Assembly (NCBI GenBank): GCA_964016885.1
Contig: OZ024750.1
Span: forward strand, 11,656,001 to 11,720,000
From: Eledone cirrhosa
Lineage: Eukaryota
Direction: 5' to 3'
Length of the DNA: 64,000 nt
How positions within the stretch are numbered: the first letter of the stretch is position 1; each line of letters starts with the position of its first letter. The notes beneath the pieces were generated by a model, which was not told where the DNA came from, did not search any database, and saw nothing but the letters and a program-made list of their open reading frames with translations. The translations under genes and the position numbers were made by a program. Positions 1 to 64,000 of the stretch are shown in pieces.

Positions 1-490
1 TCACATAACATTTACATTATTCTATATATACTATTGTATTTTCATTGTAAAGGCTTTATCTCACATAATATCTCACATAACATTTACATTACTCTATACA
101 TACTATTGTATTTTCATTGTAAAGGCTTTATCTCACATAATATCTCACATAACATTTACATTACTCTATACATACTATTGTATTTTCATTGTAAAGGTTT
201 TATCTCACATAACATTTACATTACTCTATATATACTATTGTATTTTCATTGTAAAGGCTTTATCTCACATAATATCTCTCATAACATTTACATTACTCTA
301 TACATACTATTGTATTTCCATGGTAAAGGTTTTATCTCACATAACATTTACATTACTCTGTATTTACTATGGTATTTTCATAGTAAAGGCTTTATCTCAT
401 ATGATATCTCACATATCTCACATAACATTTACATTACTCTATATATACTATTGTATTTTCATGGTAAAAGCTTTATCTCACATAATATCT
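1..490. repeat. Tandem repeat of about 57-69 bp units derived from the piggyBac-like MITE
   Basis: Unit CATTTACATTACTCTATATATACTATTGTATTTTCATTGTAAAGGCTTTATCTCACATAA(TATCTCACATAA) repeats and matches the inside of the MITE at 1783 and 37293. Confidence 0.85.
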
Positions 491-568
491 CTTGTTCCTA
501 TACTAGAAATCATTGCTTTCAGTATAATTCCCATTATTCAGAAACTTGTATCTTCTTTTTTTTAACAG

Positions 569-754
569 GCTGTGGACACTATCACCGAGGATACCTGTGG
601 CATTGCAGACAATGTATACTCTTCTATTGTGAACCCATTTGCATTGACTGCTAGACTTGAACAAAAGAAATATATAACTGCAATACAAATATATACGCTT
701 GATCACATCCCAGTTCACCTTCTTGGAACAAATGATGGTCATTTACTGAAAATT
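569..754 (+). CDS. MET/RON-like receptor tyrosine kinase exon (C-terminal Sema region); gene starts upstream of the window
   Basis: ttaacag|GCT...ATT|gtaact; AVDTITEDTCG...HLLGTNDGHLLKI resembles the Sema LGTxxGxLxK blade. Confidence 0.75.
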
Positions 755-844
755 GTAACTTTTATTTCTTTTTTACTCTTCTTCTTGCTGCCATGTTTAA
801 GTATTAAATTCGTTTTCAAATTAAAATCTGCAACAGAAGATGAT

Positions 845-990
845 TGCAATGGTAGTATCGGTAGAGGGTCGGACACCATGCTTTGACGCAGAGTTATGGC
901 TCTTGCCATTCTGAGTTCAAATCCCGCCGAGGTTAACTTTGCCTTTCATCCTTACGGAGTCGATAAAATAAAGCACCAGTAATTCACTAG
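845..990 (+). mobile_element. tRNA-derived SINE with Nin-like central domain (family A). Other copies near 3466, 4079, 4630-4980, 15500-15750, 37920-38165, 40357, 48960-49400, 50357, 54580, 55960(-)
   Basis: GAGTTCAAATCCC B-box followed by GAGGTTAACTTTGCCTTTCATCCTTACGGGGTCGATAAAATAAAGTACCAG, repeated many times in the window. Confidence 0.8.
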
Positions 991-1039
991 GTAATTCCTG
1001 TTTGCTTTCACTTTTAAAACAACTGCCAATATACTTTAC

Positions 1040-1430
1040 ATGTATGGTATTTTACCTTTAATTCTCAAATGAATTCAGCTATAAGGACTAGTCGTCAACA
1101 TACAGGACTTCCCATGAAGTACCAGTTTTAATCTCCTCATTGATGACCTGAAAGACAGTAATAAGTAGAAGTGGACTGAGGTCTGATCCCTGATAGTCCC
1201 CACCACCATCACCACCACGTGCATTTCAAATTCTTCACTGTATTTATTGCCAAATCTCACATTGCTGGTTGTACCTTTATAAATAGATTACACAACCCTC
1301 GGTCTACACCTAGCTTCCTAAGTGCCCACAAGATTACAGAACATGGGATCCAGTTGGAGTCCTTTCTGTCCTTTCCCAGATCTATAGCTAAGTAGTCAGA
1401 CATTAAAAAAATCAGTACTTTATTTATAAA
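1040..1430 (-). pseudogene. Degenerate LINE (RTE-like) reverse transcriptase fragment
   Basis: Minus strand gives HQGSDLSPLLLITVFQVINEEIKTGTSWEVLYVDD* (QG..LSP and YxDD motifs) with stops and frameshifts. Confidence 0.75.
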
Positions 1431-1782
1431 CAAGTAAAAGTTGGCACCAAGATGGGCCACCGACTATAGAATGCTGCCTCAAAAAAGTCTCATCTAATTC
1501 AATCCATCACATGAGGAAAGCAAATGTAAAACCAATGAGAACGATGACCCAAGTTATCGAAAATAATTAGCTGAAGTGTTTTTTCTCATTAAGATTTTTC
1601 CATTTTTAATTTAATTTTATAAGTTTTCAGATATGTAGCTTGAGTCCTCTCAGGGCTTCTTATTAGTATCTGCCTATGTTTTTAATATCTAATATCACTT
1701 CAGTGTAAAAATGTTATTTTTACAAATGTCTCACATGTGTGATATATATCCTCTATATTTGTATCAACTTTCGCATTTTCTT

Positions 1783-2014
1783 TTAACCCTTTAGCATTTA
1801 CATTACCATATATATACTATTGTTTTTTTTTGTGGCAAACACTTTACCTCACATAATTATCTCACATAATATCGAATCTATGAGAATTTGATATTATTTA
1901 TGTTGTAAACAATACCTTAATATCAGTATGAATGGCTAGTTACAGCGGGTTTGAACAGAAAGGGGTGAGAGAATTCTGGCCAGATATTTCCGGTTTAAAT
2001 GCTTAAAGGGTTAA
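1783..2014. mobile_element. piggyBac-like MITE (TTAA-CCCTTT...AAAGGG-TTAA). Copies at 10072-10287, 37293-37506, 55316-55542
   Basis: TTAACCCTTTAGCATT and GCTTAAAGGGTTAA termini with TTAA target; internal sequence shared across copies. Confidence 0.8.
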
Positions 2015-2476
2015 AATATAAAAAAATGTATTCGTTTAATTATCATTTGATTAAAAATAATTTTATTTAATGTTCACAATTAGTTGTCTTTTCTTTGTTA
2101 ATTTTCCTAATTTTATTATATACATAATAACACTAACAACAAACTATGATTTGTTGAATGACTATTTAATGAGTAATGAATTTTGACAAATATAAAAAAG
2201 ATAAGTCTAGCTCTAAAGTCTGGCCATATTGCCATGCAAGCTGGAGAATATTTACTGCTGGTCAGTTCAGTACCATGTCCGCAGTAAATAAACACTGTCA
2301 ACAGTTCAGCCTCTACTAGGTCGCATGTAATGCTTTACACAACTCTAAATTGAAATCTATTCCTGAAATACTTTCAATTTACCCCCAACTCCCCACGCTT
2401 TACTTATATGTTCATTGTCTATCTGAATAAAGTAATTATCAAAATTTAAACAATTTTTTTTCTTTTTGTCATTCAG

Positions 2477-2602
2477 AGGAAGATAGGTACAAAAACTCAC
2501 ACCATAATGGATTATGATGTAAGTCAAGGAAGTGGACATCCAATTGAAAGGGACCTTGAATTAGTAGGAAACAAGACAGCTTATGTGCTTAGTGGTTCTA
2601 AA
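2477..2602 (+). CDS. MET/RON-like exon (end of Sema)
   Basis: ttcag|AGG...AAA|gtaatt, 42 codons RKIGTKTHTIMDYDVSQGSGHPIERDLELVGNKTAYVLSGSK, phase 0/0. Confidence 0.75.
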
Positions 2603-2729
2603 GTAATTATCATTTTCTCACATTTAATTTGCTTCTCTTTTAATTATCTACCTATTCATTAACCCTTTTGATATTAACCCTTTAGTTACCAACCCCATCC
2701 CTCTCCTCAGTTCTATAATACAAGACTGT

Positions 2730-3077
2730 TTTAACCCTTCAGTTACTGACCCAGCCAAAACTAAAGTCTTAACCCTTTAGTTATCAACCCAGCCAAAACT
2801 AAAATCTTAACCCTTTAGTTACCAACCCAGCCAAAACTATATGTTTAACCCTTTAGTTACCAACCCAGCCAAAACTAAATTTTTAACCCTTTAGTTATCA
2901 ACCCAGCCAAAACTAAATTTTTAACCCTTTAGTTATCAACCCAGCCAAAACTATATTTTTAACCCTTTAGTTACCAACCCAGCCAAAACTATATGTTTAA
3001 CTCTTTAGTTACCAACCCAGCCAAAACTAAAATCTTAACCCTTTAGTTATCAACCCAGCCAAAACTAAATTTTTAAC
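2730..3077. repeat. 39-bp minisatellite built from a MITE terminal repeat
   Basis: About 9 units of TTAACCCTTTAGTTA(C/T)CAACCCAGCCAAAACTAAATTT, followed by the MITE right end (3078-3133). Confidence 0.9.
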
Positions 3078-3232
3078 AGAAAGATGTGAGAGAATTCTGG
3101 CCAGATACAGCTAGTTTAAATGCTAAAGGGTCAAATGGTGATGATGATGATGGCCACAGTATATATATTTCATTTTTGTTTATTTGTTTTATTTTATAAT
3201 GACCAATTTCTTTTCTGGCTTTTCTATTTAAG

Positions 3233-3400
3233 GTGATTCGATTTTCTCTTGACTCCTGTGATGTATATTCAAGCTGTCGAACCTGTGTGACATCGAAGGA
3301 TGTGATGAAATGTGGCTGGTGTCTTAATAAGTGTACATCACATGCTGAATGTGAAGGAAAGTCATGGAACCCTGATCTCTGTGTCCCTGTTATAACATCT
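3233..3400 (+). CDS. MET/RON-like exon, PSI domain
   Basis: aag|GTG...TCT|gtaagg; SCDVYSSCRTCV...CGWCLNKCTSHAEC...W...CVPVITS. Confidence 0.92.
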
Positions 3401-4451
3401 GTAAGGATTATGCTTTTTTCTTTTTTGGCGATTTTCTTTAAGTGTATCTATTATCTCAACTGCAGGCGGTGGATTGGCAGTATCAGTAGAGGGTCAGATG
3501 CCATGCTTTGCAGCATAGAGTTATGGCCCTTTATGATCTGAGTTCAAATCCCGCCGAGGTTAACTTTACCTTACATCCTTATGGGTCGATAAAATAAAGT
3601 ACCAGTCACGCACTGGGGTCGATTCAATCGACTTTCCCCTCCCCCAAAATTGCTGGCCTTGTACCTATATAAGAAACCATTATCTCGAATGCTGGTCTTC
3701 CACAAACAAATTTTGCCCAGACATGTGCCTCAGAGAGGAACTTTCTAGATGCAAATCCCGTGGTTATTCGTGACCGAAAAGAGTCTTTACCCTTTTACCC
3801 TTTCATTTTTTAACTTTATAAAAAAGTTAGTTTGTAAATTGACATATTAGTAGAATTGTTTAGAGGCTAAAATTGTAGGCATCAGTCTGCAGTCCCTAAT
3901 GTTGTGCCCACTATTATTGTGTTGAATCCCCTTGTCTGCATAATAACACTACATCCTTCTCTTACCCTTGTTCTCAACTTTTGCATTATTGAGGATCCTA
4001 CGGATCCTAGAATTTTGAAAAGTCTGTTTGTTCAACAAGCTGATAAACTCCATGCCATCATCACCAATATTAATTTTGGGGTGGATTGGCAGTATCGGTA
4101 GAGGGTCGGACACCATGCTTTGCCATTCTGAGTTCAAATCCCGCCGAGGTTAACTTTGCTTTCATCCTTATGGGGTCGATAAAATAAAGTACCAGTAATG
4201 TACTGGGTATTTGCTGGCCTTGTGCCTAATGTAGAAACAATTAATTTTGTTGACCTCCGTGGACCCACAAATTACAGGCTGGTAACTGCTGCCTTATCTG
4301 ATAAATGGACAATATATCTACTTCAAAAATTACCCATCAATATCTATATTTTCAGATCTATCCAACCCATACTTGCATGAAATAAAGACTTATTTTAAAA
4401 GAAGTATTTTTCTTTGCTATTGTGTTTTTTTTTGTTTTTAACTTTTCTTAG

Positions 4452-4594
4452 TTTTCCCCAACATCTGGTCCATTTGAGGGTAACACTCTGTTGACTATCA
4501 GAGGGGATTATTTTACCAATGAAAACTCTTCAACTAACATTGAGGTCCTGATCAAAGAAACAGCGTGTATTGTACAAAGCTATCAGGAAACAAT
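4452..4594 (+). CDS. MET/RON-like exon, IPT/TIG domain
   Basis: ttag|TTT...AT|gtgagt; FSPTSGPFEGNTLLTIRG. Confidence 0.92.
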
Positions 4595-5202
4595 GTGAGT
4601 TGATATTTCTAATATATCTATTTGTTATTGGTGGATTGGCAGTATCGGTAGATTGTCAGACGCTATGCTTTGCAGCATAGAGTTACGGCCCTTTATGATC
4701 TAAGTTCAAATCCCACCCACCAAAGTACTGGCCTTGTGCCTATATATGAAACCATTATTATTATGGCGGTTGATTGGCAGTATCGGTAGATGGTCGGACG
4801 CCATGCTTTGCAGCATCAAGTTACGACCCTTTATGATCTGAGTTCAAATCCCGCTGAGGTTAACTTGCCTTTCATCCTTACAGTGTCAATAAAATAAAGT
4901 ACCAGTCACACACTGGGGTCGATTTAATCGACTTTCCCCTCCAACCAAAGTACTGGCCTTGTGTCTATATAAGAAACTGTTATTAGATGGCAGAAATTGT
5001 ACAGACCTGAGATTAATAAAGAACTTGCACTTGCAGTGTTTAGAAGCATTGTTTTATATAATAAAATGGCAGGAATTGTACAGATCTGGTGTTGGTGTCA
5101 GTAAGAGTATCTAGCTGTAAAACATTGCCTCAAAATGTTCTATCCAACCCATACTAGAAACTGGTATGAAAGAGTTAATATTATTTAATTTTCATATTTC
5201 AG

Positions 5203-5335
5203 GATTACATGTCTAACCAAGCAGTCAAAGGATGATACAGGCAATGTTCACATTAAAGTAGACTCAAGGAGCTTTTCAATAACCCAACCAAATATCACCG
5301 GGCAAGATACCATCACTGAATCCTTCAAATTCTTT
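5203..5335 (+). CDS. MET/RON-like exon, IPT domain
   Basis: ttcag|G ATT ACA TGT...TTT|gtaagt; ITCLTKQ...ESFKFF; phase matches neighbours. Confidence 0.88.
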
Positions 5336-5754
5336 GTAAGTATACACATAATATAAAGAGATGTCTTTCTTTGTAGTTCTTTTCTTGGAATTGATCCACT
5401 GTCATCATTATCACCACCACCACCACCACCATTATTATCATCATCATCATCATCATGACCACCATCATCACACCACAAACACCTTCATCATCACCATTAC
5501 CACCATCATCATCACCACCACCACCACCACCACCACTATTATCATCATCATCACCATCATCACACTACCACCACCACCATCATCACACTACCACCACCAT
5601 CATCATCACACTACCACCACCACCACCACCACCACCATTATTGTCAACTTTTTCACTTTTAATATATTTCTTGTCGGGTTTTTTTTTTTCTTTTTTTTTT
5701 TCATTTATTTTATCCTTTTTTTTTTTCACTTTTTTTTAATTTCATAATTTAAAG

Positions 5755-5891
5755 GATCCCAAGATCTTCAACTATACACCCAAATTTGGTCCAAAGTCTG
5801 GTGGCACCAGATGTACTTTTAATGGAGAGAAACTAAACATTGGATCTACAGCGACTGTTATAATCAATTCCAAAAATTTCACAAATATTCT
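5755..5891 (+). CDS. MET/RON-like exon, IPT domain
   Basis: aaag|GAT...CT|gtaagt; DPKIFNYTPKFGPKSGGTRCTFNGEKLNIGS. Confidence 0.92.
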
Positions 5892-5912
5892 GTAAGTATC
5901 CAAATTAACCCT

Positions 5913-6748
5913 TTAACATTCACATTATTCTATATTTACTATTGTATTTTCCCATTACACTATATTTACTATTGTATTTTCACATTACTCTATATTTACT
6001 ATTGTATTTTCACATTACACTATATTTACTATTGTATTTTCACATTACACTATATTTACTATTGTATTTTCACATTACACTATATTTACTATTGTATTTT
6101 CACATTACTCTATTACACTATATTTACTATTGTATTTTCACATTACTCTATATTTACTATTGTATTTTCACATTACACTATATTTACTATTGTATTTTCA
6201 CATTACACTATATTTACTATTGTATTTTCACATTACACTATATTTACTATTGTATTTTCACATTACACTATATTTACTATTGTATTTTCACATTACACTA
6301 TATTTACTATTGTATTTTCACATTACTCTATTACACTATATTTACTATTGTATTTTCACACTACTCTATATTTACTATTGTATTTTCACATTACACTATA
6401 TTTACTATTGTATTTTCACACTACTCTATATTTACTATTGTATTTTCACATTACACTATATTTACTATTGTATTTTCACATTACTCTATATTTACTATTG
6501 TATTTTCACATTACTCTATATTTACTATTGTATTTTCACACTACTCTATATTTACTATTGTATTTTCACATTACACTATATTTACTATTGTATTTTCACA
6601 CTACTCTATATTTACTATTGTATTTTCACACTACTCTATATTTACTATTGTATTTTCACATTACACTATATTTACTATTGTATTTTCACACTACTCTATA
6701 TTTACTATTGTATTTTCACATTACTCTATATTTACTATTGTATTTTCA
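5913..6748. repeat. 30-bp minisatellite (about 27 units) filling an intron
   Basis: TATATTTACTATTGTATTTTCACA(T/C)TAC(A/T)C units, preceded by the MITE end TTAACCCTTTAACATT. Confidence 0.95.
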
Positions 6749-6758
6749 TGTATTTTAG

Positions 6759-6923
6759 CCGAAAAGACAATCAAATCTTTGCAGACACACCAGCAGTAGA
6801 TTCTCCCATTGATGGCGTTATAAAAGTCATTATTGATGGTAAAATCATGAAGCTACCTAACAAATACAACTATACCGAAGATCCCATAATTAATTCAGTT
6901 AATTCTACACTGAGTATCCAAAG
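6759..6923 (+). CDS. MET/RON-like exon, IPT domain
   Basis: ttttag|C CGA...AG|gtgagt; IFADTPAVD...KVIIDG...YNYTEDPIINSV. Confidence 0.9.
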
Positions 6924-7225
6924 GTGAGTCTTAACATTTATTACATTCCGTAGGACTTGCAATGGGATGAGATATGGTAATGACTAGTGTTAAAAATGGA
7001 AAGAATTTTCATAAATTTCTAAATCTTTTTGAAACCAAAAAATTCTCTCACCAAACAAATAGCTGATTTATTATAAGACACATTTTAAAGCAAGCAGTAA
7101 CATTACTTTATGTCCCACATAAACAATAAATCCTGCAGCTGAGCAGGTCAATGAAGAATAGTGGTATATATATATTTATCCTTATCGAGCCCTCTTTGGA
7201 TTTTAGTCTTCAAATTTATTATTAT

Positions 7226-7279
<54 letters not shown>

Positions 7280-7627
7280 TAAAATAACAGATTAAAGTTT
7301 AAGCAAAGAATCGCTGCTTTCACCCTTAATGGGATCTACTGAGCCCTCTTTGGATTTTAGTCTTCATATTTATTATTATTACTATTATTATTATATATAT
7401 GTATGTAAAAGGTAAACAGAAATAACAACACAATTGGTACAGTATATGGAAGGAATATATTAAGTTAATGCTTGATATAGCAGGAAGAGGGTCTTAACGT
7501 TTCGGACGCTAGTCCTTCACCAGAAGAAACAATGAGAAATAAGATACGATTGAGGAGACAGGCGGGATGGAATTGGAAAAAAATGTCTTTAGATAAAAAT
7601 AACAGGTCCATTCATGTTGACATCTCT

Positions 7628-7690
<63 letters not shown>

Positions 7691-7844
7691 CGAAGTTGAA
7701 GATGTTAGGGTCCTTTATTAATTAATAAAGACCCTAACATCTTCAACTTCGCATTTTCCTCTTTATTAATATACTCCGTCATCCTTGTTTTTAGGAAGTA
7801 ATTCGACGTTGAGTGCTAGAAGTGATTACATCCTTGTTTACCGA

Positions 7845-7883
<39 letters not shown>

Positions 7884-8698
7884 TAGATATAAGTATTTTA
7901 TTGTTTTGTTTGACAAACGAGCTAGATGTTTCTGCAAGAATCATCTAGTTTCTCGAAACCTTCGGTAATGAAATAATTATATTATGTTGTTCATTATGTA
8001 ATTAAATAGCTCTGTACAATACATAGAGCACTCTTCTTTCCTTTACTTTTTCTATGGAAATACTTAACATATAAATATATATATATATATGGATGTAAAT
8101 ATAATGTATTTTGCAATACACTTTATGCTTAATTAAAAGCATTTTGAAGACCGTAAGCTATTGTTTTAAAGTAGTGACAAATTCACTCACTTCGATCTCA
8201 GCAAAATTTACATCCATATATATATTGCTATTTCAGAGCTACAATTCTAATATATATATATATATATATATAGTGAAGGCACGTGGCTGAGTAGTTAGAG
8301 AATTGGATGCACAATCTTGAGGTTGTGAGTTTGATTCCCGAACCGGGCAATGCATTATATCTTTGAGCAAGACACTTTATTTCACGTTGCTCCTTCTACC
8401 TGGAGTTGTGACTGATAGACAGTATTAGCAATTTGAAAGACCAATAGAAACATTGTTTCCTCAGTCCGGTTTGATGAAAATCAATTGACTGTCAATATAT
8501 ATATATAAACTCTACTAAAAAAGGAAGTATAGGTTGGCATGAGAAAGGGTAACTTCTCCACAGAAAATACTGCCTCAAAAAGTCTCATTCAACCCATACT
8601 AACATAGAAAAGTCAATTTAAAAACAATGATTGGACAATTATGATTAATTAATCAATTATTTTAATTTCTCTTTCTGTTGTTTTTGTTGTTATTATAG

Positions 8699-8801
8699 TG
8701 GTGGAATAATGATAGATTTCTTGGGCAAAAATCTAAATACAGTAATGGAACCAAGAATAAGTGGTAATACTGTTGAATCAAAGCAACCTTTGTCTGAAGA
8801 G
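8699..8801 (+). CDS. MET/RON-like exon, IPT domain
   Basis: atag|T GGT GGA...GAG|gtaaga; SGGIMIDFLGKNLNTVMEPRI. Confidence 0.9.
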
Positions 8802-9257
8802 GTAAGAATTATCAAGTTTGTTGGAATATATGAGACACTGTCGCAGTAAAAATACCACTAGTTTCCTCATTAACAGTACTTACATACTACTACTACTACT
8901 GAGACTACTACTACTGCTACTGTTACTACTACTTCTACCACCACCACTACTACTACTGTTACCACTGCTACTACCACCACCACCACCACCACACTACCAC
9001 CACCACCGCTACTCTACTACTACTACTGTTTAATTTAAAGTGATTGTATTTATCTAAAAACATTCTATCATAATTCTATTTAAGAACATGTGTTAAGTTA
9101 TGTTCCAAACTCCAGATAAATACTAAGAGATTTAGTTATATTACTAAATCCTTCCAACTTCTTCAATATTTTCAAAATTATTTGAAAATCATAGGCAGTG
9201 TCTGTCAAAACTAAATACATTACTAATTTCTATTTTGGTTCTGTTTCTCTTCTCTAG

Positions 9258-9509
9258 CGCTGTGTCTCAAATAAAGCAGGAACTTGGTTACATTGTAAAA
9301 GTCCCAAGATGTATGGTGACGCCATCAAACAAATAAAATCTGTAGATATTCATTTAATAATGGATGGAGTTGTAGGTCTTTACAATTTATCAAGGACAAA
9401 TCCACTTATAAGTCGATTCCGTTATTATCCTGATCCTATTCTTCACCAATTCTCTGGAGACAATCATGTCTTTAAGTATAGTAAAAATATAAAAGAAGTC
9501 GAGATAAAG
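9258..9509 (+). CDS. MET/RON-like exon, IPT domain
   Basis: tctag|CGC...AAG|gtaaga; RCVSNKAGTWLHCKSP...LIMDGV...FRYYPDP. Confidence 0.92.
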
Positions 9510-10529
9510 GTAAGAGAATTCTCGATTATTTTCATGAACACTTCTAATACTCTACGTTTTATTTTGTATAAGTATATACCTACACTTACACCACACTTAG
9601 ACTACACTTACACTACACTTATATTGCACTTGCACTACACTTATACCTACACTTACACTACACCTACACTTGCACTACACTACACATATACCTACACTAG
9701 CACAATACTTACACCTACACTAGCACAACACTTATACTACACTTACATTACACTTATACCTCTATACTTACACTATACCTACACTACACTATACCATACT
9801 TACACTACACTTACACAATACTTATACAACACTTACACAACACTTACACATCACTTATACTACACTTACATTACACTTACACTACTTTTTATTTTGTATA
9901 AGTCTCCAGGTAGAGCTGCTACTTCTCCAAATTAAGAGATCACAGCTCTGATATTATGAACATGTAGTTAGAATGTCTTAGGAAAGAATTGCTGGACAGA
10001 TTTTATGTGCAAAACCAACCAGCAGAGACAAATAGTGTCTATTCAGTGCCAACATGATTCTTTACCAAAGAAACCCTTTAGCACTTAAACTGGTCGTATC
10101 TAGCCAGAATTCTCTCACCTCCTTCTCTTCAAACCAGCTGTAACTGGCCACTCATACCAATGTCAAGATATTGATCTCAAAATAAACAATATCAAAATCT
10201 CATGAATTCGATATTATGTGAGATAAAGCATTTACCATGAAAATACAATGGTATATATAGAGTAATGTGAAAGCATAAAAGGGTTAATAAGTCAGTATAA
10301 TGTGATTTTTTAATCAGCACTTTACATTTTAAATTCATATCCTATTGAAGTTAATTTTGTCTTTCATTATTCTGGGGGAGAAATATTAAAATGAAGTAAC
10401 AGAACAGAATTACTAAGGGGCTGGACAAAATGTTTTACACTGCCTTTCATTGTTTTGTTGTTTTGTTTTATATTTCTTAGTTCATTTTTATTTTTTTATT
10501 TTATTTTTATATATTTTTTTTAATTTCAG

Positions 10530-10691
10530 GGTAAAAATATAACTTTAGTTGTCAAAAAAGAAGATATTCACATCACAATTGATGACTCAATTCCATGTGA
10601 AGTCACTCATCTAGCATTATCTTCCATAAAATGTGTTCCCAAAAGTATGCCTTTTGAAAACATCACCAAAAATTTCAAATTAGAAGTGAAG
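10530..10691 (+). CDS. MET/RON-like exon, last IPT domain
   Basis: ttcag|GGT...AAG|gtaata; GKNITLVVKKEDIHITIDDSIPCEVTHLALSSIKCVP. Confidence 0.9.
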
Positions 10692-10914
10692 GTAATAACT
10701 ATTATATTACATAGGATTTTATTATTTTTCTGTTATTTTCTTTAATGTTTTAGTCACTGGAATGTGGCCATGCTGTAGCACTACCTTCAAGGCTTTTAAT
10801 TCATTGTATCAAACCCAAATAGTTATTTTAGCCTGGCACTTATTTTATTACTCTCTAGTTGTTGAACTACTAAGTTATACGACAAAAAGCTACACAAATA
10901 ATACGAGTCCATGG

Positions 10915-12639
10915 TGCCATGTAGTAGGATCAAATCTAGGACCACGTAGAACACTCTTCTCCATGGTTCCATGTAGTGGCCTCAAATCTAGGACCATGTA
11001 GAACACCCTTGTCCATGGACCCATGTAGTGGAGTTGAATCTAGGACCATGTAGAACACCCTTGTCCGTGGACCCATGTAGTGGGGTTGAATCTAGGACCA
11101 TGAAGAAGACCCTTGTCCATGGAGCCATGTAGTGGGGACCATGTGACTGCATCTAGAACCATGTGGCTGCATCTAGGACCATGTGGCTGCATCTAGGACC
11201 ATGTGACTGCATCTAGGACCATGTGACTGCATCTAGGACCATGTGGCTGCATCTAGGACCATGTGACTGCATCTAGAACCATGTGACTGCATCTAAGGAC
11301 CATGTGGCTGCATCTAGGACCATGTGGCTGCATCTAGGACCATGTGGCTGCATCTAAGGACCATGTGACTGCATCTAGGACCACGTGGCTGCATCTAGGA
11401 CCATGTGACTGCATCTAGGACCATGTGGCTGCATCTAAGGACCATGTGACTGCATCTAGGACCACGTGGCTGCATCTAAGGACCATGTTGCTGCATCTAG
11501 GACCATGTGACTGCATCTAGGACCACGTGGCTGCATCTAAGGACCATGTGACTGCATCTAGGACCACGTGGCTGCATCTAGGACCATGTGACTGCATCTA
11601 GGACCATGTGGCTGCATCTAGAACCACGTGGCTGCATCTAGGACCATGTGGCTGCATCTAGGACCACGTGGCTGCATCTAGGACCACGTGGCTGCATCTA
11701 GGACCATGTGACTGCATCTAGGACCATGTGACTGCATCTAGGACCACGTGGCTGCATCTAGGACCATGTGGCTGCATCTAGGACCATGTTGCTGCATCTA
11801 GGACCATGTGGCTGCATCTAAGGACCATGTTGCTGCATCTAAGGACCATGTGGCTGCATCTAAGGACCATGTGACTGCATCTAGGACCATGTGACTGCAT
11901 CTAGGACCACGTGGCTGCATCTAGGACTATGTGACTGCATCTAGGACCACGTGGCTGCATCTAGGACCACGTGGCTGCATCTAGGACTATGTGACTGCAT
12001 CTAGGACCATGTGACTGCATCTAGGACCACGTGGCTGCATCTAGGACTATGTGACTGCATCTAGGACCACGTGGCTGCATCTAGGACCACGTGGCTGCAT
12101 CTAGGACTATGTGACTGCATCTAGGACCATGTGACTGCATCTAGGACCACGTGGCTGCATCTAGGACCATGTGACTGCATCTAGGACCATGTGACTGCAT
12201 CTAGGACCACGTGGCTGCATCTAGGACTATGTGACTGCATCTAGGACCATGTGACTGCATCTAGGACCATGTGACTGCATCTAGGACCACGTGGCTGCAT
12301 CTAGGACCACGTGACTGCATCTAGGACCATGTGGCTGCATCTAGGACCACGTGGCTGCATCTAGGACCACGTGGCTGCATCTAGGACCACGTGGCTGCAT
12401 CTAGGACCATGTGGCTGCATCTAGGACCACGTGGCTGCATCTAGGACCACGTGACTGCATCTAGGACCACGTGACTGCATCTAGGACCATGTGACTGCAT
12501 CTAGGACCACGTGGCTGCATCTAGGACCATGTGACTGCATCTAGGACCATGTGGCTGCATCTAGGACCATGTGACTGCATCTAGGACCATGTGACTGCAT
12601 CTAGGACCATGTGACTGCATCTAGGACCACGTGGCTGCA
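10915..12639. repeat. 46-bp units (10915-11140) grading into a 20/21-bp minisatellite (about 75 units) inside a SINE-like repeat
   Basis: GGACCA(T/C)GTG(A/G)CTGCATCTA(A) array. Confidence 0.95.
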
Positions 12640-13211
12640 AATCAAATCATTTAACCATAGAACCATGTCTTTCTTGTTTTATGTTATTTAGATTTAATGT
12701 TGAGGAGGAGTCTTCAGTTGTGTGTCTTTATATGTTTGTATAGTATGAAATGAGGGCACCAACTGCTGGGAAATGGTATCAGCATGTCATGTCTGCTGTA
12801 CAGAAGAAATGGTTGGATGATACGGGAAGAAGCTATTAAAGAGAAACCATTTAACTTTTTAAACAAATACGAAAGAAACGGATATGAAATTAATTGGGGG
12901 TCATATTTGCGATCAACATCATCATCGTTGTTGCCACTCTCACCACCAACACTATCATCGTTACCGCCATCACCACCACTATCACCATCACCACCACTCA
13001 TTGTTACCACCATCACCACCACTATCATTGTTACCACCATCACCATCACCACCACCACCATCATCATTACCACCGTCACCACCATCAGTATCAACATAAC
13101 TGTTACCACCACTATCATCATTGTTACCAGCATCACCACCATCATCATAATTTACCACCGTCATAATTTTACAGTGTGGGCTGGGTGCTTTTTGTCATGA
13201 CACTTACACTA

Positions 13212-13249
<38 letters not shown>

Positions 13250-13345
13250 ATTGAGGAAGGCAAGGCTGTGGTTACTGATAACGAGTGTTAGAAGGTAAGG
13301 CGACACAAACAAGAGATGGACATTTTCCCTTCATCAACTGTTTAC

Positions 13346-13377
<32 letters not shown>

Positions 13378-13547
13378 AGTGAATAGTAGGTTATGAAAAT
13401 TGAAGCTAATAATTTTGTTGTACCTTGCTATACAAAAGATTTATCATCAGATTTATATCTATTTATCTTATACTTTTTTATTCCCATTTTATGGAATGGT
13501 GGAATATATTGGACAAACCATCACTTGATATTTGATATCAATAAACT

Positions 13548-13581
<34 letters not shown>

Positions 13582-13632
13582 TATTTTATAGAAGGAGCTT
13601 CTACAGGACTAGTACTGTTTCATTCAGATGAA

Positions 13633-13683
13633 AGCTTCCTGAAGATTTCATCTGAATGAAACAGTACTAGTCCTGTAGAAGCT
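13633..13683 (+). ncRNA. Type I hammerhead ribozyme in a Penelope-end hairpin
   Basis: AGCTTC-CTGAAGA-t TTCA tc TGAA t-GAAA CAG tactagtc CTG TA-GAAGCT; complete core, GUA site. Confidence 0.8.
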
Positions 13684-13769
13684 CCTTCTATAAAATAAAA
13701 AAATTTTACTCTGCCATGTATTGAGTACCTTACTTACTGTGGTTATCCCCGACTCAACCCGGGACCTAC

Positions 13770-13804
<35 letters not shown>

Positions 13805-14607
13805 ATGATTTCCTTCGAATGAAACATTTCTAGTTCTGTACTGGTACTTTATTTTATTGACCCCCGTAAGCATGAAAGGCAAAGTTAACCTCGGCGGGAT
13901 TTGAACTCAGATATATAATGTTTTTGTCTCATTATCTCAATTATTTAATAACTTATATAAACTAAATCATATTTCACACTGCTTTCCCCCAATTTTACAT
14001 TCTTGGTGTGTGCTGTGAATAAATTTGTTAAGATAATAGTCATAAATATGTGGAGAAATTATCAATTAGCATTTTAAATTGTACTCTAATAATTACAAAC
14101 TCTTCTATATCGTTTAATAATAATAATAATAATAATAATGAAATTATTGTGTACAGTGCTCAGGTGCACTACAACTCATCAAAGGTGCATGTATAGTACA
14201 TAGAATAATGTACAAATGTCAGGAAAATAAACAGTGTATGAGTCATGATACAATAACAATAATGAAATATTGTGCACAGTGCCCAGGTGCACCACAACCC
14301 ATCAAAAAAGTGCATGTACAGTACATAGTTTACATATATATTACATAGATAAAATGGTGGGTGATGTGAACTAAGTTCAAATTTTATGCAGGAAAACCCC
14401 CACAAATATGTGTGTATGTATATGATTACTCATGTATGTATGTGCATATGTATGCATGCATGCATGTATGTGTTCATAATGTGTATGAATATATATATCA
14501 TCATCATCATCATCGTTTAACGTCCATCTTCCACGCTAGCATGGGTTAGACAGGAGTTGTGCCACTTGAGGCAAGGTTGGTCGGATGACCGTGTCTTGCT
14601 CGTATAG

Positions 14608-14645
<38 letters not shown>

Positions 14646-14972
14646 GTATGTTTGTATGTATCTCAAGTCTAAAGGCTGTCTTAAGCCAGAAGGCTCATTT
14701 GGCCAGTGCTTATCCCAGTTTCATGGCGTGAAGCGACTGAGAGTACAAGACCTCCTCCTGGATAGGACGCCAGTCCATCTCAGGGCTAAACCTCCAGCTA
14801 TTGCTGGTGCTCATTTCCAGCTGAGTATACTGGAGCAACGTGAAATGAAATGTTTTGCTCAAGAACACAACACGCAACCCAGGAATCAAACCCACAACAT
14901 TATGATTGTAAGTCCAACCCCCTTACCACTAGGCCACATGCCTCCACGTTTGTATGTATACATGTATGTATT

Positions 14973-15047
14973 ATATTAGGTCGACAAGTATGAAATTTGT
15001 AGAACGAAAAACCAATGTCTACAAATTTCATACTTGATGACCCAATA
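14973..15047. mobile_element. Mariner-type mini-MITE. Copies at 31341-31426 and 56363-56444
   Basis: TIR TATT(A/G)GGTCG(A/T)CAAGTATGAAATTTGTAG and its reverse complement, TA-flanked; resembles the Mos1-type TIR. Confidence 0.75.
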
Positions 15048-15100
15048 TAATTCACTACCTTTGCTGTAACTTGTTAACCTGTTGTCTATTTATTTCTCAG

Positions 15101-15359
15101 GTATATATCAGTTCCTTAACTTACAATGTTGGCTGGTTACTTTATGTTGAGACTACATCCATCTTTGCCAATGCCACAGTGATCTCCTTAACAGTAATTC
15201 TGTCTCTCATCATCATCTTTATCGCTATCACGTGCTACTGTCTATTTAAAAAAAAGGCATTCTCTAAAAAGCGTCAAATCCCGCATACAGCCCGTTATTT
15301 CAATGGAGGTGATGTATCTCTTGATGTGTTTGGTAGGTTACTTCCAACAACAACAAATG
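15101..15359 (+). CDS. MET/RON-like exon, transmembrane helix and proximal juxtamembrane
   Basis: ctcag|GTA...AAT G|gtgagt; VISLTVILSLIIIFIAITCYCLF followed by KKK stop-transfer. Confidence 0.92.
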
Positions 15360-16386
15360 GTGAGTCCTCTTCATAAGATGAGGAGCATGCAATGAATACA
15401 CTTTGCCTGCTGTTATGTTGTCTGTTTTTTTTTGTTTTGTTTTTTTACTGATTCTTTTATTTTTTTTTATAGTTTTTTTTATATTTGTTTAATGCTATTA
15501 TTGGATTAGCAGTATCAGTAGAGTCAGACGCCATGCTTTGCAGCATAGAGTTACGTCCCTTTGCAGTGGATTGGCAGTATCAATAGAGGGTCAGACGCCA
15601 TGCTTTGCAGCATGGAGTTACGTCGCTTTACGGTCTGAGATTCAAATCCTGCTGAGGTTAAATTTGCCTTTCATCCTTACAGGGTCGATAAAATAAAGTA
15701 CCAGTAATGCACTGGGATAATTGCTGGCCTTGTGCCAAATATAGAAACAATTATTAATTAGTTAATTATCGTTCTTGAAGGTGACAAATTAGCAGAGTCA
15801 TTAGAACATCAGATAGAGAGCTTTGTGGTCTTTGTTCCAGCTCTCTGCTTTCTGAGTTCAAATCCTGCCGAGGTCAACTTTACCTTTCATCCTTTCAAGG
15901 GCGATAAAAAATGTACCAGTCTAGTACTGGAGTTGATTCTTCCTCTATATCTCTTTCTAATCTCCTCTCTCTCACTCTTTCTATCCTTTTCTGGAAGAAA
16001 TCTGCTGTGTTCAGACCTGGAGAGGGGATGGGCTCCACCAGGTTAAAAATACCCTAGAAATGCTATATGCTAATACAGTGCACCTATGACTCCCTCGGGA
16101 GTATTATGACACCATACATACAATTATAATTCTTACCACAAATTGGCAGAATCTCTAAAGTTTAAGTAAATATTCTGTAATATAATAGTTTGAATTTATT
16201 ATCATATGGACAGTATTTTGGGTATTATAGCACATAGTTAACTTTAAAATACAATAAAGACAGATATGCAGAGTAAAAGAGAGTGATGGAGGAGAATGAA
16301 TCTTTGGTAATGACAAAAAGAATACGAATGTGACCACCCAGTTAGTAAACTAATCAATAAATTGGAAGCAACTTATACAAATATAT

Positions 16387-16399
<13 letters not shown>

Positions 16400-16420
<21 letters not shown>

Positions 16421-16436
16421 GTGTGTATGTATACAC

Positions 16437-16492
<56 letters not shown>

Positions 16493-16849
16493 TATATATA
16501 TATATATATATATCATATATATATATATATATATCATATATATATATATATATATCATATATATATATATATATATCATATATATATATATATCATATAT
16601 ATATATATATATATATATCATATATATATATATATCATATATATATATATATATATCATATATATATATATATATATCATATATATATATATATATATAT
16701 ATATCATATATATATATATATCATATATATATATATATATCATATATATATATATATCATATATATATATCATATATATATATATATATCATATATATAT
16801 ATATATATCATATATATATATATATATCATATATATATATATATATCAT
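16400..16849. repeat. (TA)n-TCA compound microsatellite, resuming at 20521-20758 after the Penelope-like element
   Basis: Direct reading; same unit on both sides of the insertion. Confidence 0.95.
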
Positions 16850-16886
16850 ATATAAGATCAAAAGATGGTTAAAGGAGTTCAATATA

Positions 16887-16953
16887 TTTTATTATGCGCA
16901 TTTCAAAAACAAACATCATCAAACAATAATATTTGTGTTTTCATCAGATAAAA
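16887..16953 (-). ncRNA. Hammerhead ribozyme (inverted copy)
   Basis: Reverse complement of 20326-20392. Confidence 0.8.
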
Positions 16954-17635
16954 CAGGAGAACATGATATGAAGGCTAAAAAAACACTTGTTGATAGTGCA
17001 GTTTTAAATCAACATATGAAAAGTGGTTTTAGATTGATGTGTGATATTGGGAAAAATATTTTATTTAGAGAGGGGGGGAGAGAAAAGGATGAAAAGGGAA
17101 GTAGATGAAAGGGAGAGATGGGTGATAGAGAAAGAGATAGTTTTTATAACAGAGAGGAGATATATTTTATATAGAGGGGTTGAAAACCGTTGGAAGATAC
17201 TGTATAAATTAAAAATTTTGAAAATTAACGAAGGGAGGATATGTGCGAGGAAAAAATATATTATATTTAGGGAGGGGTGGGGGTGGAAAGGATGAAAAAA
17301 AGGGGAGGAGATGAGAGTGAAGGTGGAAAGGGAGAGATGGGTGATAGAGAGAAAGAGATAGTTTTTATAACTGAGAAAAAGATATAATGTTTTAATATAG
17401 AGAGGTTGGGAACCGTTGGAAGATAATGTATAAATTAAAGGAATTTGAAAATTAACGAAGGGAAATTATGTATGGAGATAGAGAGAAAAAAATAACGAAG
17501 GGAGATTATGTATGGAGATAGAGAGAAAAAAATAATAATTGTGGGTGAATATTCAAAAGGAGAAATGTAGGAATCTTAAAATTAGCAAAGAGAAAATGTT
17601 TATGTATAGGATTTGAGAAAAAATAAAGTTAAGCA

Positions 17636-19057
17636 TCCGATTCATCCCAATTGACTGATTTAATTGGTATCTTCATTTTGAACTCTTTGAGTCGGAAAAT
17701 TCCTCAACTTCGCGGTGGAATTTATCGTGACGATGGACTCTTTACTATCCTAAATTGCAATATAGTTAAACTTAATATTATTAAGAACAATATACGTAAT
17801 CTCTTTAACCAACATAACCTAAAAATTGAATTTGATAATAGTACCAAACTAGCTAATTTCTTGGATGTATCTCTTAATCTTGACACTGGCCTATATTACC
17901 CTTACCATAAAAACAATGAGAATCTTAATTATGTTAACTTTAAATCTAACCATCCTACCAATATCAAGAATGCTATAGTTAATAATATTGGAAATAGAAT
18001 ATCTAACATATCTTCTAATAAAAACATCTTTGATGCTAACGCCAATTACTATAATAACGCACTTTCTAAAGCTGGCTATCCAGATAAAATCAAATATAAT
18101 AAAGAAACAAATTCTAGGAAAACTTACAGTAGAATATTTAATCATAACCATTCCAATAATTTTAATAAAAGACCTAGATACAAAAACATAATCTGGTATA
18201 ATGCTCCTTTCTCCATCTCTATTAATAACAATATTCCTAAATTATTTTTTAGTGCCTTAAATAAATGCTTCCCTCCCTCACATATCTATAGTAAAATATT
18301 TAACAAACACACCATTAAATTTTCGTATTCTACATCCTCCAATATTTCCAACATCATTTCTAAACACAACAACAAAATATTAAATACTAAATCTCTTCCT
18401 TCCAATATTGAATCTCATAATAACAATAATAGTACTCCTGACGTCATTGTAAACCCTAGGCTAACTTCTGTAAACCCAAATGCAACGTCAAACACAACTT
18501 CGCTAAATGTTCATAATCCAACTCTAAATCAAGAAACTATTATTCCTATTATTCCTATCGCAAACAACTTCTCCAATCCAATTCCTTCTATAGATAACAC
18601 TAGATCACTCATTAATAATCTCTCTAATTGCAACTGCCGCATTAAAAATAAATGTCCTCTCAACAACCATTGCCTCGATAAAAACTTAATTTATGAATGT
18701 AAAATTATAACTAGCACCAACTCCTTCACCTATTTTGGCTCCACTTCCACCTCTTTTAAAGCTCGTCTCTATAATCATCATTCATCTTTCAAATACAAAC
18801 TTAAAAGAACTAACACTGCTCTCTCAGAACTCATATGGTCCTTAAAAGACAAAAACATTAAATATAACATCTTTTGGAAAAAGATTTCTTCTGCATCCTC
18901 GTACTTGAACAGTTCTCTATCTAAAATCTGTAATCTCTGCCTAAATGAAAAATTTACCATTATCTCTAACCTAGAATCCATAATAAATAGACGCTCGGAT
19001 TTGTTTTCCATCTGCCTTCATAAATTCCATAGAACTTTTCACAAAGTATACAGTTAA
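17636..19057 (+). CDS. Penelope-like RT C-terminal half plus GIY-YIG endonuclease (N-terminally truncated, no true start)
   Basis: DSSQLTDLIGIFIL (motif B), GIYRDDG (motif C), FLDV, SNHP thumb, CNC..CPL...C Zn-finger, LIY...YFG..FKARLYNH, CNLCLNEK. Confidence 0.9.
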   Translation, partial: SDSSQLTDLIGIFILNSLSRKIPQLRGGIYRDDGLFTILNCNIVKLNIIKNNIRNLFNQHNLKIEFDNSTKLANFLDVSLNLDTGLYYPYHKNNENLNYVNFKSNHPTNIKNAIVNNIGNRISNISSNKNIFDANANYYNNALSKAGYPDKIKYNKETNSRKTYSRIFNHNHSNNFNKRPRYKNIIWYNAPFSISINNNIPKLFFSALNKCFPPSHIYSKIFNKHTIKFSYSTSSNISNIISKHNNKILNTKSLPSNIESHNNNNSTPDVIVNPRLTSVNPNATSNTTSLNVHNPTLNQETIIPIIPIANNFSNPIPSIDNTRSLINNLSNCNCRIKNKCPLNNHCLDKNLIYECKIITSTNSFTYFGSTSTSFKARLYNHHSSFKYKLKRTNTALSELIWSLKDKNIKYNIFWKKISSASSYLNSSLSKICNLCLNEKFTIISNLESIINRRSDLFSICLHKFHRTFHKVYS

Positions 19058-20325
19058 TATTCAATTCTTTATCAATTTAGAATCTTTTCTCAAAGGCACA
19101 TATACATACACCTCTTTAAAATATACCCATCTACCTTACTTTAAAGGGCATTATACACTCTATAGTACTCGTTTATTCATTTACCTCATCCTATCTTCTC
19201 GTAAAACAATAACATTTGTTTTTGACATTTTGAATATTCATCCGCAATCATTATTATTTTTTTTTTTTTTTTTTTTTCCCTCTATCATAAATCTTTTTAA
19301 TCTCAATTTCATCCTTAATTTATTATTATATATATTTTTTTTAATATATACTCATATATTCTTTAAAATATACCCATCTACCTTACTTTAAAGGGCATTA
19401 TACACTCTATAATACCCGTTTACTCATCACCCTCATTATATCTCTTCGTAAAACAATAACATTTGTTTTTGACATTTTGAGTATTCATCCGCAATCATTA
19501 TTATTTTTTCTCTCTATCATAAATTTTTTCTCTCTATCATAAATCTTTTTAATCTCAATTTCATCCTTAATTTATTATTATTATTTTTTTCTCCCCATCA
19601 ACGAACTCATTATTAATACATATGAATTCAATATAAAAACTTTAACTTAACATTATTTTTTCTCAAATCCTATACATAAACATTTTCTCTTTGCTAATTT
19701 TAAGATTCCTACATTTCTCCTTTTGAATATTCACCCACAATTATTATTTTTTTCTCTCTATCTCCATACATAATCTCCCTTCGTTATTTTTTTCTCTCTA
19801 TCTCCATACATAATTTCCCTTCGTTAATTTTCAAATTCCTTTAATTTATACATTATCTTCCAACGGTTCCCAACCTCTCTATATTAAAACATTATATCTT
19901 TTTCTCAGTTATAAAAACTATCTCTTTCTCTCTATCACCCATCTCTCCCTTTCCACCTTCACTCTCATCTCCTCCCCTTTTTTTCATCCTTTCCACCCCC
20001 ACCCCTCCCTAAATATAATATATTTTTTCCTCGCACATATCCTCCCTTCGTTAATTTTCAAAATTTTTAATTTATACAGTATCTTCCAACGGTTTTCAAC
20101 CCCTCTATATAAAATATATCTCCTCTCTGTTATAAAAACTATCTCTTTCTCTATCACCCATCTCTCCCTTTCATCTACTTCCCTTTTCATCCTTTTCTCT
20201 CCCCCCCTCTCTAAATAAAATATTTTTCCCAATATCACACATCAATCTAAAACCACTTTTCATATGTTGATTTAAAACTGCACTATCAACAAGTGTTTTT
20301 TTAGCCTTCATATCATGTTCTCCTG

Positions 20326-20392
20326 TTTTATCTGATGAAAACACAAATATTATTGTTTGATGATGTTTGTTTTTGAAATGCGCATAATAAAA
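20326..20392 (+). ncRNA. Hammerhead ribozyme in the Penelope 3' region
   Basis: TTTTAT-CTGATGA-stem II-GAAA TGCGCA TA-ATAAAA; palindromic stem III ATGCGCAT, AUA site. Confidence 0.85.
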
Positions 20393-20759
20393 TATATTGA
20401 ACTCCTTTAACCATCTTTTGATCTTATATTATGCATACTCCAGTCCCACAAACTGTAGAGTGCTTCTTATCCGATATCTGCATTGCTTTATTGTACTACA
20501 ATAAAACTCACCTCCTACATTATATATCATATATATATATATATATCATATATATATATATATATCATATATATATATATATATCATATATATATATATA
20601 TATATCATATATATATATATATATATCATATATATATATATATATCATATATATATATATATATATCATATATATATATATATATCATATATATATATAT
20701 ATATCATATATATATATATGTATCATATATATATATATATGTATCATATATATATATAT

Positions 20760-21092
20760 GGAAGCACATGGCTTAGTGGTTAGAGCATTGGCCTTGCAAT
20801 CGAAAAGTTGTGAGTTCAATTCTCAGACCGGGTGATGTGTTGTTTCCTTGAGCAAGACACTTTATTTCACATTGCTCCAGTTTACTCAGCTGTAGAAATG
20901 AGATGATAGGGACTGGGGTCCATATCATTCCACTGCAAAGTGGTCGTGGAGGTGCCACGGCAAAAAAGCACCCAGCCACACTGTAAATGAGGTTGGTGTT
21001 AGGAAGGGCATCCAGCTGTAGAAATCAAGCCAAAATCAGTTCCCGTCCCACTCTTGCAAGCAGGGAAAAGCGGACATAAAATGATGATGATG
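20760..21092 (+). mobile_element. tRNA-derived SINE family B with RTE-like (GAT)n tail. Near-identical copies at 22073-22401(-), 29817-30148(+), 30986-31333(+)
   Basis: TGGCTTAGTGG A-box, GAGTTCAATTC B-box, TCCTTGAGCAAGACACTTTA domain, AGGAAGGGCATCCAG tail. Confidence 0.85.
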
Positions 21093-21890
21093 ATATATAT
21101 ATATATATATAATGCAGCATCTCTCAAAAGAACAATCCTGAGAAGCTTGCACAAGCACTCGATAAGATGATATCGATAAATTAAATCTTAGGGTAATAAA
21201 CATATGTTAAAGGTGTGACATTGAAAACTGTAGCTAGGTAAAAAGAATATATATATATATATATATTTTTTAGAATATATATATATATAAGAATATATAT
21301 ATATATATTTATATATATATATATTTATATATATATATATTTATATATATATATATATATATTTTTTTTTTTTTTCCTAGTGCTTAAGTTTAAGGATTCA
21401 GCTTATGTACATTATATCATCATCATCATCATCATCACCGTTTTACGTCCATTCTTCCACGCTAGCATGGGTTAGACGGGTTGTCCTGTTGTGTGCAGTG
21501 TCTGGTCGGCTGACCATGCCTTGCTCATACAGGAACTGATCTGGCTTGATTTCTACAGCTGGATGCCCTTCCTAACACCAACCTCATTTACAGTGAGTGC
21601 TGGGTGCTTTTTCGTGGCGCCTACACGTCCACTTTACAGTGTGGGCTGGGTGCTTTTTTGCCGTGGCACCTCCACAACCACCTTGCGGTGGGGGGTGTGG
21701 GGGCATATTGTTTATATGCTTCAGCATGTACCCATGGGAGGTCGGGTACTCTGTATTACTGCATGACGCCAGAAGTCACGGTCGTGTGTCATTGTCTTTG
21801 AGAGGTGTAATTGGGTAAGGTCGGCTTTTAATGTATGTATCATTATTTTAATTTGCTTCTATTTTCTCATAATTTATTTTCTGCTTTTAG

Positions 21891-22049
21891 AATACACAGA
21901 GCGACAAGAGGCCCCTGGTGCCACAACTTACGCTACAGGAGCTACAAGTGGAAATCCTCTCATTGATGAATATACTCTTCTTCTGCTCAAAGACCAAAAA
22001 CTTCTCATACCCAAGGAAGCACTTTTGTTGAAAGATAAAATTGGCCAAG
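21891..22049 (+). CDS. MET/RON-like exon, juxtamembrane to start of kinase
   Basis: tttag|AA TAC...CAA G|gtaaac; EYTERQ...LLIPKEALLLKDKIGQG, phase 1/1. Confidence 0.9.
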
Positions 22050-22511
22050 GTAAACTAGTTTTCACCCTCATATATCATCATTTTACGTCCGCTTTTCCCT
22101 GTTTACAAGGGTGGGACAGGAACTGATTCTGGCTTGATTTCTACAGCTGGATGCCCTTCCTAACACCAACCTCATTTACAGTGAGTGCTGGGTGCTTTTT
22201 TGCCGTGGCACCTCCACGACCACTTTGCAGTGGAATGATAGGGACCCCAGTCCTATCATCTCATTTCTACAGCTGAGTAAACTGGAGCAATGTGAAATAA
22301 AGTGTCTTGCTCAAAGAAACAACACATCACCCGGTCTGAGAATTGAACTCACAACCTTTCGATTGCAAGGCCAATGCTCTAACCACTAAGCCATGTGCCT
22401 CCATTATATATGCTTATATATTTGTGTATATGTATGTGTATATTTATATACATATATATCTATTCCCGATGGGAGCTGTTTATTAATACATATATATGTA
22501 TATATATAGAG

Positions 22512-22555
<44 letters not shown>

Positions 22556-22634
22556 CTGCTATTTCAAGCGTTAAACTAATATATTCCTTCCATAAAGTGT
22601 ACCATTTGTGTTGTCATTTCTGTTTACCTTTTAC

Positions 22635-22696
<62 letters not shown>

Positions 22697-22867
22697 GTGT
22701 GGATATATGTATATATATATGTGTGGATATATGTATATATATATGTGTGGCTATATGTATATATATATATGTGTGGATATATATATATATATATATATGT
22801 ATAGATATATATATATATATATAGATGTATAGATATATATATATATGTATAGATATATATATATATG

Positions 22868-22901
<34 letters not shown>

Positions 22902-23223
22902 TATGTGTATATATATACACATATATATATGAATATATATATATATGTGTATATATATACACATGTATATATATGTGTATATGTATATATATATATGTGT
23001 ATATGTATATATATATATGTGTATATGTATATATATATATGTGTATATGTATATATATATGTGTATATGTATATATATATATATGTGTGTATATATATAT
23101 ATATATGTATATATATATGTGTGTATATATATATATATATGTGTATATGTATATATATATATGTGTATATATATATATATGTATATATATGTGTATATAT
23201 ATATATATATGTATATATATGTG

Positions 23224-23256
<33 letters not shown>

Positions 23257-23259
23257 GTG

Positions 23260-23292
<33 letters not shown>

Positions 23293-23499
23293 GTGTGTAT
23301 ATATATACACATATATGTATATATATGTGTGTATATATATACACATATATGTATATATATGTGTGTATATATATACACATATATGTATATATATGTGTGT
23401 ATATATATATACACATATATGTATATATGTGTATATATATACACATATATGTATATATATATGTGTATATATATACACATATATATATATATATGTGTG

Positions 23500-23533
<34 letters not shown>

Positions 23534-23557
23534 TGTGTGTATATATATATATGTGTG

Positions 23558-23588
<31 letters not shown>

Positions 23589-23595
23589 GTGTGTG

Positions 23596-23626
<31 letters not shown>

Positions 23627-23733
23627 GTGTGTATATATGTATATATATATATATATATGTATATGTGTATATATATATATATATATGTGTATATATATAT
23701 ATATATATGTGTATATATATATATATATGTGTG

Positions 23734-23767
<34 letters not shown>

Positions 23768-23825
23768 TATATGTGTGTATATATGTATATATATGTGTAT
23801 ATATGTATGTGTATATATACATGTA
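22635..23825. repeat. Long (TA)/(TG) compound microsatellite
   Basis: Direct reading. Confidence 0.95.
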
Positions 23826-23921
23826 TGTAGTGGTTAGTAGTAACAACTAGTTCAGCTACTCAACATATAAGCATCTATTATATTCTACTATCACTCATTA
23901 CACTCAACTGTTCACTTTCAG

Positions 23922-24005
23922 GACATTTTGGCTGTGTTCACCGAGCATTCCTGTTTAAGCCTGGAGAGAAAGGTGAAAGTCTTGTGGCAGTAAAAACACT
24001 TCATA
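23922..24005 (+). CDS. MET/RON-like kinase exon (G-loop, VAVK)
   Basis: GHFGCVHRAFLFKPGEKGESLVAVKTLH; GHFGCV is the MET-type G-loop. Confidence 0.95.
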
Positions 24006-24684
24006 GTAAGTTATTTTTGTTTATTATTTTGGATGATAAATACACCCACTACACGCTGTAAAGTGGTTGGTGATAGGAAGGACATCCAGTCGTAGACAGC
24101 CTGCCAAACAAAGGGTTGGGAGGACCTTTCAGTTTTGTCAAAGACATGACAACCTTTCCTATGAATGTGAGACTGTACATCAGTAAGATAGCAGACTCCT
24201 AGCTTATCTGGGAGGTTAGTAGCCCCATTTCAGTACTGATGTCGACTATGTAGACCTGTCTAGCCCTTGATAGTAGGGAAAGCAGACATTAAAACAATGA
24301 TGATAATGATGATAAGATGTAGAAAAAGATGGGGGAATCGGAAGTCACCAGACTTTACCTCCCTGGGTCTCCTATCAGTTGACTTTGCCTCCCTGGGTTT
24401 CCTACTGGTTGACTTTGCCTATAAAATCTGAAGGTGTCTAATAATGTTTTCATTACTAAGCTAATACTTAGAACATAACAAAAATTTCTTAAATAAAATT
24501 ATGATGGAAGGATTTAAAATAAATATAAACATTTTAAAGGCAGTTTTGTGTCATAAGCCCAGGGCAGTTTCAAGCAGTTTCAGGTGGTTTTAGGGAATTT
24601 CAGGCAGTTTGATATCAAAAGAGTTAAAGAAAAACATATTTTGACATTTCTAATAATCTGTTTTTCTTTTCTATTTATTTGCAG

Positions 24685-24869
24685 AAGATAACCCACGAGA
24701 AATTGATGTGAAAGCATTCTTAACGGAAGCTATTATAATGAAAGATTTTTACCATGAAAATATTTTATCATTGATTGGAATCTGTCTTGGTAAAGATCAA
24801 ATGCCACTTGTCGTACTTCCATACATGTTACATGGAGACTTACTTTCATATCTTCGAGATGTTAACAAT
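24685..24869 (+). CDS. MET/RON-like kinase exon (alphaC, hinge)
   Basis: [24 protein letters not shown]...[13 protein letters not shown]. Confidence 0.96.
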
Positions 24870-25246
24870 GTAAGAATACATATTTTAAAATTTATTTATT
24901 GTTTTTACATTTCTTGCATGTGTAAAAGTGTCAACTAAAAAGTTCATAGGCTGACTATGAAGGAGTGATGTTAGGGCTATGAAATCTTTTAGTAAGTATA
25001 GAGTACTTTCCATTAGTATAGAGTATTCAGTTGAATAATGGTCTTATGTATACTATTATATATAATTGTAAATTATATTTAAAAGAGAGACAGCACACAG
25101 TGAGAATTTGAAATAAAAGGTCAAGATATCAACAAATATAATGGCTAACCAAATACAAAGTGTTTAAGCAATCATACATACGTACACACACACACACACA
25201 CATATATATACACATACACATATATACATATATACACACATGTACC

Positions 25247-25278
<32 letters not shown>

Positions 25279-25307
25279 ACACATATATACATATATACAC
25301 ACACGTA

Positions 25308-25347
<40 letters not shown>

Positions 25348-25441
25348 TATATATATATTAAAATACAAATATTAATAAAATAGATGTTCTTTTTATCAAT
25401 TACATTTTATTATACATATTTCGGATGTACAACAGTACATA

Positions 25442-25492
25442 TTTTGTCTGATGAGGATGTACTGTTGTACAACCGAAATATGTATGATAAAA
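25442..25492 (+). ncRNA. Hammerhead ribozyme-like motif in Penelope-end hairpin 25356-25542
   Basis: TTTTGT-CTGATGA-GGATGTAC tgtt GTACAACC-GAAA TATGTA TG-ATAAAA; the inverted arm keeps the AUA triplet. Confidence 0.7.
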
Positions 25493-25798
25493 TTTAATTG
25501 ATAAAAAGAACATCTATTTTATTAATATTTGTATTTTAATATTACTAACTCTCGAAAATTATTTTTCATAGAGTGCTTACAATCTACTGTAAAACACATT
25601 CTTTGATATACTCATTGAATATTGTTTAACTCTTTAATATAGATATATATATATATATATATATGTGTGAAAGTTCTATTTAAATTGTTGGGATACAACA
25701 AGCAAATATTTTTATAACTGATATAAAGCACTCAACAAATAATTAGAGTAAAAATACGATATTAACAAATGGAAACTATATTTATAAAACCATATTTA

Positions 25799-25859
25799 TT
25801 TCATTATACATATTTCAAGGACACCAAGTTAAATTATGGTGTGCTTTCATCAGATAAAA
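25799..25859 (-). ncRNA. Hammerhead ribozyme motif
   Basis: Minus strand: TTTTAT-CTGATGA-AAGCACACCA...TGGTGTCCTT-GAAA TATGTA TA-ATGAAA. Confidence 0.75.
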
Positions 25860-25933
25860 TATAATATAGAGCAGTTTTATAAATAAATATTGACATACCC
25901 TTAAAGAATGCAACCATTACTGTTGGAAGCTCC

Positions 25934-25985
<52 letters not shown>

Positions 25986-26326
25986 CATATATATATACAC
26001 ACGCGTGTGTATGGGTATTTATATATATATATATATCACATGCGTGTATATATATAGGTATGTATATCTATATATAAGGTTATTAGTACCAAATGTTTCA
26101 CAGGATCATATTTCTTCACAGTTGGTATAAACCTCTTCTTGGGACCCATTCAACGGAAATTGAAATATAACACCATTTCAAATATCTTTTCTAGAAAAAA
26201 AAATAAACATTTAAACAGACATTTTTAATAACAATGTTTTCATTTCCTTTCATTATTTTATCCTTTCTTTCTTCTTTTCTTTTTTTACCATTTTTTTTCC
26301 CCACCACTGCCAACCAATTTCTTTAG

Positions 26327-26436
26327 CAACCAACCATTAAAGATCTCATTGTCTTTGGCATCAGTATTGCATCAGGGATGGACTATTTATCTAAATTAAA
26401 GTTTGTCCACCGAGATTTGGCAGCAAGAAATTGTAT
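26327..26436 (+). CDS. MET/RON-like kinase exon (catalytic loop)
   Basis: [37 protein letters not shown]. Confidence 0.97.
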
Positions 26437-26754
26437 GTAAGTATATATATTTCAATATATGTTATATGTTGTTACAAGTTCAGTCTCAGTTCCCAGCTTT
26501 GATCTTTCTTTTTTTTCTTCTTTTTCCTTTTTTCTTTCTTTTTTTTTTTGTCTACTTCCTGTCAGTTTATTTGTTATATTATATTTGATATTTATATTTT
26601 TATTGTATTTCACTGTTTTTCTAATTTATTTATTTATTTATTTGTCTTTTTTGTGTTAATTATTAATTAGTCTAATACCAGAAGAAAAATATATATATAT
26701 AGTAGTAATAAAAAATACAAAGACCAAAATTCAGAGAGAACTCGATAAGGATTG

Positions 26755-26786
<32 letters not shown>

Positions 26787-27979
26787 GTTTAAACAAACAA
26801 TTTCTGCTTACACTCTAAAGCTTAAACTTTTAATCTGTGCTAGTATATATATATATATATATCATCATCATCGTTTAACGTCCATCTTCCACGCTTGCAT
26901 TGGTTTGGACGGGAATTTTCCCACTTGAGGCAAGATTGGTTGTCTTGCTCGTATAGGACTGTCTGGCAGGTTTCTATGGCTGGATGCCCTTCCTAACACC
27001 AACCACGTTTACAGCATACCACACCCATATATATATATGGGTGTGTTATGCTTTGACCTTCACAAATAAACGGATATTTTCATCTTCTAATAGTTTTTAA
27101 TTTATATATATATATATATATACATTTTAATTTAATTTAACCTGAAACAATCCTTAAATTTTTGTTTCAGGAAAAAAGCTTATTTGATTTCTAATTTCAT
27201 ATAAATTAAATAAATTTACATAATCATACATTTCCATACAGTCTCAAATTCCAGTCTTTGGTTTAATTATTAATTACTGCTTTTCCCATTAATTAAACTA
27301 ACGCATGTTTTCTGAACAAGTTTTAACATATAGAACAATGCCCATTGCCTAATCTTTCACTCCCAACTATACGCCATGGATTCTGAGGAACCCTAAGACA
27401 CGTCATTTAATAAAATTAATGAAGATTTATTATGATTTCTTCATTTTACATTTGAATAAATTCTCTCTGAAATAATTTTTTTAATTGAACATCTTTTTAA
27501 AATTAGAGTGGTGTAGATCATCTGTAAATGTAGTTATGGTTTGCTAAGGTTTTGGAAAATCATGACAAAATAACATTGGGATCTACTGCTCTATATAGTT
27601 ACATGTCCTGCTAGAAATAGAAGCTAAATCTCCCTCAAATCATACTTTGTTAATCATCCTTATCATCATCACTGCTTTACATCCATTTTTCCATGCTAGC
27701 ATGGGTTAGACAAGTTGTCCTGTTGTGAGACAAGTCAGATCACCCCCACCCCCCACCCCCTGTAAATATTCTCCCCAGAAACAGTGGTGTTAAGCTGTTT
27801 GATCAGCTTGAGAAACTACATAATAGATGCTCCTTCATTGATTGTTTTTGCTTATACAGAACTCATTCTGGATTGGTTTCTACACCGGGATACCCTTCCT
27901 AAAAACAACCACATTTACAGTGTGGACTGGATGCTTTTTATCATGACACGTACATGACAACCTTACTGGGTGCTTTTTT

Positions 27980-28112
27980 CTAATTTAACTGACCACCAGT
28001 AAATTACTAATTCAACTGACCACCAGTAAATTTCTAATTTAACTGACCACCAGTAAATTACTAATTCAACTGACCACCAGTAAATTTCTAATTGAACTGA
28101 CCACCAGCAAAT
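27980..28112. repeat. 27-bp tandem repeat, 5 units
   Basis: CTAATT(T/C/G)AACTGACCACCAGTAAATT(A/T). Confidence 0.85.
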
Positions 28113-28334
28113 TCTATAAACAGCATTCTAACCTAAATCATTTGTGATTTTTCCCAAATGTAAAACAATCAATGGATTTTTTTTTAAATCTTTCCCATAT
28201 AAACCCAGAATAAGAAATAAATAAAAAAAGAATAAGTAGGAATTGCAATGAATTTAGTCCAATATTCTACAAGGTTTGTGACTTCACAACCTTTGATAGC
28301 TAGATATACATTAATACTGAATATTGTCTTGCAG

Positions 28335-28497
28335 GCTTGATGAAAAACTTATAGTAAAAGTTGCAGATTTTGGTCTTTCTCGAGATATTTACGAACGAGA
28401 CTACTACAGCAGTGACAATAAGAAATCAAAGCTTCCTGTAAAATGGATGGCATTAGAAAGTTTGGAGACAGGAAACTATAACATCAAAACAGATGTG
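28335..28497 (+). CDS. MET/RON-like kinase exon (DFG, YY activation loop)
   Basis: [25 protein letters not shown]...[12 protein letters not shown]...KTDV. Confidence 0.97.
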
Positions 28498-29204
28498 GTG
28501 AGTTATTTTCTCTTTTACTTTTCAATTTACTGTTTATACTCGAATATAAGTTAATTCAAGAATAAGACCATTCCCTTTATTTTATGTCTGAGAAATAGGT
28601 GAAAATCCAAACCCTGTTTATAAACCAAGACAGCTAATTAGAACATTGTTTAGATGGCATATATAAGCCAATCTCCCATTTTACCATTGATTTTTTGGTG
28701 CTGATAGGGTTCTAATTACTAGTGACCTCGAATGGATGAAAGACAAAATTATATTACTGTAAATTTATATAGACGATTTTAATAATCCTAGTATATAACT
28801 GGTACTTATAATATTATGATGTGAAGCAAAAGTCGATCTTGGTAAGATTTGAACTTGGTACATGGAATAACAATACTGCAACGAATTTAATATGACTTTT
28901 GCACTAAGCAGTGCTGACTTGCCTTTTATTTTTTTGTGAAAAGCATTTAAAATTTTCCCACAGCATATGGAATAGTAAAGTAGGTCATGATCTGCTTTTA
29001 ACTGCACACTCTTTCATATATAGTAAATCTAGTGTGGATCTCTGATATCACAACTATATCCAGATAAATCTGTTGGCTTAGTATTATTGTTTTACCATTT
29101 CTACAGATGTCCTGATCTGTAAGGAGAGTAAGATCAATAAATATTGCATGGTATTGAGACTTAGTAAATCTAAATTGAGAATTGTATTATTGCTTTATGT
29201 TGCT

Positions 29205-29250
<46 letters not shown>

Positions 29251-29640
29251 TTGTTGTTGCTACTGTTGGTGTTGGTGATGATGATGATGATGATGATGAT
29301 GTTGTTGTTGCTACTGTTGGTGTTGGTGTTGGTGATGATGATGATGATGATGATGTGGTTGCTGTTATCGATGATGTTGCTGCTGCTGCTGTTTTTGTTG
29401 TTGTTCCTGTTGTTATTGTTGTTGTTGCTAGCAGTACTATCTTGGTCAATCAAAGAAAGTTATAGGTTTAAGTCAAAGCAGTTATAGCTCTGTGATGAAC
29501 ATATGCACTTTGCCACCAGGTGGCTCTCAGTTCAATCCCACTGTATGGTTACTTGAACAAGTATTTTCTGTTCTGGCCTTGGGTTGACTAATTTCCTTTA
29601 TGAGGAACATTTGGTTGACAGATATCAAGCAGAAGCCTGT

Positions 29641-29819
<179 letters not shown>

Positions 29820-30487
29820 GCACATGGCTTAGTGGTTAGAGCATTGGCCTTGCAATCGAAAGGTTGTGAGTTCAATTCTCAGACCGGGTGATGTGTTGTT
29901 TCCTTGAGCAAGACACTTTATTTCACATTGCTCCAGTTTACTCAGCTGTAGAAATGAGATGATAGGGACTGGGGTCCATATCATTCCACTGCAAAGTGGT
30001 CGTGGAGGTGCAAAAAAAAGTACCCAGCACTCACTGTAAATGAGGTTGGTGTTAGGAAGGGCATCCAGCTGTAGAAATCAAGCCAGAATCGGTTCCCGTC
30101 CCACCCTTGCAAGTAGGGAAAAGCGGACGTAAAATGAAATGATGATGATATATGTGTGTGTGTGTATATATATATATACATATACATACATACACACACA
30201 TATACACACACACACATATATATATATATATGGTTGGTATATTTGGTGTTAGTTAATCAACCAACACTACACAGGATATAACACTCAAAGTATATATGAA
30301 GGTCTGTATACTTGCTTCATGTTTATAGTGGCTTCCATTATGCTTGATGATGATGATAGTGGTGGTGGCGGCGGCAGTGGTGATTTCTCTTCCTTCATGT
30401 ATAAACATGTGGCTTCCATTATTCTTCCATTCTTACAAAATATGAGATTTAACAACTATATACACATAATTTCTCTCTGTTTTTCAG

Positions 30488-30624
30488 TGGTCATATGGTG
30501 TAGTGTTATGGGAATTATTCACCCGTGGAGTAAACCCTTATCCGACTGTTGACAATTGGGATATGCCCAAATTCTTAAAATCTGGCCGAAGAATGGACAA
30601 ACCAGACTATTGTCCAAGCAAAAC
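30488..30624 (+). CDS. MET/RON-like kinase exon
   Basis: WSYGVVLWELFTRGVNPYPTVDNWDMPKFLKSGRRMDKPDYCP. Confidence 0.97.
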
Positions 30625-31725
30625 GTAAGTATGGGTAAACTTCTGTATTGTATGTTCTTAATGTTTTCAGAAATATCTTCATTTTAAATCTGTTTACCAT
30701 ATTAGCATGGGTTGGACAGTTCTTTCCAGTCCAGGTAAGTTCTTATTCATAGTTACATATATATATCTATATATATATATGAAAAGATTCAGGACCCCGA
30801 CAGCTGAGCTGTTGTTTCAACAGCTAGATCTAGCTGTTGAAACAGCCAGAGCTCAGCTGTCGGGGTCCTGAATCTTTTCATATTACTCACTCTACTACCC
30901 CAAGTATCGAGTACTCTGGTGGGTTATGGTCCACCTGGTATCTTACCACACGCTCTCTGATATGTGTGTGTATATATATATATATGGAGGCACATGGCTT
31001 AGTGGTTAGAGCATTGGCCTTGCAATCGAAAGGTTGTGAGTTCAATTCTCAGACCAGGTGATGTGTTGTTTCCTTGAGCAAGACACTTTATTTCACATTG
31101 CTCCAGTTTACTCAGCTGTAGAAATGAGATGATAGGGACTGGGGTCCATATCATTCCACTGCAAAGTGGTCGTGGAGGCGCCACGGCAAAAAAGCACCCA
31201 GCACTCACTGTAAATGAGGTTGGTGTTAGGAAGGGCATCCAGCTGTAGAAATCAAGCCAGAATCAGTTCCCGTCCCACCCTTGCAAACAGGGAAAAGCGG
31301 ACGTAAAATGAAATGATGATGATGATGATGATGATATATATATAGGGTCGTCAAGTATGAAATGAAATTTGTAGAAATTTGTTTTTTTCTAGAAATTTCT
31401 AAAAATTTCATACTTGACGATCCAATATATATATAACACATACAGTTACTTGTAATACAAGTTTTGCCAAGTGGTTAGTACAGTCTGTAAAGTGTTAGTG
31501 TTGGTGCCATGATAAAATGCCATCCAGCCATAGATACCATGCCAGGCATAGAATGCACGGGCAAAATGAGGTCCCTTCCACTCATTTAGTCACTGACTAT
31601 GACAACCTATCCAACCCATGCTAATATGAAAGGGGGGATGTATAATGATAATGATGGTGATGATAATAATAATATTTGTGTATGTGAGTATATGTAAACA
31701 TTTGTTTTTTATTTTATTATCCCAG

Positions 31726-31912
31726 GTATGATATCATGTTACGGTGTTGGGAAGTAGATCAAAATTTAAGACCAGACTTTGCAACAATTGTTGAAGAACT
31801 TACTGAATTGAGTCAAATGGAAAAACACAGTGACATAGCCTTCAGTCAAATAATGTACTATGAGAACGTATCTTTTGCTTTAAATAACAATATCAAACCA
31901 ACAAGTGTATGA
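31726..31912 (+). CDS. MET/RON-like last coding exon
   Basis: YDIMLRCW...RPDF...MYYENV...KPTSV-stop (TGA at 31910-31912). Confidence 0.95.
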
Positions 31913-32653
31913 TTAGGACTATAACATTAAAGAAATTTCAACTAAAGGTTACAATACGACCATCAGAAACATATTTGTTTTATCCCACAAGGAAATCTCA
32001 ACCAAAAGTATATGTAGGACCATAAGAAGTCAGAAACCCATATATTTTTATCTCACGAGGAGTATAATGATAAAGAAAACTCAACCAAAAGTGTACGTAT
32101 GACTATCAGAAGTCATATTCATTTTTTTATCACACAAAGATATCTTAATTGCCTTTCAATATCATTTTTACCATTCCACATTTTATTTTTCAACCATTCT
32201 TATTAATTATCTGGTTTTAATTATTGAAAGGTTCTTTATTTTATAAACATCCCTGTCTAGAGATCCTGTGAAGTTTGTTTCCTCACAAATTATCTCCTAA
32301 AATCCTTTACAACATTGTGTGTGTGTGAATGAGAGAGAGAGACAGTGTGTGTGTGTGAATAAGAGAGAGAGATAGTGTGTGTGTGAATGAGAGAGAGAGA
32401 TAGTGTGTGTGTGAATGAGAGAGAGAGATAGAGTGTGTGTGTGAATGAGAGAGAGAGATAGTGTGTGTGTGAATAAGAGAGAGAGATAGTGTGTGTGTGA
32501 ATAAGAGAGAGAGATAGTGTGTGTGTGAATAAGAGAGAGAGATAGTGTGTGTGTGAATGAGAGAGATAGTGTGTGTATGTGTTCATTAGTAATCTTGAGC
32601 ACATTCATCGATTTTGGTTGTTTCTCACAAGATCTGTGTGAATGTTTGTATAT

Positions 32654-32706
<53 letters not shown>

Positions 32707-33196
32707 AATATATATATATACACATATATATATATATATATACATATATACATATATATATATATATAATCTAATCAGGCCGAGTTTACACTCGCAAATA
32801 AGAAGAACCAGGGCCGCCCCTAGGAGCATTGGATTTGGTGTGCTTCATATTTGTTTCAGTTGCTGAATACAATCAGGGGTCGCTGCTTCTCCTGAAGGTC
32901 AATAGTTTTCTTCTAACTCGAGCGGGAGCTCCTTTCCATTCTCAATTTGCATTGATCATCTGCAAAACCGCATTGTTCTCAGAACCACTACACCAGTCTT
33001 TCGATGTGTGCAGCTGGAACTACTGCCACCCATTGATTTGGCAGGATCACAACTCATTTCTATTGCTGAGTATACTGGAACAACGTGAAATAAAGTGTCT
33101 TGCTCAAGGACACAACACATCACCCGGTCCGAGAATTGAACTCACAACCTTTCGATTGCGAGCCCAATGCTCTAACCACTAATCCATGCGCCTTCA

Positions 33197-33232
<36 letters not shown>

Positions 33233-34400
33233 TATATAAATAAATTCACCCGTTAACCACATAAGGATATATATATATATGTACACATGTTTCGGGTTGG
33301 GTTTTTTTTTTCCACTTTTCGTCTGAGGACAAGGAGGGGTCTTTGTGACTATCATGTTTTTGTGTACATCCATCTAGACTAGGGAAGTAAATGCAGCACA
33401 GCTTTAACTTCTGTAGAAGAGAGGTTGATATGATTTGAGACTTTCAGAGGTCTGCAGTTATGAGAAGGAAGGAAGAGGACAGATTGTTTATTAGAGAGTC
33501 ATCTGTCTAGTGATTCTTTCCTGAGTCATTCTAACCACATGGCCCACCCCCCACCCCCGCCATGGTATTGGAGCTGTGATCTCTTGATTCAGAAGTAATG
33601 GCTCTACCTGGAGTGACTCTGATCTCCAGGCTACAAATCTGTCCAGTGATTCTTTCCTGAGACATTCTAACCACGTGCCCATATGGATCTCTCAATTTGG
33701 AGAAGTTTGGAGAAGTAGCAGCTCTACCTGGAGCTACTCTCAGATCTCTGGCCTACGCACTCTATCGAGTAACATTACTCCAAAGACACCTAGGAGGAAC
33801 CGTATTTTGGCCACTTGTATTCACTCAACTTCCCAGTTTCTCGTAATAAAATATAATAATAAGAAAACTCCCATGAGTTTCTTACCACTATATATGTAAT
33901 GTTATAAAAATATCTTAGTCTTTTGGTTCATGCTGTTGTTGTTAATCTGGGTTTGGATTGACTACAAAAGTACATTTTTATTTTTACTTTTTTTTGTTTT
34001 TGCTTATGAATTTTCCAAGTCTACAGTTACTGGCATTGCTATGATGTTCCATAAAAGTACAAGAACCCCATAGAGTAATTATTAGCTTCCAAGAAGCCAA
34101 GTTGTATTAATTTCAAATAAAAAATCTATTAAACCATTATGTATTACTTCATAACTTGGATGAGGATAACTTTCACCAAATTGACTCACTTTGGAAACAT
34201 AGAAACAAAATTTTGAGAAGTCTCCCAAAATATGAAATGATGGAATTTTCTTTTTTTTTTTTCCCCTGTAAATATTTTCCCCAGAAACTGTGGTGTTAAG
34301 CTGTTTGATCAGCTTGAGAAACTACATAATAGATGCTCCCTCATTGATTGTTTTTGTTTGTTTTTTGTCCTTGATTGCTATGAACAGAAAAGGTGTTAAC

Positions 34401-34440
<40 letters not shown>

Positions 34441-34854
34441 ATGTATATATATATATATATATATATAATTATTGAAAGGAACGTTGGTTGATCAATTAAT
34501 CAACTGATTGTAGTGTAAACAGATGTAAGTACTCCACGTCATGGGTACCTTAAGGAATTAACTATATGGTATCAGACAGAGCGTCAGTGGTTTTTATGTA
34601 TATATCCTCTGTTTATTATGTAATAAACAGAGGATGTATATATAAAACCGTCTTTTTTTTTTATAATATATATATTATTATATTATATATATATTCGTGA
34701 AGGACATAAAACATATCAGAGGTTATTGCATTTCAAGTACCAATAAATAAGGCAGATTCAACATGCAGCTGCACTTCTTAAAACCTGTTTATGTGTTTTA
34801 GGTATTGCCTTGTGATAAATACAGAGGACCTGTATAGGGAATATATGATGCTGC

Positions 34855-35460
34855 ACCATATTATATAGAGAATATATGGTACTATATAGAGAATATATGG
34901 TACTATATAGAGAATATATGGTACTATATAGAGGATATATGGTATTATATAGAGGATATATGATGCTACTCCATATTATATAGAGAATATATGGTATTAT
35001 ATAGAGGATATATGATATTATATAGCAGATATATGATGCTACATCATATTATATAGAGAATATATGGTATTATATAGAGAATATATGGTACTATATAGAG
35101 GATATATGGTTTTATATAGAGGATATATGGTTTTATATAGAGGATATATGGTATTATATAGAGGATATATGATGCTACTCCATATTATATAGAGAATATA
35201 TGGTATTATATAGAGGATATATGATATTATATAGCAGATATATGATGATGCTACATCATATTATATAGAGAATATATGGTATTATATAGAGGATATATGA
35301 TGCTACTCCATATTATATAGAGAATATATGGTATTATATAGAGGATATATGATATTATATAGCAGATATATGATGCTACATCATATTATATAGAGAATAT
35401 ATGGTATTATATAGAGGATATATGATATTATATAGCAGATATATGATGCTACACCATATT
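34855..35460. repeat. Minisatellite of about 21/30-bp units
   Basis: TATATAGAG(A/G)ATATATGGTA(C/T) with GATGCTAC..CATAT variants. Confidence 0.9.
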
Positions 35461-38400
35461 ATTATTATTATTCTGACCATTAATCTTGTCGCTGCAAAAA
35501 TTAAAAGAAAATGGTTAGAATTAAAATATATTTTTTTAAACAATTTGAAATGAAATTTGTTTACAATTTTATCAATTTCGCATGTTATTAGAAATTAATC
35601 ATAAAATTGATTAGAAACTTTTAACATGGTTTATTTTTTTGTTTTTTTTTGTGTTGTTTTCATTGTTTTCATTGTTTAATCAGAAGAAAGGGTAGCGGTA
35701 CCCATTGGTATTTAAGGGTCATCCATGATCTTTAAAAGCCAAAGATAAGTGAGATAGATTCATCTACAGGAAAAACATGGGTATGAAAGTAATTGTAGAA
35801 GGTTGGGTGAGCCTGATTAAAGGTGGTAACCAACTACATATTTCAGAAAATACCCCATAAGATGTCTTTAGTTGAATACTTTTGATATTCTTTTGATACT
35901 CTTTTTTTTTAAAACAACCAATGAGATTGTTTATCGAATGGGGTGGATCTCATCTTATTGAACCAAGGAAACAATGTTTCCATTGGTCTTTCCATTGCTG
36001 ATACTATCTATCAGTTGCAATTCCCAGCAGAAAGAACAACATGAAATAAAGTGTCTTGCTCAAGGGCATAACACAACACATTGCCTGATCCGGGAATCAA
36101 ACTCATAACCTCATGATTGTGAATCCAATTCTTTAACCACTAAGCCATGTGCCTTCACTTTAATAGCAGAAATATTTCTATAACTATTTTTGATTGATGA
36201 CAATGATTCTTCCAGAACTCCACAGAAAACTATCAGTATTACAGAAAAACATTTTAATACTCAATAACAGTAACTGTTGATTGACTTCAGTGTTAAATAG
36301 AAGTCTCATTTCTCAAAGGTTTGGAGACATTTTGGTAATGAATTACACCGTTGAAAGTTAAACATTGCAAATATATATATATATAATTATAAAATAAGTT
36401 CTCTAGTGCAGAAATGCTATAATGATAGCTTATAAGATAGGGTTAAGACCCTTAAAAGACGGAAAAAGAAGCTGCCATTGGCGTTATGAGGCAATGAACC
36501 CTATATCTTCCAGATACCAAGGAGATAGGGGTTCATCTTTTAAAGGTCTTCACCCTATTTTATAAGCCATCTTTATAGCATATGTGCACTTTCTTCATAC
36601 TTATATATATAATAATATATTCTCAGCACTTCAAAAGTAAAAAAATTCTTCGTCGTTCATTGTTTGATTGCAAATATTGTTTGTTTCTTTTTGTCTATTT
36701 TGTGGATGTGTGTATATATGTGTATACTTTATTGTTTTTAAATGTAAATTTAAAAGAAAAATGTAAAATAAAATTTTAAAATATATAAATAAAAATGATA
36801 CACAAAAAAACATTTTCTTTTCAGAAACTCTTACATAAAAAAAAAATGAACAAATTTTAATAAAAACGAGAAAAGAGAATTCCCCACTATCCCACCCCCT
36901 TCAGAATTACCTTAGTAATGACAAAATTGGTTCACAAAATTGAACCATTTAAACTAAATCCCAGTACCCACAACATAAAAGTTATTTGTATTTTTGATAA
37001 TAAATATAAATAATATACTGAAGTTTGTTGTCTCTGTTTTTTTTGTTTTTTTTATAAACCAAAGTAAATATTCAGCATTTCATATAATTTAACTTGTCTT
37101 TTTCGCCTCCATGTGAGCTCCAGAAGCTGTAGGGAAGGCAATCCATCTAAGAGAGTAGTTACTTCAAATAAATAAGACTGGATGAGATAAACTTAGACTC
37201 CATAAGCTATGGTGAATGTAACCCATCAAAGTGAGCAATTACTTCAAATAAATAAGACTGTAAGAGATAAGTATGGACGCCATAACCTATGGTTAACCCT
37301 TTAGCATTCACATTACTCTATATATACTATTATATTTTCACGGTAAATGCTTTATCTCATATAATATTGAATCTATGAGATTTTGAAAGTATTTATTTTG
37401 AGAACAATACCTTAACATCAGTTTGAATGACCTGTTACAGCCAGTTTCAACAGAAAAAGGTAGAGAATTCTGGCCAGTTTTGGCCGGTTTGAACATTAAA
37501 GGGTTAAAGCAGCCCAATGTAGAAAAGCATTCGTTCTGAATAAATATGGCTGCATGGGGGTGTAAATTTGAGCTCTGTAAGTCATAGCAGAGGCGACCCA
37601 TTTAAGAGAGTAACCATTCTGAATAAAGATTTATTTTTTACCAAAAATAGGGGTCGAATTTTACATAAGATCGTCTTTTACTCAAGTATATACGGTACTT
37701 ATTACTATTATTTATTATTATTATAAAGAAATTACCCCAGTGCATTACTGGTAAATTATTTTATCAAAAAACATAGGCGGAGGTGGTGAGAGCAGACCTC
37801 AGATCGCTGAAACTCACAGAGGAGATGACAAAGGACCGTGACAAGTGGAGAGATGCTGTGTTGAATAGGACCCGTCCCACCCTCGCAAGCAGGGAAAAGC
37901 GGACGTAAAATGATGATGATGTTTTATTTTATTGACCCCGTAAGGATGAAAGGCAAAGTCAACCTTGGCGCGATTTGAACTTACACTGAGGTTAACTTTG
38001 CCTTTCATCCTTACGAGGTCGATAAAATAAAACACCAGTAACGTACTGGAGTCGATATAATCGACTTTCCCCTCCCCCCAAATTACTGGCCTTGTGCCCA
38101 TACGAAAAAGTACCAGTAATGCACTGAATAATTGCTGGCCTTGTGCCTAAAGTAGAAACAATTATTTCCATTAATTTTACTGGTATTTTTTATTCTACAC
38201 TTATTATGTTTACACTTTTCATTAACATAGTATTAAGACGATGTTTACAAATAACTTTATGAGTAATGATATTAGTAAACATACGTCAACATTACACCTG
38301 GCTGTTTTTTTCTTCGTTACTGCCTCTTGCTCATGAAGAAGGGGAAAGGACCATAAGACATATCAAGGAAGGGAGATAACTCATATTGTTTTACAGAGTT

Positions 38401-38499
38401 GTCTTTCTTGCCAATACGTTTTTAAACTGTGCTTTATGTTCATATTTTAACGAAGCGATTGTCAGTCAATTAAATGATTTAATTTAAATCCTGATCATT

Positions 38500-39290
38500 A
38501 TGGAGCGCCAGATACCTTGCATTGCGGCATGGAGTTGTGGCCCTTTACGTTCTGAATTCAAATCCCGCCGAGGTTAACTTTACCTTACATCCTTATGGGT
38601 CGATAAAATAAAGTACCAGAACTGGAATCGATTTAATCGACTTTCCCCTCCCCCAAAATTGATGGCCTTGTGCCTATATAAGAAACCATTATTATTATCA
38701 TATCGGTGGTGGATTGGCAATATCGGTAGAGAGTCGGACACCATGCTTTGAAGCATAGAGTTACGTCCCTTTATGATCTGAGTTCAAATCCCGCCGAGGT
38801 TAACTTTGCCTTTCATCCTTACGGGGTCGATAAAATAAAGTACCAGTAATGTACTGGGTAATTGCTGGCCTTGTACCTAAAATAGAAACAATTATTATCA
38901 TATCGGCGGATTGGCAGTATCGGTAGAGGGTCTGATGCCATGCTTTGACGCATAGAGTTACAGCCCTTGCCATTTTGAGTTCAAATCCCGCCGAGGTTAA
39001 CTTTGCCTTTCATCCATACGGGGTCGATAAAGTAAAGTACCAGTAATGTACTGGGTAATTGCTGGCCTTGTGCCAAAAGTAGAAACAATTATTATTACGA
39101 TCTGAGTTCAAATCTCGCCGAGGTTGACTTTGCCTTTCATCCTTACGGGGTCGATAAAATAAAGTACCAGTAATGCACTGTGTAATTGCTGGCCTTGTGC
39201 CTAATGTAGAAACAATTATTATTATATAGAGGGTGGTTGATTGGCAGTATCGGTAGAGGGTCGGACGCCAAAAGTAGAAACAATTATTAT
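38500..39290 (+). mobile_element. Head-to-tail cluster of about 5 family A SINE copies
   Basis: Repeated B-box/Nin-like core at about 38550, 38780, 38975 and 39100, plus a head fragment at 39235. Confidence 0.85.
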
Positions 39291-41042
39291 TATATAGTAT
39301 AACTGAAGTTTCATACACTTAACATGTATGCGCAACCTTAGGTTTCGGGTTCCAGTTATGGCCACCACTCAATAAACTGAACAATGTTTTTCCTTGCCCT
39401 TTTATCTACAGATATCCTGCACACACACTCACACACTCATACTATATTAGGTATAAACCTAAGTTTTAGCTGTCACACAGCAGGTACTATTCGATTTGTT
39501 TGAAGCAATAACAAAGCATTCAAAGAAGCGAAATTTAGAAAAAAACATTAGGTTCAGAGTAAACATAACAGTTATAAAGTGTGATATCAAGAAAACCGGC
39601 CGAAGTCTCTGGCCAAAGTACCAATAACATTATCTATGTCCTCCATAAATCGAGACCTATTTAAATGTAGTGGCTTAATGGATAGAGGATTGACGTTTGC
39701 GAGTTCGATTCCCGGAACAGGCGATGTTTTATGTCGTTGAGCAAGACTCTTTATTTCACGTTGCTCTTTCTGCCAAGAGTTGTGACCTGTAGATAGTATC
39801 AGCAATGGAAAGAATAATGGAAACATTGTTTCCTTGGTCCAATACAACTGTGCAATATCTTGGGTAAATATGTTTACCATAGCCTTGAGTTGTCTTAAAC
39901 TGGGTAGACAGAAGCTGTGCAGAAGACCGTTGAATAAATTGTACCAGTAATTCATTGGTCAGGTCAAACCTAGTCACATGTGCCATACTTATTTGGTTGT
40001 TTCTGACAGGACCCACTGGAAGAAATGTTTCAGGGGGATTTTGCACCCAACTCTCTCCTAGGAATATGTGAGTGAAGAAGAAAAAATAGGGGAGAGATGA
40101 AGAGATGTGGAGAAGAGGGCTGATGATGACGGTGGGGGCAGTGGTGGTGATGGTGGTGGTGGTTGTGGTGGTGATGGTGGTGATGAAGACGACAACGACG
40201 ACGACGACGACGAGGAGGAATGGTTTATCAATCAACAAATAGTAGAATTTGCCAGACACAATGCTGTATTTAACGGCCAGAGAAAATAATTGACTTCTTC
40301 ATCAAATTAAATTATAAACTATTAAACCTCGTCAATGATTGAAATTAAGTTACTTGGGTGGTGGATTGGCAGTATCGGTAGAGGGTCGAACGCTATGCTT
40401 TGCAGCATAGAGTTACGGCCCTTTATGATCTGAGTTCAAATCCGGCTGAGGTTAACTTTGCCTTTCTTCCTTACGGGGTCGATAAAATAAAGTACCAGTA
40501 ATGTACTGGGTAATTGCTGGCCTTGTGCCAAAAGTAGAAACAATTATTCTCCTTACTACCACCACCACCACTACTACTATCACCACCATCACTACTACTA
40601 CCACTACCACTACCGCCACCAATACCACTATCACCACTACCACTATAACCACCAGTACCACCACCACAACCACCAATACCACCACCAAAGTTGATTAAAT
40701 CGACCTCAGTGCATTACTGGTACTTTGTTTTATCGACCCCATAAAGATGTAAGGCAAAGCTAATTGCAGCGGGATTTTAATAGAAGTCCCTTTATTTTAC
40801 TAGAAATATCTTTATTTCAATAGAAATGTCTTCATTTTAATAAAAATATCTTTTAATGAAAGAATGGAAGAATGGAAAATCTAGAAATTTTTCCCTGTAA
40901 GATGACATCATCAATAATTAGACGGATATTGCAGCGCCTTCTAGTAAGCAAGGGGAGATAATTATGAAATAAATAATTTATATTTCATAAAATGTCTTTA
41001 GGAGTGCGATGAAATTGACCATAGTCGAATGTTTTTTTCGAT

Positions 41043-41185
41043 ATGGGTCAAACAGCCTCGAATGTTGCAAAGAAAGTCGTCACACCTATTACATCTCTCT
41101 ACTCACAGAACAACAATGAATCGACTGAAATATGTAAAAGACCTGTGAAACACCCTATAATACCATATGTATTCAAACGTCGAGG
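41043..41185 (+). CDS. TUSC2: Tumour suppressor candidate 2 (FUS1) exon 1
   Basis: MGQTASN (MGxxxS myristoylation motif)...PYVFKRRG|gtaagc. Confidence 0.88.
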
Positions 41186-41739
41186 GTAAGCCAGCTGTAC
41201 TTGGAAGCTGCCTTTCTTCCTTATTTCCATAGATGCTTCGTTTTACATAACATTTTATTTAAAAACCCTCATATAAACACACACACATATATATATTTCC
41301 CAATATTTCTTTGTTTATTTTAGGAATCCTAATTTTCCTATATATTCTATATTAATCTTCGGTTTTTTAAATATATTTCTATAAATCAAACATCGTATTT
41401 CCTCTGCTCCCACAGAATATTTTTATTTTTCTTGTCAAGAAAGTACTTTTATACCTGCTTACTATGTATACAACGGAATTAATGAACATAATCTTCCTGT
41501 CTTTATCTTCTACCATTAGACAGCTGATACTGCCATATTAGATAATCTTTTAGACATTTTTTTTATCAATAATTTCTCTTCTAATCAACAATAGTAACCA
41601 GCTGATAGTCTTCTTTGAATTCCTTCCTTCTTAAATAAAATAATTACTTTTATTTAACATTGCAACGTAGTAACATCTATAATCGAAACGTAAACATCTC
41701 GAATATCAAGCTAACGAAGAATTATAGGACTGTAACTAA

Positions 41740-41778
<39 letters not shown>

Positions 41779-42778
41779 CAATAATCATATATATATATAT
41801 ATATGTGTGTGTATGTATGTATATTCAATGATCACACATATATATAGGACATCATCTACCACTCAGTGATTTTCTATAAGATGTGTTCTATATATATTTG
41901 CTTCTCTGAATGGGATTATTTTAACGATCTCTTTCTCTTTTCATTAAGATGTTATATATATTGGTGACAAATTTACTTATGTATATATATACACTTAATT
42001 TTAGGATGAATATTATTAAACACGTGTAAATTGAATAAGTTAGACCTGCTTTTAAATAAAGATAGATATTAAAAAGGTAATATATAATATCTTCCTTCTT
42101 CGCAGTATATTAATCTATAATTGATATTTCATGTCATATATTTTACTTGACATATTACAACACTTTAATACAAGCGTTTTTCTATTATCTTTCGTTTTGA
42201 TGATACAAGGTCAAACATTGATGGAATCACTTCACTTCATACAAATCGTATCATCTTAAACTGTTTATTTTATGATATTTCTAGTTTTATATATATATAT
42301 ATATCGAACAATCGATCAGATTAGTTTTGTCTTATAATCAATTCGTTCATCGAAACACCGTATTTTATGTTGCATAATTTTATATTTTAGATATTAGATA
42401 TTACAATTTCGCTTCGGTCTTTTTTTTTTTTCTTTCGTCTCGATAATTTATCGAATCATTGTCGAAAATTTCGTGCCTTATTTATTATTCTTTTTAAAAA
42501 TTTGATTTCATTATTAGTTAAATAATTTTAATGGTATATTTCCAAAGAAAAAAAAAACTACTCCTTCCCTCCCCCAACAATAAATAAACAGATTGATTTC
42601 TGATCTGATGTCGATTTCATGTTAAATAAAAATGGTTATTTATTGTTTTAATTGATACTTTCGTATCTCTTAATAATTGGTAAATTTGAATTATTATTAT
42701 TTTTTCTTTCTATCTTATTAACGTTACCATGTGAATAAATATCTACATATTTAAATTTCTAAAATTTTACTTCGTAGA

Positions 42779-43955
42779 TACCAGGGGTATCAAGAAGTTT
42801 CCGAACTAGTTCTGTAGCGCGCCAACAGATGGCAGCACAGGGTTGCACGTGCTGTGAGAGTTAGTTATAACTGCCATAAGTCAGTCTACTAAGTGACATT
42901 GCTGTGTTTACATCATCAGTTGTTCAAATTTTGGTGATTTTTCTGATTACCTCCGTGTGCAAATCTGGTCATCTAGCTGGAACAAAGAAATTTTGCGTTA
43001 AACGTGGAAAATCGGCCACAGAGACATTGAACATGTTCCAGCAAGCTTACGGCCATGAGGCAATGGGTTCACAATGTTTCGAGTGACATGAGCGCTTCTA
43101 AAGTAGAACTTCCCTGGAAGACAATGATTATCCATCCCTGAAATGTTGAAAAAATTAGACAACTTGTGCATAAGGATCGTCGGAGGACACTCAACGAATT
43201 TGATAACATTGCTGGTGTGTTGTATGGATCAGTGCAGGAAACCCTAACATCTGAACTGTGGTGTGTAGCTGCCAAGTTTGTTCCCCACCTGCTGACACAG
43301 GATCTGAAGGAAAATCGTGTCAAAGTTTACCAAGAACTCGAACCAAGTGCAGCAGATGAGCCATCATTAAGGTCGAGGATCATCACTGGTAACAAGTCTT
43401 TGGTTTACAGATATGATCCATATACAAGGCAGCAGTCAACACAATGGAATAGTCCATCTCCACAACTAAAGAAGGTCAGACAGAGCCACAGTTTAATCAA
43501 GGGCATGCTCATCGTCTTTTTCGACATCCATGACATTGTTCATCAAGAATTAATCCCCCAGGGCCTGGCTGTCAAAAAAAAAAGAGTTTCACTGCGAAGT
43601 TCTGAGGTGTTTGAGGGAGAACATTTGGTGAAAGCAACCTGATCTGTAGCATGCGAACAACTGGATTCTCCAAAATGGTAATGAGGTGGTGATGTGGTGA
43701 GCCCTCAATCCTGGAGATCTTCAGGGTTTGTTATGCCACAGTCTAATCAAGGGCATATTCATCCATGACATTGTTCATCAAGAATTTGTCCCCCAGGGCC
43801 TGGCCATCAAAAAGAAGTTTCACTGTAAAGTTCTGAGGTGTTTGAGGGAGAACATTCAGTGAAAGCAACCAGATCTGTGGCTTGCGAAAAACTGGATTCT
43901 CCACGACTGCAATGCGTTATCTCCTCAATCCTGGAGTTCTTCATGGTTTGTTATG
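42779..43955 (+). mobile_element. Degenerate mariner transposon in TUSC2 intron 1 with an internal duplication of about 240 bp
   Basis: TA-CCAGGGGTATCAAGAAGTTTCCG TIR-like start; KSATET, FVPHLLT, IITGNKSLVYRYDP (decayed TGDE), MLIVFFD motifs; stops and frameshifts; 43487-43730 resembles 43737-43955. Confidence 0.85.
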
Positions 43956-44568
43956 TCTACTGAACACTGGCTGCTTCATTCAACACGTGAAGATAAATTT
44001 GATTATTAAACAAGTTATAACAAGAGTAAATATTCCCTCAATTTTTAAACCAGAGGTATTTTCCAGGACTGGATTTACTTTTTTGTCTTTTGGCTATAGA
44101 TACATTCCTCATACAGAACGTTAGCTTCTCTATCACAGCTGCACACATCCTAAGTGCTGCAAGGGGTGGAAGCTATTAAGTCCGTACCATTCGAGATGTT
44201 CTCTAATCTTACCTAATTACTTAATTAGCAAATGACATCATCAATAATTAGATATTGCTTAGTAATTATATCACAAAATCTCTTCAGATTTTTTATTATT
44301 TTCTAAATTATCAAAAGTTTATAGGCAGTGTTGTTTCACAAATTATAAAGGAAAGGAACAGCTGATTAAAGTGACCTCAGTATTTAACTGAGGAAGGGAA
44401 ATTGATTTTATTAAATACCAGAGGATGAATGTAAAATGTACATTTGAACTCAGAATGTAAAAGGACACGTGTTTTGTTTTAAATCATTCTCAAAATAAAA
44501 TAAATACTTTTTAGAAGTTTTCCTCAATTTATCTATCTTTATTTAGCTTTTTTTTTTGTCATTTCCAG

Positions 44569-44686
44569 ATCAATGTACTTTGATGAAGATGGAGATCTCG
44601 CTCATGAATTTTATGAAGAGGTATTTCTTGACCGAATAGGGAAAAAACGCATGATGCGAAAACAAGAACGGAATTTGATAGCACAA
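44569..44686 (+). CDS. TUSC2: TUSC2 exon 2
   Basis: SMYFDEDGDLAHEFYEE...RNLIAQ matches the TUSC2 core SMFYDEDGDLAHEFYEE. Confidence 0.95.
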
Positions 44687-45404
44687 GTAGGTATCCACGT
44701 AGTTTCTGTCTACTAAATTTCACCATTAAAAAAAAAAAAAAAAAGAATGGGTGCAAGGGAAATAACTATACAGTTAACTGGAATAATCGTAGGTGAAACC
44801 TGACATTAAATTTATGACTGACAAGTTTTAATGTCACTTTTATAGGGGACCATTTTTTATTTGCTGATTACTCAGGAAAGGAAGAATAATGTCAAGGACC
44901 CTTTTCAGGGTCTCTGAGACTGGTTGAAGGAAGTGAGGGAGGATATCTTGAAACTGTTGACCTGGTCTAAGTACTTGTGAACTTGCTGAAGTCACATAAA
45001 GACCTGGAAGCTGTGTTGGATGATGGATTGAGTCTACCACGTAAATAGTCCACAGAAGGATTTGAATTATAATTGAAATGATCCTTCAAAACTTCCATGC
45101 TTCCTGAAATTCGCCAATACTACACCTGATATTCCCCCTCCATACACACATGCATGTGTGTGTGTGTGTATATCATGACTCGTACACTATTCTATTTACT
45201 GTACATGCACCTTTGATGAGTTGTAGTGCACCTGAGCACTACACAATAATTTGTGGATGTAAGACATAAAATTTGATTATTTTCACTTCAGGATACTGTG
45301 TAAAAATATTAATGTAATAATGTCATTTATCTCATGAAATTATATTATTTAACCATTAATTTTTATTTTCTTATGTTTTTTTTGTTTTTTTTTCTTTCCT
45401 CTAG

Positions 45405-45479
45405 GGTGAAATTGAGCTTCCATTTCCACGACTCCATGTTGACTTCCCTATAGTAATTTGTGAAGCCCCAGACTTGTGA
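45405..45479 (+). CDS. TUSC2: TUSC2 exon 3 (111-aa protein in total)
   Basis: GEIELPFPRLHVDFPIVICEAPDL-stop (compare PRIHVDFPV). Confidence 0.93.
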   Translation, partial: GEIELPFPRLHVDFPIVICEAPDL

Positions 45480-48400
45480 TGGTCTCTCATATGAGCTTTC
45501 ACCTCATTCCAAACATTGATTGGAGTTCAAGAATGTCTGAAATTGCAGGACAAATCAGAGTGCTCTTGGTGAGAGACAGAAGAAGACAAACACACATATT
45601 GATATGATATACTAACATAAACCAGGCCAATACAATTTACCTCACAATGTTCCTTGTTAAGGTGAAAATTAAAAAAAAAACTGTGTTTTATCCTTCATAT
45701 AAAACAGGATTCTATGGTCTGAGAGTGCACCCAAGTCAATATAATGTTTACTAATCTTTGAATTATATTTCTGTACAGCTCTATTCTGAGAGTCTGTAAA
45801 GAATGTGTTATTAATTTATGTTGAGTGGATTGTTAATGGTGAATGAGAGTATTCCTTATAGTGAGGTTCCCTGACAACTAATCATTTCAAATTGATGCAA
45901 AAGTTCATATCACATTAAAGGTAAAGGCCTAAGTTACAACTTCAGATTGGACACAATGATTAAATCAGTTGGGAGTATGTTGTGGGTCTTAGAGAAACAT
46001 GGGTGTGAGTTTTTGAGGAAATTGACAATATTCAAATAGCTTTAATATTTGAGTTGATGGTAGAAACTGAATATATTTGGAGTTCTTTCCTCTCAAATGA
46101 AGATTTATCAATATATTTACAGTTATTTTATCTCTATAAGCTACTGTGTTTACAAGATTTGTGTCATTGTTGACAGTTATTTCATCTCTATAAGGTACTG
46201 TGTTTCCAACATCAGCATAAACTCTTTAACATCAGGTTGTTTTAGCAATAATTAAAAAGTACTTAGAAAGAAAGGGATCAAGTGTAGTATCAAAGTTTAT
46301 ATATATAATATACATGAATTATAAAGACCTCACCTTCATTACACAAAAGACTCCAAACAGCCCAGATTTCAAAAAGACATTAAATACATTATTTAATGTA
46401 TTTAACCTGTGTCTTAAATTCTACTTTTTATGAATGATGAAGATGTAAGTTTTTTTTTTTAGGTTTATGATGAATAAACAAATGTTAATAATGTCAGGTG
46501 ATTTGAAACCGTAACCATTTATTCCGAAACATTTGCAATTGCACAATCATGTACATCTCAGTTTTACTTTTTTACACTTTCACATGTTTTTGTGCAGGAA
46601 CATTTTATACACCATGACAGTGTAGTCCAAATGGGATTAGCCTTTTGCGAACAAAAAGTTTGATACCATATTGAAGAATTCTGTGAATTCTTCAATAAGC
46701 TGTCAAACGTTGTCCTTCATCTGTAAAACAGTATCGTTTTTCTCTTAAACCTGAAAGCTGATGTGTTAGTGATCAAGAGAAAGCCTAGAAAGGAAGCATT
46801 GCTCTGCATGTTGACTCTCTCAAGCTTGAATCTGTATGCTCCTTGTAGTGCTGTGCTTCATAACTAGTGTCTTCCATTGAGATTTTTGTTTTTTTGAAAA
46901 GTAATAGCAGGTTTTCCTTGATTAACTCTTTGAAAGGAAGGTCAATTTTATCTCTCTCATTTTTTTTTTTCTGGATCCTAAAATGTTGTCAGGCTGCACC
47001 AGACTCATCCCCTCACACTTTCTTGTCTAGTGTTACAGGGTCTGCACTGGTTTCCTCAAAGCAATCTCCTCTGTTCAGAATATCATCCAACAAATAGAAA
47101 ACAATGTTGAGATGTCCCATCCTTGTTCATGATGGTAAAAACTCATCATCATCCCCCATCACTCCACAGCACAGTTGATCTCATACCAGCCAGAATATAA
47201 CACTCTGATATGGTAAGGTTTTCAGTGAGTCAAGTCACTCAACTCCTTGCATATTTATTTAATACATTTAACCCTTGTCTTTAAATTTTGACTGTTTGGG
47301 GCTTTTTTTATTAGTTGAGGGTATATGATATTATATAAACTTTGTTTGGTATTACATTTTATGATTATTTGTTACTAAATATTTTGGTATTGTCTTTAAG
47401 ACAACCTGATGTTAAAGGATTTATATACACTATTGTCATGACGTACAGTACCTTTATAGAGATCAAATACTTATAAATGTGATTGTAGAACTTCATTTGA
47501 TGTCAAATAACAGCAAATACCATCAACTCAAACAATAGAGCCATTTCAGGATTGTCACATTCTTCAAAAACATAGATTGACAGTTGTCCACTCAGTCTGA
47601 AGTTGTCATTTCAGTCCTTGCCTTAAATGTGATACCTTTTACATCAGTTTGAAAGTTTGATCTCCCACTATTAGAGACTTCAGATGTTGTCAATTTTGAT
47701 AGCATGTTCAAAATTATATATCTTTATTATAAATACACAGAACCTTTTTTCTTTCGGTTTAATCTTAAGAAAACTGGACTGAAAAAAAAATTGTGTAAAA
47801 ATTGTTTTAGAATCTAGCAATATTCTCTAATTTCATTTTAGTATTTATTAATTTAATTAGTTCTTTTTTTTTCTTTTAACCCTTACCTATTAAACTTTAT
47901 AATGTTCATGTGTTTTTAACTAATAAAAGTATTTTTAATGTTTTTCTTTAATCTTTTTTGATTTTTAGTGGTGAGAGGATAGACCTAAATTTTAATTTTA
48001 TAAGCCATATATATATTTATATATATATATATATATATGTATACATACATACACACATATATATATACATACATACATACACACATATATATATGTATAC
48101 ATACATATATATGTATACATACATACAAATATATATGTATACATACACACACACATATGTATACATACATACACATATATGTATATATATATATATCTAA
48201 GAATTATTACTTCAATCATAGAAATTATTTTAAATCACCGTTTATTACATTGTTTTCATGTTGAAACTATATATTTCTAATTTAATATATATAAAAAAAT
48301 GATTTAGTTTTTTTTTTTTTCCTTACTTTCTATTTAGAAAGATTGCACCAAATTTCTCTACATACTTCTGCAGAGTGTTAGCCACCCAGTAAAACTTAAA

Positions 48401-49842
48401 TTCAACTAAACAAGCCAAACAGTTTCTAGTTTAATTAAATGAGTCAATAAAATAATAAAAATTGACAAATTTCTGTGCAAATCCAACTCTAAATACATCC
48501 TATGGTTCTCACTAACACATGTACTACAAAATACATTTTATTCAACTAAAAGCTGATGGTGGTTCTCTAAAAATTTTTTTTCTTTTGCTCTGGAGACAGA
48601 CTGAGCAATATCAGTTTTAATTCATATTTCTATTGAAAATGAATATCTTTATTCACATATTGTATTATAGATTGTTTGCTTTTTAAAAAAAAAAATTAAA
48701 TAAATATTCAGAAATGAATATTTTTTTGTGTTGTCTCTTTTTTTTTTTTTTTTGTCTTGTTGTTTCTTCAGCTTTACCAATGGACATATAATGATGGAAC
48801 TCTCTCTTATACATATTCTATTAACTCTAGTGTACTCCAAAATGTAGTAATATCTTTGACTAGCTTGCTGTTGCTTCTAAAACTTCACACTTCAACCTTC
48901 TGCACACAGTCTGGCATTATTCACACAGTTTTAAACACCTCATACCAGACCTGTATTACAGTGGATTGGTAGTATTGGTAGAGTGCTGGACAATATACTT
49001 TCTGGTATATAGTTATGACTTTTTACATTCTGACTTCAAATCCTGCCAAGGTCCACTTTGCCTTTCATCTTTACGAGGTCAATAAAATAAAGTACCAGTA
49101 ATACACTGCAGTCGATTTGTTCAACTTTTCCCTCCCCCAAAATTGTTAGCTGTGTACCTAAATCAGAAACCAATAATATTATTATTCAAGAAAGGTGGGT
49201 TGGCAGTCATCGGTAGAGCATCGAACAACATGCTTTGTGGCATAGAGTTACAGCCATTTACGTTCTGAGTTCAAATCCTGCTGAGGTTAGCTTTGCTTTT
49301 CATCCTTACAGGGTTGTTAAATAAAGTACCAGTAATGCACTTGAGTTCATCAACTTTCCTCTCCCTCAAAATTGCTGGCCTTGTGCCTAAATCAAACTAT
49401 TATTACTATTATCACCAAACGAGGTTCTCCTCACCTAAATTTGATTATATCAGTTAGCCATGTTCTCAACACAATGTTGAACTATTGATACATTTGGGGT
49501 TGTTTTTCTCGTTTTTTACTTGTTCACATTTTTTTTACAGTCAAGTTTTTATTTTCTCATGTCAGGATTTCCTTTGATTTACATAAAATCATGTTTTCCT
49601 ATGTCAATCTCTAGTTTATGTTTGGTCACAGAGAAAACATTCATGAGAAAAAAGTTTGTATTTGATAGATTTTTTTTACTAATGATTTGCTTCCTTGCTT
49701 TCTGCATAATCAACTCACACATGCATATATACAGACATACATACATGCATACGAACACACACACATACATATATACATACAAGCATACACACAAGAACAT
49801 ATACACATACATAGACATACGAGCAACTATACACAACACACA

Positions 49843-49873
<31 letters not shown>

Positions 49874-51306
49874 TTCATCGTTTAACGTCTATCTTCCATG
49901 CTAGCTAGCATGGGTTAGACGGGAGTTGCCCCACTTGAGGCAAGATTAGTCGGGTGACCGTGTCTCGCTTGTATAGGACTATCTGGCAGGTTTATATATA
50001 TACATGAGGGTTGGCTCTAAAACTTCATAAGCTGACCAAAAAAAGACAAAAAGCAAAGTTGATCACAGTAGGATTTGAACTCAGAACTTAAAAAGCAAGG
50101 ACAAATTCTGCAAAGTATTTTGTCCGATGCTCTAACAATTCCACCAATCCACCGACTGCATTCTTTAACACCTCCATGCTTCCAGAAATTCGCCAACACT
50201 ATACCTGATATCTTCCCCTCCATACATGTATATCATGACTCATAGACTGTTCATTTTCCTGATATTTGTACATTATTCTATGTACTATACATGCACCTTT
50301 GATGAGTTGTAGTGCACCTGAGCACTGTACACAATAATTTCATTATTATTATTAGAGGCAGTGGATTGGCAGTATCAGTAGAGGGTCGGACGCATAGAGT
50401 TACGACCATTGCCATTCTGAGTTCAAATCCCACCGAGGTTAACTTTGCCTTTCATCCCTATGGGGTCGATAAAATAAAGTACCAGTAATCTACTGGGTAA
50501 TTGCTGGCCTTGTGCCAAAAGTAGAAACAATTATTACTATTGATAATGAGAAAGTTAGTTATATTACTATATTACTAAATCACTTCAAATTCTTATTTCC
50601 AAAAATGATTTGAAAATCATAGGCTGTGTCTTTCATTAGAAATATTGTAATGAAAGAGTTAAGACATGTTAAAGCATTCAGGCAAGGCCTCTGTATTAGA
50701 GATACCTTTGTCTCTCACTCTCTCTCTCACCAGTCTCAGTGGTCTTGAAAAGAACCATGAGCACTGTCCCTCCTTTCCTCTCTCCAAACAGTATAAAAAA
50801 AAGATAAAAGCTACACACAATTTTCCATTACCTCAAAGCTAAATAAAATATTATTAAATGTCTTCATTCCTCGCCTCCTCCCCACCCCTTTTGCTCTTTT
50901 TATTCTCCTCATTCTTTATTTCTTCTTGTCTTTTCATTCCTTACATTCCTTTCATCTTCTTTCATTCTTCTTCACATTCATATTTTTTCCTTCTCATTCT
51001 TTCTATATTAATTTTTCTTTCCTTCTTTTACTCATTCTATTTATATTTCATTGTCTCTTTCTTCTTTCTTTATTTATTCATATTACTCTATTCTTTTTCT
51101 TTCCCCTCTTCCTTTCTTCTACTTCATCTCTTCCATCACTTTTTTCTTCCTCTTCATCTCTATCTTCCCCTCTTCCTATCATCTTATTTAAACTATTGCC
51201 TTTAGCTAAATCAGTCAACTATTTTCTACTTCTTACAATATATGTACTTACTTCATATGCATACATACATAAACATATGTATATATATGTATATATATAT
51301 ATATAT

Positions 51307-51342
<36 letters not shown>

Positions 51343-51545
51343 ATATATATATATATATATGTATAAATGTGTATATATATATATATATATATATATTGTG
51401 TGTATATATATATATTAATGTGTATATATATATATCAATGTATATATATATATATCAATGTATCATATATATATATCAATGTATATATATATATATTAAT
51501 GTATATATATATATTAATGTATATATATATCAAAGAATATATATA

Positions 51546-51587
<42 letters not shown>

Positions 51588-51607
51588 CATCTGTATATGT
51601 TTTTGTG

Positions 51608-51802
51608 GTGTGCCCAGATCTCCGAATACACTGAACCCACTCCTGAATCATACAGTCATTATATCAACAACTATATCAGCATCTCCCACCACTTCTCTTC
51701 TCTGTGAACAGTTTGACTCCTCTCTTTCCTTTGTCCAATCTTTTTATCCTACTCTCACCTTCACCACCTCCATCTCCAATCCTTCCATCCAATTTCTCAA
51801 CA

Positions 51803-51833
<31 letters not shown>

Positions 51834-52141
51834 TCTCCCCACATGCCTGTCTGTTGAACACACTCAACACCCCCTCTACCTTCATCGTCTGCAAACCCAT
51901 TGACACCCTCTCCTACCTCTACTTCACTTCCTTCCATTCCATCCACACAAAACTCTCCATACCCTGCAAAAAAGTCGTCCATCTTTGTTGACTCTGCAGC
52001 CAGGAGACCATGACTTTGAGACCTAGCCACAACATATGGCTTCTTGCTTCATCCAGCATGGATACCCACCAACCTCACCTTCATCCAACCCGCTCTTACC
52101 CAATGGACAAGGGGCTGGTGTATTGGGAGATCTGGGCACAC
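51608..52141 (+). mobile_element. Degenerate Penelope-like RT-thumb fragment bounded by 24-bp inverted repeats
   Basis: FVQSFYPTLTFT...IQFLNISLS and KPIDTLSYLYFTSFHSIHTKLSIP; GTGTGCCCAGATCTCCGAATACAC / GTGTATTGGGAGATCTGGGCACAC. Confidence 0.7.
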
Positions 52142-52879
52142 ACAAATATATACACATATTTATATATACCTTATATATATATTTATATACATGTATATAT
52201 ATATATAGAGAGAGAGAGAGAGATAGATTGATATCTAAACTTGCATACATATATAAATATTTAATATAGAAATAGCTTCTACAGGACTAGAGCTGTTTCA
52301 TTCTAGTCCTGTAGAAGCCATTTCTATATTAAATATTTATACTCTGCTATGTATTGAGTACCTTACTTACTGTGGTTACCTCCTGATTGAACCCCGCACA
52401 CACACACACATGTGTATATAGATATATATGTGCATATATATACATGCATGCATGTGTGGTAGATAGAACAAAACAAATACAGAAGGCTAAAGCTGCTGCC
52501 TCCATCTTGAATGAAAGTTATGGAGTAACAATCTGTGATGGGAAACCAGCATCTGTTGGTTACTATAAGATGTAATAAAGCAATTTTATAGATGGAAGAC
52601 ACCATCTTTATTTAGTATTGGTCATGGCAGGATATGTTATAATTATCATAACATATAAACAAACATTTTGCATTCTCCTAGTCAGACATATATATATATA
52701 TATATATGTATATGTGTGTGTGTCATCATCATCATTGACATTGTCTTCATCATTATCATCATCATCATCCTTTTAACGTTTGCTTTTCAGTGCTGGTATG
52801 GGTTGGACAAGACATTTTGAGGCAGTTTTATCTATAACCAGATGTTCTTCCTAACAACAGCTACACATACATATATATG

Positions 52880-52940
<61 letters not shown>

Positions 52941-53087
52941 AGCAAGTGAGTTTGAAATTAGAAATAGAAGCTTTTGGTGTATTTTTTACTAAAGAAATTT
53001 TAGCCTGATAGTCAACACTAATCTTTTTCCATTTCTTTAGTCAAAAATACGTTGAAAGCTTCTATTTCTAATTATATATGTATATAT

Positions 53088-53429
53088 ATAAATTAATAAA
53101 AATAATGAATAAAAACAAAGAAACAGTTCCTTATATTAAAAAATTCATCATTTTACGATCGTTTCTAGGATATATATGTGTGTGTTATATGTGTGGTATA
53201 TGAGGGAATATACATATATATATATGCTGTCTTCAGAAATAAAATATTTCTGAAGACAGCATATATATGTGTAGGTATGTATATTCCCTCTGATAGTTTG
53301 TAAAATGTTTACATAGATATGATATACATACCAACACACACATATGTCCTAGAAACGATCGTAAAATGATGAATTTTTTAATATAAGGAACTGTTTCTTT
53401 GTTTTTATTCATTATTTTTATTAATTTAT
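53088..53429. mobile_element. Penelope-end fold-back with a hammerhead core on each arm
   Basis: + arm: ATTT-CTGAAGA (53250)...GAAAC GATC GTA-AAAT (53352-53367); mirror core at 53150-53240 on -. Confidence 0.7.
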
Positions 53430-56266
53430 CTTGACTCTGTTTTCCTGTGTTTTTCATTGAAAAAATTTTGAATACATCTTCTCTTTTCATGATATTTGGA
53501 TTACATTGAGTTCTTCATACGGATTGGACACTACCGTATATTTTGGTAGATTTATCTACATGTATATATATATATATATTAAAAGGTCGGAGGCCATATT
53601 GAGTTGATTTAGGTTTATTTAAAACTCTGTTATACATATTTCACTGAGGACTATCAGTTATGATAGCCTGAGCTCTTCAGACAACAAAACCTAAAGTAAA
53701 AATTGAAAGTTCCTAATTTACATATGTCTATAATAATAATGATAATAATAATAATATGTAAACAAGATTGTTATTGCTCCAATCAGTCCACAGACACTCA
53801 GCAAACACCCTAAACTGAACACTAACCTTATACTCATGACTCCTGCCAAACCAAACCAAACCAAACCTCATTCACCCTCCAAATTCATCAAACCAAACAC
53901 GGTCCACTTTCCCAAACTCAGCATACATAACCAGACAGATTGCAAACAGCCAGCAAATGGAGAAGACAGATGTTATTAAGATGAGAATGTTCTGATTACT
54001 GCTGCAACAGTTAATACATGTTGCTAGATCACTGCAGTATTGGAATATATAAATACATGTAAAAAACACAAATTTATCTTTAGACTTTGAAAAACTCTAA
54101 ACTTTTAATTTTCTGAAAATACTTGTAGAAAAAAATAGCAAAAGAAAATGGAAGGAAATAATTGATTTGAATGTAGTTTCATGTTTTACAAGTTTATTAG
54201 TTTGTATCAGAATATTGAAAGAAAAGAAATATGTACTTTCATTGTTTTGTTTTCCAAATATTGTAAGAAATATTTGTTTTAATTATTTTATTCATTTTTT
54301 TTTGTCTTTTTAGTTTGTCCTATAGTTTGTTGAGTACATTTTTAAACTAATTTAATTTTTTATTTTTGTGTTTCACTTTTTACATTTGAATCTGCAGCTA
54401 ATTTCATCTGCTTTCCAGCTTCAAATATTCTAAAAATTACATTGAGTTATTTAATTGAGAATCCTTTCATTTACATCTCAACTTCATCAGTTCATTCTTG
54501 GTTAACATGCAAGAAAAACAGTTCTCTTACATTATCATTGACTAATCTAGACATTTCTAGATATAAATCATCATTATCATCTGGATTGGCAGAATCAGTA
54601 GAGGGTCGGATGCCATGCTTTGCAGCATAGAGGTACGGCCCTTTACGGTTTGAGTTCAAATCCCGTTGAGGTTAACTTTGCCTTTCACCCTTACGAGGTC
54701 GATAAAATAAAGTACCAGTAATGTACTGAAATGGATAATTACTGGCCTTAGGCCAAAAGTAGAAACAATTATCATCATCTAATGTCCACTTTCCCTGCTA
54801 GCAAGGGTTGGATAGGTCTACATTGACCAAGTCAGTACTGAAGTGAAGCTACTGACCTCCCAGATAAGCCAAGCGGTGTCTGGACATGTTGCCTTTACAC
54901 AATACACTATGAATATATGTCACTGGGTTTCACAAGTATTTTTTATCTATTATTTCCAGTACAACAGTAAATTCTAGAATTATTTCTTCAAATCACCGTT
55001 ATCCCTAAATGTAGCTGATTAGATCTGATTATGCTTCTGTAATTTCATTATAACCTCCTCCACTCATTAATGATAAATCATTGCATTTATTTCTATTTAA
55101 ATAATTTGGTCTTTTGTGAACCACACCCTGTAATATACTGGGAGAAATCTACTCTTGTATTTCTGAAAACTCAGGAAGATTTATTATACATATATATATA
55201 CACACACATGCACCATCACACACACACATACACCATCAAACATACACACACACCATCACACATGTGTCCATGTGTGTCTACATAAAAACATGAATTTCAA
55301 AAATCTTTCAATCCTTAACCCTTTAGCATTTACATTACTCTACTATTACATTATTGCGGTAAAGGTTTTACCTTACATAATTATCTCAAATAATATTGAA
55401 TCTACGTGATTTTAATGATATTATTTATTTATTTTGAGAATAATACCTTAATAATAATAAACGGCTGGTTATGGCCGATTTGAACAGAAAGAGGTAAGAG
55501 AACTCTGGCCGGATATGGCCGGTTTATATGCTAAAGGGTTAATAGAATGATTTCTTTCTCTTCTTTATTTATCTGTTATAATTTCTTCTAATCTGTGCAG
55601 CAATATATATATATATTTTCCTCCTTCTTTGATCCTGTCCTTGTTTTTCTTTCTTTATTAGATAACAATAGATAAGAGATTACTACTTCACATTATTACA
55701 ATAGTTTGATGAAACTATTAAATATATTGAGTGCTGTGATCCAGCTTAGTGAGTACATTAAACGATGATGATGATGATATGTTTTGCTTTAGTACTTCTA
55801 CTCTTCTCTTACTATCTGCAAGCAATATTTTATTAACACAATTCTATCTTCTGGATGTAAAAGTGGTATTTCTTGACACATTTGTGATTGCTGTAAATTG
55901 TTCACATACTGTGGAAATCCACAGGTGGAAATATTAACGCTAGCGAACATAATAATAATGGTTTCTACTTTAGGCACAAGGCCAGCAATTTTTTGGGGAA
56001 GGGAAAGTCGATTAAATCTACCCCACTGCATTACTGGTACTTTATTTATCAAACGACCCCTGTAAGGATGAAAGTCAAAGCTAACCTCAGCAGGATTTGA
56101 ACTCAGAACGTAAAGGGCCCCTCCCAGACAGGTTATGTTGTGGATTTGGCGCCAAAATTATTGGCTATTACTACAATAGTTCATACAATATGGAAGTAAG
56201 CTGTAGTTTCGTACAGTCACAAAATTGTTGAATGTGTGATTTCAATACGCACATACACACACATAC

Positions 56267-56329
<63 letters not shown>

Positions 56330-57157
56330 GCACATACATATGTATATGAGTATAAATATATATATTGGGTCGTCAAGTTTAAAATTTGTATTGTGGCATA
56401 TAGTTATGTTTTTTTCTACAAATTTCATACCTGACAACCCAATATATATATATAATATACACACACACACACACACACATAATATATATATATATATATA
56501 TATACTCTTATATTAAAATAATTGGGGAAGGACAAGAAAAAGAAAAAGAAAGGCAAAATGAAGCAAATTAGACTATTTACTTCCTTTATTTGATATTTAT
56601 TCTATACTATACTTAATCAGCTAACTACATGTTCATCATTGTTTTTCTAAATACTCAATCTCCTTTCATATATGTTTGGTTGGTTTGAGCTTAGTTTAAT
56701 TGCTGTGGGAATACATTGGAGAATTAATGAAATGGTTTGTGTTATCAGTGACTGGAATTTTGAAAATTCATGTTGGATCTTTTAAATATTTTGCTGGTCT
56801 TTGACTCAACATTAGAATTTGTTTACTGTTGTTTCATTGAACCTATTATATATATATATCATCATCATCATCATTATCATCATCATTTAACGTCTATCTT
56901 CCACGCTAGCATGGGTTAGACGGGAATTATCCCATTTGAAGGAATATTGATCGAGTGACTGTGTCTCGCTCGTATAGGACTGTATCTGGCGGGTTTTCTA
57001 CGACTGGATGCCCTTCCTAACACCAACCACATTTACAGTGTGGATACACACACACACATATATACATGTGTATATATGTATATGTATATACATATATATA
57101 TATGTATAGGGGGACACCCTATACATATATATTATATATAATATATATAATATATAT

Positions 57158-57244
57158 GTATAGGGTGTCCCCCCACAAAATGTATATACACTTCAACAGC
57201 ATTCTAATAAATATGTGTATACAATTGTTTTGGGACATCCTGTA
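57158..57244. mobile_element. Tc1-like mini-MITE. Second copy at 63517-63603, nested in a TTAACCCTTT...AAAGGGTTAA element at 63500-63687
   Basis: TA-TAGGGTGTCCCCCCACAAAATGTATA...TATACAATTGTTTTGGGACATCCTG-TA. Confidence 0.65.
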
Positions 57245-57304
57245 TATATATAACCTATGCTAGCATGGAAAATGGATGTTAAATGATGATGAGGATGATG
57301 TATG

Positions 57305-57344
<40 letters not shown>

Positions 57345-57397
57345 CCTTGCAAGCAGGGAAAAGCGGACGTAAAATGATGATGATGATATATATATAC

Positions 57398-57440
<43 letters not shown>

Positions 57441-57493
57441 CCTTGCAAGCAGGGAAAAGCGGACGTAAAATGATGATGATGATATATATATAC

Positions 57494-57528
<35 letters not shown>

Positions 57529-57598
57529 ATCATCATCGTTTAACGTCTATCTTCTATGCTAGCATGGGTGTGTGTGTATACATATGTGTGTCTGTGTG

Positions 57599-57635
<37 letters not shown>

Positions 57636-57656
57636 GTGTGTCTGTGTGTCTGTGTG

Positions 57657-57707
<51 letters not shown>

Positions 57708-58068
57708 TATTTTCATTATAGAACATAAGCAATTTCTCATTTGTTGATGTGAATTCATAAGTAGGCTTCCGTAATCCAGTTCTCAATTGAGAAGCAACAA
57801 CACATGTAAAGATATGTATACATTCTTAATACAGCTGTAATAGTGTCATATAATTGTGTTTTAGCTTACTAAATTAAACTAACTCCACATAATAAAGTTA
57901 TTCCTATAGTTTTTTTTAACATTCTTTTTGTAATCATTTATTTTATTTGTTTTAATAATTGCATTCACCTTCTTAATTGATCTTTGAACTTGAAGTCTTT
58001 TGTTTATTTCCATGATATCAGCTCCACATACCATTACCTTTGTTTATTGATAGCTAACATAAATATAT

Positions 58069-58285
58069 TACGAGGGTCGGCTGAACAGTTCATAGGATAA
58101 CTATGGAGGGGTGATGTTAGAGCTGTGAAATCTTGCATGCATTATTTTTAACTCTTCTGATTAATAATAACTGCATTGTTTCTTTCTAGGGACTATGTTG
58201 GAAAATAAACCTCATTTGGTCATTCCATGAGAGTGTCTTGGTCAGCCTATGAAGGGGTGGTGCTAGAGCTGTGAAATCTTAATTT
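58069..58285. mobile_element. Mariner-like non-autonomous fragment; related pieces near 24930 and 50005
   Basis: TA-CGAGGGTCGGCTGAACAGTTCATAGG TIR-like start shared by the copies. Confidence 0.55.
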
Positions 58286-59133
58286 CAACTCTTCTTATTA
58301 ATAACCACAGACATGTCACATATACTTACTTACATGTACTTGTGGTGGTGTTTACCCAGGAGGAGGTTGAGTCAGCTCCATCGAAGGTAATCATAGTGCA
58401 AGTACATTTCAATGGTGTTTCTTCGGGTGATTGGTTTCACTTTAGGATAGTGCAATCCAAGCATTACATCTGTTATAGCACCGATCTCTCGCTTTCACAC
58501 CCAACCCAACCCAACCCAATTTGGTGGAGCCTGTGTCGCAACAGAGATGCATAGGGGGGAGTTTGACCAGCAGAGGTGATAAACACAACCTATTTGAGTC
58601 ATTTTGTAGGCCAACAAGAGCTCACACACCACTACCCAGCTCAAACATACCGAGCCTCACCACCTACAAATCACATATGTACCTTTAACATAAATCTCTG
58701 AGACCACATGAATGGATATCAAATTTTTTAACCCTTCTGTCATACTGTGTCATCTACAAAGCTGCCTCTACTTCCTTCATGATGATGAAATAAGGAAAGG
58801 AAGATACCTTAAATGGTATTTCTATTCTATTATATCTCTATACTTAGTAATGATGGTTTAGTAAGTTCTTGGTGGTGTTTTGGTTTTTTTTTTAGTGTTT
58901 TCTTGGTGCTGTTTTTGTTTTTTGAAACAACATGTCTAGATTAAGTGGAAGATAGTCACAACAATTAGTGGTAACTGTGAAGTGAGATGAAAATATGAAA
59001 TAAAGTGGCAAGTTTGCAGGTTTAGAAAGATAAACATCAACAACTGAACATTGTATGTGTGTGAGTTTGTGGGTGAGTGTGCTTGTGTGTGTGTGTGTGT
59101 GTGCTCTGCCAAGTGGTGAATCAGACATAAGTG

Positions 59134-59172
<39 letters not shown>

Positions 59173-59630
59173 GATGAGTGTCTGTGTGTGTGTTAATGTG
59201 TGTGAGACACACATACACATGAGGATGGTGAGACCAAATTGGAGAATATATGTGAGCAAAAGTATGAGTACATGAGAGAATTAGTAGGATAGAAAGAGAA
59301 CAAGGCAGAGATGGATAGATGGGTAGATAGGTAGATAGAGATGTTTCTTTATTAGCCACAGGGGCACAAAAGGATGGAGAGATAGTGATGTAAATTGATA
59401 GATAGATAGATAGATTTCTTTATTTGCCACAAGGGCGCACAAGCAAAGGGGACGATAGATAGATGAATAGATAGATATGTTTCTTTATTAGCCACAGGGG
59501 CACAAAAGAAGGGGACAAATACAAAGGGGGAAGTTTACATACAATAAAAACGTGTAAAATGTTATCACTAGATAGATCGATCGATAGATAGAGATGTAAA
59601 ATGATAGATAGAGAGAGAGAGATGTAAATT

Positions 59631-59668
<38 letters not shown>

Positions 59669-60499
59669 TGTAAATTGATAGATAGATAGAGAGAGAGATG
59701 TAAATTGATAGATAGAGAGAGATGTAAATTGATAGTTAGAGAGATAGTGTGTGTGTTTGTTGCATGTGAGAATGTATGTGTGAAAATGAGAGGGAGAGGG
59801 GGAAAGTGTGTGTCTGTGGGAGAGAGAGAGAGAGATGGGGAAGAGAGAGTGAGCGAGTGCATGTGTAGATATGAAAGTGTTTGTGTGTGTGAATAAGAAA
59901 TAGGGAGGTGTATGTATGTGTGTGGGGGGGAGAGAAAGAGGGGCAGATAGAGAAGAGGGAGAGAAAGAGAGTTAAGAGGAATGAGGGTTAATTAAGGAAC
60001 AGGAGATGACTGACTGTAAAGGGGGTGATGGGTGGAGGAGAGGAGAGGGAGAAAGGAGGGTGGGAGAGGGAGAGAGAGAGAAAGAAAGGAGGCAAGAGAG
60101 GGGAGGAGAGAGAGAGAGGAGGGGAGAAAGAGATAGAGAAGAGAGGGGGGTGAGAGAGAGCAGAAGAGAGAGAGAGAGTAGGGTTTAAAACAAGGAAATA
60201 TAACAAAGAAAAGAGAAAAGAAAAAATTGTACCAGGGTAATGACAGAATCGGCTTTGGGGTGGGGGCAGTAATGGTTGGGGGGGGGGGGGGGTTATAGAT
60301 TGGGGTGGGGACCATAATGGCTACTGAGGGAAGGGGTGCCTTGTGGAGGTTACAGATTGGGGTGGGCGGGGACCGTAATGATTGCTGTGGGGTGGGGCTT
60401 TGTTGAGGTTATAGATTGAAGAAGAAAGGTTTGTGCTGGAGAAGAAACAAAAAGTTAATTTAAAACCTTCCAACCCTCCCCTGGAAAGTTGGTGGCAGG

Positions 60500-62050
60500 G
60501 TGAGGTGGATTAAGGAGGCTGGTGGTGATGGTGGCAGTGATTGTGGTTTCGGTGGTGGTGATGGTGGTGGCAGTGATGGTGGTGGCAGTGATGGTAGTGG
60601 TTGTGGTGGTGGTGATGGTGGTGGCAGTGATGGTAGTGGTTGTGGTTGTGGTGATGGTGGTGGTTGTGGTGGTGGTGATGGTGGTGGTGGTGATGGTGGT
60701 GGTGGTGGTGATGGTGGTGATGGTGGTGGTTGTGGTGGTGGTGATGGTGGTGGCAGTGATGTAGTGGCTGTGGTGGTGGTGATGGTGGTGGCAGTGATGG
60801 TAGTGGTTGTGGTGGTGGTGGTGGTGGTGGCAGTGATGGTAGTGGTTGTGGTGATGGTGGTGGCAGTGATGGTAGTGGCTGTGGTGGTGGTGGCAGTGAT
60901 GGTAGTGGTTGTGGTAGTGGTTGTGGTGATGGTGGTGGCAGTGATGGTAGTGGCTGTGGTGGTGGTGGTGGCAGTGATGGTAGTGGTTGTGGTGGTGGTG
61001 GTGGTGGTGGTGGTGGCAGTGATGGTAGTGGTTGTGGTGATGGTGGTGGTGGTGGCAGTGATGGTAGTGGTTGTGTTGGTGGTGGTGGTGGTGGTGGCAG
61101 TGATGGTAGTGTTTGTGGTGGTGGTGATGGTGGTGGCAGTGATGGTAGTGGTTGTGGTGGTGGTGGTGGCAGTGATGGTAGTGGTTGTGGTGGTGGTGGT
61201 GGTGGCAGTGATGGTAGTGATGGTGGTTGGTTGTGGTGGTGGTGATGTGGGCTGGTAGTGGTGGTGGTGGGGGTGGTATCAGGTGAGACACTAGCTACAA
61301 TTAAAGTAGTTAATTGGAACAGAAGGGTGAACTGTGTGGTGGTGGTGATGGTAGTGGTGTTGGTGATGGTAGTGGTGCTGTGGTTAATAGAGTTGGTGGT
61401 GTGGGTGGTGGTGGTAGTGATGGTAGTGGTGTTGGTGATGGTAGTGGTGCTGTGGTTAGTAGAGTTGGTGGTGTGGGTGGTGGTGGTAGTGATGGTAGTG
61501 GTGTTGTGGTTAGTAGAGTTGGTGGTGTTGTTGTGGTTAGTGGTGTGGGTGGTGGTGGTGTTGTGGTTAGTAGAGTTGGTGTTGGTGGTGTTGTTGTTAG
61601 TGGTATTGGTGGTGGTGGTGTTGTTGGTAATGTTGTGGTTAGTAGTGTTGGTTTTGTTGTGGTTGGTGATAGTGGTGTTGGTAGTGTTGGTAGTGGTGGT
61701 GGTGGTGGTGTTGCTAGTGTTGGTGGTGGTGGTGTTGGTAGTGGTGGTGATGGTGGTGGTGATGTTGTTGTTGTTGGTGTTGTTGGTAGTGATTGTTTTG
61801 GTTACTAGTGTTGGTGTGGGTGGTAGTGTTGTGGTTGTTGTTGCTGGTGGTGGTGTTGTTGGAGATGGTGGTTTTGTTGTGGCATTGTTGTTGGTGGTGA
61901 AGTTTACAGTGATGATATGATGATGTTTGTTGTAGTCATGGTGATGCAGATGATGATAATGATAATGATGGTGGTGGTGGTGATGGTGATCAGAGGGGGG
62001 GGGGTGTAGTAGTGATAGGGATAACAATGATGATGATGATAATGATGATG
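60500..62050. repeat. GGT/GAT/GTT trinucleotide-type low-complexity tract
   Basis: Direct reading; source of spurious poly-His/Thr/Val ORFs. Confidence 0.9.
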
Positions 62051-63066
62051 AATTAAAAGAGGGAGGCTGGGTTTCTTGAAATAAATTAATATTTTGGTAC
62101 AAAAGATAGGAAATTTGTTGTCAAGACCAATTATGATATTTTTCCTTTGTTTTCTTTTCTTAAAAAAAAAAATAATAATCAGAATGTGTGTGTAACTTAA
62201 ATAGTATGTGTGTGTGTATGACAAGTAGAGGGAGTGTATGTATGTATGAGTAAGGGATGGAGGGAGTGTATATGTGTGTGTGTGTTTGATAGAAGGAATG
62301 TGTATATGTGTGTGTGTGAAACAGAGAATGTGTGTGTGTGTATATATATGTGTTAATGTGAGTCAGAGAGATAGAATGTGTGTGAGAGAGAAAAGATGTA
62401 TACATATATATATAGAGGGGGGGGGGCAGACAGATATACTGATAGATAGATAGGAGAAATATATATTTAAATATTCAAAATAGAGAAGGAAAAAAAGATA
62501 GAGAGATGGAAAGAGAAAGAGAGGGACAAACAAATAGAAGTAAGAAAGAGAAGAAAGAGTACAAGTCAGATAGAGAGAGAGGGAGAGAGAAGAGAGACAA
62601 ATATAGACAAGCGAGGAAAAGGTAAACACTAAGAGATAAACATATATATATATATACACACACATATATACACACACACATATATGTATATATATATATA
62701 CACAATAACACACACATACATACGCACATATATATATATATATATATACACGTATATACACACACGTATATACACACACATATATATATATATATACATC
62801 TCTCTCTATATATATATATACATACTCAGACATTCACACAACCATCCATACATATATACGCATACAACGATCCATGCATACATACATATACATTCATACA
62901 ACGATCCATACATACATACATATACATTCATACAACGATCCATACATACATACACATACATCCATACAACCATCCATACATACATACACATACATCCATA
63001 CAACCATCCATACATACATACATATACATTCATACAAACATCCATACATACATACATATACATATA

Positions 63067-63112
63067 TGCGCCTGCGTACTTTGACCGGAAGTAAGTGCTC
63101 CGGCAATGGCGT
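63067..63112 (+). promoter_or_regulatory. Candidate housekeeping-type core promoter
   Basis: TGCGCCTGCG (NRF1-like), ACCGGAAGT (ETS) and AATGGCG (YY1-like) clustered in a CpG-containing patch. Confidence 0.5.
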
Positions 63113-64000
63113 CCGAGCTACTTTGTTGTCAATTTAGTAATAATTAGTGTAACAAGACCACTGCACACCATGGAATATTATATCTCTCTACTCCGTACTT
63201 GCATTTATACATGGGATTAAATACAAAGGTAATTATACACACAAGTAGATAGAAATGTATATTTTAAACTATTTAAATCATTTTATATCTTGTTTTTAAA
63301 TAATTTACTTCAGAAAATATATAAATATTTATTGAAAGAGAGAAATTGTTTTAAAAAAATATTGTTGTGATGTTTTCTCTGAGTTTCTCTCAAATAATTG
63401 TCTATTTATTTTTAAAAAAAGAGAGGAAAAATATATTTTTGGGGATTTTTTTTTCTATAATTAATTTAATGATTTGTTTACATTTTATAATAGTTAAATA
63501 TTAACCCTTTCATGTATATAGAGGGCGTTCCCCAAAAATGTATACACACTTTGACTAGAATGATGTTGAAGTGTGTATACATTTTTTGGGGACACATCCT
63601 TTATATTTGTACATTTGTAATGTTATTTTAATTTTGTAAATTATAGACGATGTATTTTATTTAAAATATAGTAATGAAAGGGTTAATATTTATAATATTT
63701 ATGAAATCAAATGAAATATTCATTTATTCACCTTTCCTTCTAGTCTCTGTCTCTGTTTTCACTTTCGTTACACCTCAGTTTATTAGTTCTAATTTTATTC
63801 TACTTTAATTTAAATATTATTTCGACTTTAATCCTACTTTAATTCATTATTTCTTCTACTTTTATACTTCTACTGCAGTTTATTTCTACTTTTCTACCGA
63901 GATTTTATTTCTGTCTTGGATTAGATTTGATTAAGTTACCCCCAAAAATATTTCTCCCGGCTTCGATTATAAAACAAAACATAAATGTGATCAATAGGTT

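What the first reader, a model, noticed from the sequence alone, without database searches (positions are those of the whole stretch)
28978..29146. Antisense block pairing with both catalytic-loop and DFG exons; predicts K>R and I>V recoding in the kinase
rc(29095-29146) CAATATTTATTGATCTTACTCTCCTTACAGATCAGGACATCTGTAGAAATGG resembles 26331-26381. rc(29038-29069) ATTTATCTGGATATAGTTGT..GAGAT resembles ATTTATCTAAATTAAAGTTTGT..GAGAT. rc(28978-29017) ATGAAAGAGTGTGCAGTTAAAAGCAGATCATGACCTACTT resembles ATGAAAAACTTATAGTAAAAGTTGCAGATTTTGGTCTTTCT (28340-28380). The order is nested and spliced, and most mismatches in the last stem are wobble or A-C. Predicted sites: A26393/26394 (Lys codon), A28346 (K>R), A28351 (I>V).
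Basis: partly seen in the sequence, partly recalled or inferred. Interest (0 to 1): 0.75.

Follow-up and report, generated by a model that had tools for sequence, protein, structure and literature searches.

The report
Likely chance exon–intron pairing, octopod MET
A 169-base stretch of intron in an octopus-type MET receptor kinase gene is loosely complementary to two upstream exons, but the match is likely chance and the RNA is not predicted to fold that way, so the proposed RNA-editing sites remain untested guesses, with one unexplained hint in their favour.

Summary
The three patches exist (60-67% identity with gaps, nested) in the intron after the DFG exon of an octopod MET-like kinase gene. 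As the genome reads, the match is near chance. Alignment scores are ordinary, and 40 of 1458 background windows pair as well. Three of 35 MET loci of other animals give an equally extreme best partner. In folding, the stems have about zero probability and the block is not the best partner of any predicted site.

The only two residues of these exons that differ from Octopus (K vs G, I vs V) would be reverted by A>G at three of the four predicted sites, each opposite a C. With those Gs the duplex becomes an outlier (1 of 140 triples; 1 of 1458 windows) and two stems partly form, but only after splicing.

Editing could not be tested: only contigs were available, and the positive control was blank. 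Verdict: probably chance (0.7). The scan noted similar intronic antisense exon patches in other genomes.

The parts
26327..26436 (+). Exon A of a MET/HGF-receptor-like tyrosine kinase gene (region before and including the HRD catalytic loop)
   Evidence: Pfam PK_Tyr_Ser-Thr; 36 of 37 residues identical to the Octopus vulgaris HGF receptor; boundaries from the spliced contig of X4
28335..28497 (+). Exon B (DFG motif and activation loop)
   Evidence: Best PDB match human MET, E 4.7e-17; 98% identical to the O. vulgaris protein; boundaries; single best locus in G000, next paralog 57%
28978..29146 (+). The proposed antisense block, in the intron after exon B; one match in the genome search
   Evidence: no Rfam match over it
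29095..29146 (+). Patch 1, loosely complementary to 26331-26381; predicted to fold with its own neighbourhood (7-bp stem 29102-29108/29115-29121) and not with the exon, even in the ortholog-like version
   Evidence: 33 of 55 columns; duplex -29.4, reached by 1.3% of 2158 windows; pair probability at most 0.01; local fold, z -0.69
29038..29069 (+). Patch 2, complementary to 26385-26416; C29061 and C29060 face A26393 and A26394
   Evidence: 22 of 33 columns; duplex -10.4, reached by 11% of 2269 windows; 8-bp helix becomes 12 bp with ortholog-like Gs
28978..29017 (+). Patch 3, complementary to 28340-28380; C29011 and C29005 face A28346 and A28351
   Evidence: 26 of 42 columns; duplex -17.2, reached by 3.6% of 2222 windows
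26393..26395 (+). Lys codon at HRD-5; Gly in three Octopus species and Argonauta, Ser in the decapodiform proteins; editing both As would give Gly, one alone Glu or Arg
28345..28347 (+). Lys codon at DFG-7; Lys in Octopus, decapodiforms and human MET, Asn in Argonauta; Arg in 1 of 109 relatives
28351..28353 (+). Ile codon at DFG-5; Val in Octopus, Argonauta and two decapodiform groups, Ile in a third group
28876..28914 (+). A rival complement of the exon A/B junction and start of exon B; scores better than the block for A28346 and A28351 and pairs both with U
   Evidence: (A28351 with 28893, p 0.90 in one of six folds)

Best explanation
The block is most likely ordinary AT-rich intron sequence whose loose complementarity to two exons is the best chance match in this gene, and it is not predicted to form an ADAR substrate. 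Shown: the gene, the exon junction, the three gapped patches and their chance-level scores. Predicted: each patch folds with its own neighbourhood, and the exon adenosines stay unpaired or pair elsewhere. Inferred: the K/G and I/V differences from Octopus are ordinary substitutions at tolerant kinase positions, and their lying opposite Cs of the block is a coincidence.
For: Local alignment scores are reached by 5-71% of 514 control windows and by 460 of 1894 with composition-aware scoring. No hit by nhmmer --max at E 50 and none better than E 1.5 by tblastn (output partly cut). The duplex energy of -64.1 is reached by 40 of 1458 background windows and 3 of 492 GC-matched ones, with several hundred junction-window pairs available in the gene. 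Three of 35 MET loci of other animals give an equally extreme best partner. Stem probabilities are at most 0.02 expected pairs in all six folds of the genomic sequence, forcing the duplex costs 24 kcal/mol at 37 C, and the stems are absent from the unspliced minimum-energy fold with or without the Gs. In my approximation of a published ECS screen, 131 of 150 control exonic As have a qualifying partner (mean best score 82), while the block scores 61-71 and is not the best partner of any of the four sites. The three positions are variable: 12, 10 and 12 different residues among 109 relatives. The I/V split among decapodiform proteins follows sequence groups 3.5% or more apart, and all 8 proteins of the Ile group that cover the site read Ile and Lys.
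Against: The genomic duplex is still the top of 17 junctions, and only 2 of 60 shuffled targets reach it in a best-of-scan test over low-GC windows. The only two amino-acid differences from Octopus in exons A and B are A>G-revertible, whereas only 2 of the other 16 differences in the kinase-side exons are. They fall on three of the four A-C mismatches. That triple gives the largest energy gain of 140 comparable triples, and 0 of 1458 windows gain as much. The ortholog-like duplex (-78.4, z -5.40) is beyond 57 of 57 best-of-scan shuffles, beyond all but 1 of 1458 windows and beyond all 51 other junction scans (most extreme -4.63). In the spliced context stem 2 then forms with probability up to 0.84 and stem 3 up to 0.40. 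Chance does not explain this comfortably.
Confidence: 0.7

Rival explanations
1. A weak editing-complementary sequence with restorative editing. An ancestral duplex had G-C pairs at 26393, 26394 and 28351; G>A substitutions in this lineage turned them into A-C mismatches, which ADAR would edit back to give Gly and Val. The duplex would form on a partly spliced RNA (intron A-B removed, next intron still present) and run across the exon junction.
For: (see the Against line above). The tree groups the window with Argonauta (88/87, not starred) inside an octopod clade whose other four members have Gly and Val, so A is probably derived. Precedent: human SEMA5B, where an exonic G>A change made an edited A-C mismatch in an older duplex (PMC8897444, passages). 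Restorative editing is enriched in coleoids (PMC6881472, section 7), and edited As are more often G in sister species (PMC7703385, passages).
Against: The substrate ADAR would meet is the unedited RNA, and there the stems are not predicted. Patch 1 never forms. The ortholog codons are assumed from amino acids; no ortholog DNA was available. Gly needs two edits in one codon. The positions tolerate many residues, so there is little to restore. Robust recoding outside neural tissue is rare in squid, and 54% of neural recoding sites are edited below 1% (PMC9068888, passages). Even the ortholog-like alignment is matched by 28 of 1894 windows. I noticed the coincidence after looking, so 1 in 140 overstates it.
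Confidence: 0.15
2. A functionless scar: an old inverted copy of the two exon ends (template switch or cDNA-mediated repair), made before the G>A substitutions and now decayed. It would keep the ancestral Gs without any editing.
For: Nested, roughly collinear order; patch 2 is in register without gaps over 32 nt and has a 12-bp exact core against the ortholog-like exon; one match in the genome search.
Against: No detectable homology by nhmmer, tblastn or log-odds alignment. Extending to the whole of both exons does not raise significance (59 of 852). Spacing between patches differs from the spliced exons. A spliced order needs an RNA intermediate landing within 0.5 kb of its own exon.
Confidence: 0.12
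3. The reader's version without the restorative twist, or a splicing-control duplex: an active stem in the present transcript that drives K>R at 28346 and other diversifying edits.
For: A28346 also faces a C; with all four Gs stems 2 and 3 reach probability 1.0, so editing would reinforce itself.
Against: Arg occurs at DFG-7 in 1 of 109 relatives; the unedited RNA does not form the stems; the four-G version is circular, since those sites were chosen for facing C.
Confidence: 0.03

Closest known systems
Intronic editing-complementary sequences (ECS) of ADAR recoding sites (PMC8897444, passages; GluA2 Q/R and R/G recalled, not from a call)
   Same: An intronic stretch downstream of a coding exon, antisense to it, with A-C mismatches at candidate sites.
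   Different: No editing shown; helices of at most 8 bp, not predicted to form; the block would have to pair with two exons across a splice junction; conservation untested.
SEMA5B human-specific site: exonic G>A inside an older duplex gives an edited A-C mismatch (PMC8897444, passages)
   Same: Same logic as the restorative rival: derived A opposite C where relatives have G.
   Different: There the duplex and the editing are observed across species; here three such sites are only inferred from amino acids, and the duplex is weak.
Restorative (harm-permitting) editing in coleoids (PMC6881472, passages and section 7; PMC7703385, passages)
   Same: K>G and I>V would be restorative by that paper's amino-acid definition.
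   Different: That is a statistical class with median levels under 2.5%; being a potential restorative site is not evidence of editing.
MET / HGF receptor tyrosine kinases (PF07714 kinase; relatives carry Sema, PSI and IPT domains)
   Same: The host gene is the octopod MET ortholog by sequence and tree.
   Different: Nothing unusual in the kinase; Lys at HRD-5 is uncommon (2 of 109).

Membership tests
ADAR editing-complementary sequence | Lies in the same transcript, antisense to the exon | tested here: met
   Block is in the intron 28498-30488 on the gene's strand; patches are reverse complements
ADAR editing-complementary sequence | Complementarity beyond chance | tested here: inconclusive
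   Genomic sequence near chance; ortholog-like sequence an energy outlier but not an alignment outlier
ADAR editing-complementary sequence | Exon-intron duplex predicted in the unedited pre-mRNA | tested here: not met
   At most 0.02 expected pairs in six folds; absent from the unspliced fold; 24 kcal/mol penalty. Long-range folding predictions are imperfect.
ADAR editing-complementary sequence | A>G differences between RNA and DNA at the paired adenosines | tested here: inconclusive
   One spliced contig carries genomic A at all four sites, but the same run shows no difference on a Kv1-type control gene either; contigs drop minority variants
ADAR editing-complementary sequence | Conservation and compensatory change across species | not testable with these tools
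   No cephalopod intron DNA was found; the best metagenome loci are at most 87% identical in protein; G000 has no relatives held
ADAR editing-complementary sequence | Editing depends on the element | not testable with these tools
   Needs a minigene experiment
Inverted exon copy / retrocopy fragment | Detectable homology to the source exons | tested here: not met
Inverted exon copy / retrocopy fragment | Collinear, spliced order | tested here: inconclusive
   Order is nested, but the spacers differ (about 25 vs 3-4 nt and 20 vs 25 nt) and the match does not extend
MET/HGF receptor kinase (host gene) | Kinase closest to MET; ectodomain exons matching MET relatives | tested here: met

The most novel reading that the evidence does not exclude
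One intronic element pairs with a spliced exon-exon junction of octopod MET and lets ADAR restore two ancestral residues (Lys>Gly by a double edit, Ile>Val) lost by three G>A substitutions, each opposite a C. That would be a site-resolved case of harm-permitting editing, with a duplex that exists only between two splicing steps.
Probability: 0.12. Interest if true: 0.65.

Novelty: not a real feature. Interest (0 to 1): 0.24.

Why it matters
If the best explanation holds, it does not matter, except as a caution: in AT-rich cephalopod introns most exonic adenosines have a passable complementary stretch nearby (131 of 150). If the restorative reading holds, it would give a single locus in which the harm-permitting model of coleoid editing could be tested base by base, and a duplex tied to the order of splicing. 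The test is cheap: four positions in neural RNA reads and one orthologous intron.

Tried and rejected
Sequencing runs: 4 holders, 1 study, none on record as RNA: 'no RNA holder listed'. X4 behaves as RNA because one contig joins the exons; it has no other letters over exons A and B and no cover over most of the block. The control, a Kv1-type gene (L009; that such genes are edited in coleoids is recalled), also showed no difference in X4, so these blanks are not used as evidence. X1-X3 may be the source of the assembly.

The I/V split among decapodiform proteins looked like editing; rejected because it follows sequence groups.

Block as a repeat or structured RNA: one match in G000 (that search skips common words), no Rfam match over it, own fold unremarkable.

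A second protein search for more octopod orthologs gave none. The metagenome scan gave no locus close enough to compare introns; 35 of its 80 loci had both exons, canonical splice sites, a distinct target and enough intron, and served as a null.

One search's null maximum of 68 probably comes from a window overlapping exon A itself (not checked). Scripts used exon ends 26329 and 28498, 1-2 bases off the true 26327 and 28497. Upstream exon ends are approximate. Low-complexity windows were dropped from all window nulls. The tree used 13 proteins chosen by me; its window row was assembled from tblastn pieces.

Literature: no held paper has 'octopus', 'RNA editing' and 'hepatocyte growth factor receptor' together. 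The supplements held for PMC9068888 (1 file, 3,805 characters) and PMC8382921 (1 file) do not name MET; editing-site tables that I could not see may list it. A recalled id for a 2017 cephalopod recoding paper was not held, so nothing rests on it. Searches were seen as listings only.

Full report
Setting. The window holds a MET/HGF-receptor-like gene on the + strand, with 18 exon matches to the Octopus vulgaris protein between 569 and 31909. Exon B is closest to human MET among solved structures and 98% identical to the O. vulgaris protein. It has one clear locus in the genome. A tree of 13 proteins puts the gene among octopods, next to Argonauta at 88/87 support. One contig of run X4 covers 26327-26436 and 28335-28497 back to back, which fixes the junction. 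The block lies 480-650 bases into the next intron.

The observation. The patches are there: 33 of 55, 22 of 33 and 26 of 42 columns, nested. The four named As each face a C. They lie at HRD-5, DFG-7 and DFG-5, positions with 12, 10 and 12 different residues among the 109 of 144 fetched proteins that had both motifs.

Chance, genomic sequence. By alignment the block is ordinary: 5-71% of 514 windows reach its scores, and 460 or 558 of 1894 with log-odds scoring at two divergence settings. nhmmer and tblastn see nothing. By duplex energy it is better than average. Single stems are reached by 1.3%, 11% and 3.6% of windows. The joint duplex of -64.1 kcal/mol is reached by 10 of 679 windows in the window itself, 40 of 1458 in 200 kb of neighbouring DNA, and 3 of 492 GC-matched ones. 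Two of 60 shuffled targets reach it when allowed the best of 42 low-GC windows. The same best-partner search over all 17 junctions ranks this one first (z -3.09), with five others at -2.4 to -2.8, and 3 of 35 MET loci of other animals reach it. This is what the best pick of a gene looks like. In an approximation of a published ECS screen (my own scoring matrix), 131 of 150 control As have a partner of at least 30 columns and 70% pairing, and the block is not the best partner of any predicted site.

Folding. In six ensemble folds of the genomic sequence (three contexts, 37 and 15 C) the stems hold at most 0.02 expected pairs, and the patches fold locally. Forcing the duplex costs 24 kcal/mol at 37 C. 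The unspliced 2.9-kb fold lacks the stems. A different stretch, 28876-28914, pairs the start of exon B better and puts both As opposite U.

The result against my reading. Exons A and B differ from Octopus at two residues only: Lys for Gly and Ile for Val. Argonauta also has Gly and Val. A>G at 26393, 26394 and 28351 would give exactly those residues, and these are three of the four predicted sites. Only 2 of the 16 other differences in the kinase-side exons are A>G-revertible. With these three Gs the duplex drops to -78.4. This is the largest gain among 140 comparable triples, no background window gains as much, and 1 of 1458 reaches the energy. None of 57 best-of-scan shuffles reaches it, and z is -5.40 against -4.63 for the most extreme of 51 other scans. 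In the spliced context stem 2 then forms (0.84) and stem 3 partly (0.40), while stem 1 does not.

RNA evidence. Only contigs were available. The spliced X4 contig reads genomic A at all four sites, but it also shows no difference on a Kv1-type control, so the test had no demonstrated power. Among decapodiform proteins, Ile and Val sort by sequence group, and the 8 proteins of the Ile group that cover the site all read Ile and Lys.

Mechanism and verdict. Most likely the block is neutral intron and the two substitutions are tolerated changes (0.70). Second, a SEMA5B-like case (PMC8897444, passages): derived As opposite C in an older duplex, edited back on a partly spliced RNA, which would be restorative editing in the sense of PMC6881472 (passages and section 7) (0.15). 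Third, a decayed inverted copy that keeps ancestral Gs without function (0.12). Background rates argue for caution: in squid 54% of neural and 94% of non-neural recoding sites are edited below 1% (PMC9068888, passages). It is not filed as an ECS, because the predicted-duplex feature was tested and not met. I found no held paper on MET editing in octopus (supplements). Earlier notes of this scan describe clearer antisense exon copies in other genomes, mostly read as copying scars (unchecked); none lies near this window.

Noticed in passing
window 25355-25542: Near-perfect 86-bp inverted repeat (-108 kcal/mol, z -21.9) in the intron before exon A, a member of a family with many copies (107 matches from 40 of 917 candidates scored). 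It looks like a MITE-type element and would be a far stronger ADAR substrate than the block, 0.8 kb from exon A.
   Followed up: partly
window about 22060-22400 (-), 29790-30149 (+), 30960-31323 (+): Copies of one SINE-like repeat with a tRNA-like head (tRNA 28.1 bits at 29825-29882, below the cut-off of 29). The two + copies are 97% alike; the - copy, read by eye, could pair with them across four exons.
   Followed up: no
window 28876-28914: A second complement of the exon A/B junction and start of exon B, better than the reported block for the genomic sequence; probably also chance (24 of 852 windows).
   Followed up: partly
window 24750-24752: Tyr where all six cephalopod proteins compared have Asp, in the first half of the kinase domain.
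   Followed up: no
window 27977-28111: Tandem array of a 27-base unit, about five copies, in the intron between exons A and B.
   Followed up: no
L033 (about 730 bases after exon B) and L022 (about 250 bases after exon B): The two most extreme best partners among 35 MET loci of other animals (z -4.63 and -3.76); not inspected, may be low-complexity or real.
   Followed up: no
window 60001-62000: Strong compositional skew (GC 0.52, GC skew 0.85), probably a simple repeat; it supplies the strongest spurious duplexes.
   Followed up: no
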